Below are positions 1-64,000 of a DNA stretch of 64,000 bases, piece after piece (within the stretch, counting starts at the first letter, position 1; each line of letters begins with the position of its first letter). The position numbers were made by a program, and so were the translations under genes. The stretch is from an uncultured virus (IMG/VR IMGVR_UViG_2524614544_000001) (Duplodnaviria > Heunggongvirae > Uroviricota > Caudoviricetes). Below the pieces are notes generated by a model that searched no databases, was not told the DNA's origin, and saw only the letters and a list, made by a program, of their open reading frames with translations. The stretch lies in the IMG/VR virus record IMGVR_UViG_2524614544_000001. One strand, given 5' to 3'.

Positions 1-341
1 CAGGGCGGTGATGGGACCGTCGGCCGGGTACGCGGCGGCACGGTCCAGGGCGGTGGAGTCCGCAGTAGCGGGAAAGAATCGCATTCGGCACATGATCACG
101 GCTGGAAAAGTGCAGAGCAATGCATTTCTTGCTGGCAGCCGCTTACTGTCGCGAACAGCACCGCGGCGAGGACCGCTCCCGATGTGCTGCGCTCGTCACC
201 CCCAGGGATGCATCGTGGGCCGAGGCGTTGACGCTGGACAACCGAGACACCGCCGCACGCCAGCGAGCACACCTCAGGGTCTGAGAAGCATCTGGCTGAG
301 ACACGAAGGAAGGTGGACACGGCCTTCGCCGCGTTAAGCGG

Positions 342-416
342 GTGGTCGGCGACTTCGTGGGAGGCGGTCAGGGCGGCATAGGCGGCCGTGGCGCGGACTG
401 CTGCGGTGGTGGTCAT
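342..416 (-). pseudogene. 5' fragment of a phage gene (MTTTAAVRATAAYAALTASHEVADH), apparently truncated
   Basis: GAGAGGA RBS and GC3-rich codons for 25 codons, then an abrupt loss of codon bias. Confidence 0.45.
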
Positions 417-472
417 GCGGTCCTCTCGGTCGATGGGGTGGCCGCCCGGGTGGGGTCCGGGCGGCCGGCGGG

Positions 473-799
473 TCAGGTGGTGGGCTGCTGCGCCTGATCG
501 AGGGCGGCGCGGAGTCCGGCTTCGGCGATGTGGTCGGCGTGGATGGTGCCGATGTCGCGTCCGAGGTGGGTGAGGGCCGTGTCGCCGATGGCTTCGGCCG
601 CGGCTCGGATGGCCTCGGGGGACAGCACGCGGTCGAGGGCAGCTCCGGCCTGTGCGGCGCGGAGGGTGGCGGATGCGTATGCCTCGTTGCAGGTGGTGAG
701 CTGCCGGGCCAGCTCGGTCTGCTGGGCTGCTTCCAGCTGCTCGTAGAGGGCGTCGAGGGCGTCGCTGGTGAGGTCGTCGAGGGGGATGCGGTCGGTCAT
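473..799 (-). CDS. Phage hypothetical protein
   Basis: 108-aa ORF with strong GC3 bias and GGGAG RBS. Confidence 0.75.
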   Translation of the reverse strand: MTDRIPLDDLTSDALDALYEQLEAAQQTELARQLTTCNEAYASATLRAAQAGAALDRVLSPEAIRAAAEAIGDTALTHLGRDIGTIHADHIAEAGLRAALDQAQQPTT

Positions 800-911
800 A
801 GGTAGCTCCCGGTGGTGATGGTGGTGACTTGTCGTCGGCGGCGTGGTCGTGGCTTGTCGGTGTTGCGTGGGGCCCGGGTGGCGGGGCGGGCGTAGTCGCC
901 GGGGATGCGCC

Positions 912-1235
912 TCACAGGGCGTCCGGGGTGGGTGAGGCTGCCGTCGCAGCGGCTACCGCCAGGGCGTGGCTCACGTCGGCTGCCGAGCGCCCAGGCTCGT
1001 CCTCCCACGGCCAGAGCCCAGAATCCACGCTGGCCTCCAGGAGGTAGCCCATGAGCGCACGCACGTCCTCCGCTCGCATGTGATGGCGTGCGGCGCTGCA
1101 TCGTGCGGCAGCTCGCAGGTGGGCCATGACGTGCAGGCTGGGGCCGTCAGGGCTGGCGGGTGCCCAGCCGAATTGGGTGACGAGTCGGCTGGCGTGGTGC
1201 AGTCCGTCGACGGCTGCACGGCGTAGGGCGGTCAC
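912..1235 (-). CDS. Phage hypothetical protein (DUF6197-like)
   Basis: GTG start overlaps the upstream stop; C-terminal WEDEPGRSAADVSHAL motif. Confidence 0.55.
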   Translation of the reverse strand: MTALRRAAVDGLHHASRLVTQFGWAPASPDGPSLHVMAHLRAAARCSAARHHMRAEDVRALMGYLLEASVDSGLWPWEDEPGRSAADVSHALAVAAATAASPTPDAL

Positions 1236-2227
1236 GGCTGCGGCTCCTCGGTCGCGGCGGTGGCGGGCAGCTCGTTGAGCAGGTTCAGGGCGTGCGCCAT
1301 GTCGGCTTCCGTGGGGTGGGGCTCGCGCGGCTCCTCGGTCGCGGTGGTGGTGGGCTCGGTTCGGCGCGTCTCGTCGGCCAGCTCCTGCGCGGCGTCGGTG
1401 TCGCCGCCCGCAGCCCGGACATGAAGCGGCAGCTCCAGCCACACCTGGCCCATCCACTCGGTGGCCCATTCGTCGCCGCTCTTGTTCGCCCGGTCCATGT
1501 CCTCGCGGATGAAGCGGAGCCCGTCCACGAGGGGCTGTTGAAGGGCGTGGAGTTCCTGGATGGTGGCCATCAGCGCGGACAGGGTGGAGGGCGCCTCGGT
1601 CTCGGTGGGCTGTGCCTCGTCGGCCAGGTGGCTCGCCCCGCATCCCGGTTCGCACAGTTCGTGGTCGCCTTCGGCGTGGGCCATCAGTCGCTCGTGCGTG
1701 GTGCACGGTTCACCGCCCGGCTCGCAGCCGCCGGGGCTGCACGGGGCGGCCACGTACTCGGCCTCGTCGGCCAGGCGGCGGAGGCCCATGGCGACGTCGT
1801 GGATCGCGGTCCAGTACCGGGGGTCGCTGCTCGGGTCGGCGGCGTCGCGGAGGCACCCGTCGAGGAAGTCGGCGCGCTCCCGAAGCACCGTGGCCCGGTC
1901 GGCGGGCGCGGCAGGGGCAGACGCGGGCTGGTGTGCGGAGCAGTGGTGCTTGCACCCGTAGCAGGGGCAGCGGCACGGGCTCGGGGACATCTCGTAGCCG
2001 GGGCAGGACGCGTAGGCAGCGACCAGGTCGGGCGCCGGCTCCGTGGTCGGGGTGCCGAGCACCTGCCGGGCCACCGTGGCGGCGACGGCCGCGATCGTGC
2101 GCGGGTCGTCGATGGTCACGGCGACCTCGGGGTGCCGGTCGCACTGCTCGTACACGGCGGCGGCCATGGCCTCCATGAGCGGGTCTCCGTCGGACCAGAC
2201 GGCGGGGGTGGGGGTGGTGTCGGTCAT
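1232..2227 (-). CDS. Mosaic phage hypothetical protein with Cys/His clusters
   Basis: GAGGAG RBS before the ATG at 2227; GC3 bias. Confidence 0.7.
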   Translation of the reverse strand: MTDTTPTPAVWSDGDPLMEAMAAAVYEQCDRHPEVAVTIDDPRTIAAVAATVARQVLGTPTTEPAPDLVAAYASCPGYEMSPSPCRCPCYGCKHHCSAHQPASAPAAPADRATVLRERADFLDGCLRDAADPSSDPRYWTAIHDVAMGLRRLADEAEYVAAPCSPGGCEPGGEPCTTHERLMAHAEGDHELCEPGCGASHLADEAQPTETEAPSTLSALMATIQELHALQQPLVDGLRFIREDMDRANKSGDEWATEWMGQVWLELPLHVRAAGGDTDAAQELADETRRTEPTTTATEEPREPHPTEADMAHALNLLNELPATAATEEPQP

Positions 2228-2387
2228 CGGGCACTCCTCGGCTGGTAGCGGGGGCACTGCACGTGGTGCTGGCCGCCGGTGCCGTAGCAGGTGTCGCAGG
2301 TGTCGGTCATCGGGTGCCTCCAGGCGGTGCGTAGGGTGGTGGGGCGCCCCGGCCGGCTATGACCCGGCCGGGGCTGCGTGCTGTCGG

Positions 2388-2825
2388 TCACGGGGTGGGG
2401 CGTTCGAGCCAGAAGCCGTCACTGTGCTCGTCCTGGTGGCGGCGGCCGATCTCCCACCCCTCCAGGCGAGCTAGGTACTGCCACGTCGACCGCTTCGCCA
2501 CTGAGGCCCAGCCGTCGTCCGGACGGTTCATCAGGTACGGGTGGCCGTCGGAGTGGATGCGCACGAGGACGCGGTCATCGAGCGAGTCCAGATGGCGGGG
2601 CGGTGCTTGGAGGATCGGGCAGTTCGAGCAGTCGCCGTCCGAGACGCACGGGCCGTATCCGCCGTAGTGGGCGCGGCGGGTGTCCTGCGACTCGCGGAGG
2701 TGGCTGTAGTCGCGGGGGCGGAGCGCGCACTGGTCGCCTGCCAGGCTGCCGAGGGAGATGCGGTTCCAGCCCTGCCCGTCCGGGCCGCCAGGGCGATGCG
2801 CGGGAACCTTGAGGTGAATTGGCAT
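2388..2825 (-). CDS. Phage hypothetical protein
   Basis: 145-aa ORF with normal protein composition in the leftward operon. Confidence 0.7.
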   Translation of the reverse strand: MPIHLKVPAHRPGGPDGQGWNRISLGSLAGDQCALRPRDYSHLRESQDTRRAHYGGYGPCVSDGDCSNCPILQAPPRHLDSLDDRVLVRIHSDGHPYLMNRPDDGWASVAKRSTWQYLARLEGWEIGRRHQDEHSDGFWLERPTP

Positions 2826-3059
2826 TACTCGGCCCTCGCTTCGGCGATCAGCCGGTCGATGAGGATGCGGGCAGTTTCGGCGCTGTATCCGTAGGTGATC
2901 AGCGCGTGCTCGATCACGGGGCGGGAAGACCGGCCCGCCACCTCAGGGGCTTCCGCTGTCTTCGTGGGATGCTGGGTCACGGTGTGCTCCTGGTCTGCTG
3001 GGCGGTGTGGGCGGCGGTGCGGGTCTGGTGGACGTCGTGCCGGCGGGGGCGGGTGCCGG

Positions 3060-3371
3060 TCACGGGGTGCGGGGCTGCATGTCGAGGAGCGCCCGGATCA
3101 CGGCGCGGACAGCGGATGCCGACTGCCGGGACGGGAAGCGGGCGACGTGCGCGGCCACGACCTTCCACGCGTCTCGTTCGTCGCGGCGGCCCAGCCAGGC
3201 GTTGACGCACCGGTCGTGGACCAGGCCGTCAACGGTTTTGACCATGTCGCCGCTGTACCCGGCGTGGCAGTGCGGGCAGTCCGGCAGGCCGTAGGGGGCG
3301 CCGTGCTCGTCGCGGCCTCCGTCGTCGGACGGGTCGATAGTGATGGTCGGCAGGTCGAGGGTGATACGCAT
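3060..3371 (-). CDS. Phage hypothetical protein (CxxC)
   Basis: ATG overlaps the upstream stop; CPHC motif. Confidence 0.6.
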   Translation of the reverse strand: MRITLDLPTITIDPSDDGGRDEHGAPYGLPDCPHCHAGYSGDMVKTVDGLVHDRCVNAWLGRRDERDAWKVVAAHVARFPSRQSASAVRAVIRALLDMQPRTP

Positions 3372-3733
3372 CAGAGGCTCCAAAGGGTGGGTTGCAGGTG
3401 AATGAGCGGGAGTTCTTCCTGCCCGGGGACGTGGTGCTCGGGCAGCCGGGTCGGAATGCGGGGGCTGGTCTTGCGGCCGGCGCGCCGGGCACAGACGGGC
3501 CCGATCCCACGGGCCGCCCACACGGACTGGAGGGGGCGACCGCACACGCGACAGACGGTCGAGGGTCGAAGCTCTGTACGCCCGCCTGCGGGCCTGGGAG
3601 CCGGGTCGGCACCCGGCAACCCCAGCGGATGGGTGTTCGGGCCGGAGACGGGCAGCAGGGCAGGCGTGCGGTTTACCCAACCGCCGGTCCCCCTGGCCGC
3701 CGTCACGCCGCAGCCCGGTCGCTGGCCCGCCAA
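3371..3733 (-). CDS. DUF6011-like zinc-binding protein
   Basis: CRVCGRPL...RGIGPVC motif; start uncertain. Confidence 0.65.
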   Translation of the reverse strand: MAGQRPGCGVTAARGTGGWVNRTPALLPVSGPNTHPLGLPGADPAPRPAGGRTELRPSTVCRVCGRPLQSVWAARGIGPVCARRAGRKTSPRIPTRLPEHHVPGQEELPLIHLQPTLWSL

Positions 3734-4011
3734 CGTTCGACGGTTCGCTTGTCGACGCCGACGATCCGGGCGATCTCAGCAGCAGGAACGGCACGCTCCG
3801 TCAGGCCGCGGGCTACGAGCACTCGTTCGAGGCGGGTGAGCCCGTGGGCGGGGCGCCGCTCGGTGACGATCAGCGCCACATCGGTTTCGTCCGCGGTACC
3901 CCACTGGGTGAAGTGCGGGTCGCCCCAGCGCCGGATCCGCCGGTGGTGAAGCGCACAGACTCTCCGGTGGTGCGCCCGATTCCGGTCGCAGCCTTCGATA
4001 CGGCACGTCAT
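3703..4011 (-). CDS. Zn-finger plus HTH DNA-binding protein
   Basis: CxxxxC...CxxH at the N-terminus; AEIARIVGVDKRTVERW HTH at the C-terminus. Confidence 0.7.
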   Translation of the reverse strand: MTCRIEGCDRNRAHHRRVCALHHRRIRRWGDPHFTQWGTADETDVALIVTERRPAHGLTRLERVLVARGLTERAVPAAEIARIVGVDKRTVERWRASDRAAA

Positions 4012-4325
4012 GCCGCACTCCGGTCGGCCTCGGCGTACCGGGCGGCGTGCACGGCCCCGCCCGCCAGCTCCCGGCCGCTGGTGTGGCAGGGGATGGTGGG
4101 GGTGACCTGGCAGGTCGGGCAGCAGGCAACGAGCCGTGCCCGTGCGGCGATCCGCTGCTGGTGCACCTGCGCCAAGGCAACACCGCGGGACGGGATGCGG
4201 CAGGGCTTGTGGGCGGCGGCCCCGCAGTGCGGGCAGTCGACGGCGCGGGCGGGGTGCTGGCCGGCGCGCATGAAGTGGCGGATGGAATCGGGCATTGGGG
4301 CGGGCTGCCCGTAGCGGCTGGTCAT
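4008..4325 (-). CDS. Tandem zinc-finger protein
   Basis: Two CPxC...PC...H modules. Confidence 0.7.
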   Translation of the reverse strand: MTSRYGQPAPMPDSIRHFMRAGQHPARAVDCPHCGAAAHKPCRIPSRGVALAQVHQQRIAARARLVACCPTCQVTPTIPCHTSGRELAGGAVHAARYAEADRSAA

Positions 4326-4657
4326 GTGTCACTCCTTGGGGTGCAGGCGGCGCAGCCGCATTGCTGCCGGTTGTCGGTTCGGTTGCGGAGCTCTGTGTGG
4401 TCGGCGGTGTTGAGCCAGTCCCGGTATTCGTCGAGGGCTATGGCCCACGCCGCGGGCGGGTGGTGTTGCGGGGGCGGGTCTGGTGGTCTCGCCCCGGCCG
4501 GCCAGGCGCCTGCCTGGTAGTCGGGCGGCTTCGGGGGCGGTGAAGACGGCGGCGGGCTTTTGCGGGCTTGGCCGGCGCGAAGCTGGTCGCGGAGGAAGCT
4601 GCGAAGGTCGCCCTCCTTGCGCATCGCCGCAATGTCGGAGGCGTCGAAGTCCGTCAC
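4322..4657 (-). CDS. Phage hypothetical protein
   Basis: GTG coupled to the upstream stop, GGAGG RBS. Confidence 0.6.
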   Translation of the reverse strand: MTDFDASDIAAMRKEGDLRSFLRDQLRAGQARKSPPPSSPPPKPPDYQAGAWPAGARPPDPPPQHHPPAAWAIALDEYRDWLNTADHTELRNRTDNRQQCGCAACTPRSDT

Positions 4658-5400
4658 GACGCCTCCTCGACGATCTCGGCGTCCGGGATGTTCTCCTCGG
4701 CTCGCTGGCGGGCGAGGGCTCGGGCCGACATGTCGCGGATCCGCTGCTCCTGCGCCGCCCGCTGTTCCGCGGTCGGCTGCACCTCGCCGGACACCTCCCG
4801 CGACCGGGCCGCGTGCGGTTTCGGCATTGGCTTCCCGAGGGGGAACTTGGCGGTGGCCCGTCCGGTGTGGCAGGGGTGGCCGATCGCGGCGGAGCAGGCA
4901 GGGCACTCGATGCCGAGGGGGCCTGCCCTGCGCACCGTGTCGGCCAGCGACTCCTCGTCGGTGTCGGGCACCTGCCGGTTGCCCTGCCAGCCGCGGTCCT
5001 CCAGCTGTCGCATGAAGCCGACAGAAGGGCCACCTTCAAGGGCCGGACGACCGGTGGGCGGTGCGACGTGCCCGGAGGCGATCGCCTGGACCTGGCCGCG
5101 GTAGCGGGCGAGGTACTCCCCCACCGTCTCGTCACCGATTGGCGTGTACTGGAAGTTCTCCAGGCGCTGGCTGCGGATCTTCGACCGCAGGGTGCGGACG
5201 TGATGCGGAAGGATCCACAGTCGCTCGCTGGGGTTCTGCGGCGGCGTTGTGTAGTACTTCGCGACGGCCGCCTTGGCGTCCTCGTCGAAGGCGACGTCGT
5301 GAAGGGCTGATGCCCATGCAATGGCAGCGGCCTCGGATGGTTGCCGGTTATCGAAGGCTGTGCAGTGGCTGAGGAGTTCTGCCGCTTCGGGGACGTTCAT
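4654..5400 (-). CDS. Putative helicase loader-type replication accessory protein with zinc finger
   Basis: Directly follows the replication initiator; FDNR...AW N-terminus; CPAC...PC...H finger. Confidence 0.55.
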   Translation of the reverse strand: MNVPEAAELLSHCTAFDNRQPSEAAAIAWASALHDVAFDEDAKAAVAKYYTTPPQNPSERLWILPHHVRTLRSKIRSQRLENFQYTPIGDETVGEYLARYRGQVQAIASGHVAPPTGRPALEGGPSVGFMRQLEDRGWQGNRQVPDTDEESLADTVRRAGPLGIECPACSAAIGHPCHTGRATAKFPLGKPMPKPHAARSREVSGEVQPTAEQRAAQEQRIRDMSARALARQRAEENIPDAEIVEEAS

Positions 5401-6551
5401 GCGGTGGCTCCGTTCGTGTACTTGGCTGCGATGGCGGCCCAGCCGGCGACCTTCGCGTCTGTTCCGGCGAGGGGCTGCCCGGAGGACAGGGCGATGACGT
5501 TGGAGGAACTTGAGGGCTGGCGGAGTTCGGAGAAGGCGAACTGAAGGGTTCCGGCACTCACGGGCTTCGAGAGGGAACCGAGGCGCTCAAGGGCCTTCCA
5601 CAGCTCGGCGGAATCGGTGCCGTTGGCGAGGGCGTCAGCGATGACCTTGCGGACCTGTCGCTGGTTGTAGGCGTTGCCGGCCTTGTAGCGATCGAGGAAG
5701 GCGTCGGTCATCCGGTCTTCGATGGCCCTCTCGCCCGTCTGCATGACGGCGGGGCGGCTGGACGGCTTAGCTGCAGGGGGTTGGGGGGTTCCCTTCCTTT
5801 CCCTGTTCCCTTCCCTTCCTTTCCCTTCCGTCAGTGAATGGTTCAGTGAAGAAAAGTCGCTGTCCGTATCCGAACTGGGCTCAATGTTGGACTGAGCGTG
5901 AGTTTCATTCACTGAATCGTTCACTGAATGGTTCAGTGACTCGTTCAGTGAGTCTTCAAGGCCGACGAGTGCAGTGGGCGGAATGAACTCCTCGCCGTCC
6001 TGGACTGCGTACCGACTTCGACCGCACGCCTGGTGCACGGAGCGAACGTTCGACGGGTGGTCGCTGCCGCCCGCAGCAACGGGTCGGATGTGGTCGATCG
6101 CGAGGTTGTGGTCGTCGTTGCGGACGATCCGCCGAGGGATCTCACTGCCGCACAGCTGGCAGGTCCAGCCGTCGCGGCGCGCGTACATTTCGCGCACCTG
6201 CCAGGTGCCCAGTGACGGCGGGGGCAGTTTGCTCTTCTGTGGCCGGTTGATCCGCTGATGCTTGCGGAAGTTGACCACCACAGCCATCTGCTGCTTGGCC
6301 ACGCCGCCGACGTAGGGGAAGACCATGCCAGTGTCGGTGAGGCACTGCATGAGCTGGTCGACGTCCTTCGGGCTCAGATCGTCGTCGTACATGAACGCCT
6401 GGGCCTTGATGTATGCCGGCGTCCAGCGAAGGATCCCTTCGTCGTCCGCCATGTTGAAGGTCGCGATGAACAGCAGCCTGGCGTCGCGAGGCATGACGCC
6501 GAGAAGTTCGTCTTCCCAGAACTCCGGCTTGACGGTTCGGATGCGAGGCAT
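5397..6551 (-). CDS. Phage replication initiator with an embedded HNH-like domain
   Basis: MPRIRTVKPEFWEDE...ADDEG N-terminus typical of phage replisome organizers; internal RDGWTCQLCG...IDHIRP; contains iterons. Confidence 0.8.
   Translation of the reverse strand: MPRIRTVKPEFWEDELLGVMPRDARLLFIATFNMADDEGILRWTPAYIKAQAFMYDDDLSPKDVDQLMQCLTDTGMVFPYVGGVAKQQMAVVVNFRKHQRINRPQKSKLPPPSLGTWQVREMYARRDGWTCQLCGSEIPRRIVRNDDHNLAIDHIRPVAAGGSDHPSNVRSVHQACGRSRYAVQDGEEFIPPTALVGLEDSLNESLNHSVNDSVNETHAQSNIEPSSDTDSDFSSLNHSLTEGKGREGNRERKGTPQPPAAKPSSRPAVMQTGERAIEDRMTDAFLDRYKAGNAYNQRQVRKVIADALANGTDSAELWKALERLGSLSKPVSAGTLQFAFSELRQPSSSSNVIALSSGQPLAGTDAKVAGWAAIAAKYTNGATA
5789..5955. repeat. Putative replication origin: 12-bp iterons plus a polypyrimidine tract
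   Basis: TTCA(C/G)TGA-core units at 5830 (GTCAGTGA), 5842, 5908, 5920, 5932 and 5944; C/T-rich tract at 5789-5829 inside the initiator gene, as in lambda O. Confidence 0.7.
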
Positions 6552-6642
6552 TGACGGTCTCTTCCTGCGGTACGGATAGGTCGGGCGGGGGCGGTGTGGG
6601 GCCCGCGGCAGGGTCAGGTGGGGGCGGGGTCCGGGCGGGGCG

Positions 6643-8325
6643 TCACGCGGCGGCTGCCGTGGGGGTGGCCCTGCTGGCGAGGAGGTGGAGTGCGGCGACG
6701 GCCTGTTGCCGGACGACTCCGTTGCCGAGGGCGCGGAGCATGGCGCTGCGAGGGAGTCCGGGGGTGCAGGTGACCCAGCCGTCAGGAAGACCCATCAGCC
6801 ATTCGGTGAAGACGGGGCTCAGTCGTCCCAGAGCGTCAGTGGTCCAAGGGGCGCGTCGTCCGAGGATGGCTTCCCACCGGCGGATGGCGGGTTCGTAGTC
6901 GCCCCAGTCGATGTCGGGGTCACCGTCTCGGAGGTTGAGAATTGTTCGACGATTCGCCTGCTGCTCGGCGGTAGGTTCTCGTTCGGGGGCAGATTGCTCG
7001 GCCGCTCCCCCGAGACCAGCTTCACGATCTCGGGGGAGCCCAGCGAACTCGACTGACCGCCGCCGCTGCGGCGCCCGTTCTCCGACGATGAGGTCAGCGC
7101 CCGGGTGCTTTTCTCCTGAGCGCTGGCTGTTGGCGTCGGCAAGAGCCTTATCGGCACAGACGGGGCAATCTGCGGGTCGTCCGAGTTCAAGGTCCGTGCA
7201 GCCTCCGCCGCAGGGGCTGGCGCAGAAGCCGCCTCCGCCGTGGAATGACTCTTCACATCCGCAGGTGGGGCAGGTGGGTTCGACAGGCTCCCGTCGTACA
7301 CCACGCCCGACAGCGTCCACCCGAGGTTCACGCTCGGGTTGTCCGTCTTCCGGCCCGCCGTCGCGCTCCTGGTGCCGTTCGCGTCCCCGGCCATCGGCGT
7401 CGGGAGCAGCTTCACCGCTATCGCCAACGGTGTGCCCTGCCCGTTCCCGTTGATCCCCTTCGCCAAGTTCCGCTGCCGCCTGGCTTCCCAGGACTCCAGC
7501 GACTCCCCGTCGTTCGGATTCGACGCCGTCGGAGTCGGCAGCAGATTCACCACCACCTCGTTCAGCGGCCGCGAATTCCGGTCCATCAGGTTCGACTCCC
7601 CCGACTTCCAGTCGCTTGCGGCTGGTGTCGGCAGGAGGGAGACCGCTGTCCGCAGGTCCATGCCCCCGTCGCCGTGCGAGCCGGCCCCATTCGTGTCCGA
7701 GGTTCGGGGGGTCGGCATCAGCCGGCCAGGCGTAGATGAAGACGCGCTTGCGGCCGTGGGCAGCGCCGACCTCGGACGCTGCGACACGCGCCCATTCCGC
7801 ATCGAACCCGAGGACGGCCAGGTCGCCAAGAACGGCTCCAAGTGCCCGCAGTAGAGGTTGATCGTGTCGGTCTCCCACGCAGTACGGGCAGGGTTCCAGG
7901 TCGCCGGCAGCTTTCGCTGAGAGGAGCCCTTCGACATTTTCGATGACCACCAGTTCGGGTTCGAGTTCGGTGATGGCACGGGCCATGTGGGCCCAGAGGC
8001 CGGAGCGGGAGTCGTCGGTGAGACCGGCGCGCCTCCCGGCGGAGGAGACGTCCTGGCAGGGGAAGCCGCCGGTCAAGATGTTGATCGGTCCGTGCTCGGC
8101 TCGGACGGCCGCCCAGTTGATGGCGGTGATGTCGCCGAGGTTCGGCACGTCCGGCCAGTGGCGGGCGAGGATCTTCGCCGCGTACTGGTTGGTGTCGGGC
8201 TTCCCCTTCTTGTCGGGGGGTTCGTACTGGGAGTGCCACACGGTCTCGCCGCCGAACACGTCGATGACGGCGAGGTCGAGGGCTCCGGTCCCGGTGAAGA
8301 GGGACCCGATGCGTGGTGCGTTCAA
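6643..8325 (-). CDS. C5 cytosine DNA methyltransferase (main chain)
   Basis: Motif I SLFTGTG, IV GFPCQDVS, VI ENV, VIII HGRKRVF, C-terminal EWLMGLP...RALGNGVV; TTG start after AAGGAGG. Confidence 0.9.
   Translation of the reverse strand: MNAPRIGSLFTGTGALDLAVIDVFGGETVWHSQYEPPDKKGKPDTNQYAAKILARHWPDVPNLGDITAINWAAVRAEHGPINILTGGFPCQDVSSAGRRAGLTDDSRSGLWAHMARAITELEPELVVIENVEGLLSAKAAGDLEPCPYCVGDRHDQPLLRALGAVLGDLAVLGFDAEWARVAASEVGAAHGRKRVFIYAWPADADPPNLGHEWGRLARRRGHGPADSGLPPADTSRKRLEVGGVEPDGPEFAAAERGGGESAADSDGVESERRGVAGVLGSQAAAELGEGDQRERAGHTVGDSGEAAPDADGRGRERHQERDGGPEDGQPEREPRVDAVGRGVRREPVEPTCPTCGCEESFHGGGGFCASPCGGGCTDLELGRPADCPVCADKALADANSQRSGEKHPGADLIVGERAPQRRRSVEFAGLPRDREAGLGGAAEQSAPEREPTAEQQANRRTILNLRDGDPDIDWGDYEPAIRRWEAILGRRAPWTTDALGRLSPVFTEWLMGLPDGWVTCTPGLPRSAMLRALGNGVVRQQAVAALHLLASRATPTAAAA
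6819..7937 (-). CDS. Alternative-frame polypeptide nested in the methyltransferase (beta chain-like, five L(L/M)PTP modules)
   Basis: More than 370 open codons in a second frame; WPSSGSMRNG motif; LMPTP, then LLPTP four times. Confidence 0.7.
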   Translation of the reverse strand: MSKGSSQRKLPATWNPARTAWETDTINLYCGHLEPFLATWPSSGSMRNGRVSQRPRSALPTAASASSSTPGRLMPTPRTSDTNGAGSHGDGGMDLRTAVSLLPTPAASDWKSGESNLMDRNSRPLNEVVVNLLPTPTASNPNDGESLESWEARRQRNLAKGINGNGQGTPLAIAVKLLPTPMAGDANGTRSATAGRKTDNPSVNLGWTLSGVVYDGSLSNPPAPPADVKSHSTAEAASAPAPAAEAARTLNSDDPQIAPSVPIRLLPTPTASAQEKSTRALTSSSENGRRSGGGQSSSLGSPEIVKLVSGERPSNLPPNENLPPSSRRIVEQFSTSETVTPTSTGATTNPPSAGGKPSSDDAPLGPLTLWDD

Positions 8326-8496
8326 GGTGTCCTCCTTGTTGGTGGAGGTGGTCATGGGTGCCGAGTGGTCGCACGGAACCAGGCCCTGCCGGGCCGCAGT
8401 TTTCGCAATTCGCCGTCGGCGATGTCTGGCGTTCCTGGGGTCCACTCTGCCACACTTCTTTAAAGGTTGGCCAGTATGAACAGGAAGGAAGTGTTG

Positions 8497-8784
8497 ATGA
8501 TGGCTTACACTCTGGCCATGGCTACTGGGAAGGGCATCGAGATCGCGGAGGACGGCGTCGCGACCGTCGGCATGACCGAGGCGCGCGCGCTCCTGACAAC
8601 GCTGATCCGCGACGTCCGCTACGGCGGACAGGTAGGGGCGTTCACCGAGCGGGGCTCGCGTCAGGCCTACGTCGTGACGCCCGACTTCTACGAGCGGGCA
8701 GGCCGCGAGCACGCCGCCATCCAGCGCGTCCGCGAGCAGTGGCCCGACGTCTATGCGGACCTCTTCGGCGACTTGCCGGACTGA
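8497..8784 (+). CDS. Phd/YefM-like (antitoxin-fold) protein
   Basis: VGMTEARALLTTLIRDV...FTERGSRQAYVV resembles the Phd/YefM pattern; divergent from the methyltransferase; start approximate. Confidence 0.6.
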   Translation: MMAYTLAMATGKGIEIAEDGVATVGMTEARALLTTLIRDVRYGGQVGAFTERGSRQAYVVTPDFYERAGREHAAIQRVREQWPDVYADLFGDLPD

Positions 8785-9000
8785 CGTCACGTCCCCCCTC
8801 CTCCCTCCCCCGCCGCGGCGGGGTTTGTCGTGCGTGAACCTTGCTGGGCCAGCGGCCCGTTTTCTACGGGCGCCGGGTTTGCGCGTGCTCCTGACGTGCG
8901 CGAACGCGGTGTCTCGCCGTGCTGTTCAGCGAGTCCCGGTTGCGGCTTTGTCAGCGCCAACGCGGTGTGGCGGGTCACCCGATTGGGTGGCCCGCCGTTG

Positions 9001-9240
9001 TCATGCCGCGGTCGTTTCTGCCCGCCGTGCCCGGATGAGCCGGCGGAGTTCCTGCTGGCCGACGCCGCCCCAGATGCCGTGCTGCTCCTCGGCCTGGATG
9101 GCGTGTTCGAGGCAGTCGCGGCGGACGGGGCAGGCCATGCAGGTGCGTTTCGCCGGCGCCGTCGAGCAGCCCGCTTCCGGGTAGTGGGATTCCGGATCGG
9201 TCTGGGCGCACAGGGCGGACTCGCGCCATTCGGTGTTCAC
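9001..9240 (-). CDS. whiB: WhiB family transcription factor
   Basis: C...AKRTCMACPVRRDCLEHA...GIWGG signature. Confidence 0.92.
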   Translation of the reverse strand: MNTEWRESALCAQTDPESHYPEAGCSTAPAKRTCMACPVRRDCLEHAIQAEEQHGIWGGVGQQELRRLIRARRAETTAA

Positions 9241-9635
9241 GCCGCCTCCCCGAAGATCGCTTTGTACTGCTGTCGCATGGGCTGGTCCTCGACGTGGGCG
9301 GGATGAACGCAGCCGGTCCGGCCGCAGCCGCTGGTGACGTTCCCGATGGCGGGCCGGCCCTGACCGAGGCGGAACGCCAGCTGGTACACGGAGGTGCGGG
9401 CGTTTCCGATCTGCCTGCCGGGTCCAGGCCACATGAGGTGCCCGTCGTCGGTGGGCTGAGCCCGCCGCCAGAACACGCCCTCGGGGTTACTCGGAGGCGG
9501 GCCGGGCTTCCGGGTGGGCAAGCCGAGCTCGTGGCGGACTGCCCTCACCTTCCGGCGGTGGACGTGTAGCTGCCGGGCTATGGCCTTGTCAGACAGACCG
9601 GCACGCAGGAGTTCCGTGATCGCAGCCCCGTTCAT
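9237..9635 (-). CDS. HTH protein with a degenerate HNH-like C-terminus
   Basis: GLSDKAIARQLHV HTH; CGRTGCVHPAHV. Confidence 0.65.
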   Translation of the reverse strand: MNGAAITELLRAGLSDKAIARQLHVHRRKVRAVRHELGLPTRKPGPPPSNPEGVFWRRAQPTDDGHLMWPGPGRQIGNARTSVYQLAFRLGQGRPAIGNVTSGCGRTGCVHPAHVEDQPMRQQYKAIFGEAA

Positions 9636-10483
9636 GCCGCAGCCTCGTAGTCGGTGCCGAGGACGCGGTCGATGTAGGAGCGGTCCTTGCGGAGGCGTTC
9701 TGCGGCCTGAGTGCGGCTGAGGCCGCCCGTTTCGATGAGCCACCGTGCTTCTTCCGCGAGGAGTTCGGCGCGGGTGAAGCCGTACTCCGGGGTGAAGTGC
9801 GGGTCGTCGATGGCGTCGGGGTGCTGGTCCCAGTACTGCGGCTTCGGCCAGCGGTTCGACGAGGCAAGGTTCCTCGCCCGCCTGGCTCGACTGGCGTTCA
9901 CCCCGTACCGGCTGGGCCGGGTGTTGCGCAGTTGGTCGTAGCCGTCGGCGACCTTCTCTGCGGTTGAAGCCCACACGCCCCTGTTGGTGTCGGCCTGCTT
10001 GAGGAGGTCGTGGGCGTAGGGGGCGCTGAGCCCGAAGGCGTGGCTGAGTTCGCGGATCGGCCATCCGAGGGCGACGAGGGCCTGGATGCGTCGCCTTGTG
10101 CCAGTGCTGTCCATGACCGCGGCTCGCGCCTGCTCGGCGGTTACGGCGAGGATTCGTGCGGCGTGCTCGGCTCGGACGCGGTGCTTTGCCGGTCGGCGTT
10201 TGGTGTCGGAACCTGGCACGAACGCGCGGACGGTTTCCTTGTCGACCCCGGAGACGAGTGCGACGCGGTTGACGGGCACGCCTTGCGCTTGCAGGTCGAG
10301 CAGGTGCTGGCGGACGGGTGTGGCGTCGACGAACGGCTGCCACTGCCCGTGCTTCTGCTTGTTGCGTGCCTCGCGCTGCCACTGGCGTTTGCGTTCGACG
10401 CATGCGGGGAGCCGGCATCCGTAGTCGGTGTAGCAGGTGAGCTTGTTGTGGTGGGGTGCTTCGCGGCGGGTGTTGGTGGTCAT
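9632..10483 (-). CDS. Multi-HTH phage DNA-binding protein
   Basis: CYTDYGCRLPAC, TGTRRRIQALVALGW and a terminal HTH. Confidence 0.7.
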   Translation of the reverse strand: MTTNTRREAPHHNKLTCYTDYGCRLPACVERKRQWQREARNKQKHGQWQPFVDATPVRQHLLDLQAQGVPVNRVALVSGVDKETVRAFVPGSDTKRRPAKHRVRAEHAARILAVTAEQARAAVMDSTGTRRRIQALVALGWPIRELSHAFGLSAPYAHDLLKQADTNRGVWASTAEKVADGYDQLRNTRPSRYGVNASRARRARNLASSNRWPKPQYWDQHPDAIDDPHFTPEYGFTRAELLAEEARWLIETGGLSRTQAAERLRKDRSYIDRVLGTDYEAAA

Positions 10484-10815
10484 CGCTCTTCCTCCTGAGC
10501 GTGTTCGACGGCGTTGAGTTGTGCTTCGAGGCGTGCGTTGACGAGGCCGGCGGGCATGGCCAGGTAGGCGTCGGCCCGGTCGGCGACGCGGCAGAGGCGG
10601 TAGGCGCGGGCGCTGTATGCGCGGCGGGTGGCCCGGTCGCGGCGGCGGTCGGCGGCCCAGCGGAGGCTGCGCCATACCGCGGTCCCGGTCGCGGCGGCCA
10701 GGAGTCCGGGCCCGAGGGTGATGGCGGTGTCGATGACCGTGTCGCCGGCTGCGGCGTTCGCGGCGAGGATCTGGCTGCCGGTGAGGAGGGCGTCGAGGCC
10801 GTTCATGCCGTCCAC
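10480..10815 (-). CDS. Small membrane protein
   Basis: One hydrophobic segment; coupled in the operon. Confidence 0.5.
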   Translation of the reverse strand: MDGMNGLDALLTGSQILAANAAAGDTVIDTAITLGPGLLAAATGTAVWRSLRWAADRRRDRATRRAYSARAYRLCRVADRADAYLAMPAGLVNARLEAQLNAVEHAQEEER

Positions 10816-11177
10816 CGCCTTGTGGGGATGCCCGCGGCTTCGGCGAGGTTGGCGCAGCCGGTGGCGCCTCGGCTGTTGTTACGGATGAATGCAAGGCAGA
10901 CGTCGGCGCCCTTGGCGACCATGTGCTGGTTGCGGAGCGGTCCGGCCTTCCGCCCGTGGAGGTGCCAGGCCGCCTCGTGGGGTTCCTCGGTGACGTGCTC
11001 GTAGTCGAGCGCCCAGACCTTGGCCATGATGTCGGCGCCGGTCGGGCAGTCGCCGTGGACAACGACTGCCGGCTGGTCGTGCGGAAGGTCGGCGAGGACT
11101 TCGTCCAGGGCGCGGCGGACCAGGCCCACGTCCTGCCAGTCGCGGCTGCCGGTGACGAGGATGCGGTACGGGTTCAT
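10803..11177 (-). CDS. DUF2493/YspA-like SLOG family protein
   Basis: ILVTGSR, VVHGDCPTGAD, AGPLRNQHM and SRGA motifs. Confidence 0.85.
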   Translation of the reverse strand: MNPYRILVTGSRDWQDVGLVRRALDEVLADLPHDQPAVVVHGDCPTGADIMAKVWALDYEHVTEEPHEAAWHLHGRKAGPLRNQHMVAKGADVCLAFIRNNSRGATGCANLAEAAGIPTRRWTA

Positions 11178-11542
11178 GCCGCGCTCCCCTGGGCTCGGGT
11201 CCGGCGTTGGGCGGCGACCTCGGATCCTTTGATCGACAGGCGCCAGACGGCGATGGGGTGTCCGTGGGTGGCCTGGCTGGTGGAGGGGACGTACTGGCCG
11301 GTGTGGTCGATGAGGCCGCCCTGCCGCATGGCGTTGATCGCGGCACCGAGGAACCCGTGACCCAACTCGGGGAGGAGGTCTCGGAGGAGGTTGCAGCTGA
11401 AGGTGTCCTCGTTGAGGGCGACGGCGTACACGGCCTGCTCGACGAGGAACTGGTCCCAGGATGACTGGTTGGCTATGTCGGTGAGGAGCATGTCGCGGTC
11501 GGCGGCGGCGTGACGTTCGGCGACAGACAGGCGGCGGGTCAT
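11174..11542 (-). CDS. Phage hypothetical protein
   Basis: GGAG RBS; coupled ORF. Confidence 0.65.
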   Translation of the reverse strand: MTRRLSVAERHAAADRDMLLTDIANQSSWDQFLVEQAVYAVALNEDTFSCNLLRDLLPELGHGFLGAAINAMRQGGLIDHTGQYVPSTSQATHGHPIAVWRLSIKGSEVAAQRRTRAQGSAA

Positions 11543-12297
11543 GAGGCTTCTCCCAGGTCGTTGAAGGAGAGGGTGGTTTGCGGGCGGGTTCCGCCTCGGG
11601 CTTCCCAGGCGGTGCGGTACCGGTCGACGCCGTCGGAGCACTCCTCGCGGGCGTGGAAGATCGCGGAGTGCTCAGGGAGGTCCGGGCGCCACAGGTTCGG
11701 GCCGGGGAACCGGGTCGACTTCTGGCGGCGGGTGATGTGCTCGCCGCAGCTCATGCAGTGCCCGGCGGGGATCTCCATGAGGACTTCGGTGCGGGCCATC
11801 TCCCTGTCGGCGCTGGTCTCGGCCTCTTCGTGACGGCACGGCGGGAGTTCGCCGCAGGCCCGGCAGATCAGGTAGTGCTCGGGGAGGATCTGCCATGTGT
11901 AGTGGGCGGGCGCTTCGAGGTGAACGGGCTTGGCGGTGGGGTCCTGGTCGGGGACGGCGACGACGACGAAGGGGCGTCCGGCCCATGTGGCACGCTCGGG
12001 CTTGTCGCCTCGCTGGCTTCTCTCCCAGGCGCGGAGGATCCCGGCGAACATGGCCTCGTGTTCGTCGTCCCAGTCCTGAAGTCGGTCGACGATCTCGACG
12101 ATGCGCCACGGTGCCCGCTCGTAGATGAAGATGACGCCGGGGGTGAGCTGGACGTATCCGGCGATGGCGAGCTTCTCGTGGACGCGGTCCTGGTAGCGGC
12201 GGGACGCGGAGGAGGACTCGCCGATGCGGTTCCACTTGGTGACGGGCGGGTTGATGCCGCCCTTCTTCGTGGTCTGACGGGGGTACCAGCGGGTCAC
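11539..12297 (-). CDS. Phage hypothetical protein with two CxxC motifs
   Basis: GGAGG RBS; GC3 bias. Confidence 0.7.
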   Translation of the reverse strand: MTRWYPRQTTKKGGINPPVTKWNRIGESSSASRRYQDRVHEKLAIAGYVQLTPGVIFIYERAPWRIVEIVDRLQDWDDEHEAMFAGILRAWERSQRGDKPERATWAGRPFVVVAVPDQDPTAKPVHLEAPAHYTWQILPEHYLICRACGELPPCRHEEAETSADREMARTEVLMEIPAGHCMSCGEHITRRQKSTRFPGPNLWRPDLPEHSAIFHAREECSDGVDRYRTAWEARGGTRPQTTLSFNDLGEAS

Positions 12298-12998
12298 AGC
12301 GCCGCCTCCTTCTGGCGTGGGGTGAGTGGCCAGCCCCCTTCGACGACGGCGTCGGGCCGGGTCTGGCGGAAGTGGGCCTGAAGCGAGGCGGCCTGTTCGG
12401 CAGCCCACCCGACCTGCGCGGCATGCAGGTCAGCCAGGGTTATGACGGCGAGCTGCGGGTAGCGGGTGGCCTGCCGCCATGCGATCCGACAGGCGGCGAT
12501 TGCGTCGGCGTCGGCGGAGTGCGCACCGTCCAGTCGGACCTGGTAGTGCTCGCACAGGTGGGTGAGGGTCCGCTTCCCCGGCCGGTAGCGGTCGACTTCC
12601 TTGTCGATGACGAAGGGGTCGATGACCGGGCCGGCGGGCAGCGGGTCGAGGCCGAACCGTGCGGCTTCCCGGTCGAGGAGGGTGAGGTCGAAACGGGCGT
12701 TCATGGCGACGACGGGGGTGCCGGAGGTGATGACCTGCCGGAGTGCGGTCAGGATCTCGTCGACGGCCTGCCGCAAGTCGACCCCGTCTGCGTGGGCCTT
12801 CTCGGTGCTGATGCCGTGAACGGCGGCGGCCTCGGCGGGGATCTCCAGCCCGCCGACGTCGGTCAGCCAGTTCGCGGCCACGGTGGGCTGCTGGCCGCCG
12901 ACCTGGACGATGCACGCGGTGACGATGCGGGCGGTCAGCGGGTCGGGGCCCGTGGTCTCCAGGTCAAAGCCGGCCATGCGGCCGAGGTGCCAGGTCAT
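12294..12998 (-). CDS. DnaQ-like DEDDh 3'-5' exonuclease
   Basis: FDLETTG, MNARFD and AHSADAD motifs. Confidence 0.9.
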   Translation of the reverse strand: MTWHLGRMAGFDLETTGPDPLTARIVTACIVQVGGQQPTVAANWLTDVGGLEIPAEAAAVHGISTEKAHADGVDLRQAVDEILTALRQVITSGTPVVAMNARFDLTLLDREAARFGLDPLPAGPVIDPFVIDKEVDRYRPGKRTLTHLCEHYQVRLDGAHSADADAIAACRIAWRQATRYPQLAVITLADLHAAQVGWAAEQAASLQAHFRQTRPDAVVEGGWPLTPRQKEAAL

Positions 12999-13324
12999 GA
13001 CGCGGCCTGCCTGAGCTGGATGATGCGGCCCTGGTGGGCGGCCTCGAACGCCCAGTGGTTGCGGTTGCCGCTGAAGGTGGGCACATCGACGAGGCCGGGG
13101 CCGAGGGTGACTGCGCCGAGGACGACGGCTTCGTGGACGGTGGCCCGGTCGAAGGTCTTGAGGTGGGCGTAGGGGCCCTCGGCGCCGTTGCGGAGCTCGG
13201 GCACGATGAGGGCTGCGTGCTGCTGGTTGCGCTTGATGTAGCACGGGCGGCCGAACGAGGACCGGTAGCGCAGCAGGTTGATCAAGTTCCGGACGGCGGG
13301 GCGGTAGGTGACGGGCTTCGTCAT
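12995..13324 (-). CDS. Phage hypothetical protein
   Basis: AGGAG RBS; coupled to the exonuclease gene. Confidence 0.65.
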   Translation of the reverse strand: MTKPVTYRPAVRNLINLLRYRSSFGRPCYIKRNQQHAALIVPELRNGAEGPYAHLKTFDRATVHEAVVLGAVTLGPGLVDVPTFSGNRNHWAFEAAHQGRIIQLRQAAS

Positions 13325-13390
13325 CGTGGTCTCCTGGTCTGGGGCAGCCCCGTATTTCGGGTACGGGGCTGCCCCGAGGCGTGGGTGGGG

Positions 13391-14152
13391 TTAGAACGGG
13401 GGGTTCTCCGGCAGGGAGCTGAGGACGATGTCCTCGGCGGCTCCGGACCCCATGCCGAGGGCGGTAGTGATGCGGTTCAGGGACTGCGGCCAGCGGCTCG
13501 CCGGAACACGGCCTTCCTCGGCGGTCTGGATCGCCTTCTCGGAGACCTCGGCACGCTCGGACAGGGACCGGCGGCTCAGCTGCTGCGTCTCGCGCTCCCT
13601 GCGGATGGCCCGGCCGAGCATCAGCCACGCCGACTGATCCGCCTTGAGTGCCTGCGCGCGGCGGACGGTCGTACCGCCTTCCGGGTTCGAGGGCGCCCAC
13701 GGATCGCGCGCGGCGTTCTTCTCGGCGGCGTATCCGATCCATCCGCCGCTGACGGCCCGGTTGGGCTCAGCAGCGTCCGGCTCGGGGGTGTGGACCTGCC
13801 CGCAGGCGCCGCGCCGCTGCTCCTCCTCGGTGGCCAGCTCGCACGGGATGGTGCCCGTGTCGAGTACCTGCCGGAGGTTGCGGATCGTGCGGAGCTGCAC
13901 GTAGCGGTAGTTGCGGTACCGCTCCTCCAGGTCGGCGTGCTTGCTGCCCTCCATAGGCTTGTAGCTGTCGGCGACCTCTTCCCACCGTTCGAGGAGGGTG
14001 GCGAGCTGCTCACGGATCGGGTCCTGCTTGGTGGCGAGTGTCGCGTGCACCTGTGCAGCGGCAAGGCAGTCGATGCGCTGCTGCCCGGACGGGGACTTGG
14101 TGGCGACCTTGAGGAGTCGCTCGCTCTCGCGGTAGTGCTCGGGTCCAGTCAC
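13391..14152 (-). CDS. Protein with a C-terminal XRE HTH domain
   Basis: LGRAIRRERETQQLSRRSLSERAEVSEKAIQTAEEG; AAGGAG RBS. Confidence 0.7.
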   Translation of the reverse strand: MTGPEHYRESERLLKVATKSPSGQQRIDCLAAAQVHATLATKQDPIREQLATLLERWEEVADSYKPMEGSKHADLEERYRNYRYVQLRTIRNLRQVLDTGTIPCELATEEEQRRGACGQVHTPEPDAAEPNRAVSGGWIGYAAEKNAARDPWAPSNPEGGTTVRRAQALKADQSAWLMLGRAIRRERETQQLSRRSLSERAEVSEKAIQTAEEGRVPASRWPQSLNRITTALGMGSGAAEDIVLSSLPENPPF

Positions 14153-14214
14153 TTTCGTGGTCTCCTTGGGTGGGACGCCCCGCAATGCCCGCGGGGCGTC
14201 CCGTCGTGTGCGGG

Positions 14215-15099
14215 CTACTTGCCGGAGCCGGGCTGGCGGACTTCCTGACCGGCCCACGGGTCGTCGTCCGGCGGCGGGGTGTTGTTGCCGTTCTTGGCCG
14301 GCGCCTTGCTTTTGATCTCCGCCGCGGTGATGCGGGCCTGCGGGAACTCGTCCTCGACAGCGATCTCCCGGCGCTGGATCGACTTGTGAGTGATGAGCAG
14401 CTGCGCAATGTCCGGGCCAGTCCACTGGTCGCGCTTCCGGCCGAGCTTCTGCTCCAGCCGGTCCGCGCTGACTCCGAGCCCGGCGAACACCTGGATGGCG
14501 CCCTCGATGCGTTCCGGGAGCGGCTTGCCGTCGCCCTTGTTCAGGGTCTGGCGGCACAGGTCTTCGGCCTCTTCGATGAACCAGTCCGGGATCGTCGCGA
14601 AGATCGCCTCGCGGAGGCGCCTCGCACCGTTGTTGGCGTTGTTCTCGTAGATGTCCCGGAGGTCTTCGAGCTGGACGACCTTGCGGTTGGCGAACTTGGC
14701 GTGCGGGACGATGAACGTGAGGACGTGCCGGGTGTTGTTCTCGACGTCCCAGGCCCAGGCCTGCATTTCGGACTGCCGGTACTCGTCGTCGCGGCGCATC
14801 TCGGTGACGCCGTACTGGATGTTGCCCCACGACTGGGCGAGGGTCTTCGCGAGGTGGATGGTGGAGCCTTCGACGGCGCCGCCCGCCCGGGGGAACCGGT
14901 AGAACGCCTTCCCGGCGAGGGCCATGGACTGGCAGGCGGAGTGGATGCTGTTGCGGGCGCGGCCGATGTCGCGGGGGAATTGGCGGGCCACGTAGATGGC
15001 GGCCTGGACCTCGGCGACGGCCCGGGACTGCTCGACCGCGGTGCCCTGGCCGAGGCGGTCCGGGGCGGGGGCGGGCTGCTGCTGGGCGGGGAAGTTCAC
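14215..15099 (-). CDS. Putative single-strand annealing recombinase (partner of the RecE-like exonuclease)
   Basis: Coupled downstream of the exonuclease; acidic DDDPW tail. Confidence 0.6.
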   Translation of the reverse strand: MNFPAQQQPAPAPDRLGQGTAVEQSRAVAEVQAAIYVARQFPRDIGRARNSIHSACQSMALAGKAFYRFPRAGGAVEGSTIHLAKTLAQSWGNIQYGVTEMRRDDEYRQSEMQAWAWDVENNTRHVLTFIVPHAKFANRKVVQLEDLRDIYENNANNGARRLREAIFATIPDWFIEEAEDLCRQTLNKGDGKPLPERIEGAIQVFAGLGVSADRLEQKLGRKRDQWTGPDIAQLLITHKSIQRREIAVEDEFPQARITAAEIKSKAPAKNGNNTPPPDDDPWAGQEVRQPGSGK

Positions 15100-15968
15100 A
15101 GGTACATCTCCTTGTCACGGTTCTCGGCGTAGCCGGGCAGAGCGAGGTAGTTGGGTTCGTCGCCGTATCCGGGCCAGTGGCCGGTGGACATGCACTCGGC
15201 GAAGATTTCGATGGCGCGGCGGTTCTTGGCGCCGCCGATCATGCGGGACCCGAACTCGATGCCGATGACGTTGATCAGGTACGGGGCTTTCTTCTCCTGC
15301 ACGATCAGGAGGAGTTCGGCGTCGTCGCCGCCGAGGCCGAGGGCTCGGGAGGCTTCCTCGTACCAGTCGGCCTGGCAGTTGTAGCCGTACTTCTCGATCT
15401 CCCTTTCCATGACCCGGTTGCTGGCGTCGGCGGCGGTCTTGTAGTCGGGGATGATCAGGCGGCCTTCCTGGATGGACGGCAGCCAGTCGAAGCGGACGCG
15501 GCGGCGGATGCCGGTCGGCCCGTCGATCCAGAACCCGGACTGCTCGGGGGCCCCGTAGGCGGGGTCGAGGAGTGCGGCTGCCAGGGGGTGCTGGCGGATG
15601 GCCGCGGCCATGCCGGTGACCATGTCCATCTCGTGCTGCTTGAGAGGGATGGCGCCGCGGTTGCGGGCTTCGGTGACCTCGGCTTTGGCGGCCTTGGTGT
15701 TCCATGTGTCGTGCTCGATGACGACGAGTTCGGGGCCGTTGCCGAGGACGAGCTTGTGGGCGGCGTTGCCGTAGTCGAACGTCTTCGTGGCCGGCTGCGG
15801 GTTGTCCTGCTCGTAGCGAAAGTGGGCGGGGGTGGACGGGGCCAGGAGCTTGCGGGCGCCGGAGGAGGAGAGGGACGTCTTGTCGGCGTGGTAGTCGGCG
15901 TTCGACAGGTCGGTGTGGATGCCCAGCGCGGGGGCTTCGGTGACCGGGTGGTCGGCGATGGCGGTCAT
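15096..15968 (-). CDS. RecE/exonuclease VIII-like PD-(D/E)XK nuclease
   Basis: YHAD...LSSSG, GNAAH, RFDWL, DYKT and YGYNCQADWY motifs. Confidence 0.88.
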   Translation of the reverse strand: MTAIADHPVTEAPALGIHTDLSNADYHADKTSLSSSGARKLLAPSTPAHFRYEQDNPQPATKTFDYGNAAHKLVLGNGPELVVIEHDTWNTKAAKAEVTEARNRGAIPLKQHEMDMVTGMAAAIRQHPLAAALLDPAYGAPEQSGFWIDGPTGIRRRVRFDWLPSIQEGRLIIPDYKTAADASNRVMEREIEKYGYNCQADWYEEASRALGLGGDDAELLLIVQEKKAPYLINVIGIEFGSRMIGGAKNRRAIEIFAECMSTGHWPGYGDEPNYLALPGYAENRDKEMYL

Positions 15969-16462
15969 GCTGCGGTGCCTTCCATGGTCGGGGCGTAGTA
16001 GCAGTGGCCGGGGCGTTCGCTGCGGAGTTCGAGGAGGCCCTCGCGGTGGAGGCGTTCGAGGCGGTCACGGGCGACGGACCGGTAGATGTGGGTGCCGGTC
16101 GCGCGGCGCAGGACCACCCGGGCCCGCCCCGGGGTCCACTCGCCGGCCTCGGTGGCGATGGCCTGCCGGAGTGCCCGCAGTGACTCCTGCGAGCTGACCG
16201 GGTGTCGGTTCGGCGGCTTCGGGTTGAGTCGGTAGGCGCGGCGGCCGTCGACGGTGGTGTGGATGAGGTGTCCGCGGTGGGCGAGGTCCCGGAGGTCTCG
16301 CCGTGCGGCATTGCGGCCGAGGGTGCTGTGCAGGTGGTTTCGGTAGAGGGAGCAGACGTCGCTGGTCGTGAGGGGGTGGCGGGGGATCTGCTTGATGAGG
16401 GTGAGCAGGTAGTCGCGGCGGCCGGTGACGTCCATGACCTGGCGGAGTTCGGTGGCGGTCAC
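15965..16462 (-). CDS. Tandem winged-helix-like protein
   Basis: Two ARxxLxxLxxxGxL repeats. Confidence 0.55.
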   Translation of the reverse strand: MTATELRQVMDVTGRRDYLLTLIKQIPRHPLTTSDVCSLYRNHLHSTLGRNAARRDLRDLAHRGHLIHTTVDGRRAYRLNPKPPNRHPVSSQESLRALRQAIATEAGEWTPGRARVVLRRATGTHIYRSVARDRLERLHREGLLELRSERPGHCYYAPTMEGTAA

Positions 16463-16637
16463 TTCTTGCCGTCCTGTTCGTCGAGGCAGTCTTCGCAGAC
16501 GGGGCCTTCGGGTTGGCGGCTGAACGGTCCGGCGGTGTCGTCGCAGCGGACGCAGGCGATCATGTGGTTCTCCTGGGATGATCTGTTTGGGTGCCCCCGC
16601 CGACTTCGCCTCGGCGGGGGCGTTCGTGTGAGGCGGG

Positions 16638-17744
16638 TCAGACCCGGACCGGCATGAGCACGGCCCGGTAGGTACCGCCGTCGGCCGGTTCGACCAGGGC
16701 CGGCTTCGTCGGCGTGGAGAACCACATGTCGACCGCCCCCTCGACCGGTGCGATCACCGAGGCCAGGTAGCCGGGCCGGTAGTAGATGGCGAACCCGTTC
16801 AAGCCGTCCTGTTCGGCGTCGACACGGGTGCGACCGGAAGGGCCTCCACTGCCACCACTGACCGTGGCCCCCTGACCGTCGAAGGCGACCTGTACCGGCT
16901 TGACGTCGCTTTCGTTGACCAGGGCTGCACGCTTCACTGCGGCCACCAGTTCGGCGGCGTCGAACGTGGCCTTGCCTGCGGCATCGTCCTTCTTCGGGAA
17001 CAGGCGGGTGATGTCGGGGAAGTCGGCGGCAATGCACCGGCTGGTCACGGTCATGGCCGCATTGGAGAGGGATGCCACCGCGTTTCCGGCGGTGGGGAAT
17101 CCGATGGTGACCTGCCCGCCGTCCAGGGCCTTGGCGGTTGCCGCCAGGTCCGGGGCAGGGATGAGGAGGCCGCCGTCGGCGTCCGCCCAAGGCAGGGCGT
17201 ACTGGACCATGCGGTAGCTGTCCGACGCCCGCACCCAAAGGGTGCCGTCGACGGCGGCGACGCTGACCCCGCCGAACGCTTCGAACCGGCCCACCGCATC
17301 CTTCTGCGGCATGGACACCGACGCGGCGTGCACCACCGCGGCGGCGAACCCGGCGCCGTCCACCGTTCCCGATGCGGCAGGCGCCTCGGGCAGGGCCGGG
17401 TAGTCGTTGCGGGCCATCACCGGCAGCTGGAACTGGTTGCCGGGGGTGGACACTTCGAGGTGGTACTCGTCGCCCACCAGGTCTACAGGCCCGGCCGGGA
17501 GCGCGGCGGTGACGTCGGCGAGCATCCGCCCGGACACCACGACCACACCGGGTTCGAGGACGGTGCCGTCGAGGGTGCTGCGGGTGCTGGTCTCGTAGTC
17601 GAACCCGGACAGGGTGACGGCACCGGTGTCGGCGGCGTCGAGGATGAGACCGCCCATGATCGGGGCGGGCGGGTTGGTGGGGAGCCGGCGGTGGGCGCGC
17701 TTCGCGGCGTCGGCCAACTGCTTCTGCTCGATGCGAATCTTCAC
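16638..17744 (-). CDS. dnaN: DNA polymerase III beta sliding clamp (phage-encoded)
   Basis: About 368 aa; LSGFDYETS, VVVSGRMLAD, DYPALP, ASDSYRM, FPDITRLFP and C-terminal LMPVR. Confidence 0.92.
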   Translation of the reverse strand: MKIRIEQKQLADAAKRAHRRLPTNPPAPIMGGLILDAADTGAVTLSGFDYETSTRSTLDGTVLEPGVVVVSGRMLADVTAALPAGPVDLVGDEYHLEVSTPGNQFQLPVMARNDYPALPEAPAASGTVDGAGFAAAVVHAASVSMPQKDAVGRFEAFGGVSVAAVDGTLWVRASDSYRMVQYALPWADADGGLLIPAPDLAATAKALDGGQVTIGFPTAGNAVASLSNAAMTVTSRCIAADFPDITRLFPKKDDAAGKATFDAAELVAAVKRAALVNESDVKPVQVAFDGQGATVSGGSGGPSGRTRVDAEQDGLNGFAIYYRPGYLASVIAPVEGAVDMWFSTPTKPALVEPADGGTYRAVLMPVRV

Positions 17745-17884
17745 TGCTGGGGCTCCTCGTCGAACAGTGCCTCGATCTGGAACGGGGCCGTCTCGGGTGC
17801 CTCCTCGTCGGGGTGCCACGGCATGGGCTGGCCGCTGCCGACGATCTCGGTGTCGGGGAACAGGGCGTCCTGCGTGTACTGCAT
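17741..17884 (-). CDS. 47-aa acidic peptide with two clamp-binding-like motifs (QDALF, QIEALF)
   Basis: AAGGAG RBS 6 nt before the ATG; its stop overlaps the dnaN start (GTGA). Confidence 0.65.
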   Translation of the reverse strand: MQYTQDALFPDTEIVGSGQPMPWHPDEEAPETAPFQIEALFDEEPQQ

Positions 17885-17947
17885 GGCGTGCTCCTTCGAT
17901 GAGTTGGGCGCCGGGCCGGGGGCCGGTGGCATCCGCCGGCCCGGCGG

Positions 17948-18457
17948 GTCAGGCGGCGATGACGCGGAACGACTGCGTGGTCTCCGAGTCGGAGTCGCCG
18001 GGCACCCAGGTCGGGGTGCGAGGGCCGGCGGCCGGTGCGTCGGCGATGCGGACGACGGGGCTGACGCCGTGGGCTTCCCACAGCGGGCGGTCGCCTGGTC
18101 GGCGCCGTCGTCGGTGTCCCGGATGCTCGGCGGGACAGTGATCTTGTTGGCGTTGGCGTCGGCCGCCAGGTACGGGGCGAGCCGGGCCCGGAGCGCGGCC
18201 ACTTCGTCGCGCAACTGGTCGCGCTCCTCGGTGCGGTCGCCGAGGTCCGCAGAGAGGCAGACGACGACCTGCTCGGCCTCGGCCCGCTTGCCGCGAACGT
18301 CGGCCAGCTGGTGCTCCAGGGCGGTGATGGCCTGGCCGGCGTTGATGACCTGGGCCCGGAGCTGGTGGTTCTCGGCGCGCAGGTCGGTCACGGCGTCGAT
18401 GGCACGGTGCTTGGGCTTGGTGCGGTGTATCCCGAAGTGAGCGAGGTGGATGCTCAT
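17948..18457 (-). pseudogene. Coiled-coil phage protein, apparently frameshifted near 18085
   Basis: Coding bias shifts frame after DQATA; the other frame reads LWEAHGVSPVV...VIAA-stop. Confidence 0.45.
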
Positions 18458-18548
18458 GACTTGCCCTTCCGGGGCCAGAGGGATGGGGCGGCGGCCAGTG
18501 CGCAGAAGGCGAGGCCGATCAGGGCGGCGGTGACCGTGTACGCGGCCA

Positions 18549-18836
18549 TCAGACGGTCGGGCTGTGGTTGCAGCGGCCGAGGAAGCAGGGTTTGGCCTGT
18601 TCCTTCCACTGCTGCGGGCTGAACAGCAGGTGCTGCATGCCGTGCCGCTCGTCGCTAGCCCGCTGGCGCTTCGTGGACGACCACTCCCGCTGCGCCTGCT
18701 GCGGGGTGGCGATCACGTCGCCGCGAAAGTCCGGGCGGACCGCGCCGACCACGCAACCCTGCGAGTTGACCCGCACCCAGAAGCAGTCAGCGAGCGGGTA
18801 CGTGACCCCGTCGATCTGCACCATGAGGTCAGCCAT
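18549..18836 (-). CDS. Phage hypothetical protein
   Basis: AAGGAG RBS; 95 aa. Confidence 0.65.
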   Translation of the reverse strand: MADLMVQIDGVTYPLADCFWVRVNSQGCVVGAVRPDFRGDVIATPQQAQREWSSTKRQRASDERHGMQHLLFSPQQWKEQAKPCFLGRCNHSPTV

Positions 18837-19001
18837 TGCTGGTCTCCTTGGCTGCGTTGGCGCGGGCGACGCTGTACGGGGCGTAGTCGTGGGCGGTGGC
18901 GGTCCGGGCCCGGCGTGCGGCGAGCGCTTCGATCAGGCGGGCCTCCTCCGACGCCGACATCCGGCGGGCGCGAACGTCATCCGCGTCCTGTAGAAGGGCC
19001 T

Positions 19002-19268
19002 TCACGACGTCACCTCCGAGAAGCCCGCCCACCTGCTGTTCAGCTCGTCCGCCGTGGGCTCCGGGGCCGGGATCGAGCAGCCAGCCGGCAAGGTGACGTA
19101 GCCGGAAGCCACCGTGTCCGCGTAGTTCCGCTCCGCCCTCAGATCCCGGGGCCGGTCGACGAGGTGCAGCGACCGGATCAGGGACTCGGCGACAGGGCCT
19201 GTGATGACGGGCGGGGCGTCGTCACACAGCAGGTGAGAGATCGCCACGGTCTCGGTGCGGGGAGTCAT
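19002..19268 (-). CDS. Phage hypothetical protein
   Basis: Coupled ORF in the early operon. Confidence 0.55.
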   Translation of the reverse strand: MTPRTETVAISHLLCDDAPPVITGPVAESLIRSLHLVDRPRDLRAERNYADTVASGYVTLPAGCSIPAPEPTADELNSRWAGFSEVTS

Positions 19269-19606
19269 GCCACACCTCCACAGGTGTTGCAGGTGAATCC
19301 CTCGGGCGGAGTCCCCTCGCAGCAGAGGCAGGGGTCCGTGATCTCGCGAAGCAGAGCGGACACATCAACGCGCAGGGCACGCGCGGCGATTACGACGTGA
19401 TCGATGGATACCTCGGCTCGCCGACCGGATTCGAGGTTCGCGATCACTGAGCGCTGGATCGGATACCCGGCCCCGGTCATCGCCTCGGCGAGCGCGCGGG
19501 CCGACATCAAGTTCGCCCTGCGTGCCTCTCGCAGCTTCTCGATCACCCGTGCCGAGATCGGCAGCGTTGGTGCGGCGGGGTCAATGACCCCGGCGTCGTC
19601 GTTCAT
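19265..19606 (-). CDS. XRE HTH protein with a C-terminal CxxC pair
   Basis: LREARR...IQRSVIANLESGRR. Confidence 0.75.
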   Translation of the reverse strand: MNDDAGVIDPAAPTLPISARVIEKLREARRANLMSARALAEAMTGAGYPIQRSVIANLESGRRAEVSIDHVVIAARALRVDVSALLREITDPCLCCEGTPPEGFTCNTCGGVA

Positions 19607-19872
19607 GCCGCCACCCGCCCGGGCTGGGCCGGGATGCTGATGCTGCGGACCCCGTCCTCGGCGGCCACCTGGTCCGCGACCTCGGCGGCCCGGTCCCGGT
19701 CTCGCCGCATGTCCGCCAGGTCGGCGGCCACGTCGGCGAGCTTGTCGAGCTGGTCCAGCGATGCGTCCGTGACCTCGACCCGCAGGGTGGCCCCGAGCCG
19801 CAGGAACGTGCGGGCACCGTCGGTCTCCAGCTGGATCGGGCGGTCGCCCCAGGCGAGGGTGAAGGTCTTCAT
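19603..19872 (-). CDS. Phage hypothetical protein
   Basis: GGAGG RBS; coupled ORF. Confidence 0.6.
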   Translation of the reverse strand: MKTFTLAWGDRPIQLETDGARTFLRLGATLRVEVTDASLDQLDKLADVAADLADMRRDRDRAAEVADQVAAEDGVRSISIPAQPGRVAA

Positions 19873-20156
19873 CGGGTGCCTCCGGGGAGCTGTTCGCCGT
19901 TCGTGACGTTGCGGATCGTGCGGATGTCGGCCTCCACGGCGGACAACTGCAACGTCCACCGGCCGTCGACCTCGGCGTGGAAGGTGATGCGCTGCTGCCC
20001 CTCCGACTTGGTCGCGAATTCGCCGTTCGCCAGGGCCGAAACCTGGATGCTTTGAGAGCTGTGAGCGACCTGGTGGGCAATGACCGTCTCGACGTGCCCG
20101 GCCTGCCACGTGATCTCGTAGACCTGCGGAGAGATGTCCGCGTAGAAGCTGCTCAT
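19869..20156 (-). CDS. Phage hypothetical protein
   Basis: Coupled ORF; GC3 bias. Confidence 0.6.
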   Translation of the reverse strand: MSSFYADISPQVYEITWQAGHVETVIAHQVAHSSQSIQVSALANGEFATKSEGQQRITFHAEVDGRWTLQLSAVEADIRTIRNVTNGEQLPGGTR

Positions 20157-20368
20157 CGGTTCCCCCTGCGGGTCGTGTGGTGGTGGCGAAGGTCGATGAA
20201 CGCCGGGACCGTTGCGTCGGGGTCGGCGTCGTAGAGGAGGTGCCGGTACTCGGCGACCAGACCGGGCGGCGCCGGCTCGGGCATGGGCCGCTTCTGTTCG
20301 GCGAGGCGGGCCACGGCGGCCTCGACCACGTCCAGCGGCACATCCAGGCGGGCGATCGGATTCGTCAC
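20153..20368 (-). CDS. Phage hypothetical protein
   Basis: Coupled ORF. Confidence 0.5.
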   Translation of the reverse strand: MTNPIARLDVPLDVVEAAVARLAEQKRPMPEPAPPGLVAEYRHLLYDADPDATVPAFIDLRHHHTTRRGNR

Positions 20369-20997
20369 GACGCCACCCGCTTCGGTGCGGCAAGGGCTTG
20401 CAGGCCGTACTTACGGACCCGGTCGTAGCGGGCAATGCCCCACTGGATCGCGTAGCAGGCCCACAGGAAGCTGTGGTCGTAGTCGCGGAACCTGAACTCC
20501 CACGTGTCCCCGAAGGCGAAGCCCTTGTACTCGAACGACTCCAGCAGCTTGCGCGCCTCAGCCTCGTCACTCAGGTCGTAGTCGAGGATGTCGGCACGGA
20601 CCGCCTTGCCCAGCCCGCGAGGCGCCTCGCCGCATTGCACGGCGGACACGAACAGCTCGCGCACGATCTGCCGGAACGCACCTTCTGAGTACTCCTGGAC
20701 GGAGCTCCGCCCGCCGCCGAGCTTCTCGGCCCAGTAGTCCGGGTTGATGCCCCACTGGCGGTCGGCACGGAAGAACTCGAACATGTCGGGCAGGCGACTG
20801 AAGACGTAGTCGTCACCCATGTCGCCGCACATGGCCAGACGGCCGGGCCAGGTGACCAGGTCGAACCAGTACTCGCCGTAGCCCCGTGAGTTGCTGGAGA
20901 AACGCAGGTGGCGGTACAGGCCGTCTTCGTGCAGAACGGTCATGGCGTGGTTCGCGGTGTCCCGCTTGAACCGGGCGGCGATGTCGTCGTAGGTCAT
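20365..20997 (-). CDS. Conserved-looking phage protein (GLYRHLRF...INPDYWAEK)
   Basis: GGAGGG RBS; aromatic-rich globular sequence. Confidence 0.75.
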   Translation of the reverse strand: MTYDDIAARFKRDTANHAMTVLHEDGLYRHLRFSSNSRGYGEYWFDLVTWPGRLAMCGDMGDDYVFSRLPDMFEFFRADRQWGINPDYWAEKLGGGRSSVQEYSEGAFRQIVRELFVSAVQCGEAPRGLGKAVRADILDYDLSDEAEARKLLESFEYKGFAFGDTWEFRFRDYDHSFLWACYAIQWGIARYDRVRKYGLQALAAPKRVAS

Positions 20998-21173
20998 GAC
21001 GCCCTCCGGTCCTGCTGCTGCGGAACCGACGGGCGGACCGGCGGTGCAGACGTCGTGCGCTGATGAGGGATACTCGGGACCATGAGGTCCGCCTTTCGTC
21101 TTGATCGGTGAGGGTGGATCTCCGAGGCCGTTCCCGGACTTGGTCGTTACGGGGGCGGCCTCATTTGCTGCCG

Positions 21174-21536
21174 TCAGGCGGCCTGGGACTGGGGCATCAG
21201 CTCGCCGCTGTCGAGCACCCACCGAATGTGGCGAGGCAACAGCCGCGGCGACTTTCCGACATAGGTGAACGGGATCCGGCGATCCTGGATCGCTTCCTTC
21301 ACCCAGTTCTCGGTCTTGCCGAGCGCCTCACCGGCCTCAGCCGGCGTCAGCACCTTCAACTCCGGGTCCTGGATCTTCGACAGGCTGGCCAGGGCCTCAA
21401 TCGCCTCAGCGAGCCGGAGAATCAGGGCGCCGTCGATGGACGGCATCTGCGTGGGGGGTCCTGCATCCGGCGCTTCGGCCAGCACCTCCACGGCGGCCCC
21501 CTCGGTGGGGGCGAGCGCCAGGTCATTCCTGGTCAC
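21174..21536 (-). CDS. Excisionase-like HTH protein
   Basis: LTPAEAGEALG...WV...IPFTYVG pattern; located next to cro. Confidence 0.7.
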   Translation of the reverse strand: MTRNDLALAPTEGAAVEVLAEAPDAGPPTQMPSIDGALILRLAEAIEALASLSKIQDPELKVLTPAEAGEALGKTENWVKEAIQDRRIPFTYVGKSPRLLPRHIRWVLDSGELMPQSQAA

Positions 21537-21738
21537 GGGGCTTCTCCCTTGTGATGGCTGCAACGGGCACTTGCAGCACCGCAGCGATTTGGCGAAGGGT
21601 GTCCTCCGCTGCTCCCCGTTGCTCTGCCTCTATGCGGGAGACATAGCCGGGATCACGATCGATGAGGTGCGCGAGCCGTCTCAGGCTCAGTCCGCACTTC
21701 TCTCGGAAGGACCTGATTGCGGCTCCGTTCGGTGTCAC
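21523..21738 (-). CDS. Cro-like XRE repressor
   Basis: IRSFREKCGLSLRRLA...YVSRIE; divergent from the cI-like gene. Confidence 0.8.
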   Translation of the reverse strand: MTPNGAAIRSFREKCGLSLRRLAHLIDRDPGYVSRIEAEQRGAAEDTLRQIAAVLQVPVAAITREKPRDQE

Positions 21739-21831
21739 AACACCCAACTTAGGTGTTTTGATGGGTGTTCGCAAGGCGCTTGCCGGGATTTCTTGGGTGT
21801 TGCGTCGCCTTACTTGGGTGTCAGTGGGTGC
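21739..21831. promoter_or_regulatory. Immunity operator/promoter region
   Basis: Near-palindrome AACACCCAACTTAGGTGTT at 21739-21757 plus TGGGTG(T) half-sites near 21762, 21794, 21815 and 21825. Confidence 0.65.
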
Positions 21832-21973
21832 ACCAGGTGCCATCCACGGCGCACGCGGGGCCCACGGGGCGCAAAATCAGGCAACGAAAGTGAGCCCGGC
21901 GCACCGATTGATACAGGTCGTTTGGGGGTACCGGTGGGTGCGCGTTGCCTGGACCTCGGGCATGATGTGGCTC

Positions 21974-22474
21974 ATGAGTAGGGACTGGGTCCGACTGGGG
22001 CACGCCATCGAGGCGGCACGCGATGCCAAGGGAATGACGCAAGTAGCCCTTGCTGAAGCCGCCGACGTCAGCGAATCAACCATCCAGAACCTGGAAGCGG
22101 GCAAGGAGCGCGTGCGCCAACCCCCCTCGGTCAAGAAAGTCGAGGCTGCCCTCGGGTGGGCACCAGGGTCAGCAGACGCCGTGCTCACCGGCGGCGAGCC
22201 GACCCCGCTCTCTGCCGACTCGAACTCCGACGCACCGCAAGCCGGCGACCAGACCGGCCTGCCTTTGCGGATCATTCAGGAACTGTCGGACGGACCACTC
22301 CTGGACACCACGGTCCTCCCGCTCAGCGGCGACTCCCGGATGGTGATCGTCGTCAGGGGCACGCCGGACGCCTCGCCCGAGCAGATCCGCCGGGACCTGC
22401 TCGCCTGGGCCAAGGCGCAGTCCGTACTACAAGAACTCGACCACGACGGCGACTCTTCGGACTCGACCAACTAG
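21974..22474 (+). CDS. CI-like immunity repressor (XRE HTH)
   Basis: ARDAKGMTQVALAEAADVSESTIQNLEAG; lies between cro and the integrase. Confidence 0.85.
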   Translation: MSRDWVRLGHAIEAARDAKGMTQVALAEAADVSESTIQNLEAGKERVRQPPSVKKVEAALGWAPGSADAVLTGGEPTPLSADSNSDAPQAGDQTGLPLRIIQELSDGPLLDTTVLPLSGDSRMVIVVRGTPDASPEQIRRDLLAWAKAQSVLQELDHDGDSSDSTN

Positions 22475-22587
22475 ACGCCCCAAAACGTTCATTCAGCACC
22501 ACGGAACCCTCCACAATCCGCCCGCATATGTGATCTGATGGCGTGATACCGACGAGGGGGCCACGCTCGGATGGTTATGGGGGACCT

Positions 22588-22740
22588 ATGCGAGTCCTGG
22601 TTCTTCGCGTATCGGACATGCCGCACGGCGTTCAAGCCTGGACAGACGTGCAGCCCGGCAAAGTAGTCCTGTACATCGACAAGTCACTGATCACCGAGGC
22701 CGAGGCGCGCAAGATCGAGTCGACAGACTGGACCGCCTGA
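22588..22740 (+). CDS. Small protein between repressor and integrase
   Basis: GGGGGA RBS; 50 aa. Confidence 0.5.
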   Translation: MRVLVLRVSDMPHGVQAWTDVQPGKVVLYIDKSLITEAEARKIESTDWTA

Positions 22741-22853
22741 CCTCAGCAAGACTGCAACCTGGCCCATGGCCAGGGCAGTCGTGTGTCGACTTGCAACGTA
22801 TTGCCCGCGGCCCCTCTCCCCCGCCGGCCGCGGCATCCACCGAGAGGTGAATC

Positions 22854-24206
22854 GTGGCCCACGCCGAGAAACGCACCTACGACAAGCGCGCCAAGAAGTG
22901 GCGGTACCGGGGCAGGTACAAACTGCCGAACGGGAAGTGGGGCTCGGTCTCCCGGGATGATGACGGCAAGCCCTTCTACACCGAGAGGTCGGCGGAGGAC
23001 TACGCCCACGGCCTCGAAGTCGACGTCCGCCGCAAGGTGTTCCTCAACCCGCAGGACGGAAAGATCACCGTCGCCGACTGGGTGGCCATCTGGATCGAGT
23101 CCATCGAGCTCTCCCCCCTTTCCCTGCGGGACTACAAGAGCCGCCTGCGGGCCGTCATCCTTCCCGTCTGGGGCAGTGCCGCAGTGCGCGACATCACGCA
23201 GGTCGCCTACCGGACATGGGAGTTGTCCCTCAGGAAGCAGGGGTATGCCGAGAACTCCATCAGCGGGGTCCGGACTGTCTTCCGGACGCTGATGCAGGAC
23301 GCCGTCGCTTCCAAGCTCCGCGGCGACAACCCGATCCCCGATGGGACGGCTGGCCGGCGCGGCAAGTACAAGTCGAAGCGAGACGCAGAAGAGAAAATCT
23401 ACCCGACTGCCCACCAGGCCCTCCTCGTTGCACGCAACGGGCTGGCTCTCCGAGGGCTGAGCATGTACGCGCTGGTGCTGACGAGCTTTTATACCGGCCT
23501 GCGTATCGGCGAACTCGCCGGCCTGACTCAGGACCGGTTGCAGCTGGACGACCGCGGCCGAGGTCCGCGGATCTTGCTGAAGTATCAGTCGCAGTACATC
23601 GACGGCAAGCCGACCCTGGTTCCGGCGAAGTATGACTCGGAGCGCGGGCTCATCATCAACGATGGTCTGGCCACTCTGCTCAAGGAGCTCGTGGACTCCA
23701 AGCCAGGCGAGTTCGTTTTCACCGCCCCCAAGGGGGGCCGGTTGCTGATCGGGGGCGACTTCTACTCCGATACGTGGCATCCCATGGTGAACGGTCGGGC
23801 TGCGAAGCCGACGATCCGGGGCCGGGGGGCGCTGCCTGGCATTCGGCCAGTCGTCGGGATCGAGGGCATGGTGCCCCACGGCCTGCGGCACGGGCAGAAA
23901 GTGCTGCTGGACGAGGCTGGCCATCCGAGGGTGGCGGTAGAAGAGCGGATGGGTCACACTTTGCAGGGGGTCGAGGGCACCTACTCCCACACCACGTTGG
24001 GTATGGAGCTCGCCATCGCCGCTTCGCTACAGGCGACTTGGGAGACGGTATTCAGTCTCCCGGGTGATGGCGCCGGGTACGGCCCAGTGCCGACTGGCGA
24101 TGAGCCCGAAAAGTTGATCTCCCAGGAATCCCCCAGGCGTCGGCGGAAGCACCCTCAGCGGCCGGGTGTACTGCTGAGGAACGCCCCCACTGGATCGGCA
24201 AAGTAG
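22854..24206 (+). CDS. int: Tyrosine integrase
   Basis: TGLRIGEL, HGLRH, MGH and the catalytic Tyr in TYSH. Confidence 0.95.
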   Translation: MAHAEKRTYDKRAKKWRYRGRYKLPNGKWGSVSRDDDGKPFYTERSAEDYAHGLEVDVRRKVFLNPQDGKITVADWVAIWIESIELSPLSLRDYKSRLRAVILPVWGSAAVRDITQVAYRTWELSLRKQGYAENSISGVRTVFRTLMQDAVASKLRGDNPIPDGTAGRRGKYKSKRDAEEKIYPTAHQALLVARNGLALRGLSMYALVLTSFYTGLRIGELAGLTQDRLQLDDRGRGPRILLKYQSQYIDGKPTLVPAKYDSERGLIINDGLATLLKELVDSKPGEFVFTAPKGGRLLIGGDFYSDTWHPMVNGRAAKPTIRGRGALPGIRPVVGIEGMVPHGLRHGQKVLLDEAGHPRVAVEERMGHTLQGVEGTYSHTTLGMELAIAASLQATWETVFSLPGDGAGYGPVPTGDEPEKLISQESPRRRRKHPQRPGVLLRNAPTGSAK

Positions 24207-24446
24207 GGCCCTGACCTGCACGTTAGTGGCCTCATGCACTTTCGGGCGGGCGCCTCACGGTTTTCCCTAGCGCGTGCCGCCCCAAGATCTACACGATCTT
24301 CGAGGGGACCAGCGAGATCCAGCGCCTGGTCATCGCGCGGGCGATCTCGGGGCGCCACATCCGCTGAACGCGGGGGATTGCGTCGCGTTGCGCAGCGCTT
24401 CGCAGGGTTCCGTGGGACGCCCTGTCTCCCAAGAATCTCCCAGAAA
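24038..24446. other. attP: core/homology segment with arm-type repeats
   Basis: TC(T/C)CCCA repeats in pairs at 24117-24137 and 24424-24446, plus an inverted copy at 24038-24046, flank a host-gene fragment. Confidence 0.75.
24284..24367 (+). pseudogene. 3' end of an acyl-CoA dehydrogenase gene carried in attP
   Basis: Translates to KIYTIFEGTSEIQRLVIARAISGRHIR-stop, the C-terminal acyl-CoA dehydrogenase signature; no upstream gene body. Confidence 0.85.
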
Positions 24447-24510
24447 AGAGTCGACCGACAGTGGCTCGGAAGAAGACGCCGGGAAGGTGCCCCTGCAAGG
24501 CAGAATGCGC

Positions 24511-24543
24511 GTGAGCCCCCTCCGTTGAGTGGAGGGGGCTCAC
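24511..24543. terminator. 13-bp stem hairpin downstream of attP
   Basis: GTGAGCCCCCTCC-N7-GGAGGGGGCTCAC. Confidence 0.65.
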
Positions 24544-24658
24544 TCGTGCCGGAAGCCCGGCGAGAGGGCCACTCGTTCACAGGGCCCGGCACGTATAGGG
24601 GTTGGACGCCTCTCCCCATCTTGTGGATGCGAGACGACCGACTCTTCCACTCGTTTGA

Positions 24659-24674
24659 GTGAACGGGCGTTCGA
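24659..24674. promoter_or_regulatory. LexA (SOS) box-like site
   Basis: Reverse strand TCGAAC-GCCC-GTTCAC versus the actinobacterial TCGAAC-N4-GTTCGA. Confidence 0.5.
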
Positions 24675-24795
24675 TTTTAGGCATCATAGGTATCCCGTGA
24701 TGGCGCCCCCTGTGCGAAACGGGCCTCACGACGTCAGATCAAGATCAAATAATGCGGCAGTTCTGCTGCTGACATAAGATGATCTTCGGCGCAGC

Positions 24796-25032
24796 GTGGC
24801 CGACGTGCCCCCCGCAGATGAACAGTGGATCCTCGACACCCGCCGCGCTATCGGCGACCGAGTACGCATCCAACGGATACACCTCAACCTCACCCAGGAA
24901 CGGCTCGCCGAGGCCGCCGGCCTCGACCGCAGCACGATTCAGCGCATGGAGTACGGAGCCGAGTCGAAAGTCAGCCATCTGCTGAAGGTCGCCAAGGCGC
25001 TTCGGGTGCATGTTAGGGACCTCCTCGCGTAG
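24796..25032 (+). CDS. XRE HTH regulator
   Basis: LTQERLAEAAGLDRSTIQRME. Confidence 0.85.
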   Translation: MADVPPADEQWILDTRRAIGDRVRIQRIHLNLTQERLAEAAGLDRSTIQRMEYGAESKVSHLLKVAKALRVHVRDLLA

Positions 25033-25211
25033 GCGTTGGGGCGCGCCAGCCGTCCTGACCGGCAGGTCAGTTACCGAACGTCGATCGTGACTCACGTCTG
25101 GCTGAAACACCAGGGTTGCGACACGGTTGCATTGGGGCAATATTTGGCGGGCGCAATGATCGTGGCGCTGGGTGTGAGCCCTGGCCAGGGCATCGGAGGA
25201 TCCGGCTCCGC

Positions 25212-25475
25212 TCAGTTCGCGTCCGTGTACAACGGGTTGCCGGGCGCCGGCTCGACACGAACGAACGACGTGGCGATGGCGCGATAGCTGCGGTGGTTCG
25301 TGTTGCGGCCGGTGTGCCGGAGAGCCCAGTCTTCCGGCGAGGTCCGTTCCTCGGCCGCGTCCGACGTCTCACCGCACGTCGTGCACTCCAACTCGTAGAC
25401 GGGCTTGGACGCGCCGGGGGTTCGGTCGACGCCGATCGTCCAGTCCGCGTGGCGGATCACTGCCCGCACCGTCAT
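25212..25475 (-). CDS. Small Zn-binding protein (CxxC...WALRHTG)
   Basis: Coupled ORF with CTTC motif. Confidence 0.7.
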   Translation of the reverse strand: MTVRAVIRHADWTIGVDRTPGASKPVYELECTTCGETSDAAEERTSPEDWALRHTGRNTNHRSYRAIATSFVRVEPAPGNPLYTDAN

Positions 25476-25687
25476 CGAAGTCCTGCCTCTCGTTCGGCGC
25501 AGCCAGCGGTGTCGGCGCAGGCCCGCGGGAACCAGCTGTACGCGGCGCCCTTCGCGGGTTTGGCGCGCTGTTCGCCGAGGTTGATGTCGTTGCCGGAGCG
25601 GAGTTGCCCTCGGCACCAGATGCAGTGCCAGCCGCGCTGCTGTTGTTCGGTCAGCTCGGCGACCGGGGGGAGCTCTCTTGTCGTCAC
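25472..25687 (-). CDS. Small Cys-rich protein
   Basis: QQRGWHCIWC...WFPRAC. Confidence 0.65.
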   Translation of the reverse strand: MTTRELPPVAELTEQQQRGWHCIWCRGQLRSGNDINLGEQRAKPAKGAAYSWFPRACADTAGCAEREAGLR

Positions 25688-25872
25688 ACTGGCCTGCCTT
25701 GGTGGGCTGTGCAGGCCATGACTGTCCAGGCGTGGCCGTCGTCGATGGTGACCTGTCCTGCCGGGGTGAGGGGCCGGGTGACGGCTCCGCAGTGCCAGCA
25801 CGCCTCGCCGTGTAATCGGGCGAAGCTCGGCTGGTCGACGACGGCGGCCGGTGCGGGGGTCGGTGCGCTCAT
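25684..25872 (-). CDS. Small Cys-rich protein with a TTA codon
   Basis: RLHGEACWHCG; the Leu at 25813-25815 is TTA. Confidence 0.6.
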   Translation of the reverse strand: MSAPTPAPAAVVDQPSFARLHGEACWHCGAVTRPLTPAGQVTIDDGHAWTVMACTAHQGRPV

Positions 25873-25964
25873 GCCCTGTCCCATCTGCGCGGTTCGTGCG
25901 GACAGGGCAGATCATGACCTGTGGCAAGAGGCGCAAGTACCCCGGCGAGGGGTAGCAGGGGTAG

Positions 25965-27152
25965 CTAGTCGGCGTGACACCACTCGGCGAAGCTCGTCAG
26001 GGACTCCGCGTCGGCCCGCTTCAGCCGGCGAAGCGTGGACGCATCCTCCCGGACCCAGGGGTGTTCGCGGGTGTGCTGGGGGGCGATGCGGCGGGCGACC
26101 TTGAGGGATTCGAAGGCGTCGTCGGCGAGGCCGCCCCAGAGTTGGGCGCGGGCGAGCTCGATGTAGAAGCCGCTGCGCCGCTCAGCGGGCAGGCCGGCGG
26201 GCGGTTTCCACTCGCGGGCCACGTCGAACGCCCGCTGGACGTGTTCGTTGCCGAGGCTGACTGCGACGCTGACTTCGTGGATGCGGACGCTGTCCGGGCC
26301 GAACGCTGTGCCCTGGTAGACCCCTTCGCGCGCCCGGTCACCCAGCCTGCGGGCCTCGGTGAGATGCGCCTCGGCGGCATCACCCTGGTCGGCGCGCCCT
26401 GCGATGACCGCGGCCCGCATGTGCAGTGCTCCGCGGGCTGCTACGGCCTCAGCCTCGACGGGTGGTGGGCAGGCGTCGATGGCCTGCTCCAAGGCCCGCA
26501 GCCCTGCGGCATGGGCGCGGGCGGCAAAGTAGACCTCGGTGCGAACGTAGCCGACAGTCGCAGCGAGCAGCGGGTCGCGGGCGTTGGGGACTGCCCACCG
26601 CATCAGTTCGATGAGGCGGGCGGACAGGTCGCGGGCCTGGTACTTGTAGGCGACGGCGTCGGCGGCCCGGTAGGCGGCGACGAGGAGCCCGGCCACCTCT
26701 TGGGCGGTCGCCGGCGATGACGCCGCGGCGGCGCGGGCGAGCTCGGCGAGCAGGTCGGGGATCGTGCGGGCGATCTGGAGGTACTGAGCGGACAGGCGCC
26801 ACACCGTGGCCTGTGCGACCGCGGCCCGCAGTTCGGGCAGGGGGCGGACGGGGCCGTCGTCGGGCATGTCGTAGGTGGCGATGACCGCGGACAGGGCGGG
26901 GAGTGCGTCCCGGATGCGGGTGGAGACGTGTTCGCGGTCGGCGACGAGCCGGGACGGGTCAACGCCGAGGGCGCAGGCGATGGCGTCGAGGGTGCTGTCG
27001 GTGACCCCGCGTTCCCCGCGTTCGATCTTGCGGATCGTTCCGAGGGCGACCCCGGCCCGGTCCGCGAGCTGTTGCTGGGTCATTTTGGGGCGGGCGACGC
27101 TGCGGTAGTAGGCGATGCGTCTGCCTACCGGGCCCGGCGAAGTGGCTGGCAC
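25965..27152 (-). CDS. XRE HTH plus TPR-like helical regulator
   Basis: N-terminal MTQQQLADRAGVALGTIRKIERG; helical C-terminus with FGPDSVRIH and ARRIAPQ. Confidence 0.85.
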   Translation of the reverse strand: MPATSPGPVGRRIAYYRSVARPKMTQQQLADRAGVALGTIRKIERGERGVTDSTLDAIACALGVDPSRLVADREHVSTRIRDALPALSAVIATYDMPDDGPVRPLPELRAAVAQATVWRLSAQYLQIARTIPDLLAELARAAAASSPATAQEVAGLLVAAYRAADAVAYKYQARDLSARLIELMRWAVPNARDPLLAATVGYVRTEVYFAARAHAAGLRALEQAIDACPPPVEAEAVAARGALHMRAAVIAGRADQGDAAEAHLTEARRLGDRAREGVYQGTAFGPDSVRIHEVSVAVSLGNEHVQRAFDVAREWKPPAGLPAERRSGFYIELARAQLWGGLADDAFESLKVARRIAPQHTREHPWVREDASTLRRLKRADAESLTSFAEWCHAD

Positions 27153-27161
27153 CCCCTGAAC

Positions 27162-27809
27162 TTACTCGCCGTTCCGGACGAGTTCGGCCAGTTCCGTCAG
27201 GGAGTCGATCGACCAGTCCGCCGCAGCGCGCACGTCAGGGTCGTCCGCCCACCAATACCCCCACGGGCCGCGGCGCAGATGCGCCGTGCGCAAGCCGGCT
27301 GCGGCGGCGGGGACGATGTCGTTGGCAGGGTGATCGCCCACGTACAGCGTTGACTCCGGGCTGGCCTCGGACACGTCCAGGACGCGGGCGAAGAACTCCG
27401 GGGCGGGCTTGGCGACACCCCACTCGCCGGACGTGACGACCAGGTCGGCGGGCAAGTCGAGGGCGCGGAGGAGTTCGCCGGCCTTCTCCGTCTGGTTGCC
27501 GGCCACGATCACGCGGACGCCCTTCTCACGCAACGCCGACAGGGCGGGGCGAACATCGGGGTAGAGATCCTGCTCCTCAAGGACCTCGCCGCGGCCGGCT
27601 GCTTCTCGGGCGGCGTACTCGGCTGCGATGTCGATGCCGGGGCGCAGGAGTCGGACCGCCTCTGCGTTGTCCCTGCCTTGGACGACGACGGCGCCGACGA
27701 GTGCGCTGAGCGTGTGGGCTGGGACGTCAAGCCAGTCCGCCCAGGAGGCCCAGTAGCGGTCGTCGCGGACAAGGGTTTCGCCGACGTCGAAGACGATGGT
27801 CTCAATCAC
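27162..27809 (-). CDS. HAD-superfamily hydrolase
   Basis: FDVGETL, GNQ, KP and YVGDHPAND motifs. Confidence 0.9.
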   Translation of the reverse strand: MIETIVFDVGETLVRDDRYWASWADWLDVPAHTLSALVGAVVVQGRDNAEAVRLLRPGIDIAAEYAAREAAGRGEVLEEQDLYPDVRPALSALREKGVRVIVAGNQTEKAGELLRALDLPADLVVTSGEWGVAKPAPEFFARVLDVSEASPESTLYVGDHPANDIVPAAAAGLRTAHLRRGPWGYWWADDPDVRAAADWSIDSLTELAELVRNGE

Positions 27810-27832
27810 AGGTCGACCCTACGTGGGGGCGG

Positions 27833-27854
27833 TGTCGGTGTGCGGCTCTACTCT
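27833..27854 (+). promoter_or_regulatory. RecA-NDp/PafBC-type promoter
   Basis: TGTCGGTG-N8-TACTCT, 6 nt before the ATG at 27861. Confidence 0.75.
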
Positions 27855-27860
27855 GATCCC

Positions 27861-28037
27861 ATGTCCACTCCTTCCGCTCCTGGTGCTGCCGCGCGGTCGT
27901 TGACCGATGTGAATGCGGACATTCGGGCGTTGTGGGTGCGGGGTGGTCGGCTGACTCCGGAGGGGCGGCGGGAGTATGAGCGGCTGCTCGCCGAGTGGGC
28001 GGCCGTGGTCCAGCGCGACGCCGTCGATGCGGCGTGA
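27861..28037 (+). CDS. Small leaderless hypothetical protein
   Basis: RSLTDVNADIRALW...EYERLLAEW. Confidence 0.7.
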   Translation: MSTPSAPGAAARSLTDVNADIRALWVRGGRLTPEGRREYERLLAEWAAVVQRDAVDAA

Positions 28038-28057
28038 ACCGTCACGAACGGCGTTGG

Positions 28058-28264
28058 CTATGGCTGCTCGTCCAGCCACGACGTATCGAGCAGGTCGATC
28101 TCTGCCTGGAATGCCATGACGGTGGCGACGTGCTCCAGCTGCTCGTTGCTGGCGGATGGGAAGATGAAGAAGCGGGCTTTCCACGGGTGCGGCTCGACGA
28201 TGTCGCGTAGGTCCTGCATCTCGCCGACCTGTAGGCCGGGAAGACCGCCGGGCTTGAAGTCCAT
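28058..28264 (-). CDS. Small hypothetical protein
   Basis: 68-aa ORF with GC3 bias. Confidence 0.5.
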   Translation of the reverse strand: MDFKPGGLPGLQVGEMQDLRDIVEPHPWKARFFIFPSASNEQLEHVATVMAFQAEIDLLDTSWLDEQP

Positions 28265-28289
28265 CTCGTCAGCATGGCAGACGGCCCGC

Positions 28290-28311
28290 TGTCAGTGCCG
28301 CCGTTTAGGAT
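28290..28311 (+). promoter_or_regulatory. RecA-NDp/PafBC-type promoter
   Basis: TGTCAGTG-N8-TAGGAT, 6 nt before the GTG at 28318. Confidence 0.8.
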
Positions 28312-28317
28312 CCCGCC

Positions 28318-28548
28318 GTGGCGAAACCGAGTGAGAACCTGATCAACCTGTGCCGTGCGTCCATCGAGGCGCAGACCCTGGCCTTGTCCGAGCCGTACAC
28401 CAAAGAGGGCTGGGCGCCGTGGCTGGAGGCTGCAGAAGCGTTCCAGCAAGCCGTGACCGCCGAAGCCGAAGCGACCGGAGAAGACCGCGGGAAGCTGGAG
28501 CAGGCGGCGAAGAAGGCCGTCCTCCACCCCGATCCGGTCGAGGCCTGA
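28318..28548 (+). CDS. Small leaderless helical protein
   Basis: 76 aa, followed by a GC-rich hairpin. Confidence 0.75.
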   Translation: MAKPSENLINLCRASIEAQTLALSEPYTKEGWAPWLEAAEAFQQAVTAEAEATGEDRGKLEQAAKKAVLHPDPVEA

Positions 28549-28696
28549 AGCAGCCCCGCCCCCGTCCCGGTGCGCAGCCGGGGGCGGGGGCGGTGAGCAA
28601 TCCCCTTGTTCGCGGGCCGGGGCCCTAGGGGGTTGATGTCCTTCGAGTCTACGAGCCCGGTATGACAATCCGGGTGGGATCAGGCGGCGTGGCGAA

Positions 28697-28966
28697 CTAG
28701 CGGCTGGCCATGCTGCGGGACATGGCAAGCCCCGCTCGCATCGCGGCAGCGTGCACGTCCCCCGCCGCCCGGTTCAGAAACTCCGAGAACCCGAGCAGAG
28801 CAGTCGCCTGCTCCGTGACCATCGTCGACGGTCCGACAGATGGCTGGACGAAGAAGCTGTCCGGGAGGACGAACGGGCGCACCATCGGGATCGGGCCCAC
28901 CTCGTCAGCGTGCCGGCGGAGCTGGGCCAGGGCGCGGTCGGCGTTCGGGTACGGGCGGTGCGTCAC
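28697..28966 (-). CDS. Hypothetical protein (HRPYPNADRAL)
   Basis: GAGGAGG RBS before the GTG. Confidence 0.5.
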   Translation of the reverse strand: MTHRPYPNADRALAQLRRHADEVGPIPMVRPFVLPDSFFVQPSVGPSTMVTEQATALLGFSEFLNRAAGDVHAAAMRAGLAMSRSMASR

Positions 28967-29111
28967 GGTGTCCTCCTCGGGTGGGGCCGGAACTCCCCAG
29001 GCGACAGGCGAACCAGCACCTCGTCCGGGCGCGGCTGGTACGGCGGCAGCACGCCACCCTGGGCAGGGTCCGGGAAGCCGAGGCGGCGAAGAGCGGCCAG
29101 CAGGCGGCGGA

Positions 29112-29279
29112 TCACATCTGCCCTCGGTACAAGATATCCAGTTCGTCGTCGAGCTCGACCAAGTCGTCGTGGTAGGCGAACAGGACGGCGCTTCGGAACT
29201 TCTGAATGCCCTCGATGAACGAGGAGGTGTTCGTAGCGACGCGGACCAGCGGCTTCGGCTGCTCCTTGGGCTGTTCCAC
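29112..29279 (-). CDS. Small acidic hypothetical protein
   Basis: GAGGAGG RBS before the GTG. Confidence 0.45.
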   Translation of the reverse strand: MEQPKEQPKPLVRVATNTSSFIEGIQKFRSAVLFAYHDDLVELDDELDILYRGQM

Positions 29280-29386
29280 AGTTCCTCCTCGGGGTGCCTC
29301 CGCCGACGGGGGTGGCGGCGGAGGCGTCTCCAGTGTGGCAGGCGAGCACCGGGAAAGCGGGCGATACAGGATCTGGGCGCTGCGGA

Positions 29387-29407
29387 TAGACTCGAACATG
29401 TGAACGA
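29387..29407 (+). promoter_or_regulatory. -10 element with an overlapping LexA-like box
   Basis: TAGACT at 29387-29392 and TCGAAC-ATGT-GAACGA at 29392-29407, covering the GTG at 29400. Confidence 0.65.
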
Positions 29408-29732
29408 TCTACCGCCCGACCTGCCACGCCTCCGAACCCTGGAGACCTGGCTCGCCATGACCCTCGACAGGGTCCGGGCACAGATCGCAGCCGCCGAAAC
29501 GCGGGAAGCCGAGAAACGCCACGGCGAGGAACATCGGCCGCCCACACCCGACTGGATCGTCGAGCTCGGCATCGGCGTCGGAGCGCCACCATCCGAGGTC
29601 CACACCGGCGACTGCTACGCCGCAGGCAAAAGGCGGCGGATCATCGACCGCGACCAAGCCCGGCGGCTCCTCGCAGACGGAGTGCGGGCCTGCACCCACT
29701 GTCGGCCCGACAGCGAACTCCGGATGCCCTGA
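29400..29732 (+). CDS. DUF6233-like protein
   Basis: LPPDLPRLRTLETWL...VHTGDC...ACTHCRPDSEL. Confidence 0.75.
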   Translation: MNDLPPDLPRLRTLETWLAMTLDRVRAQIAAAETREAEKRHGEEHRPPTPDWIVELGIGVGAPPSEVHTGDCYAAGKRRRIIDRDQARRLLADGVRACTHCRPDSELRMP

Positions 29733-29758
29733 CCCCACAACCGGCGCACCCTGGACCT

Positions 29759-29965
29759 ATGGCCCCGATCGTCATCCACCGCCCCTCCCCCACCGGCGGC
29801 CGGCGCGTCACCATCCGCGGCCACATCACCGGACTCGCCATGGACGATGCCGACGTCGTCGAGTTCCTCCGCAGAGCCGGGCTCCCCGACGCCGAGCAGC
29901 TGCTCGACCAGCCCGAGTGGGTGGAATGGCGAGGCGGGAGAGCGCACCGCTACGAAGCGGCGTAA
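29759..29965 (+). CDS. Small hypothetical protein
   Basis: PIVIHRPSPTGGRRV...EFLRRAGL...WVEWRGG. Confidence 0.75.
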   Translation: MAPIVIHRPSPTGGRRVTIRGHITGLAMDDADVVEFLRRAGLPDAEQLLDQPEWVEWRGGRAHRYEAA

Positions 29966-29979
29966 GAGCCGCCTAACGC

Positions 29980-30264
29980 CTACTTCTGAAACTCGTCGGC
30001 CGCCAGATGGCCGATCTGGAAGATGGCCAACAAGCGGTCACGCTGGCTTTCGGTGATCATGCCCGTGGCTGCCGCTCCATTGAGCAGAAGCGTCATCACG
30101 TCGACGGCAACGTGCAGCGAGGCTGCTGTGCGCTCGTCGGTCAGGCTCTGCTTCTGCTGCACATAAACGGCTTCCCAAAGCTCGATCATGCGCAGCCGGC
30201 CCTCGGCCTGCTCCATCTTGTCGAAGATCGACACCACGTTGTCTGGCGCGTCATCGTCGCTCAT
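29980..30264 (-). CDS. Hypothetical protein
   Basis: GGAGGG RBS; 94 aa. Confidence 0.6.
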   Translation of the reverse strand: MSDDDAPDNVVSIFDKMEQAEGRLRMIELWEAVYVQQKQSLTDERTAASLHVAVDVMTLLLNGAAATGMITESQRDRLLAIFQIGHLAADEFQK

Positions 30265-30472
30265 GCAGCAGCCCCTCCGAAGGCGCGTATGGACAGCCGC
30301 CTGGCCTCCCGTGGGGAGGCCGGGAGGGGCGGCAGGCCCCGCCCGAAGGGGGTCCAAACGGGCAGGGCCTGAACGGGGAACCGCCTGGGGGGCAAGCTCC
30401 GGCCGTGCGATAACGATGCACCCGAAACCGGCCACAAGGAAGAGGTGTGACCGAAAACAGGTGGCCAGGTGC

Positions 30473-30811
30473 CTAGTGCAGACCCCTGCGATGCGCCTCC
30501 CGGCGAATCCATGCGGCATGCGCGCCGGCCCTTACCGCTCGCTCTCGCGCCTCACCCACAAGATGCGCCGGAATCGGGCTGGGCTCGCCGTTCGGCTCCA
30601 GCAGTAGATCCGCCTTGCGTGTGAGCGGGAGTTGGTCGGCGCTGGCGTAGCAGTCTGACCAGCTGATCGAGTGCCCCGACGGCGGGCAAGCCCAGTCCGC
30701 ATGGACAGTGGCAAGCAGGTTGTGGGCTTCCTCGCCGCCGAAGTCGGTCTCGTGCGGCTCAGGCAGCAGCCGGCCGATGAACTTGGCGGCGTTGACGCGG
30801 CCAATGGGCAT
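30473..30811 (-). CDS. Hypothetical protein
   Basis: GGAGGA RBS before the ATG. Confidence 0.6.
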   Translation of the reverse strand: MPIGRVNAAKFIGRLLPEPHETDFGGEEAHNLLATVHADWACPPSGHSISWSDCYASADQLPLTRKADLLLEPNGEPSPIPAHLVGEARERAVRAGAHAAWIRREAHRRGLH

Positions 30812-30872
30812 GAGTCCTCCAAGACTCATTGCGGTCTCACTACGACCGCGGTAGGCCCCGCGCCTGACAAAG

Positions 30873-30894
30873 ACCATACGCCACGCCTCTGACA
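30873..30894 (-). promoter_or_regulatory. RecA-NDp/PafBC-type promoter
   Basis: Minus strand TGTCAGAG-N8-TATGGT upstream of the ORF starting at 30811. Confidence 0.6.
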
Positions 30895-30939
30895 GGCACC
30901 CCCCAGTCGCCCACTGCGACTGGGGGGTGCCAGCCTCAG

Positions 30940-31365
30940 TCAATCCAGGTCGCCGCGCCGCACCACGTAGTGCCGCTCGACGCGCCCAACGGGGCCGACA
31001 AGCGTCTCCTCGCCGACTAGCTGCCAGTCCGCCCAGTAGGTCCCTCCACCATGCCGCTCACCGCGGCAAGAGCAGGTGCAGTCATCGCCCGTTGCCGATT
31101 GGCAGCGCCGGTCGCAACGCTCGGTCGTAGAGAACTCAAGGTAGACATGAACCTCTCCGAACCGATCCACCAAGGCCTTGACCAGTGTCCTGAGGTGCTT
31201 CCTCGCGATCTCCCACCGACCTGGACGGGCCGTCCTGTTGTTCCAGTCAGGATGGATGCGGTCGCCCAGTTCGTTACGCAACCAGGCCCGATTGGCGTCT
31301 CCATATGCCATCCGCATCCAGAGGCGCGTCTCGTCGTACTTGCGGCGCACCCAGGGTTCTTTCAC
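30940..31365 (-). CDS. Hypothetical protein with a Cys cluster (CDRRC...CTCSCRGERHG)
   Basis: GGAGGA upstream; 141 aa. Confidence 0.65.
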   Translation of the reverse strand: MKEPWVRRKYDETRLWMRMAYGDANRAWLRNELGDRIHPDWNNRTARPGRWEIARKHLRTLVKALVDRFGEVHVYLEFSTTERCDRRCQSATGDDCTCSCRGERHGGGTYWADWQLVGEETLVGPVGRVERHYVVRRGDLD

Positions 31366-31451
31366 AGCCCGATGTCCTCCGATGCGGGGTCAGCTCGTCA
31401 GTCAGCCTCGCGAATGTACCCCCGGCCGGGGTTCACCCGGAGGGGTTCTCG

Positions 31452-32039
31452 TCACCGGACCTCCTTCTTGCGAGCATTGTTGCCAGACCGGTTGAGGTGG
31501 CCGTAGACCGTGGTGCGCGGCACACCAAACAGGTCAGCGATCTCCTGCACGGTCTTCTCGCGCTTGTCGTACAACTCTTGCGCTAGGGCCCGTTGCTGAT
31601 CCGTCAGCTTGGGGCGCCGCCCGCCCACGCGCCCTCGGGCCCGTGCCGCAGCAAGGCCATCCATGGTGTTCGCCAGGATCAGTTCCCGTTGCAGCTCGGC
31701 CATGACGCCGAGCATCCCGAACATGGCACGCCCCTCGGGGGTCGACGTGTCGATGCCCTGTTCGATGATGTGGAGCCCTACGCCTCGCTCCTTCAGTTCA
31801 GAGCCGAGAGTCACGAGGTGCAGCAGTGATCGAGAGATGCGGTCCAGGCGCGTGGCCTTGAGCGTGTCCCCTTCTCTCAGCCGCCTCAGAAGGATGTCGA
31901 ACTCGGGTCGCGACGCCTTGGCGCCGCTGGCGTAGTCGATGTGGATGTTCTTCTCGTCAACGCCGGCGCGCAGGAGAGCGTCGATCTGGTGATCCGGGTT
32001 CTGGTCGGCCGTGGAGACACGGGCGTATCCGAAGTCCAT
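31452..32039 (-). CDS. Small serine recombinase (resolvase/invertase family)
   Basis: GYARVST, RLDRISRS, GRVGGRRP and a C-terminal HTH. Confidence 0.95.
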   Translation of the reverse strand: MDFGYARVSTADQNPDHQIDALLRAGVDEKNIHIDYASGAKASRPEFDILLRRLREGDTLKATRLDRISRSLLHLVTLGSELKERGVGLHIIEQGIDTSTPEGRAMFGMLGVMAELQRELILANTMDGLAAARARGRVGGRRPKLTDQQRALAQELYDKREKTVQEIADLFGVPRTTVYGHLNRSGNNARKKEVR

Positions 32040-32040
32040 G

Positions 32041-32161
32041 CCGACAACTGTACACCCGTAGGGTTATCCGTCATAGATTTTCGACGCGAGTTATCGACAC
32101 TAGCTTCCTGCGGCGATAGGCTCGCCGACAAGATGACGACAGACGGTGGTTTTTCGTCATC
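32041..32161. promoter_or_regulatory. Putative res site
   Basis: AT-richer segment upstream of the resolvase with imperfect inverted repeats (ATGACGA...TCGTCAT). Confidence 0.5.
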
Positions 32162-32181
32162 CCCGGACATGGGAGGGCCCG

Positions 32182-32436
32182 ATGGCTTACAACTCAGAAA
32201 CGCTGCATGCGGCGGCCAACCGCAGCGGCATCCCCTTTGACTACCTCGCACGCCTTCAGGCAGCCGAGGCATTCGACCTGGACGACCCCGACGGCAACAA
32301 CGTGCTGGAGAAGCAGATGACCGTCATCTTCGATCACCACCTGGCGAAGCTTCTCTCTTCGTCAGACCCCGTCGCGGCGTTACGAAGTGCGGGCTTCACG
32401 GAAGCGGCTGACGCACTAGTCGCCCATGACGCGTGA
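32182..32436 (+). CDS. Hypothetical protein with a TTA codon
   Basis: GGGAGG RBS; TTA at 32380-32382. Confidence 0.65.
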   Translation: MAYNSETLHAAANRSGIPFDYLARLQAAEAFDLDDPDGNNVLEKQMTVIFDHHLAKLLSSSDPVAALRSAGFTEAADALVAHDA

Positions 32437-32458
32437 GACTTGCCTACCGAACGCGCCT

Positions 32459-32488
32459 GCGCCCCGCCCTCGGATGAGGGCGGGGCGC
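32459..32488. terminator. Hairpin, copy 1
   Basis: GCGCCCCGCCCTC-GGAT-GAGGGCGGGGCGC. Confidence 0.7.
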
Positions 32489-32491
32489 GTC

Positions 32492-32513
32492 TGTCAGTGC
32501 CCGCCGTTAGAGT
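32492..32513 (+). promoter_or_regulatory. RecA-NDp/PafBC-type promoter
   Basis: TGTCAGTG-N8-TAGAGT, 8 nt before the ATG at 32522. Confidence 0.75.
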
Positions 32514-32521
32514 CCCGGCGC

Positions 32522-33130
32522 ATGAGCATCCCCTGGGGCGACATCGCCACCTTCAGCACGGCCGGCCTGAGTGCGGTTGCCGCCGCCGGCGCCTGGTTCG
32601 CCGCGCACCGCGCCAACCGGACGGCCGATACGGTCGCCCGCATCGAGGAGCAGCGGTGGCATGCCGAGCTCACGCCCCAGTTCTCGTTCGAACTCATGGA
32701 GACGGGGAACGGCCAGGCCCTGCTCGACGTGCATCTGGAAGGCCCTGACTTCTTGGGCCACCTGGACAGCATCTCGATAGCCGTCGGCAACGACGATAGG
32801 GGCCATCCGGTTCTCAATGCCGGCGTCGACGTCACCCAGGAGGAGGTCGACGCGTTCGTGTGGGGGCCGTACAGGTTCAGCCCTCATGCCGACGGGGCCG
32901 ATGAGCATGGCCGCAGCCCGGAGCCCTTCGACCTGGCGGTGGGAACTGGGACGCGGCGGGCGATGCAGCGAACCCGCCCCGGTCACTGGATGGAAGGTAA
33001 GACGCCGGGCACGTGGCAGGGCGAGTACGTCGGCAAGCCGATCCGGCTCAAGCTGACCTGCCGGCGCGGGGACGAGGAGTGGGTCATCACCCGGCACCTG
33101 GAGAACCCTCTCTACGAAGCCGATGCCTGA
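32522..33130 (+). CDS. Single-pass membrane protein (moron)
   Basis: N-terminal hydrophobic helix followed by a beta-rich domain. Confidence 0.75.
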   Translation: MSIPWGDIATFSTAGLSAVAAAGAWFAAHRANRTADTVARIEEQRWHAELTPQFSFELMETGNGQALLDVHLEGPDFLGHLDSISIAVGNDDRGHPVLNAGVDVTQEEVDAFVWGPYRFSPHADGADEHGRSPEPFDLAVGTGTRRAMQRTRPGHWMEGKTPGTWQGEYVGKPIRLKLTCRRGDEEWVITRHLENPLYEADA

Positions 33131-33146
33131 CCATGCACATAGCAAG

Positions 33147-33176
33147 GCGCCCCGCCCTCCATAGAGGGCGGGGCGC
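33147..33176. terminator. Hairpin, copy 2 (between convergent genes)
   Basis: GCGCCCCGCCCTC-CATA-GAGGGCGGGGCGC. Confidence 0.7.
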
Positions 33177-33225
33177 CATCATGTCGCGGCCGGCTTCGAG
33201 GAGCGGGGTCATCCAGCAGTCGCCG

Positions 33226-33546
33226 TCACTTGCCGGGTTCGCGGGTGCGTCGGCGCTGAGCGCGCAGCACCATCCGGGTGGCCTGCATGAACAGCCCGGC
33301 CACGGTGAGCAGGAGCGCCGTCCGGATGAAGCGAAGGACGCTCGCTGCGGTGCCGTCTAGGCCGACCGCGGTGATGAGGACGGTGTAGAGGCCGAGGCCG
33401 CCGATGGTTGCGGCGAATGTCATCAGGAACCAGCCGGTGGGGGTGCTGCGCCAGGGCGCGACTCGCCAGTACGTGGTGACGAACACTGCGGCGCAGGCTG
33501 CGACGAGCCCGGAGCCGGTGAGGTTGGCGAGCTGGGCGGGGCTCAT
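33226..33546 (-). CDS. Holin-like membrane protein
   Basis: Three hydrophobic segments; last gene of the lysis cassette. Confidence 0.65.
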   Translation of the reverse strand: MSPAQLANLTGSGLVAACAAVFVTTYWRVAPWRSTPTGWFLMTFAATIGGLGLYTVLITAVGLDGTAASVLRFIRTALLLTVAGLFMQATRMVLRAQRRRTREPGK

Positions 33547-33758
33547 TGACTGCCCCCTTCTATTGCTGCGCGGAACATTTCCGCGAAGTGGTTCCGTTCG
33601 CGGACTGCCCGGAGTCGTGCGGCGGCGCGTCGCACTTCGGGGCGGCGCTGTTCGGCGTCGCGCCTGTCGGACTCGGCGCGTTGTAGGGCGTGGGAGGCGG
33701 CCTGCTGGCCGGGGGTTGCGGGCCGGTTACGTCGGCGGCGCAGTGTCCAGCGACTCAT
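33543..33758 (-). CDS. Lysis-cassette small protein
   Basis: RERNHFAE motif; coupled ORF. Confidence 0.65.
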   Translation of the reverse strand: MSRWTLRRRRNRPATPGQQAASHALQRAESDRRDAEQRRPEVRRAAARLRAVRERNHFAEMFRAAIEGGSQ

Positions 33759-34035
33759 GGGCCTTCACCTCCTCCCCGCGGATGGGGTGGGGCAGGGCTG
33801 TGAGGACCCGGTCTGCGGTGCGGGAGAGTTCGAGGAGTTCGCTGACTTGTTCGCGTTCGAGTCTGCGGGCTTCCTCGGATGTTGTGTGGGCGCTTCTCCA
33901 GGTGTTGCGTTCTTCAAGGAGGTCGTCGTAGGTGCGTCTCGGTACGAGGCGCCCGGTGAGGACCATGAGGACTACGAGGGTGAGGAGGGCGACCGCCCCG
34001 CCCTGCGCTATGTCGATTCCCAGCAGCTCTGGCAC
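33727..34035 (-). CDS. Lysis-cassette membrane protein
   Basis: Transmembrane segment, GRLVP and coiled coil. Confidence 0.7.
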   Translation of the reverse strand: MPELLGIDIAQGGAVALLTLVVLMVLTGRLVPRRTYDDLLEERNTWRSAHTTSEEARRLEREQVSELLELSRTADRVLTALPHPIRGEEVKAHESLDTAPPT

Positions 34036-34054
34036 GTGTCGCCCCCCTCTGTGT

Positions 34055-34438
34055 TCAGGTGCCTGCGGGTGTGGAGCCCTTGACCGGGCTGGTCTGCTCG
34101 ATCGGGGTGATGGGGACGGGGGCGGTGACCTCCCGGTGCTCCCAGAGGGCGACGGCGCCGGCGATGACGGCCATCCATCCAGCCTGTTCCTGGGCGGTCA
34201 TGTTGAGGCCGAAGCCGAGGAAGAGGGCGAGGGCGGCTTGGGCGAAGTTCACGATGGCTGCGCCGACGGCTCCGGTGTGGAGGACGATCGCGGAGGCGAT
34301 GGCGACGGCGCAGGCGAGTGCGGTGTTGATGAGGGTTTGGTGCTGGTCGGAGACGTCGAGGCCGTAGGCGGCACCGAGCTTCAGGACGATGGCGATGAAG
34401 GCGAGGATGTAGACGGGCTCGCGGCCGAAGATACGCAT
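34055..34438 (-). CDS. Holin
   Basis: IFGREP start and multiple transmembrane segments, directly after the endolysin. Confidence 0.75.
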   Translation of the reverse strand: MRIFGREPVYILAFIAIVLKLGAAYGLDVSDQHQTLINTALACAVAIASAIVLHTGAVGAAIVNFAQAALALFLGFGLNMTAQEQAGWMAVIAGAVALWEHREVTAPVPITPIEQTSPVKGSTPAGT

Positions 34439-34447
34439 GGCCTTCTC

Positions 34448-35260
34448 CTACTTGGCGAGGCGGGCGGCGAGGAGGTCCGCGACCCGGTTGGCGAGGGCGT
34501 CGAGGTCGATTCCGCCTACGGAGACGGCGTCGACCTTCTTGACGAGGGCGGTGACCTGCTTGGTGAGGGCGTCGAGCTTCGCCTCGTTCTTCCGCCCGGT
34601 GAGCACGGCTTCCCCGAGGGCGTAGGACGCCTTCCACTGCTTGTTCTTGTCGTAGTCCTTGTTGTTGTACGGCGGGGCGGCGGCCGGGATGACGTCGGCT
34701 TTCCAGACGTCGGCAGCGGTGGGCATGTCGTCCTCCTTCGTGGGGGCGGTGGTCGGGTTCTTCCAGTTGGGGTCGGCGGACTTGATGCCGCCGGGGTAGG
34801 CCGGGTAGCCGTAGCCGTACACGTAGGAGTCGCGGCGCTTCCGGGTCTTGCGGTACACGCCGTCACCCTCGGCTGAGCCGGACGTGTTGGTGTTGCCCTC
34901 GATGGTCGTGATCGTGTCCGCGTCGTAGTCGATGACGATCCCGGTGTGCGAGCCGCCGCCGGGGCCGAACATGACCTGGGCGCCGATCGCGGGGTACTCG
35001 GACCAGCGACCCTGCTGCTTCCACCAGTTGGTCGCGGTCAGGCATGACGCGGTGACCGGGTACGTGCCCTTCGGGAGTCCGGCCTCCTGGAACGTCCAGG
35101 ATGTGAAGGTGCAGCACCACGCCTGGTAGTCGGACCACTCCAGGCCCGGGACCTGTGACGAGTACTTCTGCTTGTTGTTCCAGTGGCCACCGCTGAACCC
35201 CTCGCGGTAGCCGACTTCGCCGTTGAGGACGCGGGTTACGTCGGCGGCGGTACCGGTCAT
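34448..35260 (-). CDS. Endolysin, CHAP domain
   Basis: AWCCTF, SHTGIV and TIEGNT motifs. Confidence 0.9.
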   Translation of the reverse strand: MTGTAADVTRVLNGEVGYREGFSGGHWNNKQKYSSQVPGLEWSDYQAWCCTFTSWTFQEAGLPKGTYPVTASCLTATNWWKQQGRWSEYPAIGAQVMFGPGGGSHTGIVIDYDADTITTIEGNTNTSGSAEGDGVYRKTRKRRDSYVYGYGYPAYPGGIKSADPNWKNPTTAPTKEDDMPTAADVWKADVIPAAAPPYNNKDYDKNKQWKASYALGEAVLTGRKNEAKLDALTKQVTALVKKVDAVSVGGIDLDALANRVADLLAARLAK

Positions 35261-35306
35261 GGGTACTCCCTTGTGGGTGTGAGAGCGGACCTCACACGGT
35301 GATTGA

Positions 35307-35353
35307 CCTTTGAATCATAGGCTCTAGGTTCGCATATGCCTACGATTCCAAGG
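35307..35353. promoter_or_regulatory. Pair of palindromic operators in a divergent promoter region
   Basis: CCTTTGAATCATAGG at 35307-35321 and CCTACGATTCCAAGG at 35339-35353. Confidence 0.65.
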
Positions 35354-35472
35354 CGTCAAGGGTTATCCTGTGCCCGGGTCGTTGCTTCACCGCGTCGCGG
35401 CCCCTGCGGCTGGCCCGGCCGTGCGGGTCTAGGCCAGCCGCCCAACCCGCACCCACCCGCACCGGAGGCGAC

Positions 35473-36030
35473 ATGCCTGCTATCGACTACGACCTTGAGT
35501 TCCTGGAAGACGGCCGCACCATCGAGCTGATCTCCATCGGGATGGTCTGCGACGACGGACGCGAGTACTACGCCGTCAGCAGGGACATGCCGGTGCGGAA
35601 GATTCGAAAGCGCAAGTGGCTGATGGAGAACGTCGTGCCGGGCCTGCCGAAGGGGGCGGGCGACCGGCGTAACCACGTGCCGAGGTCCTGGCTGTTCGAC
35701 TACGCCGACCCGGCCGTGAAGCGGCGCGAGCGGATCGCCGACGACGTCATGGACTTCATCCGCGCATCCGGACCCGACGTCGAACTGTGGGCAAACTACG
35801 GCGCCTACGACCACGTCTGTCTCGCCCAACTCTGGGGCCGCATGATCGACTTGCCCGAGGGTGTGCCGATGTTCACCAACGACATCCAGCAGGAAGCCCG
35901 ACGCCTCGGCTTTGGCTGGGACGACCTGCCCAAGCAGGAAACGGGCGAGCACAACGCACTGGCCGACGCCCGCCACAACCAGACCGTGCGCCGCTGGCTC
36001 GCGCAGCAGGCGTGGAGGGGTGCGTCGTGA
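35473..36030 (+). CDS. DEDD 3'-5' exoribonuclease (RNase AS/Rv2179c-like)
   Basis: YDLEFLEDG, LISIG, YGAYDHV and HNALADA motifs. Confidence 0.88.
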   Translation: MPAIDYDLEFLEDGRTIELISIGMVCDDGREYYAVSRDMPVRKIRKRKWLMENVVPGLPKGAGDRRNHVPRSWLFDYADPAVKRRERIADDVMDFIRASGPDVELWANYGAYDHVCLAQLWGRMIDLPEGVPMFTNDIQQEARRLGFGWDDLPKQETGEHNALADARHNQTVRRWLAQQAWRGAS

Positions 36031-36437
36031 GCGCCGCCGAGCAGGTGGCTGCGAACGTGAGACTGCTCCGCACCCGGCGAGGCTGGACACAGGACCAGCT
36101 GGCCGACCGAATGGGCCACAAGTCCCCGCAGGTCGTGTGGAGCACCGAGGTCGGCCGGCGGCGGATCACGGTCAACGACCTGGTCGAGTACGCCGCAGCG
36201 TTCGGCGTAACCCCGGAACGCCTGATGTCCGAGGACCCGGAAACCGGTGGTGCCAGCAGTGTCCCCATGTACGAGGTGACGGTCGACAGTGGCCTCGCCC
36301 AGACGTTCGCCGCCAACCATGTGGACCTGGGCGAGACGTGGACGTCGTTCTTTCTGAACGGGACTCCGGTGTTCTCCGTCCCGACCGCCCGCGTCCTCGG
36401 TGCGCGGCTGATCCGAAGGGAGGCCACTGATGCCTGA
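36027..36437 (+). CDS. XRE HTH protein
   Basis: NVRLLRTRRGWTQDQLADRMG. Confidence 0.8.
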   Translation: MSAAEQVAANVRLLRTRRGWTQDQLADRMGHKSPQVVWSTEVGRRRITVNDLVEYAAAFGVTPERLMSEDPETGGASSVPMYEVTVDSGLAQTFAANHVDLGETWTSFFLNGTPVFSVPTARVLGARLIRREATDA

Positions 36438-36852
36438 TGTTCAGGGTCGTTGTCCGGCGTGTGGCGGGGCCAGTCTGTTCCTCGGCTCCGGCGGGCACGT
36501 CACCTGCTCCCGTATCGACTGCCCCGCGCCCGGAGAAGCCGACGACCTGCTGCACGGCAAGGAGTCCGACTTCGCGCTAAGTCAGACGCTCGGCGGGCGG
36601 CCCATGCGCTTGGTCGCGCTCGTCTTGCACGCTTACGGCTGCTCCATTGACGACGTGCGCCGCATGACCGACGAGGAGTTCCTTGCCGTGCCCGGCATCG
36701 GGCGCGAGGGTCTGGCGCGCATCCGGTGCGCGTTCCCGGCCCCGTCGGCGGAGGAGTTGCGACAGCCACCCAGCTGCACAGGAGACGTCCTCGCCGCTCT
36801 CGGCCGCCGGATAGGAAAGACCCTCGCCAAGCCGGACAGGAGGAGACCGTGA
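36430..36852 (+). CDS. Zn-ribbon plus RNA polymerase alpha-CTD-like HhH protein
   Basis: CPACG...TC...C, then SIDDVRRMTDEEFLAVPGIGREGLARI. Confidence 0.55.
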   Translation: MPDVQGRCPACGGASLFLGSGGHVTCSRIDCPAPGEADDLLHGKESDFALSQTLGGRPMRLVALVLHAYGCSIDDVRRMTDEEFLAVPGIGREGLARIRCAFPAPSAEELRQPPSCTGDVLAALGRRIGKTLAKPDRRRP

Positions 36853-37103
36853 CTGCCCGCGAAGACCTCTACAGCGTCGCCGCCCAGGACATGCCTGTGG
36901 ATCACAACGAGGTGGACGAGGCTATCGATGCGTTCGCCCGTGAGCTAACCGGGAAGGTACGCGCCCTGCACCGCCCGGTTGAGCACCGGGGCCGCACCAT
37001 CTGCGCCGAGTGCTCCGCATGGGCTGGCGGCAGCACCGACAAGCCGCCCGCAGACCACCCCTGCAACACCATCAAAGCGCTCGGCGGACAGGAGGCGTCG
37101 TGA
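36849..37103 (+). CDS. Hypothetical protein
   Basis: GGAGGAG RBS; LHRP...CAEC...PCNTIKAL. Confidence 0.6.
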   Translation: MTAREDLYSVAAQDMPVDHNEVDEAIDAFARELTGKVRALHRPVEHRGRTICAECSAWAGGSTDKPPADHPCNTIKALGGQEAS

Positions 37104-37726
37104 GCCCTAAGAAGCCTGCCCCGGCGTCCATCCGGCGCGGCCCGAAGGTGCCCGTCACGGTGGCCGAGTGGGATGTGACCCCCGGCCTGCACGAATGGAT
37201 CGAAGGCGAGATCGAGCGACGAGAAAAGGCGGCGCGCTCGCACGGCGTCGGCCCAGTGTGGGAGTACGACGAAGAGCTGCGGGCAGTGCGAGACGCGATC
37301 AGCGGCGAAGCTGTGGCGCACGCCCTCCACCACGGGGCGGGCGACCACATCATGCTCAATGACCCCGATGCGGTCCTGCGCCACTGTGCCGCCGACCGAA
37401 AAATCCTTGCCGCGCACCCCTACACCACCGTCGTGGTCAACCCCCAGTACGGGCAGCACACCGCCGGATTCGGCTGCGAAACCTGCCACGACTGGGACGG
37501 CGTCCCCGAAGGGCGCGGGAACTGCGCCACCATCCTCGCCCTCGCCGAAGCCTACGGACTCGACGAAGCAGAAGAGACGGACGTGGAGGTCATCGACATG
37601 CCGAAGAAGAAGCGCACCCCCGCCCAGAAGCTCGCCCGCGAGATCCAGGCCGCCACGGGCAAGCCGTACACCGAATGCCTCGCTGAAGCGCAACGGCAGC
37701 TTGCCGGGCAGCAGGTGGACCAGTGA
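37100..37726 (+). CDS. DUF6221-like protein
   Basis: HIMLNDPDAVLR...ADRKIL...TILALAEAY. Confidence 0.65.
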   Translation: MSPKKPAPASIRRGPKVPVTVAEWDVTPGLHEWIEGEIERREKAARSHGVGPVWEYDEELRAVRDAISGEAVAHALHHGAGDHIMLNDPDAVLRHCAADRKILAAHPYTTVVVNPQYGQHTAGFGCETCHDWDGVPEGRGNCATILALAEAYGLDEAEETDVEVIDMPKKKRTPAQKLAREIQAATGKPYTECLAEAQRQLAGQQVDQ

Positions 37727-37992
37727 CCGCCGAATGGGACGGTGACGAGTGGGAGCAGGAACGCGACCACATCCACGACGCCATCGCTGGGGCGCTTCGG
37801 AACCTGCGGGGGGACATGCTCGTCGCCAGCGTCGTCATCGGGGTCACCGTCAACGACAACGGCGAGAAGCAGCTCTCCTGCTGGACTAGCCCCGACCAAC
37901 GCCAATGGGAAACCGTCGGGCTGCTGGAGTACGTCCGCATGGACCACGGCGCCTACCTCGCCCAACGACGCATCACGGAGGACGGCGAATGA
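37723..37992 (+). CDS. Hypothetical protein
   Basis: Coupled ORF, 89 aa. Confidence 0.65.
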   Translation: MTAEWDGDEWEQERDHIHDAIAGALRNLRGDMLVASVVIGVTVNDNGEKQLSCWTSPDQRQWETVGLLEYVRMDHGAYLAQRRITEDGE

Positions 37993-38186
37993 GCAGCACG
38001 TACTACGTCCTCTGCCTGTCCCACGACCCGGCGATCCTGAGCACTGAGCATAGGACGCCCGGCGACGCAGCCGAAACCATCAAGACGGGAAGCGACCTCC
38101 ACCCCGGATGTGACCTCGTCATTGAGGAAGTCTCCGGCGGCGCTCCGGGGATCGCTCGGCATCGACGATGACGCGAGGGAAAGCCC

Positions 38187-38453
38187 GTGAGCTACAGACT
38201 GGGCGACCCCATTCACCAGCCGACCGTTCGCTGCCCGAAGCCAGACTGCCAACGGCTACTGATCAACGGTGAAGCGTGCGGGTGCACCTGGCGCGCAGAG
38301 CCGGAGCCCAACCCGCTTGTCGGCGGCCTCATCGCGTGCGTCGACCCCGGCACCGGAAGAGTCATCGTCGCCGGGAGGGTCACCGAGGTGACGTGCGATG
38401 AAGGCGTCTTGGCCCTGACGTTGGCGCACTATGAGACCCCGGAGATGCCATGA
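38187..38453 (+). CDS. Hypothetical protein
   Basis: 88-aa ORF coupled to the HIT gene. Confidence 0.5.
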   Translation: MSYRLGDPIHQPTVRCPKPDCQRLLINGEACGCTWRAEPEPNPLVGGLIACVDPGTGRVIVAGRVTEVTCDEGVLALTLAHYETPEMP

Positions 38454-38802
38454 CCGCCTGCCCGTTCTGTGAGATTGTCGCGGGTCGAGCCCCCTGCTCT
38501 CTGGTCCGGGAGTGGGATGACGCCATGGCGTTCGTGCCTCTCAACCCGGTTACGCCGGGGCACGTCCTCGTCATCCCGAAGGCGTTCCGGACTTCACGAC
38601 TGCCCACTACGTGTCCGCGATGACCATGCACCGGGCAGCCGAGCTGATGCAGGATTCAGGGCCCATGAACCTGATCACCAGCAAGGGGCGAGAGGCGACA
38701 CAGTCCGTCTTCCACCTCCACCTGCACCTCGTGCCCCGCGCCGCCGGAGACGGGCTCGCGCTGCCCTGGTACAGCGGGCGACGAAAGGCAGGCCATCGGT
38801 GA
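38450..38802 (+). pseudogene. HIT-family hydrolase, frameshifted near 38585
   Basis: CPFC...PVTPGHVLVIPK in one frame and QSVFHLHLHLVPR in another. Confidence 0.8.
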
Positions 38803-38898
38803 GCCGCGACAGCCAACGCATTGCCTACCTGTTCGGCAAGGCGTACTGGTGGGACCGGGACCCCGGCGGGCTGCTGACGTTGCAGCCCGCCGTATGGA

Positions 38899-39183
38899 TC
38901 AACGCCCCCGCCCGACCACTACCCCCAACTGCCGCCCGTAGGTGGCCCGGTACTGGTCCGGTGTCCACGCCCGGCCGGCACTGACGAACACCGGCTCGAC
39001 CCTGGCTCCGCCAGCCGCCGCCTCGTCAGCGACGAGCACCCAGCCGACGACCGCCCCTCCGCCAGGAATCCCCGCCGTGTCCGTGCCCGGCTGGGCCGTC
39101 ACCTGTACAACCCAGCCGTCGACGGCCGCTACCAGACCAGCCACCGCATCCTGCCCTTGCCCCGGGCGCACGAGCGCCGGCAT
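38899..39183 (-). CDS. Small protein downstream of the tail fibre
   Basis: ATG overlaps the fibre stop. Confidence 0.55.
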   Translation of the reverse strand: MPALVRPGQGQDAVAGLVAAVDGWVVQVTAQPGTDTAGIPGGGAVVGWVLVADEAAAGGARVEPVFVSAGRAWTPDQYRATYGRQLGVVVGRGR

Positions 39184-40958
39184 CAGAGCTGGGTGACGGA
39201 CAGGTTCCGCCAGAACGGCCTGGTCGCCGCGTCCGTGATCGACCCGTTCGACAGCCCGAAGTACAGGCCGCGGTACGTCGTGTCTGCCAGGGCACCCGTC
39301 GTCCACCCCGCGCCGTCCGTTCGCCGGACCTCCACCGTGGTCGGCGTCACGTCCACCTGAAAGCTCATCGCCGCGTCCGCCACGGGAGCGGTCGTCTGGA
39401 TGGCCGTGCCCATCGTCGTCCCAGCCGTGACCCCCGCCGTGTGCTTGTTCAGCTGCAACTGCCCGTTCGCCCGCATCACCAAGTGGTAGCCGCCCGTGGC
39501 GTTCGCCTGGGAGAACCTGTACGGGTCGTCGCTGGCCTTCCCGAAGTAGATCCCGCCGTGCAACGTGCTCGCTGGCAAAACCTTGAACTTCATGTCAAAG
39601 GAAATCCGGTACCCGCCCGCCCCGGCTGCGATCGGGCAGTAGGTGCCCATCCCCACCGACTGGAACGGCAGGGCGGTCACCGACACCCAGCCGACGTCCG
39701 GGCTGGGGGCGAACTGGAGGGCGTAGGTCTCGTCGTAGTCGATCGTAGGGGTGCAGCCGGACTCCTTGATCTGGAGATCCCACCTGGATGCGGTGCGCTG
39801 CGGGGCCGACGTCGACACGTACCGGGGGTCAGAAGACATCATCCCGACCACGCCGAGCCCGGTGAGGCGGGCGACCTGAGAGCGCCGGTACACCGCCCAT
39901 GCGAAGACGGGCTTGCCGCGGGCGACGACCTGGCTGATCCGGGTGTCGGTGAAAGTTGTGTTCACGCCCCAGTAGTCGACGTTACTGTCCTTGCCGTCCA
40001 TGGTGGCGTCCGTGGTGGTGGAGTCGAGGTAGACCCAGGTTCGGTAGCCGCGCGCCTTCGCCCACGGCAGGCTGAGCGTCCCAATGTGGGCCTTCCAGAT
40101 CACGCTGCGCGGGGCGTGCGGGTACGAGGCATCCAGCAACTGCTGGATCGGCACCACCGCGTCGTTGGCTTTCGCTTCCAGCAGGATCGGCACCTTGCCC
40201 AGGAACTCATCCAGCACCTGGCGGAGCGGGACGAGTCGCTGCTCCGCCCAGCCGGGCCCGAGCAGGGGTCGGGCGTTCGTCTGGATCTGCTGGGCGATCT
40301 CCTCCGTGGTATACGAACTCAGCAGCCCCGTCCGGTTCGTCGTCCGGTCCACGGTCGGATCGTGCAAGCACCACGCCTCCCCCGACGCGTCCACGCCGGC
40401 GGAAATTTCGAGCGGGTACCTCATTGCCGCTGCGGCCCGGTAGGCGGCCAGCGTGTGCTCCGGGCGGACCATGCCACCACCCCGGTGGGCGAAGTACACG
40501 GGGGCGACGGGGGTGGCAGGGTTGATGATGCTGTCGACCGTCGTGATCGCGTTCGGAAGGTACAGGACCGCCGCCGCCGACGCCGCGGCGCTGACGGCGG
40601 CGGTCTTGGCGGCGTCTGCCTTGGATGTTGCGTAGTCGGCGGCTGCGGCCACCACGCCGTCGACCCGGGCTGCCACTGTCCCTGCAATGTCTGCGGCGAT
40701 CAGCGAGTACCGGCGCCCGTACCCGAAGTCGATGAAGCACGTCGTAACCTCGTCCGGCCCGTAGAACGTCACGGCGCCGTCCGCCGCCGCGATGATGCTG
40801 GCGGTGGGTGTGCCGCCGGTGTCGGTGAGGTCGGTGAGCTGGGTGCCGCCAGTGAGGGCGTCCCAGACGGTGCCGGTCGCGCCGGGGCGCAGGAGGAGCT
40901 GGTTCCCGACTCGTTCCATGGCGTAGTCGCTGGTGGAGCCGCCGAAGAGGTGCCGCAT
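39183..40958 (-). CDS. Tail fibre/spike with a glycerophosphodiester phosphodiesterase (GDPD) domain
   Basis: AHRGG, PEHTLAAY, LHDPTVDRTT, LEAK and SDP motifs; last large tail gene. Confidence 0.85.
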   Translation of the reverse strand: MRHLFGGSTSDYAMERVGNQLLLRPGATGTVWDALTGGTQLTDLTDTGGTPTASIIAAADGAVTFYGPDEVTTCFIDFGYGRRYSLIAADIAGTVAARVDGVVAAAADYATSKADAAKTAAVSAAASAAAVLYLPNAITTVDSIINPATPVAPVYFAHRGGGMVRPEHTLAAYRAAAAMRYPLEISAGVDASGEAWCLHDPTVDRTTNRTGLLSSYTTEEIAQQIQTNARPLLGPGWAEQRLVPLRQVLDEFLGKVPILLEAKANDAVVPIQQLLDASYPHAPRSVIWKAHIGTLSLPWAKARGYRTWVYLDSTTTDATMDGKDSNVDYWGVNTTFTDTRISQVVARGKPVFAWAVYRRSQVARLTGLGVVGMMSSDPRYVSTSAPQRTASRWDLQIKESGCTPTIDYDETYALQFAPSPDVGWVSVTALPFQSVGMGTYCPIAAGAGGYRISFDMKFKVLPASTLHGGIYFGKASDDPYRFSQANATGGYHLVMRANGQLQLNKHTAGVTAGTTMGTAIQTTAPVADAAMSFQVDVTPTTVEVRRTDGAGWTTGALADTTYRGLYFGLSNGSITDAATRPFWRNLSVTQL

Positions 40959-40978
40959 GATTGTCCTTTCCGGCCTGT

Positions 40979-41992
40979 TCAGGCGGTCCAGTAGGCGCCG
41001 GTGAGCGTGAAGACGTCACCGTTGCGGATGTTGAACGGGGTGTTCGTGGAGAGGTCTTGGCCGCTGGGGGTGCTGGTGCTGGTCGAACCGTTTTGCATCT
41101 GGTAGCGGATGCGGGCGATCCGTGATGTCGATTCCGTCGGGTAGGTCATGGCGACGCCCAGCACCGACCCCTCTCCGTTGGCGCTGGACAGCGTCCAGGT
41201 GAACAGGGAGCGGGTGAGCGAGGTGCAGGGGTAGCCGGGCGGCAGGGTGACCTGGAGGGGGTCGGGGTAGGCCGGGGGGTTGCCTGTCGGGACGAGATGG
41301 ATCGTCACGTCGACCCGGCGCCCGAACACTTGGTACCGGGCGATGTTGCTGGATCCTGAGCCCCAGGTAACGGTGTTGCCGCCGCATGACCACACGGGCG
41401 TGTACGTGCCCTCTTCGACTCCGCCACTGGCCAGCCACTTCCAGTCGGCGCCGTCACCGAGGTACAGGCTGGTCCCCTCGACGAGGAGCTGGCCCTTGAT
41501 GCTGGGCCGGCGTGCGGCCGGAATCCCTGGGGCGGCTCCCCGGTCGGTGAACCAGCGGTAGTCCTGAACCGCGGTGGCGGTGACGACGGACGACCCTGCG
41601 GCCACAGTGCACTGGGCCAGGGGCATTTCGTAGTCGCCGCCCTCATCAGCCGCGAGGGTTGGGGCGGTCGTTCCGCCGGTGCGGTAGACAACGCGCACGG
41701 TTTTGCTGCTCATGCTGGCCCGGAGGACGACCATGTCGATCCGGGGGACGGAGCCGGCGTTGGGGGTGACGGCGACGTTCTTGACCGCGTCGTTGAGGTA
41801 GTAGAACCCGTTCACGAACGCCTCACCAACAGCCAGGCTGACGTTCCCGGTGCCGTTGCCGGTGACCTTTAGGGCGGTGCTGGCGGGGCCGTCGCCGTGA
41901 ACGCCGTCGATGCCCCAGCGGCGGGCCATGCGGGACCACTGGGACTGGGTGGCGATAGGGGAGCCGTCGAACGGCGCCGAGAACTCTGCCAT
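40979..41992 (-). CDS. Minor tail/baseplate protein
   Basis: GEAFVNGFYY...PRIDMVVLR...YEMPLA; position in the tail operon. Confidence 0.8.
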   Translation of the reverse strand: MAEFSAPFDGSPIATQSQWSRMARRWGIDGVHGDGPASTALKVTGNGTGNVSLAVGEAFVNGFYYLNDAVKNVAVTPNAGSVPRIDMVVLRASMSSKTVRVVYRTGGTTAPTLAADEGGDYEMPLAQCTVAAGSSVVTATAVQDYRWFTDRGAAPGIPAARRPSIKGQLLVEGTSLYLGDGADWKWLASGGVEEGTYTPVWSCGGNTVTWGSGSSNIARYQVFGRRVDVTIHLVPTGNPPAYPDPLQVTLPPGYPCTSLTRSLFTWTLSSANGEGSVLGVAMTYPTESTSRIARIRYQMQNGSTSTSTPSGQDLSTNTPFNIRNGDVFTLTGAYWTA

Positions 41993-43164
41993 CAGGCGGC
42001 CTTCCTTGTCTTGAGGCGCCCGACGTCCTGCTTGAGGCGGGCGATGTACTGGTAGATGCGGGCCACCGTGCCGTCGCCGTCACTCGTCCCGACCGCAGCT
42101 TTCACGGTCGTGCCCTCGCTGGCGGTGCAGGTGAGGGTGACTTCGCGGACGACGTCGGTCATCCACGTCGTCCGGACCTTCGCCGAGACGGTGTCGCCGA
42201 CTTGGTAGTCCCGCCCGTACTGCAGCAGCGGAATGTCGATCGGGCTGATCGCCAACGAGCCCTTCCCGGCACCGACGGTGAGGGCTTCTTCGGCGGCCTG
42301 GTCCATCTGCGCGGCCAGGTCGACCGATGCTGTATCGACGGAAGTGAGGTCGACGAACTGCTCCAGAACCAGGCCGGGAAACAGGGGGTCGGTTCGGTCG
42401 TAGGTCTTGCAGGACCGCGGTGAGGACTGGCCGCCGGCGACGACGATAGCCCTGGTGCAGGTCGGAGGGGTCGTCTGGTAGTTGGCGTCGGTGAGGTTCC
42501 CGAGATCGAACGCAAACCGGGCGGTGCCGGACCGGTCGGTAGGCGCGTACACCTGGAACTGGAGGCCAGCGCCGACCTGGACGACACGGAACCCGAGCCC
42601 GGCGGCGTTCGCAATGTCTTGGAGGACGACGAAGAGGCCGTCGAACTGGTTGAGCTGCCGGGTAATGACCGGTCCGCGACCGCCGTTGGTGGCGAGGGTC
42701 AGCAGCGGGTTCTTGCGGACAGTCAGCGCCCCGGGCCCGGCGTTGACGTTGACGAGAGCACGCATTGCCGTCTCGGCCACCACGGCGCTGATCTTGTACA
42801 CGGCGGCGGCCTGCGACCCGATCGCACTACCCGGGGCCGGCCAGCACGTGTACCGGGTCAGCACCTCGGTGTCCGACACGCCGCCGACGGTCAGCTTGCC
42901 CTCGCCGGAGTCGTCCTTGGAGCGGGACCAGTCGGCGGTGCGGATCGGTCCGGAGTCGACGAGGGCGCCGTCGGCAGTGCGGATGATCAGCCCGTTGCCC
43001 TCGACCAGCAGGCCCGCCTTGTCCGAGTCCGCAGAGACCTCAAGGACGAAGCTGCCGATCGCGTTGTAGCGGGGAACGACGGTGAGGCTGGTGTAGTCGT
43101 CTATCTGCCCGATGCGTTCCAGGGCGGTGTTGCGGACGTAGACGCGGAGTGCGGTGCTGGGCAT
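41992..43164 (-). CDS. Minor tail protein (ReqiPepy6 Gp37-like)
   Basis: RYNAIGSF and YGRDYQVGDTV motifs; follows the distal tail gene. Confidence 0.8.
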   Translation of the reverse strand: MPSTALRVYVRNTALERIGQIDDYTSLTVVPRYNAIGSFVLEVSADSDKAGLLVEGNGLIIRTADGALVDSGPIRTADWSRSKDDSGEGKLTVGGVSDTEVLTRYTCWPAPGSAIGSQAAAVYKISAVVAETAMRALVNVNAGPGALTVRKNPLLTLATNGGRGPVITRQLNQFDGLFVVLQDIANAAGLGFRVVQVGAGLQFQVYAPTDRSGTARFAFDLGNLTDANYQTTPPTCTRAIVVAGGQSSPRSCKTYDRTDPLFPGLVLEQFVDLTSVDTASVDLAAQMDQAAEEALTVGAGKGSLAISPIDIPLLQYGRDYQVGDTVSAKVRTTWMTDVVREVTLTCTASEGTTVKAAVGTSDGDGTVARIYQYIARLKQDVGRLKTRKAA

Positions 43165-43177
43165 GGGTGTCCTCCTC

Positions 43178-44119
43178 TCAGGCGGCCAGGTAGCGGGGCT
43201 GGTACGTCATGCGGACCTGGGTGGCGGCGGTGGACCCGGCAACGGTGAGGGTGAGTTCGTTGATGCCGGTTTCCAGCGGCCACAGGGAGGACGTGTCGGA
43301 GAGGTTGGGCCACAGGTTCGTGACCCCGTTGAGGAGTGCGGTCTGGCGGCGCTCCCGGGTGTCGATGACGATCGTGTCGGCGCCGGTGATCGTGCGGGTC
43401 AGGACGAGGGTCTGCCCAGTCGTCTGGTTGGTGAGGGTGACCGACGTGGCCGGGCCGGTGATCGTCCAGACGGGGTAGGCGTCGTCGTCGCCGTCGTTGT
43501 CGACGGTGACGGCACCAAGTACCTGGGAGTCGCCGACGACGAGCGGCAAGAACGGAAAGAAGGTCCCGCCCGGGTCGGTCTTCCAGGCGTGGGTGACCTC
43601 TCCCCCGGTCCAGTACGGGGACGGGACAGCGAACACGAGTGCGGTGACGCACCACCGGGCACCCGCAGCGTCCCGGGATTCGTCGCCTTCCATGCCTTCC
43701 TGGTAGAGGACGTCGATGCTGCGCTGCGCCCCGTCGGGCTCGGTGAGAGTGAGGGTGCCGCGGCCACGCTTCGGGTTGAGGGAGCGGATCAGGTTGCGGC
43801 GGCGGGCCTTGTAGGCGACTCGACTGTCGTTGGCCCAGAAAGCGATCGGAATGGTGATGGTCTTTCCTTCGGCGCGGACCTGCCGCACTTCGTAGCCGTC
43901 GATGCCCGGCGACTCGTCCGTGGCCATGGCGTAGGACGGCATGTCCAAGCCCTTGGCGCCGGGCTGGACGATCCAGCCGCGCTCCCAGTCCGTGAGGAGC
44001 GTCGTCACCCCGCCGGGATCCGTGAAGGAGATCAGGGGCATCTCGACGATGCGCTGCGGCCACTCCCACGGCGGCTGCTGCTCTACCGGGGGCGCCGATG
44101 AGGCAACGAGAATCGGCAT
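43178..44119 (-). CDS. Distal tail protein
   Basis: Follows the tape measure; PYW, NDGD...PVWTITGP and LWPL..G.N motifs. Confidence 0.82.
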   Translation of the reverse strand: MPILVASSAPPVEQQPPWEWPQRIVEMPLISFTDPGGVTTLLTDWERGWIVQPGAKGLDMPSYAMATDESPGIDGYEVRQVRAEGKTITIPIAFWANDSRVAYKARRRNLIRSLNPKRGRGTLTLTEPDGAQRSIDVLYQEGMEGDESRDAAGARWCVTALVFAVPSPYWTGGEVTHAWKTDPGGTFFPFLPLVVGDSQVLGAVTVDNDGDDDAYPVWTITGPATSVTLTNQTTGQTLVLTRTITGADTIVIDTRERRQTALLNGVTNLWPNLSDTSSLWPLETGINELTLTVAGSTAATQVRMTYQPRYLAA

Positions 44120-47100
44120 CAGCTGGCTCCGCTCATGACGGGACGGTGGAGCATGTCCTGCGTGTCCAGGGCGTCGAGGATGCTGCGGCGGGAGGGGACC
44201 TCGCGGACGAGCGCGCTGTAGTGCAGGTGCCGGTCCCCGGACGTGTTGTTGACCGTCCGGGTCTCCGTGCGGGCGACAGTGGCAGCGGTCGTGGAGCGGA
44301 CCATTGCGGCCATGGACGCCGCGGCTTCGGCGGCCTGCGGGATCGTGGTGCGGATGCCCTGGGCGAAGCCGAGCCCGGTGAACTGGCCCAGCGCGTCGAA
44401 GACCCGCGACGGGGAGTGGATTTTCAGTTCGACCTTGATGGTCTTCTGGACTTTCTTCGCCAGGTCCGTCATCGCCGCGAGGATGGCCTTCTCCTGCGAC
44501 CTCAGCCCGGCAAGGTACCCCTTCCCGGACTGGGCGCCGGCGTCGTACATGGCGTCTGCTGCGGCCTGCCCGTAGGTGGTGGATGCCTTCCCGATCTGGA
44601 CCTGTGTGGCGTTGATGTCCTTGAGCTGCTGGTCGGTTGCGGCGACGAGGGCTGCCGCGTAGGGGGCACCTTGGTCGGGTCCGGCGGCGATGATCTGCCC
44701 GATGAGGTCCTTCGACAGTCCGCGCTTCGCGAGGGTGGCCAGGTTTGCCGAGAACGTTTTGAGCTGGCCGAGGCGGACCTTGAGCCCGTCGAGGATGCCG
44801 CTGGCACCGAAGGGGAGCCCCGAGTTGGGGAGGCCGGTGAGGGCGGCGAAGCTCGTGCCGTTCTTCGCGGTGTCGGTGGCGAAACTGGTGGCCTCAGTGA
44901 GCTTCGCCCGGATCTTGTCGCGGTCCGTGGCGAGCTTCTGGAGCGCCTTGTTCTGTGCCGAAACGGTTTTGATGAGCTTGTCGTCGAGGGTGGTCTTCAC
45001 GCCCTTGAACGCGTTCTTCAGCGCGGTCGCAACCTTCGTCATCGCGGCGTCGATCTGAGACGCGGTGCCGGTGAGCTGCTTCAGGAAGTCCCCGCCCACC
45101 GCGGCTTTCAGCGGCCCGGTGTTGATGTTTTTCCCGCCGACGCGGATGATGCCGCCACTGGCGTACCCGGGAGTGCGGGGCAGGCCGGTGTTGATGCTGA
45201 CGCTGCCGCCGATGATGCCGCCGGTGGCGTATCCGCCGATCCGGCTGTAGGCCGCCGACAGGGACCCGTACCGGGAGAGGGCGTACCGCATGGAGGCGTA
45301 GATGTTCGCCATCGGGTCGATGCTGACGCCGTAGAGCTTGGGTCCGGTCTTCTTGTACTTCCCGGCGTAGGCGTTGAACGTCGGCTCGATGACCTGCATC
45401 AGCCCGACGGACGGGGTGCCGTTGATCCAGTTGATGTCGTTGCGGTTGACCGCCCGAGGGTTGCCCCCGGACTCCTGGTTCATGCGGCGCAGCGTCGTGT
45501 TGACCAGTGCCAGGGACTGCCCGACCTGCCCCAGAGCCTGGGTGACGACGCCGCGGAACTTCTCGACGCCAGCCCCTGCTTCGCCGCCGGTGCCGCCTTC
45601 GAGGTAGCGCATCGGGTCGACGGCCTTGCCGTTGATGCGGGCTTCGAGGTGGAGGTGCGGGCCGGTGACGTTGCCGGTGGCGCCGACGGATCCGACGCGG
45701 GCGCCGCGCTTGATGCTGTTGCCGGCCTTGGCGACCATCGCGGACATGTGGGCGTACAGGGACGACAGGCCCCCGCCGTGGGAGACGGTGACGTGTTTGC
45801 CGTAGGGGCCGCCCGATGTGACGGAGGCGACCTCGCCGTTGTCGACGGCGCGAACCGGGGTGCCGGTCGCTGCCGGGAAGTCGAGGCCGGTGTGCCGACC
45901 CGACGACCACATCAGCCCCCGCTTCCCGAACGGGGTGCCGTAGGGCGCGTTGACGGGTTTCATCCACTGCCCGGTGGCCTCCGGGGGGATGTCCTTGCCG
46001 CGGATGAAGTCGATGGCCTTGTCGATGAAGCTGATCGGGGCCTGTCCGATCATGCCCGGGTAGGTGTTCTTGTCCGCGCCGAGGACCTTGGTGATGCCGG
46101 ACTTGATCGGTTTGAACGCGGTTTCGGCGAGGTCGGCGAGGCCGCCTCGGGCGACGTCGGCGCCCTTCTTCAGCGCGCTGCTGACTCCGGACTTGATGGA
46201 CGATCCGAGGTCTCCGATCGAGCCGAAGATCCCACCCTCGGAGAAGCCCCGGAACCGGGCGAGCGACCGGCCCTGCATGGCGGCCTGGTTGACGGCGTGG
46301 AGGCGGGCCCGCTCGTAGGGGTCACGCATCGCCTCGCTGACATACACGCCTTCGCCGCGGCGCATGGGTACGAGCTGGTCGTCGCCCTGCCGGTAGGTGC
46401 TGTACCCGGGCAGGACACCGCCCCGGGCGAACCCCTTCGGGAGGTTCATCGTTTTCATGTCGGGGATGCCGGGGATCTTGCCTGCGGTCTTGTTCCAGAC
46501 CTTGACGATGCCCTGGTTGTAGACGGTCTCGATCCAGAACTTGATGGGCGCCTTGACGAGGGCTTTCAGCCCGTCCCAGATCTTGCCGATGCCCTTCTTC
46601 AGGCCCTCGAACGCGCCCTTGAATCCGTCGGCGAAGGTGTTGAACCCCTTCTTGACGACTCCCCAGGCGTCGGATGCGGTCTTCTTGACGTTGCCCCACA
46701 GCTCGTCCCACTTGTCACGGATCCCGTCCTTGATCCAGACGAAAATGCGGAGGGCCTTGTCCTTCAGGTCGGTGAACCACTTGATCGCACCCTTGACGAT
46801 GTCGGGGATGATCGAGTGGCCGAGGAGGACGTCGAACAGCCACTTGAACCAGTTGACGATCCCCTTCACGGCCTTGGTGATGACCGTGGCGAGCTGCAGC
46901 ACCCAGCCCAGGACTCGCACCACGATCGGCACGAGGAAGTTCAGCGCAGCCCCGAGCCCCTTGACGAGCAGGCTTGCGACGAACCCGACGACGGCGAGCA
47001 GTGGGCGCAGCGCCAGCGTCAGCAGCCCGAGTAGCGGGGCGAGGAGTTGCCCGACCGCCGCGACCAGCTGGCCGATGATCGGGAAGAGGGGCTGCAGTGC

Positions 47101-50100
47101 GGGCAGCAGCTGCATGAAGATGTCGGCGACCAGCTTCAGGATCGGCGCCACGGCCTGGATCGCAATGAGGAGTACCTGGCCGAAGACTTGCGCCAGCGTC
47201 GTGATGATCGGCATGAGCGGGGTCAGGATCGCCACGACGAGCTGGCTGAAAATCTGGGCGATCAGAACGATCACCGGGATCAGCGGCTGCAGCGCCGGAA
47301 TCAGGGCCTGGAGCACGGACACGACGACCGTGCCCAGCGACTGCGCAAGCAGGGCGACGATCCCAATGATCGGAGTCAGTGCCGGCATCAGGGCGGTGAG
47401 TGTCTCGCTGATCAGGTCGGCGAGGAGGGTGATGACGGGCATCAGCCCGCTGATGATCGTGGCCAGGGGCCCGGCGAGTGCCCCGACGACCTGGACGATG
47501 ACGTCGACGACGGTGCTGATGACGGGGCCGAGGGCGTCGACGATGGCCCCGATGACCTGCCCAATGGGTGCCAGGAGTGGGAGGAGTGCGGTGACGATGT
47601 CGAGGACGCCCTGCCCCAGCACGTTGATGACGGGCAGCAACGCGGTGATGACTGGCATCAGGGCCTGGCCGAGGCTTGTGGCGAGCTGTGCGAGTACGGG
47701 GCCGAGGGCCTGGGCCAGGACGGTGATCGTGGGGGCGAGTGCGGCGAGGAGCGGCAGCACTGCCTGGATGACTGCGCCGAGCGTGCCTGCGATCAGGGAG
47801 GCGATGGACTGCAACGCCGTGAAGATCGTCTTGAGTGCTGCCTGAACCTCGGGCATGGCCGTGACCCGGCGAAGCTCGGCCAGGGCGGCACCGAACACGG
47901 AGAAGAAGTTCCCACCGGCGTCGGCTGCTGCGCCCAGGACGTTCTTCAGAACGCCGAAGAGGTCGGCGAGGACGTGCCCGAACTGGACGGCCACGTCGAG
48001 CGCGGTGTCGATCGCGTCGGTGAGCCGCCCGGATTCAAGCCCCTTGGCGAGCTTGTCCATGACCCGGTCCATCGCGGACCCGGCGCCGGCTGTCATCCGG
48101 TCCCATACCGGACCGGCGGCAACGCTCAGCTGAGCCAGGCCGGTGACGATTTGCCCGGGGACCTTGCTCAGATTCCCGAGGCCACCCCGGATGACGTCGA
48201 ACGTTCCCTTGAGCTGCCCGGTCTTCTCCAGGTTCCCGACGGCGGACAGGGCGTTCTTCGCCATGGACCCGAGGTCGCTGGCCACCCCGGCGACACCGCT
48301 CCGCACTGTGGGCAGGACCCGTGTACCAACCTGCTGGAGTCGGGCACCGAGCCCGGCGAACAGGGCGTCCTGGACGTCGAGTTTCATGCCGCGCCAGGCC
48401 GGGGCCATCGCCTGCAAGGTGGCGACGAACCCGCGCGCGTTCGGTGACAGCTTCGCGAGGGCCTGATCCAGCTTTGATGTCTGCGCTGCGGCGTTGGCCT
48501 GCGCCTCGGCCACGGTGCGGGCGGCGTCGGCAACGGCCCGGTGGGCGTCGGCCAGGGCCCGCTGCTGGTCCGCGACGCGCTGGTTCGCGTCCCGGATCCG
48601 CTCCTGGGCCTGAACCACCGCATCCGACCCGGCCACGCCCGCCTTGTTCGCGGCGGCCGTGTCGACCTGGAGGCGTTTCTGCTGCCGGGACTGCTCCTCC
48701 GCAGCAGCCTTGGCCCGCTGTACCGCAAGGTCGGCCTGCTGGATCTGGAGCTGGGTGGCGGTGGGGTCGGTGCGGACCTTCTGCAGGTCGAGTTCGGCCT
48801 GCTCCACATCCAGTGCGGCTTGCTTCTGATCGAGGGCGCCCTGACGGAGGCGCTGGTTCATGTCCTCCAGGTCGCGGATCGCCTGCCTGCGCGCAATGGA
48901 CAGTTCGCCCTGTGCTTGGCGGGCGGCTCGCTGCGCCTGGGACAGGTTGCGTTCAGCGTCGGTGACTCCCCGCTGCGCGTTCGCAAGGCCGCGCTGCGCT
49001 GTCTCGACCTGCTTCGTAGCTGTGGCGGCAGCCTTGGCCTCGCCGGACGTGTCGGCGAACGCGGCCTTGATCGCGTCACCGACACCGGACATGCCGAGCT
49101 TGATCGCGCCGAACACGGTGGCGAGGGTGAGGATGCCCGGGGCTGCCGTGGCAGCAAGAGGCCCCAACTGGGCGAGGGCGGACCCGAACGAGGCGATCGT
49201 TGGGAGGGAGGTGAGGATCGCCCCGCCGATGAGGAGGATCTTCTTCTGGAGTCGGCCCAGTCCTCCCCCGCCACTGTCACCTGCACCGCCAAGACCGGTG
49301 AGGCCGGCGGTGAGCGAACCCAGCCCGAGGAGCCGAGTGCGGACGTTGACGGTGCGGTCCCGGGCCAGGAATGTCAGGGCGGTGTTCGCACCGGCGGTGT
49401 CTGCGCGGGCGGTGACGCCGATGGTGCGCCGCCGGGTGAGGTTCGCGATGTCCGCCGCAGCAACGCGGGTGTCGACGTCAACGCCGAGTCGCACCCGCTG
49501 CCGTTGAGTGAGACCGCGTAGTTCGTTCGCTGCGACGCGGGTGTCGAGGGTGGCGCGGATCTGCACGAACCGGTCCGCGGTGAGCTTGGCGAGGGCCTTC
49601 TCGACGCGCTTGTACGCGGCGTCCTGAATTTTCGCGATGACGTCGACGGTGGCCTGTCCGAATCCGGCGAGCTTCGCTTTGGCGGCGGCGTCGTCGACCT
49701 CCGCCTTGACCCTCACTGTCCGATCGGCCGTCAGCTTCCCGAGGGCGGCCTTCGCCGCGGCTTCGTCGAGGCTCGCGACGACCTTCACGGTGCGTCGGTC
49801 GGTGAGCTTCGCCAGCGCGGTGCGGGCTGCGGCGTCGTCGAGGGATGCGGTGACCTTGACGGTGCGGTCGCGGGTGAGGCGGGTCAGGGCGGCTGTGGCG
49901 CCCTTGTCGTTCAGCGTGGCGTCGATCTTGACGGTTCGGGTGCGGGTGAGCTTGTCGAGCTGGGCCGTGACCAGGGCGGTCTTCAGGTCGACGCCGACGC
50001 GCACCGTTGGCGTGGCCGCGGCGAGCTTGCGCTGGATACCGTCGAGGATTTCCTCACCCGCGACCCGGCCGGCGAGCTTCGCAGGCTTCCGGATGGCGGA

Positions 50101-50190
50101 GGGCAGCTCGACACGGAGCCGGTCGCCGAACGACGAGGTGTCCGGGATGAGTGAGACCCGGGTGGATCCGACGACGGTCGACTCGGCCAT
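44119..50190 (-). CDS. Tape measure protein with M23 peptidase and lytic transglycosylase domains
   Basis: 2023 aa with helical repeats; HTGLD...HLHLE (M23); QESGG...GLMQ (SLT). Confidence 0.95.
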   Translation of the reverse strand: MAESTVVGSTRVSLIPDTSSFGDRLRVELPSAIRKPAKLAGRVAGEEILDGIQRKLAAATPTVRVGVDLKTALVTAQLDKLTRTRTVKIDATLNDKGATAALTRLTRDRTVKVTASLDDAAARTALAKLTDRRTVKVVASLDEAAAKAALGKLTADRTVRVKAEVDDAAAKAKLAGFGQATVDVIAKIQDAAYKRVEKALAKLTADRFVQIRATLDTRVAANELRGLTQRQRVRLGVDVDTRVAAADIANLTRRRTIGVTARADTAGANTALTFLARDRTVNVRTRLLGLGSLTAGLTGLGGAGDSGGGGLGRLQKKILLIGGAILTSLPTIASFGSALAQLGPLAATAAPGILTLATVFGAIKLGMSGVGDAIKAAFADTSGEAKAAATATKQVETAQRGLANAQRGVTDAERNLSQAQRAARQAQGELSIARRQAIRDLEDMNQRLRQGALDQKQAALDVEQAELDLQKVRTDPTATQLQIQQADLAVQRAKAAAEEQSRQQKRLQVDTAAANKAGVAGSDAVVQAQERIRDANQRVADQQRALADAHRAVADAARTVAEAQANAAAQTSKLDQALAKLSPNARGFVATLQAMAPAWRGMKLDVQDALFAGLGARLQQVGTRVLPTVRSGVAGVASDLGSMAKNALSAVGNLEKTGQLKGTFDVIRGGLGNLSKVPGQIVTGLAQLSVAAGPVWDRMTAGAGSAMDRVMDKLAKGLESGRLTDAIDTALDVAVQFGHVLADLFGVLKNVLGAAADAGGNFFSVFGAALAELRRVTAMPEVQAALKTIFTALQSIASLIAGTLGAVIQAVLPLLAALAPTITVLAQALGPVLAQLATSLGQALMPVITALLPVINVLGQGVLDIVTALLPLLAPIGQVIGAIVDALGPVISTVVDVIVQVVGALAGPLATIISGLMPVITLLADLISETLTALMPALTPIIGIVALLAQSLGTVVVSVLQALIPALQPLIPVIVLIAQIFSQLVVAILTPLMPIITTLAQVFGQVLLIAIQAVAPILKLVADIFMQLLPALQPLFPIIGQLVAAVGQLLAPLLGLLTLALRPLLAVVGFVASLLVKGLGAALNFLVPIVVRVLGWVLQLATVITKAVKGIVNWFKWLFDVLLGHSIIPDIVKGAIKWFTDLKDKALRIFVWIKDGIRDKWDELWGNVKKTASDAWGVVKKGFNTFADGFKGAFEGLKKGIGKIWDGLKALVKAPIKFWIETVYNQGIVKVWNKTAGKIPGIPDMKTMNLPKGFARGGVLPGYSTYRQGDDQLVPMRRGEGVYVSEAMRDPYERARLHAVNQAAMQGRSLARFRGFSEGGIFGSIGDLGSSIKSGVSSALKKGADVARGGLADLAETAFKPIKSGITKVLGADKNTYPGMIGQAPISFIDKAIDFIRGKDIPPEATGQWMKPVNAPYGTPFGKRGLMWSSGRHTGLDFPAATGTPVRAVDNGEVASVTSGGPYGKHVTVSHGGGLSSLYAHMSAMVAKAGNSIKRGARVGSVGATGNVTGPHLHLEARINGKAVDPMRYLEGGTGGEAGAGVEKFRGVVTQALGQVGQSLALVNTTLRRMNQESGGNPRAVNRNDINWINGTPSVGLMQVIEPTFNAYAGKYKKTGPKLYGVSIDPMANIYASMRYALSRYGSLSAAYSRIGGYATGGIIGGSVSINTGLPRTPGYASGGIIRVGGKNINTGPLKAAVGGDFLKQLTGTASQIDAAMTKVATALKNAFKGVKTTLDDKLIKTVSAQNKALQKLATDRDKIRAKLTEATSFATDTAKNGTSFAALTGLPNSGLPFGASGILDGLKVRLGQLKTFSANLATLAKRGLSKDLIGQIIAAGPDQGAPYAAALVAATDQQLKDINATQVQIGKASTTYGQAAADAMYDAGAQSGKGYLAGLRSQEKAILAAMTDLAKKVQKTIKVELKIHSPSRVFDALGQFTGLGFAQGIRTTIPQAAEAAASMAAMVRSTTAATVARTETRTVNNTSGDRHLHYSALVREVPSRRSILDALDTQDMLHRPVMSGAS

Positions 50191-50201
50191 GCTGCCCTCC
50201 C

Positions 50202-51016
50202 CTACTGCGTTTCGAGTTCGCGGATCTTGCTGGCCCAGTGGTCAATGGCCGTTTGGTCGTCGGCACGGCCGGGCGAGTACCGGTTGAGGAGCGCCTCGCT
50301 GCGCCGTACTGCTGCCTCTTCCTGCTCGACTCGTTGCTCGTCTGCCTCCAGGGCGGGCGGGTCGATGGACGACATGTCGGGTGGGTCGCCCTTGAGGTGG
50401 GCGGCCCACAGGACTCGGATCATCAGGAGCAACGCGTTGTACTGGGCGGCGAGGATGTAGGTGCTCTGGTTCCACCGCCGCCCCTGTACGTCGCCCCCGG
50501 ATGCCGCCTTGGTCGCGGAGTCTTCGGGGAGGTGGTCGACTAGGTCCCGGAGTTCGGCCCAGTTCATGGAGCCCTCACCCCAGGACATGGCCCAGAACTC
50601 GTCTAGGCGGCGGCCGGGGTAGTACCGCTGGATGTCGGCACGGACGGCTCCAGGGTGCTCTCGGAGGAGGGCGAGGAGCCGGAGTCTTCCCCCTGGGTGG
50701 TGCCCGCCTCGCCGTCCATCTCCTCGATGATGTCCTTGAGTTCGCCGACGGTGAGGTGGGCGACCTTGACGAGCCGGTCGAACGCTTCCTTCGGGGTGGC
50801 GATCTCGCGCAGGACGTTGAGGTTGGTGTTGCCGCCCATCTCCTCGACCTGCTCGATGACCTCCAGCGGCCAGTTGTCCTGGACGGGGAACGTGCAGACC
50901 TCGTCGACGCCGTCGGCGTTCTCGAAGACGACGTCGACGAACTGAGTCTTCGCGACTGAGGCGCGCTGGGCGCGCATCTGCTGGAGGCGAATGACCTTGC
51001 GGTTCGGCTTGGACAT
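50202..51016 (-). CDS. Tail assembly chaperones (short form 50603-51016; long form by -1 frameshift)
   Basis: Two overlapping ORFs between the major tail and tape measure genes; slippery GGGGGAA at 50687-50693. Confidence 0.85.
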
Positions 51017-51120
51017 GATCGGGTCCTTTGCTTGGGCGGGGACTGGGGCGGGGGCTGTGCAGGTGGCCTGTCGTGCCGCCCCCGCCCAGGAGATGAGCGC
51101 GACAGGCCACCAGTCGGGGG

Positions 51121-51708
51121 TTACGGCGTTTCGGCGGGCACGGCCACGTCGGTGATGAAGTGCTGGACGGACTGGGCGCCGCCGGGGGCCGCCAGCGCAG
51201 TGAACGTCAGCTCGTAGTTGCTGCTGTCGTCGGCGCTGTGCTTGATGGCGCCGCGGTCGGTGACACCGGCGCGGGCGATCATGATGCGGTGCAGCTTCCC
51301 CGACATGATCACGTCGAGGCCGAGGGCGATCTCCACTGTGTCCGCCAAGCTGCCCGTCCCGAAGGACACGAACTGCTTCTTCCCGGCCGCCGCTGCGGTC
51401 GCGGTCATCTTGGCCTGCTGCACCTGGTAGTACAGCGACAGGAGCTGCGCCGTCGTCTCCCGGAACGTCAGCTTGAACGTCTGCGTCCTCTTCTTCGCCA
51501 GGTCGACGACCGGAGCGTCCTCGCCCCACGCGTCGAGCTGGGTTCGCTCTTCGGCCAGGGCCTCCTCCAGGCCATCGGGGGTGATGAACCCCATGTCGGC
51601 GAAGTCGGCGCCCCACGCGATCTCGGGGCCGAGCGGGAACGTGGAGCCGACGGGGGCCGAGTAGGCCTTGCCGGCCACACCAACGATGATGTTTGCAGAG
51701 TCGCCCAC
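51121..51708 (-). CDS. Major tail protein
   Basis: APVGS...MGFITPDG...AWG motifs; position in the operon. Confidence 0.88.
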   Translation of the reverse strand: MGDSANIIVGVAGKAYSAPVGSTFPLGPEIAWGADFADMGFITPDGLEEALAEERTQLDAWGEDAPVVDLAKKRTQTFKLTFRETTAQLLSLYYQVQQAKMTATAAAAGKKQFVSFGTGSLADTVEIALGLDVIMSGKLHRIMIARAGVTDRGAIKHSADDSSNYELTFTALAAPGGAQSVQHFITDVAVPAETP

Positions 51709-51718
51709 GGCGGGCCTC

Positions 51719-52150
51719 CTAGCTGGTCGGGAGGGGTGGGCGGACGCTCATCCCCAGGATCATGCCGACGCGGGCGACGCCGGTGTTGGGCTCTTCGGGT
51801 CGGTCTTGCGGGCCGGTCTCCTGTGAGATCCGGGTGACGATTCCGTCGGCAGTGGCGCGGCCCGGGAGCAGCTCCCACTCGGCGCACACCCGGAGGGCGA
51901 GGCGCATGGCCGCGCCCTCGTCGGCGGCGTAGCAGTCGACGGAGAGCCTCGGCCGGTCGGTGGTGGCCGGGCCGGACCAGCCGCGCATGGTTGACGTGCC
52001 GCCGATCCTCAGGACCCTGACCGCCGACAGTGCGGCGTTGAGCGCCTTGCCTTCGGGGAGTTCCGACGTCACGAGGACGCCGGGCATGGCGGTGGTCAGC
52101 AGGTCGATGGCGACCTTCTTGCCGTCGGGGAGGATCAGCGGCGCCGTCAC
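51719..52150 (-). CDS. Tail terminator protein
   Basis: VRVLRIGG...DRPRLSVDCYA; precedes the major tail gene. Confidence 0.75.
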   Translation of the reverse strand: MTAPLILPDGKKVAIDLLTTAMPGVLVTSELPEGKALNAALSAVRVLRIGGTSTMRGWSGPATTDRPRLSVDCYAADEGAAMRLALRVCAEWELLPGRATADGIVTRISQETGPQDRPEEPNTGVARVGMILGMSVRPPLPTS

Positions 52151-52350
52151 TTCGTCGCCGGCTTCGACGTGTCGCCAGTGACGATCTTGGCCGGCGTCTT
52201 GTCCGCGGCCTTCTCGGCTGCGGCGTTGGCGGGGACGGCGTAGCCCTTCCAGCGGTGGACTTCGTCGGCGGGGACGTCGACGGTGTCGCCCGGCTCCTTG
52301 CCGTCCCGCCAGAACGTGAGGCGCATCTTCACGGTTCCGGTCTCAGCCAT
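52147..52350 (-). CDS. Small virion-module protein
   Basis: GAAGGAG RBS; PGDTVDV motif. Confidence 0.6.
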   Translation of the reverse strand: MAETGTVKMRLTFWRDGKEPGDTVDVPADEVHRWKGYAVPANAAAEKAADKTPAKIVTGDTSKPATK

Positions 52351-52365
52351 CGCGGTTCTCCTTCA

Positions 52366-52686
52366 TCAGTGGTCGCCTCCTGCGGCGTCGAGTGCGTTGC
52401 CAAGCACGTGCCGCGGCGGGTGGATGCGGCGGCCGTTGCCGTCGGTCTGCCGGGTCCCGAGCTCTACGTAGATCGCGTAGTCCACGGGTGCGTCGACGTG
52501 CACCGCCCCGTCCTCGTCCGGCTCCTCGACCCGGTGGATCGTGGCCTTGTACAGGCCGGTGTCCACTGGGGCAGTGGCCTTGACAACGGCCACGACCCGG
52601 TCCATGCGTGCCGCGAGGTCGGCCTGGACATGCGGGTCATGAACCAGGGCGTCGATTGCGTCGTCGTAGATCTCCACGGTCGTCAT
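52366..52686 (-). CDS. HK97 gp10-like tail completion protein
   Basis: APVDTG...YAIYVELGT. Confidence 0.85.
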   Translation of the reverse strand: MTTVEIYDDAIDALVHDPHVQADLAARMDRVVAVVKATAPVDTGLYKATIHRVEEPDEDGAVHVDAPVDYAIYVELGTRQTDGNGRRIHPPRHVLGNALDAAGGDH

Positions 52687-53021
52687 CCGGCGACCTCCAG
52701 CAGGCGCACCGTCTGCCCCGACAGGGGACCGGCCTCCTGGACATCACGCGGGACCCCGTCGACCTCCCAGATGCGGCCGTCCCACTCCACCCGGGACCAC
52801 TCCGACACCCGCGGGGCGCGTCGCGGCATGTCCAGCTGGGCGGCAGTGACCGTCTGATCCCGGGCCTCACGAGACTCCGACGACGAGACATAGTCGACGG
52901 TGCACCCGTACACAGGGGTGCGGGTCGCGTGCACCCAGTCCCTGACCTGCACGTTGTAGTCCCCGCCGACCAGTGGCGCGTCGAGCAGGACAACCGTCTG
53001 GCGTCCGATGTGGCCCGGCAT
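52683..53021 (-). CDS. Head-to-tail stopper
   Basis: RVEWDGRIWEVDG motif; position in the operon. Confidence 0.75.
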   Translation of the reverse strand: MPGHIGRQTVVLLDAPLVGGDYNVQVRDWVHATRTPVYGCTVDYVSSSESREARDQTVTAAQLDMPRRAPRVSEWSRVEWDGRIWEVDGVPRDVQEAGPLSGQTVRLLEVAG

Positions 53022-53395
53022 CAGCCCACCACCAGCGGATCGAACCGGAACAGGCCGCACGTCACGAGAACGTCCAGGGCGGCGGGGGCCAGCCTCGGTG
53101 TCGTACCAGCCCCCTGGCCAACCGTGCGGCGAGTAAAAGACCGCTGCCCGGTGCTCATCGACTGGAGGTCGGCCGTGGCGTCCGTCTCGTCGTCCCGGTC
53201 GATCATCCACTGCGCCTGGCACACCGTCGCCTCACGCAGAGCGTCGACTACGTCGGGGTCGGTGATGTCGTAATACGCGCCCAGCAGCGCCTTGTCGACG
53301 CGACGGGACGCCTGAGCCAGGAGCCGGACAGCGGTGTCCGGTACCGGCTCAGGTGCCAGCCATGCCGCAAGGTCGTCGATGGTCGCGTAGGTCAC
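53021..53395 (-). CDS. Head-to-tail adaptor
   Basis: YATIDDL...LLAQASRRVD...ATVCQ. Confidence 0.75.
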   Translation of the reverse strand: MTYATIDDLAAWLAPEPVPDTAVRLLAQASRRVDKALLGAYYDITDPDVVDALREATVCQAQWMIDRDDETDATADLQSMSTGQRSFTRRTVGQGAGTTPRLAPAALDVLVTCGLFRFDPLVVG

Positions 53396-53397
53396 GG

Positions 53398-54087
53398 CTA
53401 CTCCTGACCGCTGAGGTCGCCGTCGCCCGGGGCGTCGCGGGCTTCCTCGACGACCTGGGCGTAGTCCTGGCACTCCTGCTTGGTGGCGTCCTTCGCCTGG
53501 TCCGGGTCCATGCCCAGGGCGATGGCGTACTCCCGCCACGTGTCGACCTTCGCGTTCGCCGCCGGCCGCTTCGGGAGTTCGGCCGGAGGCTCATCGTCAC
53601 CGTCACCGGCTTCGGGGCTCCGGGGCTCCGACTTCGGGTGCACATCGCCGCGCGCCTCGCTCGGGCGGCCGTCGACACTGGCATGCTCCGGTCCGCGGGC
53701 GTCTTCGCCCGAATCCCCGACCACACCCGTGTCCGTGGCTTCGACGGCCGCGACCCACTCCAGCAGCTGCTGGTGAGACATCGTGGACGCCTTCGTCGCG
53801 AGCAGACCCAGCCGCACCGCATAAGTCGCCCACACCCCGGCGTGATCGTCACGGGCCGGCCTCTCCGGAACGCCGGGCACGTTCTGCCCGACGCGGGTAG
53901 CTGCGGGGGCGTCAGCTCCGTGCTGGATGACCTGCGGCTGCACCTTCTGGTCGGGGTCCAGGAGCGGGTCCCCGTCCTCGGCGAGACGGAGCTCACCGCG
54001 GGCGACCTGGGCTGCCATCATCGGGTCGAGCGGTTCGTTGAGATGCAGCCGCATGCCACCCGCGCCAACGTACTCGCGGGCCGCCAT
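53398..54087 (-). CDS. Head-module protein with two W..YA..LG repeats
   Basis: RP....WATYAVRLG and RP....WREYAIALG. Confidence 0.7.
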   Translation of the reverse strand: MAAREYVGAGGMRLHLNEPLDPMMAAQVARGELRLAEDGDPLLDPDQKVQPQVIQHGADAPAATRVGQNVPGVPERPARDDHAGVWATYAVRLGLLATKASTMSHQQLLEWVAAVEATDTGVVGDSGEDARGPEHASVDGRPSEARGDVHPKSEPRSPEAGDGDDEPPAELPKRPAANAKVDTWREYAIALGMDPDQAKDATKQECQDYAQVVEEARDAPGDGDLSGQE

Positions 54088-54461
54088 CACAGGTTCCGCG
54101 CGATCTTGAACGCGGTGATGGTGCCGGTGAACCCGGTCTCGAAGTCGAGGTTCAGCTTCCCGCCGTGCTGCAGGTAGCGGGCCTCGGAGAACGGGCCGAT
54201 CCACCGGGTGCCGGACGCGGCGACGGACACCTCGGCGTCGCCCTGGCTGCGCATCCAGGCCGGCCCGTCCTTGCCACCCGCCCGAATGGTGATCTTCTTC
54301 GTGGAGCCGGCCGAGTTCACGACCCGCAGCATGGTGCGGGACGGGTCGGCGGCGTTGATGACAACACCGTTCGTGACGAGCGTCGAGTCGATCGTGGTGC
54401 CGGTCGGGTCGGCGACATCGGGGCCGCCAAGGCTGGTCGGGGTGAGAGCAGTGCGCGGCAT
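54087..54461 (-). CDS. Putative capsid decoration protein
   Basis: Follows the major capsid gene; beta-rich; GGAGG RBS. Confidence 0.65.
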   Translation of the reverse strand: MPRTALTPTSLGGPDVADPTGTTIDSTLVTNGVVINAADPSRTMLRVVNSAGSTKKITIRAGGKDGPAWMRSQGDAEVSVAASGTRWIGPFSEARYLQHGGKLNLDFETGFTGTITAFKIARNL

Positions 54462-54509
54462 GATTCCTCCAGAGAGAACGCCGACGAGAATCACGGGACA
54501 GGGGAGGGA

Positions 54510-55370
54510 TCAGGCCGACGGGTCGACGTAGGCGACGGCGATGCCCTCGGGGCGCAGCAGCTTCGCGCCGTACACGTGCAGGCCGCGGACCGCGTCGGCG
54601 ATCGTCGACTCCAGGCGCAGCGCCTCGGTCTCCAGGATCTGGTCCACGAACGTGAGGGCCCCCGGGTAGCCGGCCTGGATGACCTGGGTGTCTCCGGAGG
54701 GCACGGGGGTGACGTTGGACTCCAGGACGTCGAAGCCGGCGGCGCGGCCGACGATGCCGTTGCGGAGGCCCTGTTCGCTGCCGGACGCGTCGACGCGGAC
54801 GAACCGGTCGTCCTGGAGGAGCGCCCCGGTGAACTCGGGGGACACGACGACGTACCGGTCCATGGCAGGCACGTTGGACCTGTTCAGCTTGGTACGGAGC
54901 GGGATCAGGACCTTGTCCCAGGCGTCCTTGGGGCTGGTCGTGATGTTGATCGGGGAGCCCGTGGAGCCGACGACGTTCGACGGGGCGACTCCGGTGTACA
55001 GGGAGGCGACGTACCGGTCGGCCTGCGCTGCCAGCTTGCGCGCGGCCCGCTGCGTGGTCTTCAGCATCGGATTGAGCGCGACCTGCGCCTTGTCGACGTC
55101 GTCGAGCTTGAACGCGAACGCGTCGCCCTGGTCGATGGGCAGGTCCAGCCCGGCGGTGTCGATGTCCTCGTAGTTGATCGTGTCGCCGGACTTGTACGGG
55201 AAGATCGACGGGTCGCCGATGGTGACGATGCGCACCGACTGGCCCTGCGAGGTGATCTCGCCCTCGTAGTCGCGGTTGACGATCTGGGGCTGCGCGTAGA
55301 CGAGTGCCTCGTCCAGGCCCGCCAGAATCTGGGCGGACCAGACCTGCGGCTTGAACAGCGCGACGGACAT
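54510..55370 (-). CDS. Major capsid protein
   Basis: FKPQVWSA...NRDYEGEI...DAVRGLHVYGAK. Confidence 0.92.
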   Translation of the reverse strand: MSVALFKPQVWSAQILAGLDEALVYAQPQIVNRDYEGEITSQGQSVRIVTIGDPSIFPYKSGDTINYEDIDTAGLDLPIDQGDAFAFKLDDVDKAQVALNPMLKTTQRAARKLAAQADRYVASLYTGVAPSNVVGSTGSPINITTSPKDAWDKVLIPLRTKLNRSNVPAMDRYVVVSPEFTGALLQDDRFVRVDASGSEQGLRNGIVGRAAGFDVLESNVTPVPSGDTQVIQAGYPGALTFVDQILETEALRLESTIADAVRGLHVYGAKLLRPEGIAVAYVDPSA

Positions 55371-55379
55371 GGTGAGTCC

Positions 55380-56174
55380 TTATCCGGCCTTGCCGCTCAG
55401 GTAGCTGTTCAGCCGTCCCTCATCGGTGGCCTGCTTGATCTGCTGGGGAGTCATGCGGGCGATGTCCGCTCCGGTCAGCTGCCGCTTGCCGCCACCGGCC
55501 CCGTCCATCGGTGCGCCACCTGCGGGGGTGGGCTCCGGCTCCTTCGGCTCCGGCGCCTTGGCCGCGAGCTTGGAGTTGGCGTCGACTGCTGTCTTCACTG
55601 CCTTGCCGACCTGCTCGTCGAAGTCGGCCGCGGACGGGTCGAGCTTCGAGATGGCGTTGGCGAAGGCGCGTGAGTCGATGAGTGCGTCGGGGTCGCCGCC
55701 ATACCTCCCGGCCGTCTTGTAGACGGCGAGTTCAACCTGCGTCTGGCGGGCCTGCGCGCGGGACTCCTTGGTCTCTCCGCGGGCCTCGTCCAGTTGCTGA
55801 GCGAGCTCTTCGGGGGTGGGCGGCTTCTTCTCGTCGGTCTGGACACCGAAGAGATTGGCCAGCTTCTTCATGAAGTCGGCTTGCTCGTCGGCGGCCTGCT
55901 GCTTGTCCTTCGCGCGCTTCTGCTTCTGCTCGGTTACCTCTTCGCGGAGGCTCTCGATGGCTCGCATGGCGCGCTCGGGGTCGAAGTCACCTTCGAACTT
56001 GGGCGCCTTGGCCTTGGGTTCGGCGGACTTCGGCTCGGTGACCGGTTCGGGAGTTGTGGTGGGTGCGGCCGGCTCTGGCGGAGTCGGTGCGGCCGGGGGT
56101 GCGGGCGGGTTGGCCGGCTGGGTGCCGGTGTCCGTGGTCGGTCCCTCGGGTGCTGCGGGGGCGGGGGTCGTCAT
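55380..56174 (-). CDS. Capsid scaffolding protein
   Basis: Pro-rich N-terminus, coiled coil and LIDSRAF; precedes the major capsid gene. Confidence 0.85.
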   Translation of the reverse strand: MTTPAPAAPEGPTTDTGTQPANPPAPPAAPTPPEPAAPTTTPEPVTEPKSAEPKAKAPKFEGDFDPERAMRAIESLREEVTEQKQKRAKDKQQAADEQADFMKKLANLFGVQTDEKKPPTPEELAQQLDEARGETKESRAQARQTQVELAVYKTAGRYGGDPDALIDSRAFANAISKLDPSAADFDEQVGKAVKTAVDANSKLAAKAPEPKEPEPTPAGGAPMDGAGGGKRQLTGADIARMTPQQIKQATDEGRLNSYLSGKAG

Positions 56175-56272
56175 CTGCGGTGCCTCCTTGGGCGGCCTGC
56201 ACGCTGTTGCGGCGCCTTGTCCGCTGGCGTGTTGACCCAGATGTTAACCCTGAACCTCACACAATGCTGCAC

Positions 56273-56312
56273 AATCAAAGGTCATAGCGCAAGATATCCT
56301 TTGAATCAAAGG
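56273..56312. promoter_or_regulatory. Palindromic operator in the divergent head/packaging promoter region
   Basis: CCTTTGA-A-TCAAAGG at 56298-56312 plus half-site AATCAAAGG at 56273-56281. Confidence 0.7.
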
Positions 56313-56327
56313 CGCGAGGGTGGGGGT

Positions 56328-57194
56328 GTGACCGTGAACAGCAACCAAGTCGCCGCCGCGGCCCGGCAGCAGCCCGCCACGACCCGGCGCATCGAGCAGC
56401 GCACCGGCACCACTGCGGCGCAGCCCCTCGCCATCGCGCTCGCCACCGCCCGCCGCGACGCCCTCCAGCAGTGGGCATCCGCAACAGGAAGGCAGACGAT
56501 CCCTTCACCCACCGCGCTGGAACGCCTCATCGCCGCGATCAAGAAAGCGCTGGGCTCCGCGTTCCGTGGAGCTGGGGCGGCAGCCCGGGACGCGATCCGG
56601 CAAGGCGCTCTCCAGGCCGCCGCCCTCAGCGCCCAGCAGGCATCCCACCTGGCCGCCAGCATGCGCACCCAACCCAGCCCTTATGTGCGGCCCGTCATCG
56701 GGCCCGACGCCGCAACCGCCGCCGACACGGTCCCCGACGCCGTGGACGGTGACCACCGGCACGCGCTGGCGCTCCTCACCACGGCCAGCCTCACCGCCCT
56801 CGGACTCGGCGCCGTGACAGGCGTGTTCAACAGGGCCCGGCGCGCCGTGACCCGCATCGCCCAGCACGCCGCCGTCGCTATCTCCAGCGCCGCCAGCCAC
56901 GCCGCCACCGCAGTCGCCCAAGCAATCGGGCCCACGATTCGCCTGCTGTGGGTGGCCGAGCCCGGGGCATGCGATGCCTGCGCCGCCTACGCCGGCCGCA
57001 GCACCCGGCCCGGCCAGAAGTTCCCGGGCGGTCTCAGCCTGAACCCGGCACGGGCCATGTTCCCGGCACCGCTCGAAGGCCCGCCCCGGCACCCTCACTG
57101 CCGGTGCTGGCTACTCCCCTACTCCCCCGACTGGCCCATCGACGGCGCGCCCCTGCCCGGTCTACTGCGCCAGCACGCACACAGGAGGTCGTGA
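56328..57194 (+). CDS. MuF-like minor capsid/head maturation protein
   Basis: WVAEPGACDAC...PPRHPHCRC. Confidence 0.8.
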   Translation: MTVNSNQVAAAARQQPATTRRIEQRTGTTAAQPLAIALATARRDALQQWASATGRQTIPSPTALERLIAAIKKALGSAFRGAGAAARDAIRQGALQAAALSAQQASHLAASMRTQPSPYVRPVIGPDAATAADTVPDAVDGDHRHALALLTTASLTALGLGAVTGVFNRARRAVTRIAQHAAVAISSAASHAATAVAQAIGPTIRLLWVAEPGACDACAAYAGRSTRPGQKFPGGLSLNPARAMFPAPLEGPPRHPHCRCWLLPYSPDWPIDGAPLPGLLRQHAHRRS

Positions 57195-57706
57195 TGGCCA
57201 ACGAACGCATGGGCAAGGACAAATGGGACAGGCTGCGGGAACTGCATGCGCAGGGCCTCGGCAGGAACGCCATCGCCCGCGAGATGGGCCTCGCCAACAG
57301 TGTCGTGTCCCGCACCGCAGAACACCTCGGGCTGTCATTCGACCGGTCGAAGATCGAAGCAGCGAACCGGGCTCGGCTCATTGACCTCGCGGAACGGCGG
57401 TCGCTGCTCGCCGAAGACCTCATCGGCGACGCGGAGCGTCTCCGCGCGGAGGTGTGGGAGCCGCGCACGTACTGGGACTGGGGCGGCAAAGACCACGACT
57501 ACGACGAGCGGGAACACCAGCCGACAGCCGCAGACAAGCGCGCCCTCATCGGCGCAGCCGGCATGGCCATCGACCGGTCGTTGAAGCTGGCCCCGGCAGA
57601 GGTTTCGAGCGGCGTCGACGCTGCGAAGTCGATGCTCGGCAGCATCGGTGAGGCGCTGGCCGGGTTCGTCCGTGCCGAGGACGACCTTCCGGACGACCAG
57701 GAGTAG
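57194..57706 (+). CDS. terS: Terminase small subunit
   Basis: N-terminal HTH; directly precedes terL; AGGAGG RBS. Confidence 0.75.
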   Translation: MANERMGKDKWDRLRELHAQGLGRNAIAREMGLANSVVSRTAEHLGLSFDRSKIEAANRARLIDLAERRSLLAEDLIGDAERLRAEVWEPRTYWDWGGKDHDYDEREHQPTAADKRALIGAAGMAIDRSLKLAPAEVSSGVDAAKSMLGSIGEALAGFVRAEDDLPDDQE

Positions 57707-57708
57707 CC

Positions 57709-58965
57709 GTGCCCGTGCTGGAGTCGCTCCCTATGTCCCGGAAGCAGATCCGGTCTGTCGTCGAGTCGACGGGCAAGATCAGCTGCTGGGAGGGGGCGAT
57801 CCGGTCCGGGAAGACGATCGCGTCCCTGCTGAAGTGGTTGATGTTCGTGGCGCAGGCGCCGTCCACGGGCGAACTGGTGATCATCGGGAAGACGTCGCAG
57901 ACGATTCACCGCAACCTTTTCCTCCCCATGCAGGATCCGGCCCTGTTCGGGGAGATCGCCGCCCACGTCCACTACACGCCTGGTGCGCCGACGGCCACAA
58001 TCCTGGGCCGGACCGTGCACGTAATCGGCGCGAACGACGCGAAGAGTGAGCCGAAGATCCGAGGCATGACCCTGTGCGGGGCCTACGTCGACGAGGTCAC
58101 ACTGGTGCCGCAGGTCTTCTTCGAGCAGCTGCTTGGCCGCATGTCCGTGAAGGGTGCGCAGCTGTTCTGCACGACGAACCCCGATAATCCTGCGCACTGG
58201 TTCATGCGGGACTGGCTGTCCCAGGTCGGGACCAAGCCGATCCGCCGGTTCTCGTTCACGATCGACGACAACCCGTTCCTCGACCCCGAGTACGTCCGCG
58301 ATATCAAGGCCATGCACGAGGGCCTCTTCTACCGGCGGTTCATCCTCGGCGAGTGGGTCGCCGCGGAGGGCGCAATCTACGACGCTTGGGACCGGGACCG
58401 TCACATCGTCACCGCACTCCCGAAGGCCGGCATCCACCGCTGGATCAGCCTCGGCGTCGACTACGGGACCAAGAACCCATTCCACGCCGTGCTCCTCGGT
58501 CTGGGCGCGGACCGGAAGCTGTACGCGGCGGCGGACTGGCGGTACGACTCCCGGCAGCACAAACGGCAGCTCACGGACGCCGAGTACTCGCAGCGGATGC
58601 GCGCCTGGTTGGCGGATGTTCCCGGGATCGGGGCTGTGCGCCCCCAGTTCGTGACCGTCGACCCGTCTGCGGCGAGCTTCTCCACCCAGCTGCGCCGTGA
58701 TCATCTGACCCCGACTGCGGCGAAGAACGACGTCATGGACGGCATCCGCACCGTCTCGTCCCTACTGGCCGCGAACAAGCTCTTGGTGCACGCCTCCTGC
58801 AAGGACCTCATCACTGAGATCGGCGGCTACTCCTGGGACGACCAGGCCGCCCTACGCGGCGAGGAGCGCCCCATCAAGGTCGCCGACCACGGTGTCGACG
58901 CCCTCCGCTACGCCATTTTCACGACTCGTGCCCTGTGGCAGCGCCAGCTCGCCCTCGCCGCCTGA
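57709..58965 (+). CDS. terL: Terminase large subunit (PBSX-like)
   Basis: GAIRSGKT, YVDE, TTNP, GVDYG, VDPSA and DHGVDALRY motifs. Confidence 0.95.
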   Translation: MPVLESLPMSRKQIRSVVESTGKISCWEGAIRSGKTIASLLKWLMFVAQAPSTGELVIIGKTSQTIHRNLFLPMQDPALFGEIAAHVHYTPGAPTATILGRTVHVIGANDAKSEPKIRGMTLCGAYVDEVTLVPQVFFEQLLGRMSVKGAQLFCTTNPDNPAHWFMRDWLSQVGTKPIRRFSFTIDDNPFLDPEYVRDIKAMHEGLFYRRFILGEWVAAEGAIYDAWDRDRHIVTALPKAGIHRWISLGVDYGTKNPFHAVLLGLGADRKLYAAADWRYDSRQHKRQLTDAEYSQRMRAWLADVPGIGAVRPQFVTVDPSAASFSTQLRRDHLTPTAAKNDVMDGIRTVSSLLAANKLLVHASCKDLITEIGGYSWDDQAALRGEERPIKVADHGVDALRYAIFTTRALWQRQLALAA

Positions 58966-58982
58966 TCTGAGAGGACTCCCTC

Positions 58983-60674
58983 ATGCCGCTGCCTCTGCCT
59001 GGCAGAACCCCGTGGCCGCCGCCCGCTCTGGAGGTGCCGCACGCCGACATGGACATGTGGCGGGCCTGGTACTCCGGCGACACCGGGCACTTGGCCGCAG
59101 TGTATGGCGGGCCGGCGAACTACCGCAGCAACGCTGTGGCTCGCGAGTTTTTCGATGTGGATCAGCGCCGGGCCGTGGGCGGTGAGGGGCTGCGCATGTT
59201 CTGGGGGCAGGAACCGTCCCCCGGCCAGCAGGCCGCCAAGCTCCACATCCCGATCGGTGCGGACATTGCTGAGATGTCCGCGAACCTACTGTGGGCGGAT
59301 GTGCCGCAGGTGACGGTGGACGCCGACTCGACGGACGCGGCGACGGCGCGCACGACGCAGGCGCAGATCGGCCGGTACCTCGACGACCGCGGCCACGCGA
59401 AGCTGCGGGAGGGGGCGGAGTTGGCCGCCGGCTTGTCGAACGTGTACCTGCGGGTGGTGTGGGACACGGACCTGCGCCCTCGGCCGTGGCCGGACGTGAT
59501 TGCCCCGGATGCGGTTGTTCCGGAGTGGCGGTGGGGTGCTCTGGCTGCGGCGACGGTGTGGCGGGAGCTGGACCCGGTGAAGGAGGCGTCGGAGGTGTGG
59601 CGGCTGTTGGAGCACCACACCCCGGGGATGATCGAGTACGGGCTGTACCGGGGTGACACGGGCACGCTCGGTCAGCGGATGGACCTGGGTGACCATACGG
59701 ACTCGGAGTACCTCGCGAAGCGCACGGATACCCAGGGCCGTCAGTCGACGGGCATCCCCCGGTTGTTGATCACGCACATGCCGAACCTGTTGCCGAACCG
59801 GGTGTGGGATGGGCTGCCCGGCACGGCGCCGCTGGGCCGCTCCGACTTCGCGGGGATCGAGCCGATGATGGACGCCCTGGATGAGGCGTGGACGTCGTGG
59901 ATGCGGGACCTGCGCCTGGGCAAGGCGAGGGTGGTGGTGCCGCAGACGATGCTCGACACGGCCGGTCCCGGGCAGGGGGCGTCGTTCGATCTGGACAAGG
60001 AGCTGATCGTTGCCCTGTCCGGGCTGCTGGGTGCCGAGACGATGAAGGACTCGATCACCGAGGTCCAGTTCAAGATCCGGGTTGAGGAGCATGAGCGGAC
60101 GACGAAGGCGCTGCGCCTGCAGATCCTGTCGTCGGCCGGATACTCGGCGCAGGGGTTCGGTGAGGCGGGGACGATCGCGGCGACGGCCACGGAGGTTGTG
60201 GCCCGCAAGGAGGAGTCGCTGACCACCCGGGGCACGAAGATTCTGTATCAGCGGCCTGCGCTCATCGAGTTCCTGACGACGATGATGATGGTCGACGTGG
60301 TGCATTGCGGGGCGAAGGGTGTCGACCCGGCCGTGGAGCTCACCGCGTCGTGGCCGCAGGCGGTGCAGCCGGACCAGGAGGCCACGGCGCGCGCCCTGTC
60401 GCTGCTGGATGGGGCGGGGGCCATCTCCACGTTCATGGCGGTGAAGCAGCTGCACCCGGAGTGGGACGACCTGGAGGTCAAGGCCGAGGTGCAGCGAATC
60501 CGCGAGGACAAGTCGGCGGTAGTCCCGGCCGGCGACCCGTTCAGCACTCGCGGCGGGGAGCCCGACGAGCCGAACGACGAAGAGGCGGCCACGGAGGACG
60601 GTCCGGAGGCTGGTGCGGACGAGGGCCAGGATGAGGAGCCGGTGGGCGGGGGCTCGGATCGGCTGGCCGCTTAG
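58983..60674 (+). CDS. Portal protein
   Basis: Follows terL; LGRSD, IRVEEH and TATEV motifs; acidic tail. Confidence 0.92.
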   Translation: MPLPLPGRTPWPPPALEVPHADMDMWRAWYSGDTGHLAAVYGGPANYRSNAVAREFFDVDQRRAVGGEGLRMFWGQEPSPGQQAAKLHIPIGADIAEMSANLLWADVPQVTVDADSTDAATARTTQAQIGRYLDDRGHAKLREGAELAAGLSNVYLRVVWDTDLRPRPWPDVIAPDAVVPEWRWGALAAATVWRELDPVKEASEVWRLLEHHTPGMIEYGLYRGDTGTLGQRMDLGDHTDSEYLAKRTDTQGRQSTGIPRLLITHMPNLLPNRVWDGLPGTAPLGRSDFAGIEPMMDALDEAWTSWMRDLRLGKARVVVPQTMLDTAGPGQGASFDLDKELIVALSGLLGAETMKDSITEVQFKIRVEEHERTTKALRLQILSSAGYSAQGFGEAGTIAATATEVVARKEESLTTRGTKILYQRPALIEFLTTMMMVDVVHCGAKGVDPAVELTASWPQAVQPDQEATARALSLLDGAGAISTFMAVKQLHPEWDDLEVKAEVQRIREDKSAVVPAGDPFSTRGGEPDEPNDEEAATEDGPEAGADEGQDEEPVGGGSDRLAA

Positions 60675-60845
60675 CGGCGGCGGATGCCCTTCCGGGCGGG
60701 CAGGCGCCGGTAGCGGGTGATCTTCCCGCCCTTCGTGGCGTGGGCTTTCTGGTGGGCGTAGCGGCGCAGCCTTGGGTTGGCGAAGAAGTAGCTATCTTCG
60801 CCACTGAGCCTTCGACTTGAACCCTGAGTGGCGTTGCCTCGGCAT
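60671..60845 (-). pseudogene. Small basic protein disrupted by a 7-nt insertion
   Basis: MPRQRHSGFKSKAQWR joins YFFANPRLRRYAH...RRR in frame if 60792-60798 is removed; GGAGG RBS. Confidence 0.6.
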
Positions 60846-60854
60846 AGTGGTGAG

Positions 60855-61334
60855 TTACCTCCCTTCGAGATAGAGCTTCGCAGCGTCCCACCAGTCAGGA
60901 CGCTCGACGTAGTGCAGCACCATGTTGCATACCCGGCATAGAGCTCCACGCACCGCTCCTGATGCGTGATCGTGGTCGACGGCGTCAGCAGGCTTCTCCC
61001 GGCATATCCAGCACAGGCCTCCGTGTCGCTGCCTCATCTCCTCCCACTCCTTGTAAGAAAGGCCATAGCGACGCAGTCGCGCCTGCTCGGCCTTGCCGCC
61101 GCCCGTGCAGTCGCCACACCACTTCTGTCCCGTACTTGTCGGCATGTAGCCGGCTCCGCAATGTGTGCAGGTCTTTGGTTTGAGCCGCAGCATCTTTCCT
61201 GACGCAGACCAGGAGCAGACCTGGCTGCAGTACTTTCGGGGCTGTGATGGCCACGCTTGAAACGAGGCGTCACACTCGACGTTGAGGCACGTCCGAGTCT
61301 CTAGCTTGCTCGGACGACTGGGCGTGTCGTTCAT
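60855..61334 (-). CDS. Endonuclease VII-family nuclease
   Basis: RYGLS...CWIC...VDHDHASGAVRGALCRVCN. Confidence 0.88.
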   Translation of the reverse strand: MNDTPSRPSKLETRTCLNVECDASFQAWPSQPRKYCSQVCSWSASGKMLRLKPKTCTHCGAGYMPTSTGQKWCGDCTGGGKAEQARLRRYGLSYKEWEEMRQRHGGLCWICREKPADAVDHDHASGAVRGALCRVCNMVLHYVERPDWWDAAKLYLEGR

Positions 61335-61706
61335 GTGTCTTCCAGGATGTATCTGGCGCGGCGGTGTGCCCCGTCGCGGTGGTGGCGGGTCGCTGGATAG
61401 GGCTGGCAACGCGAAGCGCGCCGGCATCGTCGTCATGCAGTTCGGTAGGCCGCCGGCGGCATGCCCGGCCTCGTCTCGCGCCCAGCATCAGCCTGGGTCA
61501 GCTTGTACTCCCTCGCAGACACGGCACTTCCCCCTAGCGCCGGTCTTGGTGGCCGCCGGTCTAGTCGTCGTCGCCGACGTAGAGGTTGTCCCAGTACCGG
61601 TCGTCGGCGCGGGCGACTTCGGCGCTGGTCTCCTCCCAGGCCGGGAGAGTCTGGGACGGGGCGGGGCCGCCACCAAACGGCGGCGGACCCGACGACACAG
61701 GGGCGG

Positions 61707-61917
61707 TCACTGCTGTTCCTTCGCGAGGCGTTCGCGCCGGGCTTTCTGCCGGTCGGCGCATCGGTGTTCGGGGAGCGTTTCCAGCGTCTTCGTGGCGACG
61801 AGGGTTCCGCAGTCGCTGCACGGGATGCGCCCGGTGCGGTACCAGTCGCGCTCCTCGTTCTCGATGAGGGCCTGTTCGTGGAGGCGGGCGAGAATGCGGT
61901 CGGCTACGACGGACACG
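61707..61917 (-). CDS. Small Zn-binding hypothetical protein
   Basis: AAGGAG RBS; CSDC...HRC; start approximate. Confidence 0.55.
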
Positions 61918-61918
61918 G

Positions 61919-62299
61919 TCAGGTCTCCTTCGGGTTGGCGAGTTCGAGCAGGGTGTCGACGTGGCAGGACAGGGGCTCGGCGCACCAGCACATGAGGTCC
62001 CGCCCTGCGAGGTCTCGGGCGATCCGGTCCATGAGGGTGGGGTGGGCGTGGACCCACGTCTCGTACAGCTCGACGGCGAGAGCGTGAGCGTCGGCCTGGC
62101 TGTTGGCGGGGATGTGCTCGTTGTAACCGAGCGGCTTGTGCTGGTTGGCGTGACCGGCCCACTGAACGGCCCAGCCGGTGCCGGTGGAGGTCCGGACAGC
62201 GGCCCACGGGTTCCCGAACGGGGTGCCACGCCCGACGTAGGCGGCGCCCTCGGGGGCTCGCCATCCCTTGGTGCGGCGGCGCTGAATGCGGGTCGGCAC
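61919..62299 (-). CDS. DUF4326-like protein
   Basis: RIQRRRTKGWR...YVGR...GNP...LAGRDLMCWC...CH..TLL. Confidence 0.85.
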   Translation of the reverse strand: MPTRIQRRRTKGWRAPEGAAYVGRGTPFGNPWAAVRTSTGTGWAVQWAGHANQHKPLGYNEHIPANSQADAHALAVELYETWVHAHPTLMDRIARDLAGRDLMCWCAEPLSCHVDTLLELANPKET

Positions 62300-62301
62300 G
62301 G

Positions 62302-62838
62302 TCAGGACTCCTCAGGCACCGTGATGGGGAAGGTCTCGGGGTGGTCGGCCTTCCACTTCAGCCAATGCGGCATCGGCTCCTCAACGACCGTGTGGCACAG
62401 GTCCATGACCTGCTCCAGCGACAGCGGGTCGGCGTTCTTGGAGTACTCGTGCTTGGTACCGCGCAGCTTCGGGCCGGAGGGAACGAACAGCGGACCGTAC
62501 TCCCACGAGCAGCGCCGGTAACCCCAGTCGTCGGGGCCGTACTTGATGAAGATTGTGGTGTTGCAGCCGGAGTCGACGTCGAGCGGTCGTTCGGCGAGCT
62601 TGCGGTGGTAGCTCTCCCGGAACCAGTGGTGCTTGTACTCCTCGATGAAGCTCGCGATCATTGCCGCTTCGGCGTCAGTGGGGCGCTCGGTGCTGCCCCA
62701 GCTGTACTTGCTGGTGTCGACGTCGATGTAGGCGGCGATGTACTTCCACCCGGGGTTGAAGCTGGTGACGACGGGGATGCGGAGCGCGGTGAGCGGGTCG
62801 CCCTGCTTCGCGTCGGTGTCGAACGGCCACGCGGTCAC
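62302..62838 (-). CDS. Phage hypothetical protein
   Basis: AAGGAG RBS; globular aromatic-rich sequence. Confidence 0.7.
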   Translation of the reverse strand: MTAWPFDTDAKQGDPLTALRIPVVTSFNPGWKYIAAYIDVDTSKYSWGSTERPTDAEAAMIASFIEEYKHHWFRESYHRKLAERPLDVDSGCNTTIFIKYGPDDWGYRRCSWEYGPLFVPSGPKLRGTKHEYSKNADPLSLEQVMDLCHTVVEEPMPHWLKWKADHPETFPITVPEES

Positions 62839-63014
62839 GGCGTCTCCTTGCGGATTCGGGCTGCGCGTCGGACACGCATGCGGGTCTTGATCTGGTCCTG
62901 GGTGGGCGGGGTCCACTGGTGCCGGCCGGCCCCGGGTTTCCACCGCTGCATGTGCTCGCGGAGGTCGAGGCCGCAGTGGCGGCACCCGTTTGGGGACGGC
63001 GTGCTGATCGTCAC
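62835..63014 (-). CDS. Small Zn-binding protein, paralog A
   Basis: PNGCRHCG...H...HQW..PT..Q...RM..RRAAR. Confidence 0.65.
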   Translation of the reverse strand: MTISTPSPNGCRHCGLDLREHMQRWKPGAGRHQWTPPTQDQIKTRMRVRRAARIRKETP

Positions 63015-63253
63015 GGAGTTACCTCTCCGCTGTTCGGCCCGTAGTCGATGTGCGGGATACCGGCAATGACCATGGCGCCGCAGTAGCCGCAGTGGTACTG
63101 GCCGATCGGGGCGTTGACCAGCTGCTGCGGTTCCCACGGCCACGGGCACCGTTCGCCGTTCTCGTTCAGGGGCGCCGTGATGGTGAGGTCTTTCGACAGG
63201 TCGATCTCGATAGCGTCTGCGGGCTCGATGTCAGTCCAGGAACGGGAGGTCAT
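63011..63253 (-). CDS. Small hypothetical protein (CPWPW...YHCGYCG)
   Basis: Coupled ORF with RBS. Confidence 0.6.
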   Translation of the reverse strand: MTSRSWTDIEPADAIEIDLSKDLTITAPLNENGERCPWPWEPQQLVNAPIGQYHCGYCGAMVIAGIPHIDYGPNSGEVTP

Positions 63254-63435
63254 CGGGGGTCCTTCCGGGCTGCACGCCGCGCTTTCATGCGGGCGAGGCG
63301 TTGGGCGTTGGTGGGCTGCTCCCACTGGTGGCCGCCCTTTCCGGGCAGGTACTGCCAGCCGTGTGGGTTGTCGTAGCCGCACCACCGGCACCCGTCCGGG
63401 TTCGGGGCCGCCTGGTGGCGGATGACGGCGGTCAC
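63250..63435 (-). CDS. Small Zn-binding protein, paralog B
   Basis: PDGCRWCG...H...HQW..PT..Q...RM..RRAAR. Confidence 0.65.
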   Translation of the reverse strand: MTAVIRHQAAPNPDGCRWCGYDNPHGWQYLPGKGGHQWEQPTNAQRLARMKARRAARKDPR

Positions 63436-63962
63436 GGGCGCTTCTCCGCGTCGGCTGCGGAAGCGAGGCCGGTGTGCGGCAGCGGGCACGAGCACTCGCC
63501 GTCCTGGCGGAACTCCTCGCACGGGTCGACGTTGAGCCGCTCCGCTGCGACGCGGGCGTCGTGTCGTGCCCTGCCGGTGAGGCCGACCGGGAGACCAGTC
63601 GGACGGGCCCCGGTCGGGGCGTCAGCGCCCATCCCGAGCGCGTTGAGCAGCGGGCCTTTGATGTCGTCGACGAACACGAACTTCTTGCCGTCCTCGTTCG
63701 TCCACACCCGGGCCATCGCCGCTTCGTGCAGGCGCTGCTTCAGGGCGGCAGACTCGGCGGTCGCCCCGCCGAGGTCGCTTTCGAGTTCGGCGACCTGATC
63801 GGTGGCCTCGGACAGGGCCGCGCGCAGCCGGTCGACCTCGGCCAGCAAGTCACCGAGAGCTTCACGCCGCGCCACTGCTGTGCGGTCGGTCAGACGGTGC
63901 AGCTCCTCATGCCAGATCCGGATCATGCGCTCGCGGTCCGGGGTCATCGGGGTGTCGGTCAT
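63432..63962 (-). CDS. Coiled-coil phage hypothetical protein
   Basis: GAGGAG RBS; LLAEVDRLR motif. Confidence 0.7.
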   Translation of the reverse strand: MTDTPMTPDRERMIRIWHEELHRLTDRTAVARREALGDLLAEVDRLRAALSEATDQVAELESDLGGATAESAALKQRLHEAAMARVWTNEDGKKFVFVDDIKGPLLNALGMGADAPTGARPTGLPVGLTGRARHDARVAAERLNVDPCEEFRQDGECSCPLPHTGLASAADAEKRP

Positions 63963-64000
63963 GGTGCTCCTCGGGTGCGTTGGGTCAGTCAGGCGTTGCG

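What the first reader, a model, noticed from the sequence alone, without database searches (positions are those of the whole stretch)
16638..17884. Bivalent clamp-binding peptide coupled to a phage beta-clamp: candidate 'block the host clamp, bring your own' module
Seen: a 47-aa acidic ORF (MQYTQDALF...FQIEALFDEEPQQ) has its own AAGGAG RBS, and its TGA overlaps the GTG of a full-length DnaN homologue. It carries QDALF and QIEALF about 30 residues apart on a Pro/Glu-rich linker. Known: clamp partners bind through QL[S/D]LF-type (QxxLF) motifs, the clamp is a dimer with two binding pockets, and both the toxin SocB and the Streptomyces antibiotic griselimycin act at that pocket. Griselimycin producers self-protect with an extra DnaN. 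Inference: the peptide could occupy both pockets of the host clamp to stall host replication while the divergent phage clamp is insensitive. It could instead regulate the phage clamp itself.
Basis: partly seen in the sequence, partly recalled or inferred. Interest (0 to 1): 0.8.

Follow-up and report, generated by a model that had tools for sequence, protein, structure and literature searches.

The report
Clamp-docking mini-protein coupled to prophage clamp
A tiny acidic protein carrying a textbook sliding-clamp docking motif is always made together with a prophage's own DNA sliding clamp in Streptomyces-type phages, which suggests an undescribed way for a phage to take control of the host's DNA-copying machinery.

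Summary
A 47-aa acidic ORF lies on the minus strand at 17884..17741. It has an AAGGAG ribosome site and overlaps the GTG of a full-length DnaN homologue (17744..16638) by 4 nt.

It belongs to an unnamed family of about 40-aa proteins: 170 clusters, all "hypothetical", nearly all Streptomyces. The peptide precedes and overlaps the clamp gene in all 17 loci of the phage-type DnaN clade, and in one partial and one divergent locus. Conversely, the peptide was found only next to such a clamp gene (4 of 4 real hits in 401 genomes).

The family's core is an N-terminal Q-x-x-L-F-P clamp-binding motif, a conserved G..QP block and an acidic tail. The second motif (QIEALF), and so the bivalency, occurs in only 6 of 122 members.

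Related phages encode no polymerase or clamp loader, so their clamp must keep a pocket that accepts host clients.

Clamp binding is likely (about 0.8). Blocking the host clamp while supplying a replacement is the leading reading (about 0.4) but is unproven.

The parts
17741..17884 (-). 47-aa acidic mini-protein gene (P0001), stop codon included
   Evidence: Translation. In-frame GC3 is 0.95-1.0. Homologues occupy the same position in 18 further loci. The family has 170 clusters.
17891..17896 (-). Shine-Dalgarno AAGGAG, 6 nt before the ATG
   Evidence: Sequence. A GGAG-type site sits at the same distance in the 17 loci listed.
17855..17872 (-). Codons of residues 5-10, QDALFP: the N-terminal clamp-binding motif that defines the family
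   Evidence: L, F and G18 are invariant; Q and P are at least 90% conserved in 121 sequences. Q is present in 105 of 121 and P in 118 of 121. The motif fits the QLxLF consensus quoted in PMC11139829.
17816..17839 (-). Codons of residues 16-23 (G-S-G-Q-P-M-P-W): the window's version of the conserved central block (G..QP.P). Most relatives have LQTEGYAQPEPR here.
   Evidence: G18 is invariant; the QP that follows (aligned with the window's Q19-P20) is at least 90% conserved. Function unknown.
17762..17779 (-). Codons of residues 36-41, QIEALF: a second, lineage-specific CBM-like motif
   Evidence: It is kept as QVEVLF in L005, P0113 and P0122. Other second motifs (QFAF, QLAF, QIAF) occur in P0108/L016, L034, P0115 and P0126. 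In all, 6 of 122 family proteins have one.
17741..17744 (-). GTGA overlap of the peptide stop with the dnaN start (translational coupling)
   Evidence: A 4-nt (GTGA/ATGA) or 1-nt (TGATG) overlap is present in all 17 loci listed, and in L034 (printout).
16638..17744 (-). Prophage-encoded beta sliding clamp (DnaN homologue, 368 aa, P0002)
   Evidence: Pfam N, central and C domains. phrog_947 at 3.9e-59. PDB mycobacterial clamps at E 1e-44 to 1e-42. AF2 model with pLDDT 88.9 and TM 0.87-0.92 to mycobacterial clamps. TIGR00663 score 126.4 bits, just under the 137.65 cut-off.

Best explanation
What the sequences show. The 47-aa ORF encodes a very acidic mini-protein that is probably disordered. Its N-terminal Q-x-x-L-F-P is a beta-clamp-binding motif. 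It is translated from its own strong ribosome site. Its stop overlaps the start of the prophage's own clamp gene, so both are made together, with the peptide at least as abundant as the clamp.

First inference (about 0.8). The LF pair docks in subsite I and the Gln in subsite II of the hydrophobic pocket of a beta clamp. The acidic tail complements the basic rim around that pocket. In this window's lineage a second CBM-like motif, 26 residues further on, would let one peptide engage both pockets of one ring.

Second inference (about 0.4). The main target is the host's clamp. By filling its pockets, the peptide would keep host Pol III alpha, the clamp loader and repair enzymes off host clamps. 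The co-expressed phage clamp differs from a host clamp at 9 of 18 pocket positions. It would be bound less well and would carry phage replication with borrowed host polymerase.
For: The gene is real.
- RBS, GC3 and the overlapping stop/start support it.
- The peptide is present in all 17 loci of the well-supported phage-type DnaN clade, and in the partial L029 and the divergent L034.
- The peptide profile found 4 real hits in 401 Streptomyces genomes, every one directly before a phage-type dnaN.

The motif is a CBM.
- LF is invariant, Q is present in 105 of 121 sequences and P in 118 of 121.
- Common forms are QLNLFP, QLALFP, QLDLFP and QDALFP. These fit the QLxLF consensus and its acidic flanks as described in PMC11139829 (passages read).
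- DnaE1 of a related host carries QFDLF followed by acidic residues.
- CBM-like second motifs recur in several lineages.

Host as the target.
- Clamps that are 83% identical (L016, L026) pair with peptides that share only LFP. The region after the CBM is therefore not co-adapted to the phage's own clamp.
- A peptide made at or above the level of the clamp would defeat the phage's purpose if it blocked the phage's own clamp (inference).
- The window clamp differs from a related host DnaN (L006) at 9 of 18 pocket positions.
- Pocket point mutations make a clamp resistant to the pocket-binding toxin RipA while cells stay viable (PMC12795458, passages).
- MuC of phage Mu has two CBMs and is lethal when overexpressed (PMC12867686, abstract).
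- Twort Gp168 shows that phages do inhibit the host clamp (PMC8565349, passages).
Against:
- Related phages have no Pol III alpha, no family A or B polymerase and no clamp-loader family: 0 of 5 records each, 3 of them estimated complete. None was seen among 77 proteins of the window either. The phage clamp must therefore bind the host's own CBMs. It is hard to see how its pocket would accept those and reject a near-consensus CBM.
- The C-terminal pocket strand M-P-V-R and several other pocket residues are the same in phage and host clamps.
- Strict linkage and coupling fit a direct partner of the phage clamp equally well.
- dN/dS over the short ORF is noisy, 0.32 to 1.98 in 10 pairs with one more undefined. 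Only the head region looks constrained, and only in some pairs.
- The invariant Pro after LF and the conserved G..QP block are not explained by this model.
Confidence: 0.4

Rival explanations
1. The peptide is a dedicated ligand of the phage's own clamp. It could be a pocket 'cap' or gatekeeper that keeps host clamp clients (repair or translesion polymerases, mismatch repair) off the phage clamp until the clamp loader and Pol III alpha displace it. Alternatively it could be an adaptor whose conserved central block (LQTEGYAQPEPR, or G-S-G-Q-P-x-P-W here) brings another phage or host protein to the phage clamp.
For: - The peptide was found only in front of a phage-type dnaN (4 of 4 real hits in 401 genomes).
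- It overlaps the dnaN start in every locus. That pattern is typical of subunits of one complex.
- A second conserved block beyond the CBM has G18 invariant and A, Q, P and E at least 90% conserved. This suggests a second binding surface.
- The phage clamp pocket is intact in overall character and is conserved within the clade.
Against: - Near-identical clamps (83%) carry unrelated post-CBM regions, which argues against co-adaptation.
- A peptide made at or above clamp level, with two motifs in some lineages, would block the phage's own clamp (inference).
- No peptide-DnaN fusion was found among 5 longer hits. That search is weak evidence.
Confidence: 0.3
2. The peptide binds any beta clamp without preference. 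It would act as a general competitor that changes which clients win access during lytic growth. It could also couple another process to the clamp, for example late transcription, as T4 gp33/gp45 and Mu MuC do.
For: - The CBM is generic and near consensus.
- MuC-family phage activators carry CBMs and use the clamp for late transcription (PMC12867686 abstract).
- The conserved central block could contact RNA polymerase or another partner (speculation).
Against: - There is no DNA-binding or other domain in 47 residues: Pfam, PHROGs and NCBIfam give 0 families.
- The gene sits in the early replication/recombination module (RecE-like, RecT-like and DnaQ-like neighbours), not beside late genes.
- This reading does not explain why the peptide needs a phage clamp next to it.
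Confidence: 0.15
3. The ORF does not act through the clamp. The QxxLFP resemblance would be coincidental. The peptide would then be a leader ORF whose translation merely controls dnaN expression, or it would have an unrelated target.
For: - Coupling means its translation does set dnaN translation.
- The C-terminal ...AEAA codons overlap the dnaN Shine-Dalgarno sequence.
- The tail evolves almost neutrally in sequence.
Against: - A mere leader would not keep L, F and G invariant and Q and P at 87% and 98% across 121 sequences, at about 27% mean column identity.
- It would not keep a strongly acidic composition (median net charge about -9).
- It would not repeatedly acquire second CBM-like motifs.
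- The motif is rare by chance.
Confidence: 0.1

Closest known systems
Canonical clamp-binding-motif clients of the bacterial beta clamp (Pol III alpha, Pol II/IV/V, delta, Hda; consensus QL[SD]LF / QLxLxF)
   Same: A Q-x-x-L-F motif in a terminal, probably disordered segment with acidic flanks. QLNLF, common in the family, is the Pol V motif quoted in PMC11139829. Placing the motif at the N-terminus, as in Hda, is recalled and comes from no call.
   Different: Here the motif is almost the whole protein. There is no enzymatic or DNA-binding domain. A Pro after the F is nearly invariant. The gene is tied to a phage-encoded clamp.
Phage Mu MuC (Mor/MuC family)
   Same: A phage protein with two near-consensus CBMs, one N-terminal and one C-terminal, that binds the clamp and is lethal when overexpressed (PMC12867686 abstract).
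   Different: MuC is a DNA-binding transcription activator that uses the host clamp. The peptide here has no such domain and is not detectably related to it (0 Pfam families). Most of its relatives have a single CBM, and it comes with the phage's own clamp.
Staphylococcus phage Twort Gp168 (and G1 ORF240; the latter is recalled and comes from no call)
   Same: A small phage-encoded protein that inactivates the host beta clamp (PMC8565349, passages; PMC11139829).
   Different: Gp168 is a helical dimer that plugs the DNA channel and does not touch the protein-binding pocket. It has no CBM. The peptide matched no PHROG family.
Clamp-pocket toxins SocB (Caulobacter) and RipA (S. pneumoniae)
   Same: Proteins that act at the hydrophobic pocket and stall replication. 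Pocket substitutions give resistance (PMC12795458, passages). This is the logic a resistant replacement clamp would need.
   Different: They are chromosomal toxin-antitoxin toxins with a protein antitoxin or protease control. Here the linked gene is a second clamp, not an antitoxin. No sequence comparison was made.
Extra DnaN as self-resistance in griselimycin and mycoplanecin producers
   Same: A second, divergent clamp sits next to the source of a pocket ligand. Griselimycin binds the pocket (PMC11139829). The resistance role of the extra DnaN is recalled and comes from no call.
   Different: There the ligand is a non-ribosomal cyclic peptide and the setting is a biosynthetic cluster. Here the ligand would be a ribosomal mini-protein in a prophage replication module.

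Membership tests
Bacterial beta sliding clamp (DnaN), for the downstream gene | Three DNA_pol3_beta domains over the full length | tested here: met
   Pfam N domain 79.2 bits and C domain 30.1 bits are above their cut-offs. The central domain, at 25.3 bits, is just under its 27-bit cut-off. phrog_947 covers residues 1-368 at 3.9e-59.
Bacterial beta sliding clamp (DnaN), for the downstream gene | Beta-clamp fold | tested here: met
   AF2 model with pLDDT 88.9 and pTM 0.84. Foldseek TM 0.87-0.92 to mycobacterial clamps such as 8djq and 3p16.
Bacterial beta sliding clamp (DnaN), for the downstream gene | Scores as the chromosomal dnaN equivalog (TIGR00663 cut-off) | tested here: not met
   126.4 bits against a cut-off of 137.65. 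The host-type DnaN of a related genome (L006) scores 304.2. The gene is a divergent phage-type homologue, not the housekeeping equivalog.
Bacterial beta sliding clamp (DnaN), for the downstream gene | Protein-binding pocket residues, including the C-terminal M-P-x-R strand | tested here: met
   M362, P363 and R365 (E. coli numbering) are kept in all 18 phage-derived clamp sequences of the table. P242 and R176 are also kept. The window clamp differs from host L006 at 9 of 18 pocket positions (residue list from PMC11139829).
Bacterial beta sliding clamp (DnaN), for the downstream gene | Forms a head-to-tail dimeric ring that the clamp loader places on DNA | not testable with these tools
Clamp-binding-motif (CBM) ligands of the beta clamp, for the peptide | Q-x-x-L-F (or QxxLxF) motif | tested here: met
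   QDALF and QIEALF. Across the family, LF is present in 121 of 121 sequences and Q in 105 of 121.
Clamp-binding-motif (CBM) ligands of the beta clamp, for the peptide | Motif conserved among homologues and rare by chance | tested here: met
   Shuffles give at least one motif in 3.1% and at least two in 0.19%.
Clamp-binding-motif (CBM) ligands of the beta clamp, for the peptide | Physical binding to the hydrophobic pocket | not testable with these tools
Twort Gp168-type phage clamp inhibitors | Sequence-family membership | tested here: inconclusive
   The peptide matches no PHROG or Pfam family. No direct comparison with Gp168 was made. The known mechanism (DNA-channel plug, no CBM) differs.
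Mor/MuC CBM-bearing transcription activators | DNA-binding activator domain together with CBM(s) | tested here: not met
   The peptide is 47 aa and has no Pfam or NCBIfam domain. Only the presence of CBMs is shared.

The most novel reading that the evidence does not exclude
The peptide and the phage clamp form an 'inhibitor plus resistant replacement' pair. The ribosomally made mini-protein would plug the pockets of the host's beta clamp, in some lineages both pockets of one ring at once. Its acidic tail would lie over the basic face. This would shut down host replication and repair. The co-translated phage clamp, altered at half of its pocket positions, would escape and capture the host's Pol III and clamp loader for the phage genome. 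That would be a natural, genetically encoded counterpart of griselimycin plus a resistant extra DnaN, and the first pocket-directed phage inhibitor of the bacterial clamp.
Probability: 0.35. Interest if true: 0.8.

Novelty: new variant of a known kind. Interest (0 to 1): 0.68.

Why it matters
The beta-clamp pocket is a validated antibiotic target (griselimycin, CBM-derived peptides). Only a few natural protein ligands that disable the clamp are known: SocB and RipA at the pocket, and Twort Gp168 in the DNA channel.

This is a widespread and unannotated family of about 40-residue natural peptides built around a clamp-binding motif. Each member is paired with a divergent clamp.

If the pair works as inhibitor plus insensitive clamp, two things follow. 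It would give sequence rules for pocket selectivity, from about 20 natural clamp variants set against their host clamps. It would also show a new phage strategy for taking over a host replisome without encoding a polymerase.

If the peptide instead regulates the phage's own clamp, it would be a new kind of clamp accessory subunit. Either outcome can be tested directly with short synthetic peptides and two purified clamps.

Tried and rejected
- A single-sequence search with the peptide found nothing. The profile search was needed.
- Single-protein and DNA-pattern scans of viral contigs found nothing.
- A DNA search of cultured phages gave only one weak dnaN hit.
- A protein search of cultured phages gave 77 records, none of them a Streptomyces phage. 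The 5 dnaN neighbourhoods examined have no such peptide.
- The window's own assembly is not held. The nearest record, G001, is an adjacent provirus covering window 28318-64000, and it does not contain the locus.
- The search for longer or fused forms gave 5 hits: three read-throughs from the upstream gene, one 96-aa form and the window's own 238-aa ORF. None is a DnaN fusion.
- The ESM Atlas gave no usable hit.
- Sequencing runs: no RNA holder is listed.
- Rfam found nothing in 15000-20000.
- The sigma-70 promoter and intrinsic-terminator scans found nothing in 16300-18700.
- dN/dS over this short ORF is too noisy to decide anything.
- Covariation between CBM positions 2-3 and pocket residues was considered and dropped. 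The same CBM (QDALFP) pairs with different pockets, and identical pockets pair with different CBMs. Those positions are tolerant anyway.
- Literature searches for a described equivalent found none. The searched library lacks most subscription journals.
Full report
**1. What is there**

Both genes lie on the minus strand.
- Positions 17884..17741 translate to a 47-residue peptide followed by TGA.
- AAGGAG lies at 17896..17891, 6 nt before the ATG.
- The stop overlaps the GTG at 17744 of a 368-aa ORF ending at 16638, giving a GTGA junction.
- Third-position GC in the peptide's frame is 0.95-1.0 across the ORF. It switches to the clamp's frame exactly at the junction.
- The peptide has QDALF at residues 5-9, followed by Pro, and QIEALF at residues 36-41. 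It has 11 Asp/Glu and no Lys or Arg.
- Q..LF or Q...LF occurs 6 times in 15,289 residues of the window's called proteins, and two of the six are in this peptide. Shuffles of the peptide give at least two motifs in 0.19% of 200,000 trials.

**2. The downstream gene is a divergent but complete beta clamp**

- It matches the Pfam N, central and C DNA_pol3_beta domains. The central domain is marginally under its cut-off.
- It matches phrog_947, 'DNA polymerase processivity factor', at 3.9e-59 over its full length.
- It matches solved mycobacterial clamps at E 1e-44 to 1e-42.
- An AlphaFold2 model built on 17 homologues has pLDDT 88.9 and pTM 0.84. It superposes on mycobacterial clamps with TM 0.87-0.92.
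- It scores 126.4 bits on the dnaN equivalog model TIGR00663, whose cut-off is 137.65. The chromosomal DnaN of a related Streptomyces genome scores 304.2.

It is therefore a phage-type homologue and not a copy of the housekeeping gene.

**3. Setting**

- Window 28318-64000 is identical to the first 35,683 bases of an IMG/VR provirus record, G001. It holds tail, capsid, terminase, portal and lysis genes.
- The finding lies outside that record, in a second prophage-like early region.
- That region has a tyrosine integrase (22854-24206, +) and an HTH regulator.
- Its minus strand carries a run of early genes: the peptide, dnaN, a RecE-like PDDEXK exonuclease (15096-15968), a conserved partner gene in the position where RecT-like genes sit in relatives (14215-15099, phrog_3657, unannotated), a DnaQ-like exonuclease (12294-12998), a C5 methylase and an HNH protein.
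- No DNA polymerase, clamp loader or DnaB was seen among the 77 window proteins scanned. This prophage runs off the left end of the window, however.

**4.

*From the clamp to the peptide*
- The clamp protein found one locus in the species-representative genomes (Streptomyces sp. or43, 76% identity).
- It found two more in 401 sampled Streptomyces genomes (57-58% identity; 3 of 401 genomes at E <= 1e-60).
- A clamp alignment found 15 loci in IMG/VR.
- A maximum-likelihood tree puts 17 full-length clamps in one clade with 100/99 support. These are the window, L005, L008, L009 and L015-L027; L009 and L021 are identical.
- All 17 have a 38-53-aa ORF with a GGAG-type ribosome site. Its stop overlaps the dnaN start by 4 nt (GTGA/ATGA) or 1 nt (TGATG).
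- The partial locus L029 has the peptide too.
- L028 has a clamp 37-38% identical to the window's that groups with host-type clamps. It has no such ORF.
- Five more distant dnaN neighbourhoods were examined: Arthrobacter phages Tiff81 and ArV1, Mycobacterium phages DS6A and prophi91-4, and a faecal contig. None has the peptide. prophi91-4 has an overlapping 48-aa ORF without the motif.

*From the peptide to the clamp*
- A profile of 17 peptides, run over the same 401 genomes, gave 6 matches at E <= 0.001.
- Three are the genomes already known.
- A fourth (G385) is a two-motif peptide whose stop overlaps (ATGA) a clamp only 29% identical to the window's.
- The two weakest matches (E about 5e-4) lie inside long unrelated ORFs with no clamp nearby and are taken as false.

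The peptide was therefore found only in front of a phage-type clamp.

**5. The family**

- The same profile found 170 protein clusters at E <= 0.01 in the 5.8-billion-protein collection.
- Every name given by a source is 'hypothetical protein'. Every named organism among the 120 listed is Streptomyces, except one Jiangellaceae MAG. None has a Pfam domain.
- In an alignment of the window peptide with those 120, L, F and G18 are invariant. Q5, P10 and a following A-Q-P-E are at least 90% conserved.
- Q sits three residues before LF in 105 of 121 sequences, and P follows LF in 118 of 121.
- Median length is 41 residues. Median net charge is about -9, with a range of -3 to -14.
- Common N-terminal motifs are QDALFP (19), QPALFP (17), QLNLFP (10), QDTLFP (8) and QPELFP (8).
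- The usual architecture ('type B', 117 of 122) has four parts: the CBM, then LQTEG[YW]AQPEPR, then an acidic tail of variable sequence, then ...AEAA. The last codons overlap the dnaN Shine-Dalgarno sequence.
- The window belongs to a rare 'type A' (5 of 122), in which the central block reads G-x-G-x-P-x-P-W.
- A second CBM-like motif is present in 6 of 122: QIEALF or QVEVLF in the window's lineage, QFAF in P0108/L016, and QLAF-DF or QIAF-DF appended to type-B peptides P0115 and P0126. L034 adds another (QLAF).

Bivalency is thus real here and has arisen or been kept in several lineages. It is not what defines the family.

**6. Is it a clamp-binding motif?**

The 2024 review PMC11139829 (passages read) makes these points:
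- It gives QLxLF and QLxLxF as the tightest consensus.
- Gln is important but dispensable, and the LF pair is the anchor in subsite I.
- CBM flanks are typically acidic, against a basic surface around the pocket.
- QLNLF is the Pol V motif.

The family fits all of this. DnaE1 of a related host (G002) carries QFDLF followed by Gly and acidic residues. The peptide therefore looks like the native client motif of the same kind of host.

I put clamp-pocket docking at about 0.8. It is an inference from sequence.

**7. Which clamp?**

*Facts that bear on it*

(a) Five related virus records were searched. Three are estimated 100% complete and one has terminal repeats.
- Pol III alpha, family A polymerase, family B polymerase and the clamp-loader family PF13177 were each found in 0 of 5.
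- DnaB-type helicase was found in 4 of 5.
- These phages therefore depend on the host polymerase and host clamp loader. Both use the clamp pocket, so the phage clamp's pocket must stay functional for host CBMs.

(b) The 18 pocket positions listed in the review were compared, using E. coli numbering from the K-12 gene.
- The window clamp is identical to a related host DnaN at 9 positions: Y175, R176, P242, L247, T344 and M362-R365.
- It differs at 9: positions 152, 155, 172, 174, 177, 246, 320, 323 and 360.
- Most phage clamps have Arg where host clamps have Asn320, in the Gln subsite.

(c) Pocket point mutations can abolish binding of the pocket toxin RipA while cells remain viable (PMC12795458, passages). 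Selective escape is therefore possible in principle.

(d) L016 and L026 have clamps that are 83% identical (307 of 368), but one has a type-A two-motif peptide and the other a type-B peptide. The two peptides share only LFP (BLASTP E 9.1). What follows the CBM is evidently not co-adapted to the cognate phage clamp.

(e) The upstream position and strong SD imply that the peptide is at least as abundant as the clamp (inference).

*Weighing*
- Points (c), (d) and (e), together with the recurrent second motifs (which add avidity, a property of inhibitors), favour the host clamp as target.
- Point (a), and the strict genetic linkage, favour a direct role on the phage clamp or at least no discrimination.

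My estimates are: host-clamp blocker with replacement clamp 0.4; ligand, gatekeeper or adaptor of the phage clamp 0.3; indiscriminate competitor or coupling factor 0.15; not clamp-directed 0.1.

**8. What remains unexplained**

- The near-invariant Pro after LF.
- The conserved central block (G..QP.P, or LQTEGYAQPEPR).

dN/dS is noisy for so short a gene: 0.32-1.98 in 10 pairs, with one more undefined. In several pairs the head (CBM plus central block) has dN well below dS, for example 0.08 against 0.40 and 0.02 against 0.19. The tail changes almost freely while staying acidic. This fits a short-linear-motif protein with a charge-only tail.

**9. Comparison with what is known**

| Known system | Shared with the peptide | Different | Source |
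|---|---|---|---|
| Twort Gp168 | Small phage protein that disables the host clamp | Plugs the DNA channel, not the pocket | PMC8565349, |
| Mu MuC | Two CBMs; overexpression is lethal through the host clamp | A transcription activator with a DNA-binding domain | PMC12867686 abstract, |
| SocB and RipA | Act at the pocket | Toxin-antitoxin toxins | |
| Griselimycin | A pocket ligand whose producer carries an extra DnaN (the resistance role is recalled) | A non-ribosomal cyclic peptide in a biosynthetic cluster | |

None of these is a roughly 40-residue CBM peptide translationally coupled to a phage clamp. Five full-text searches found no description of such a pair. The library lacks most subscription journals, so this is not proof of absence.

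It is an AI note and not independent evidence. Its claim of recurrence was re-tested here.

**10. Verdict**

This is a real, conserved, unannotated gene family with a clear and testable mechanistic hypothesis. The 'bivalent' emphasis applies only to a minority of the family. The selectivity claim is open. Novelty: a new variant of a known kind, namely phage or toxin proteins that act on the beta clamp through a clamp-binding motif.

Noticed in passing
window 17949-18457 (-): The gene upstream of the peptide looks frameshifted. A coiled-coil ORF starts at 18457. Near 18100 the GC3 signal moves to another frame, which ends at the stop at 17951..17949. The homologue in L004 (2349-2789) is a single ORF with a similar C-terminus. 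This could be a sequencing error, a pseudogene or a real frameshift.
   Followed up: partly
window 17933-17947; L015-L027 about 30-80 nt before the peptide start: There is a conserved non-coding element in front of the peptide ORF. It is a GC-rich hairpin (7 predicted pairs, one with compensatory changes in 4 of 12 sequences), followed in type-B loci by a conserved CCACCAGCATCCCAC-like stretch and the SD. The window has a CCGCCGG/CCGGCGG palindrome at the same place. There is no Rfam match. It could be a terminator of the upstream gene or a regulatory site.
   Followed up: partly
L004 4181-4810; L026 3674-4315: In two relatives a 209-213-aa protein directly follows the phage dnaN. It hits phrog_12598, labelled 'RusA-like resolvase', yet the central part of the window's clamp also hits a 'RusA-like' PHROG (phrog_3007). 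The PHROG labels look wrong, and this is probably a short clamp-like paralogue. The window lacks it.
   Followed up: no
window 1-24300 versus 28318-64000: The window holds two phage-like regions. One is an early replication/recombination region with an integrase (22854-24206), which contains the finding and runs off the left end. The other is a separate IMG/VR provirus (G001) with structural and lysis genes. Whether they are one element or two adjacent prophages was not resolved.
   Followed up: partly
window 12294-12998 (-): A DnaQ-like 3'-5' exonuclease (Pfam RNase_T; phrog_192 'DNA polymerase exonuclease subunit') lies in the same module as the clamp, and also in L018 (4359-4973). With no polymerase gene in related phages, the phage appears to bring clamp, proofreader-like and helicase parts but not the polymerase.
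   Followed up: partly
window 16459-16563 (-): A 34-aa ORF with two CxxC pairs (zinc-ribbon-like) lies between dnaN and the next gene. It has no family match.
   Followed up: no
proteins P0123-P0125: In some relatives the peptide is in frame with the upstream 300-aa gene with no stop between, so gene callers report a 341-346-aa protein ending in the peptide. The internal SD and ATG are kept, so the peptide may still be made separately.
   Followed up: no
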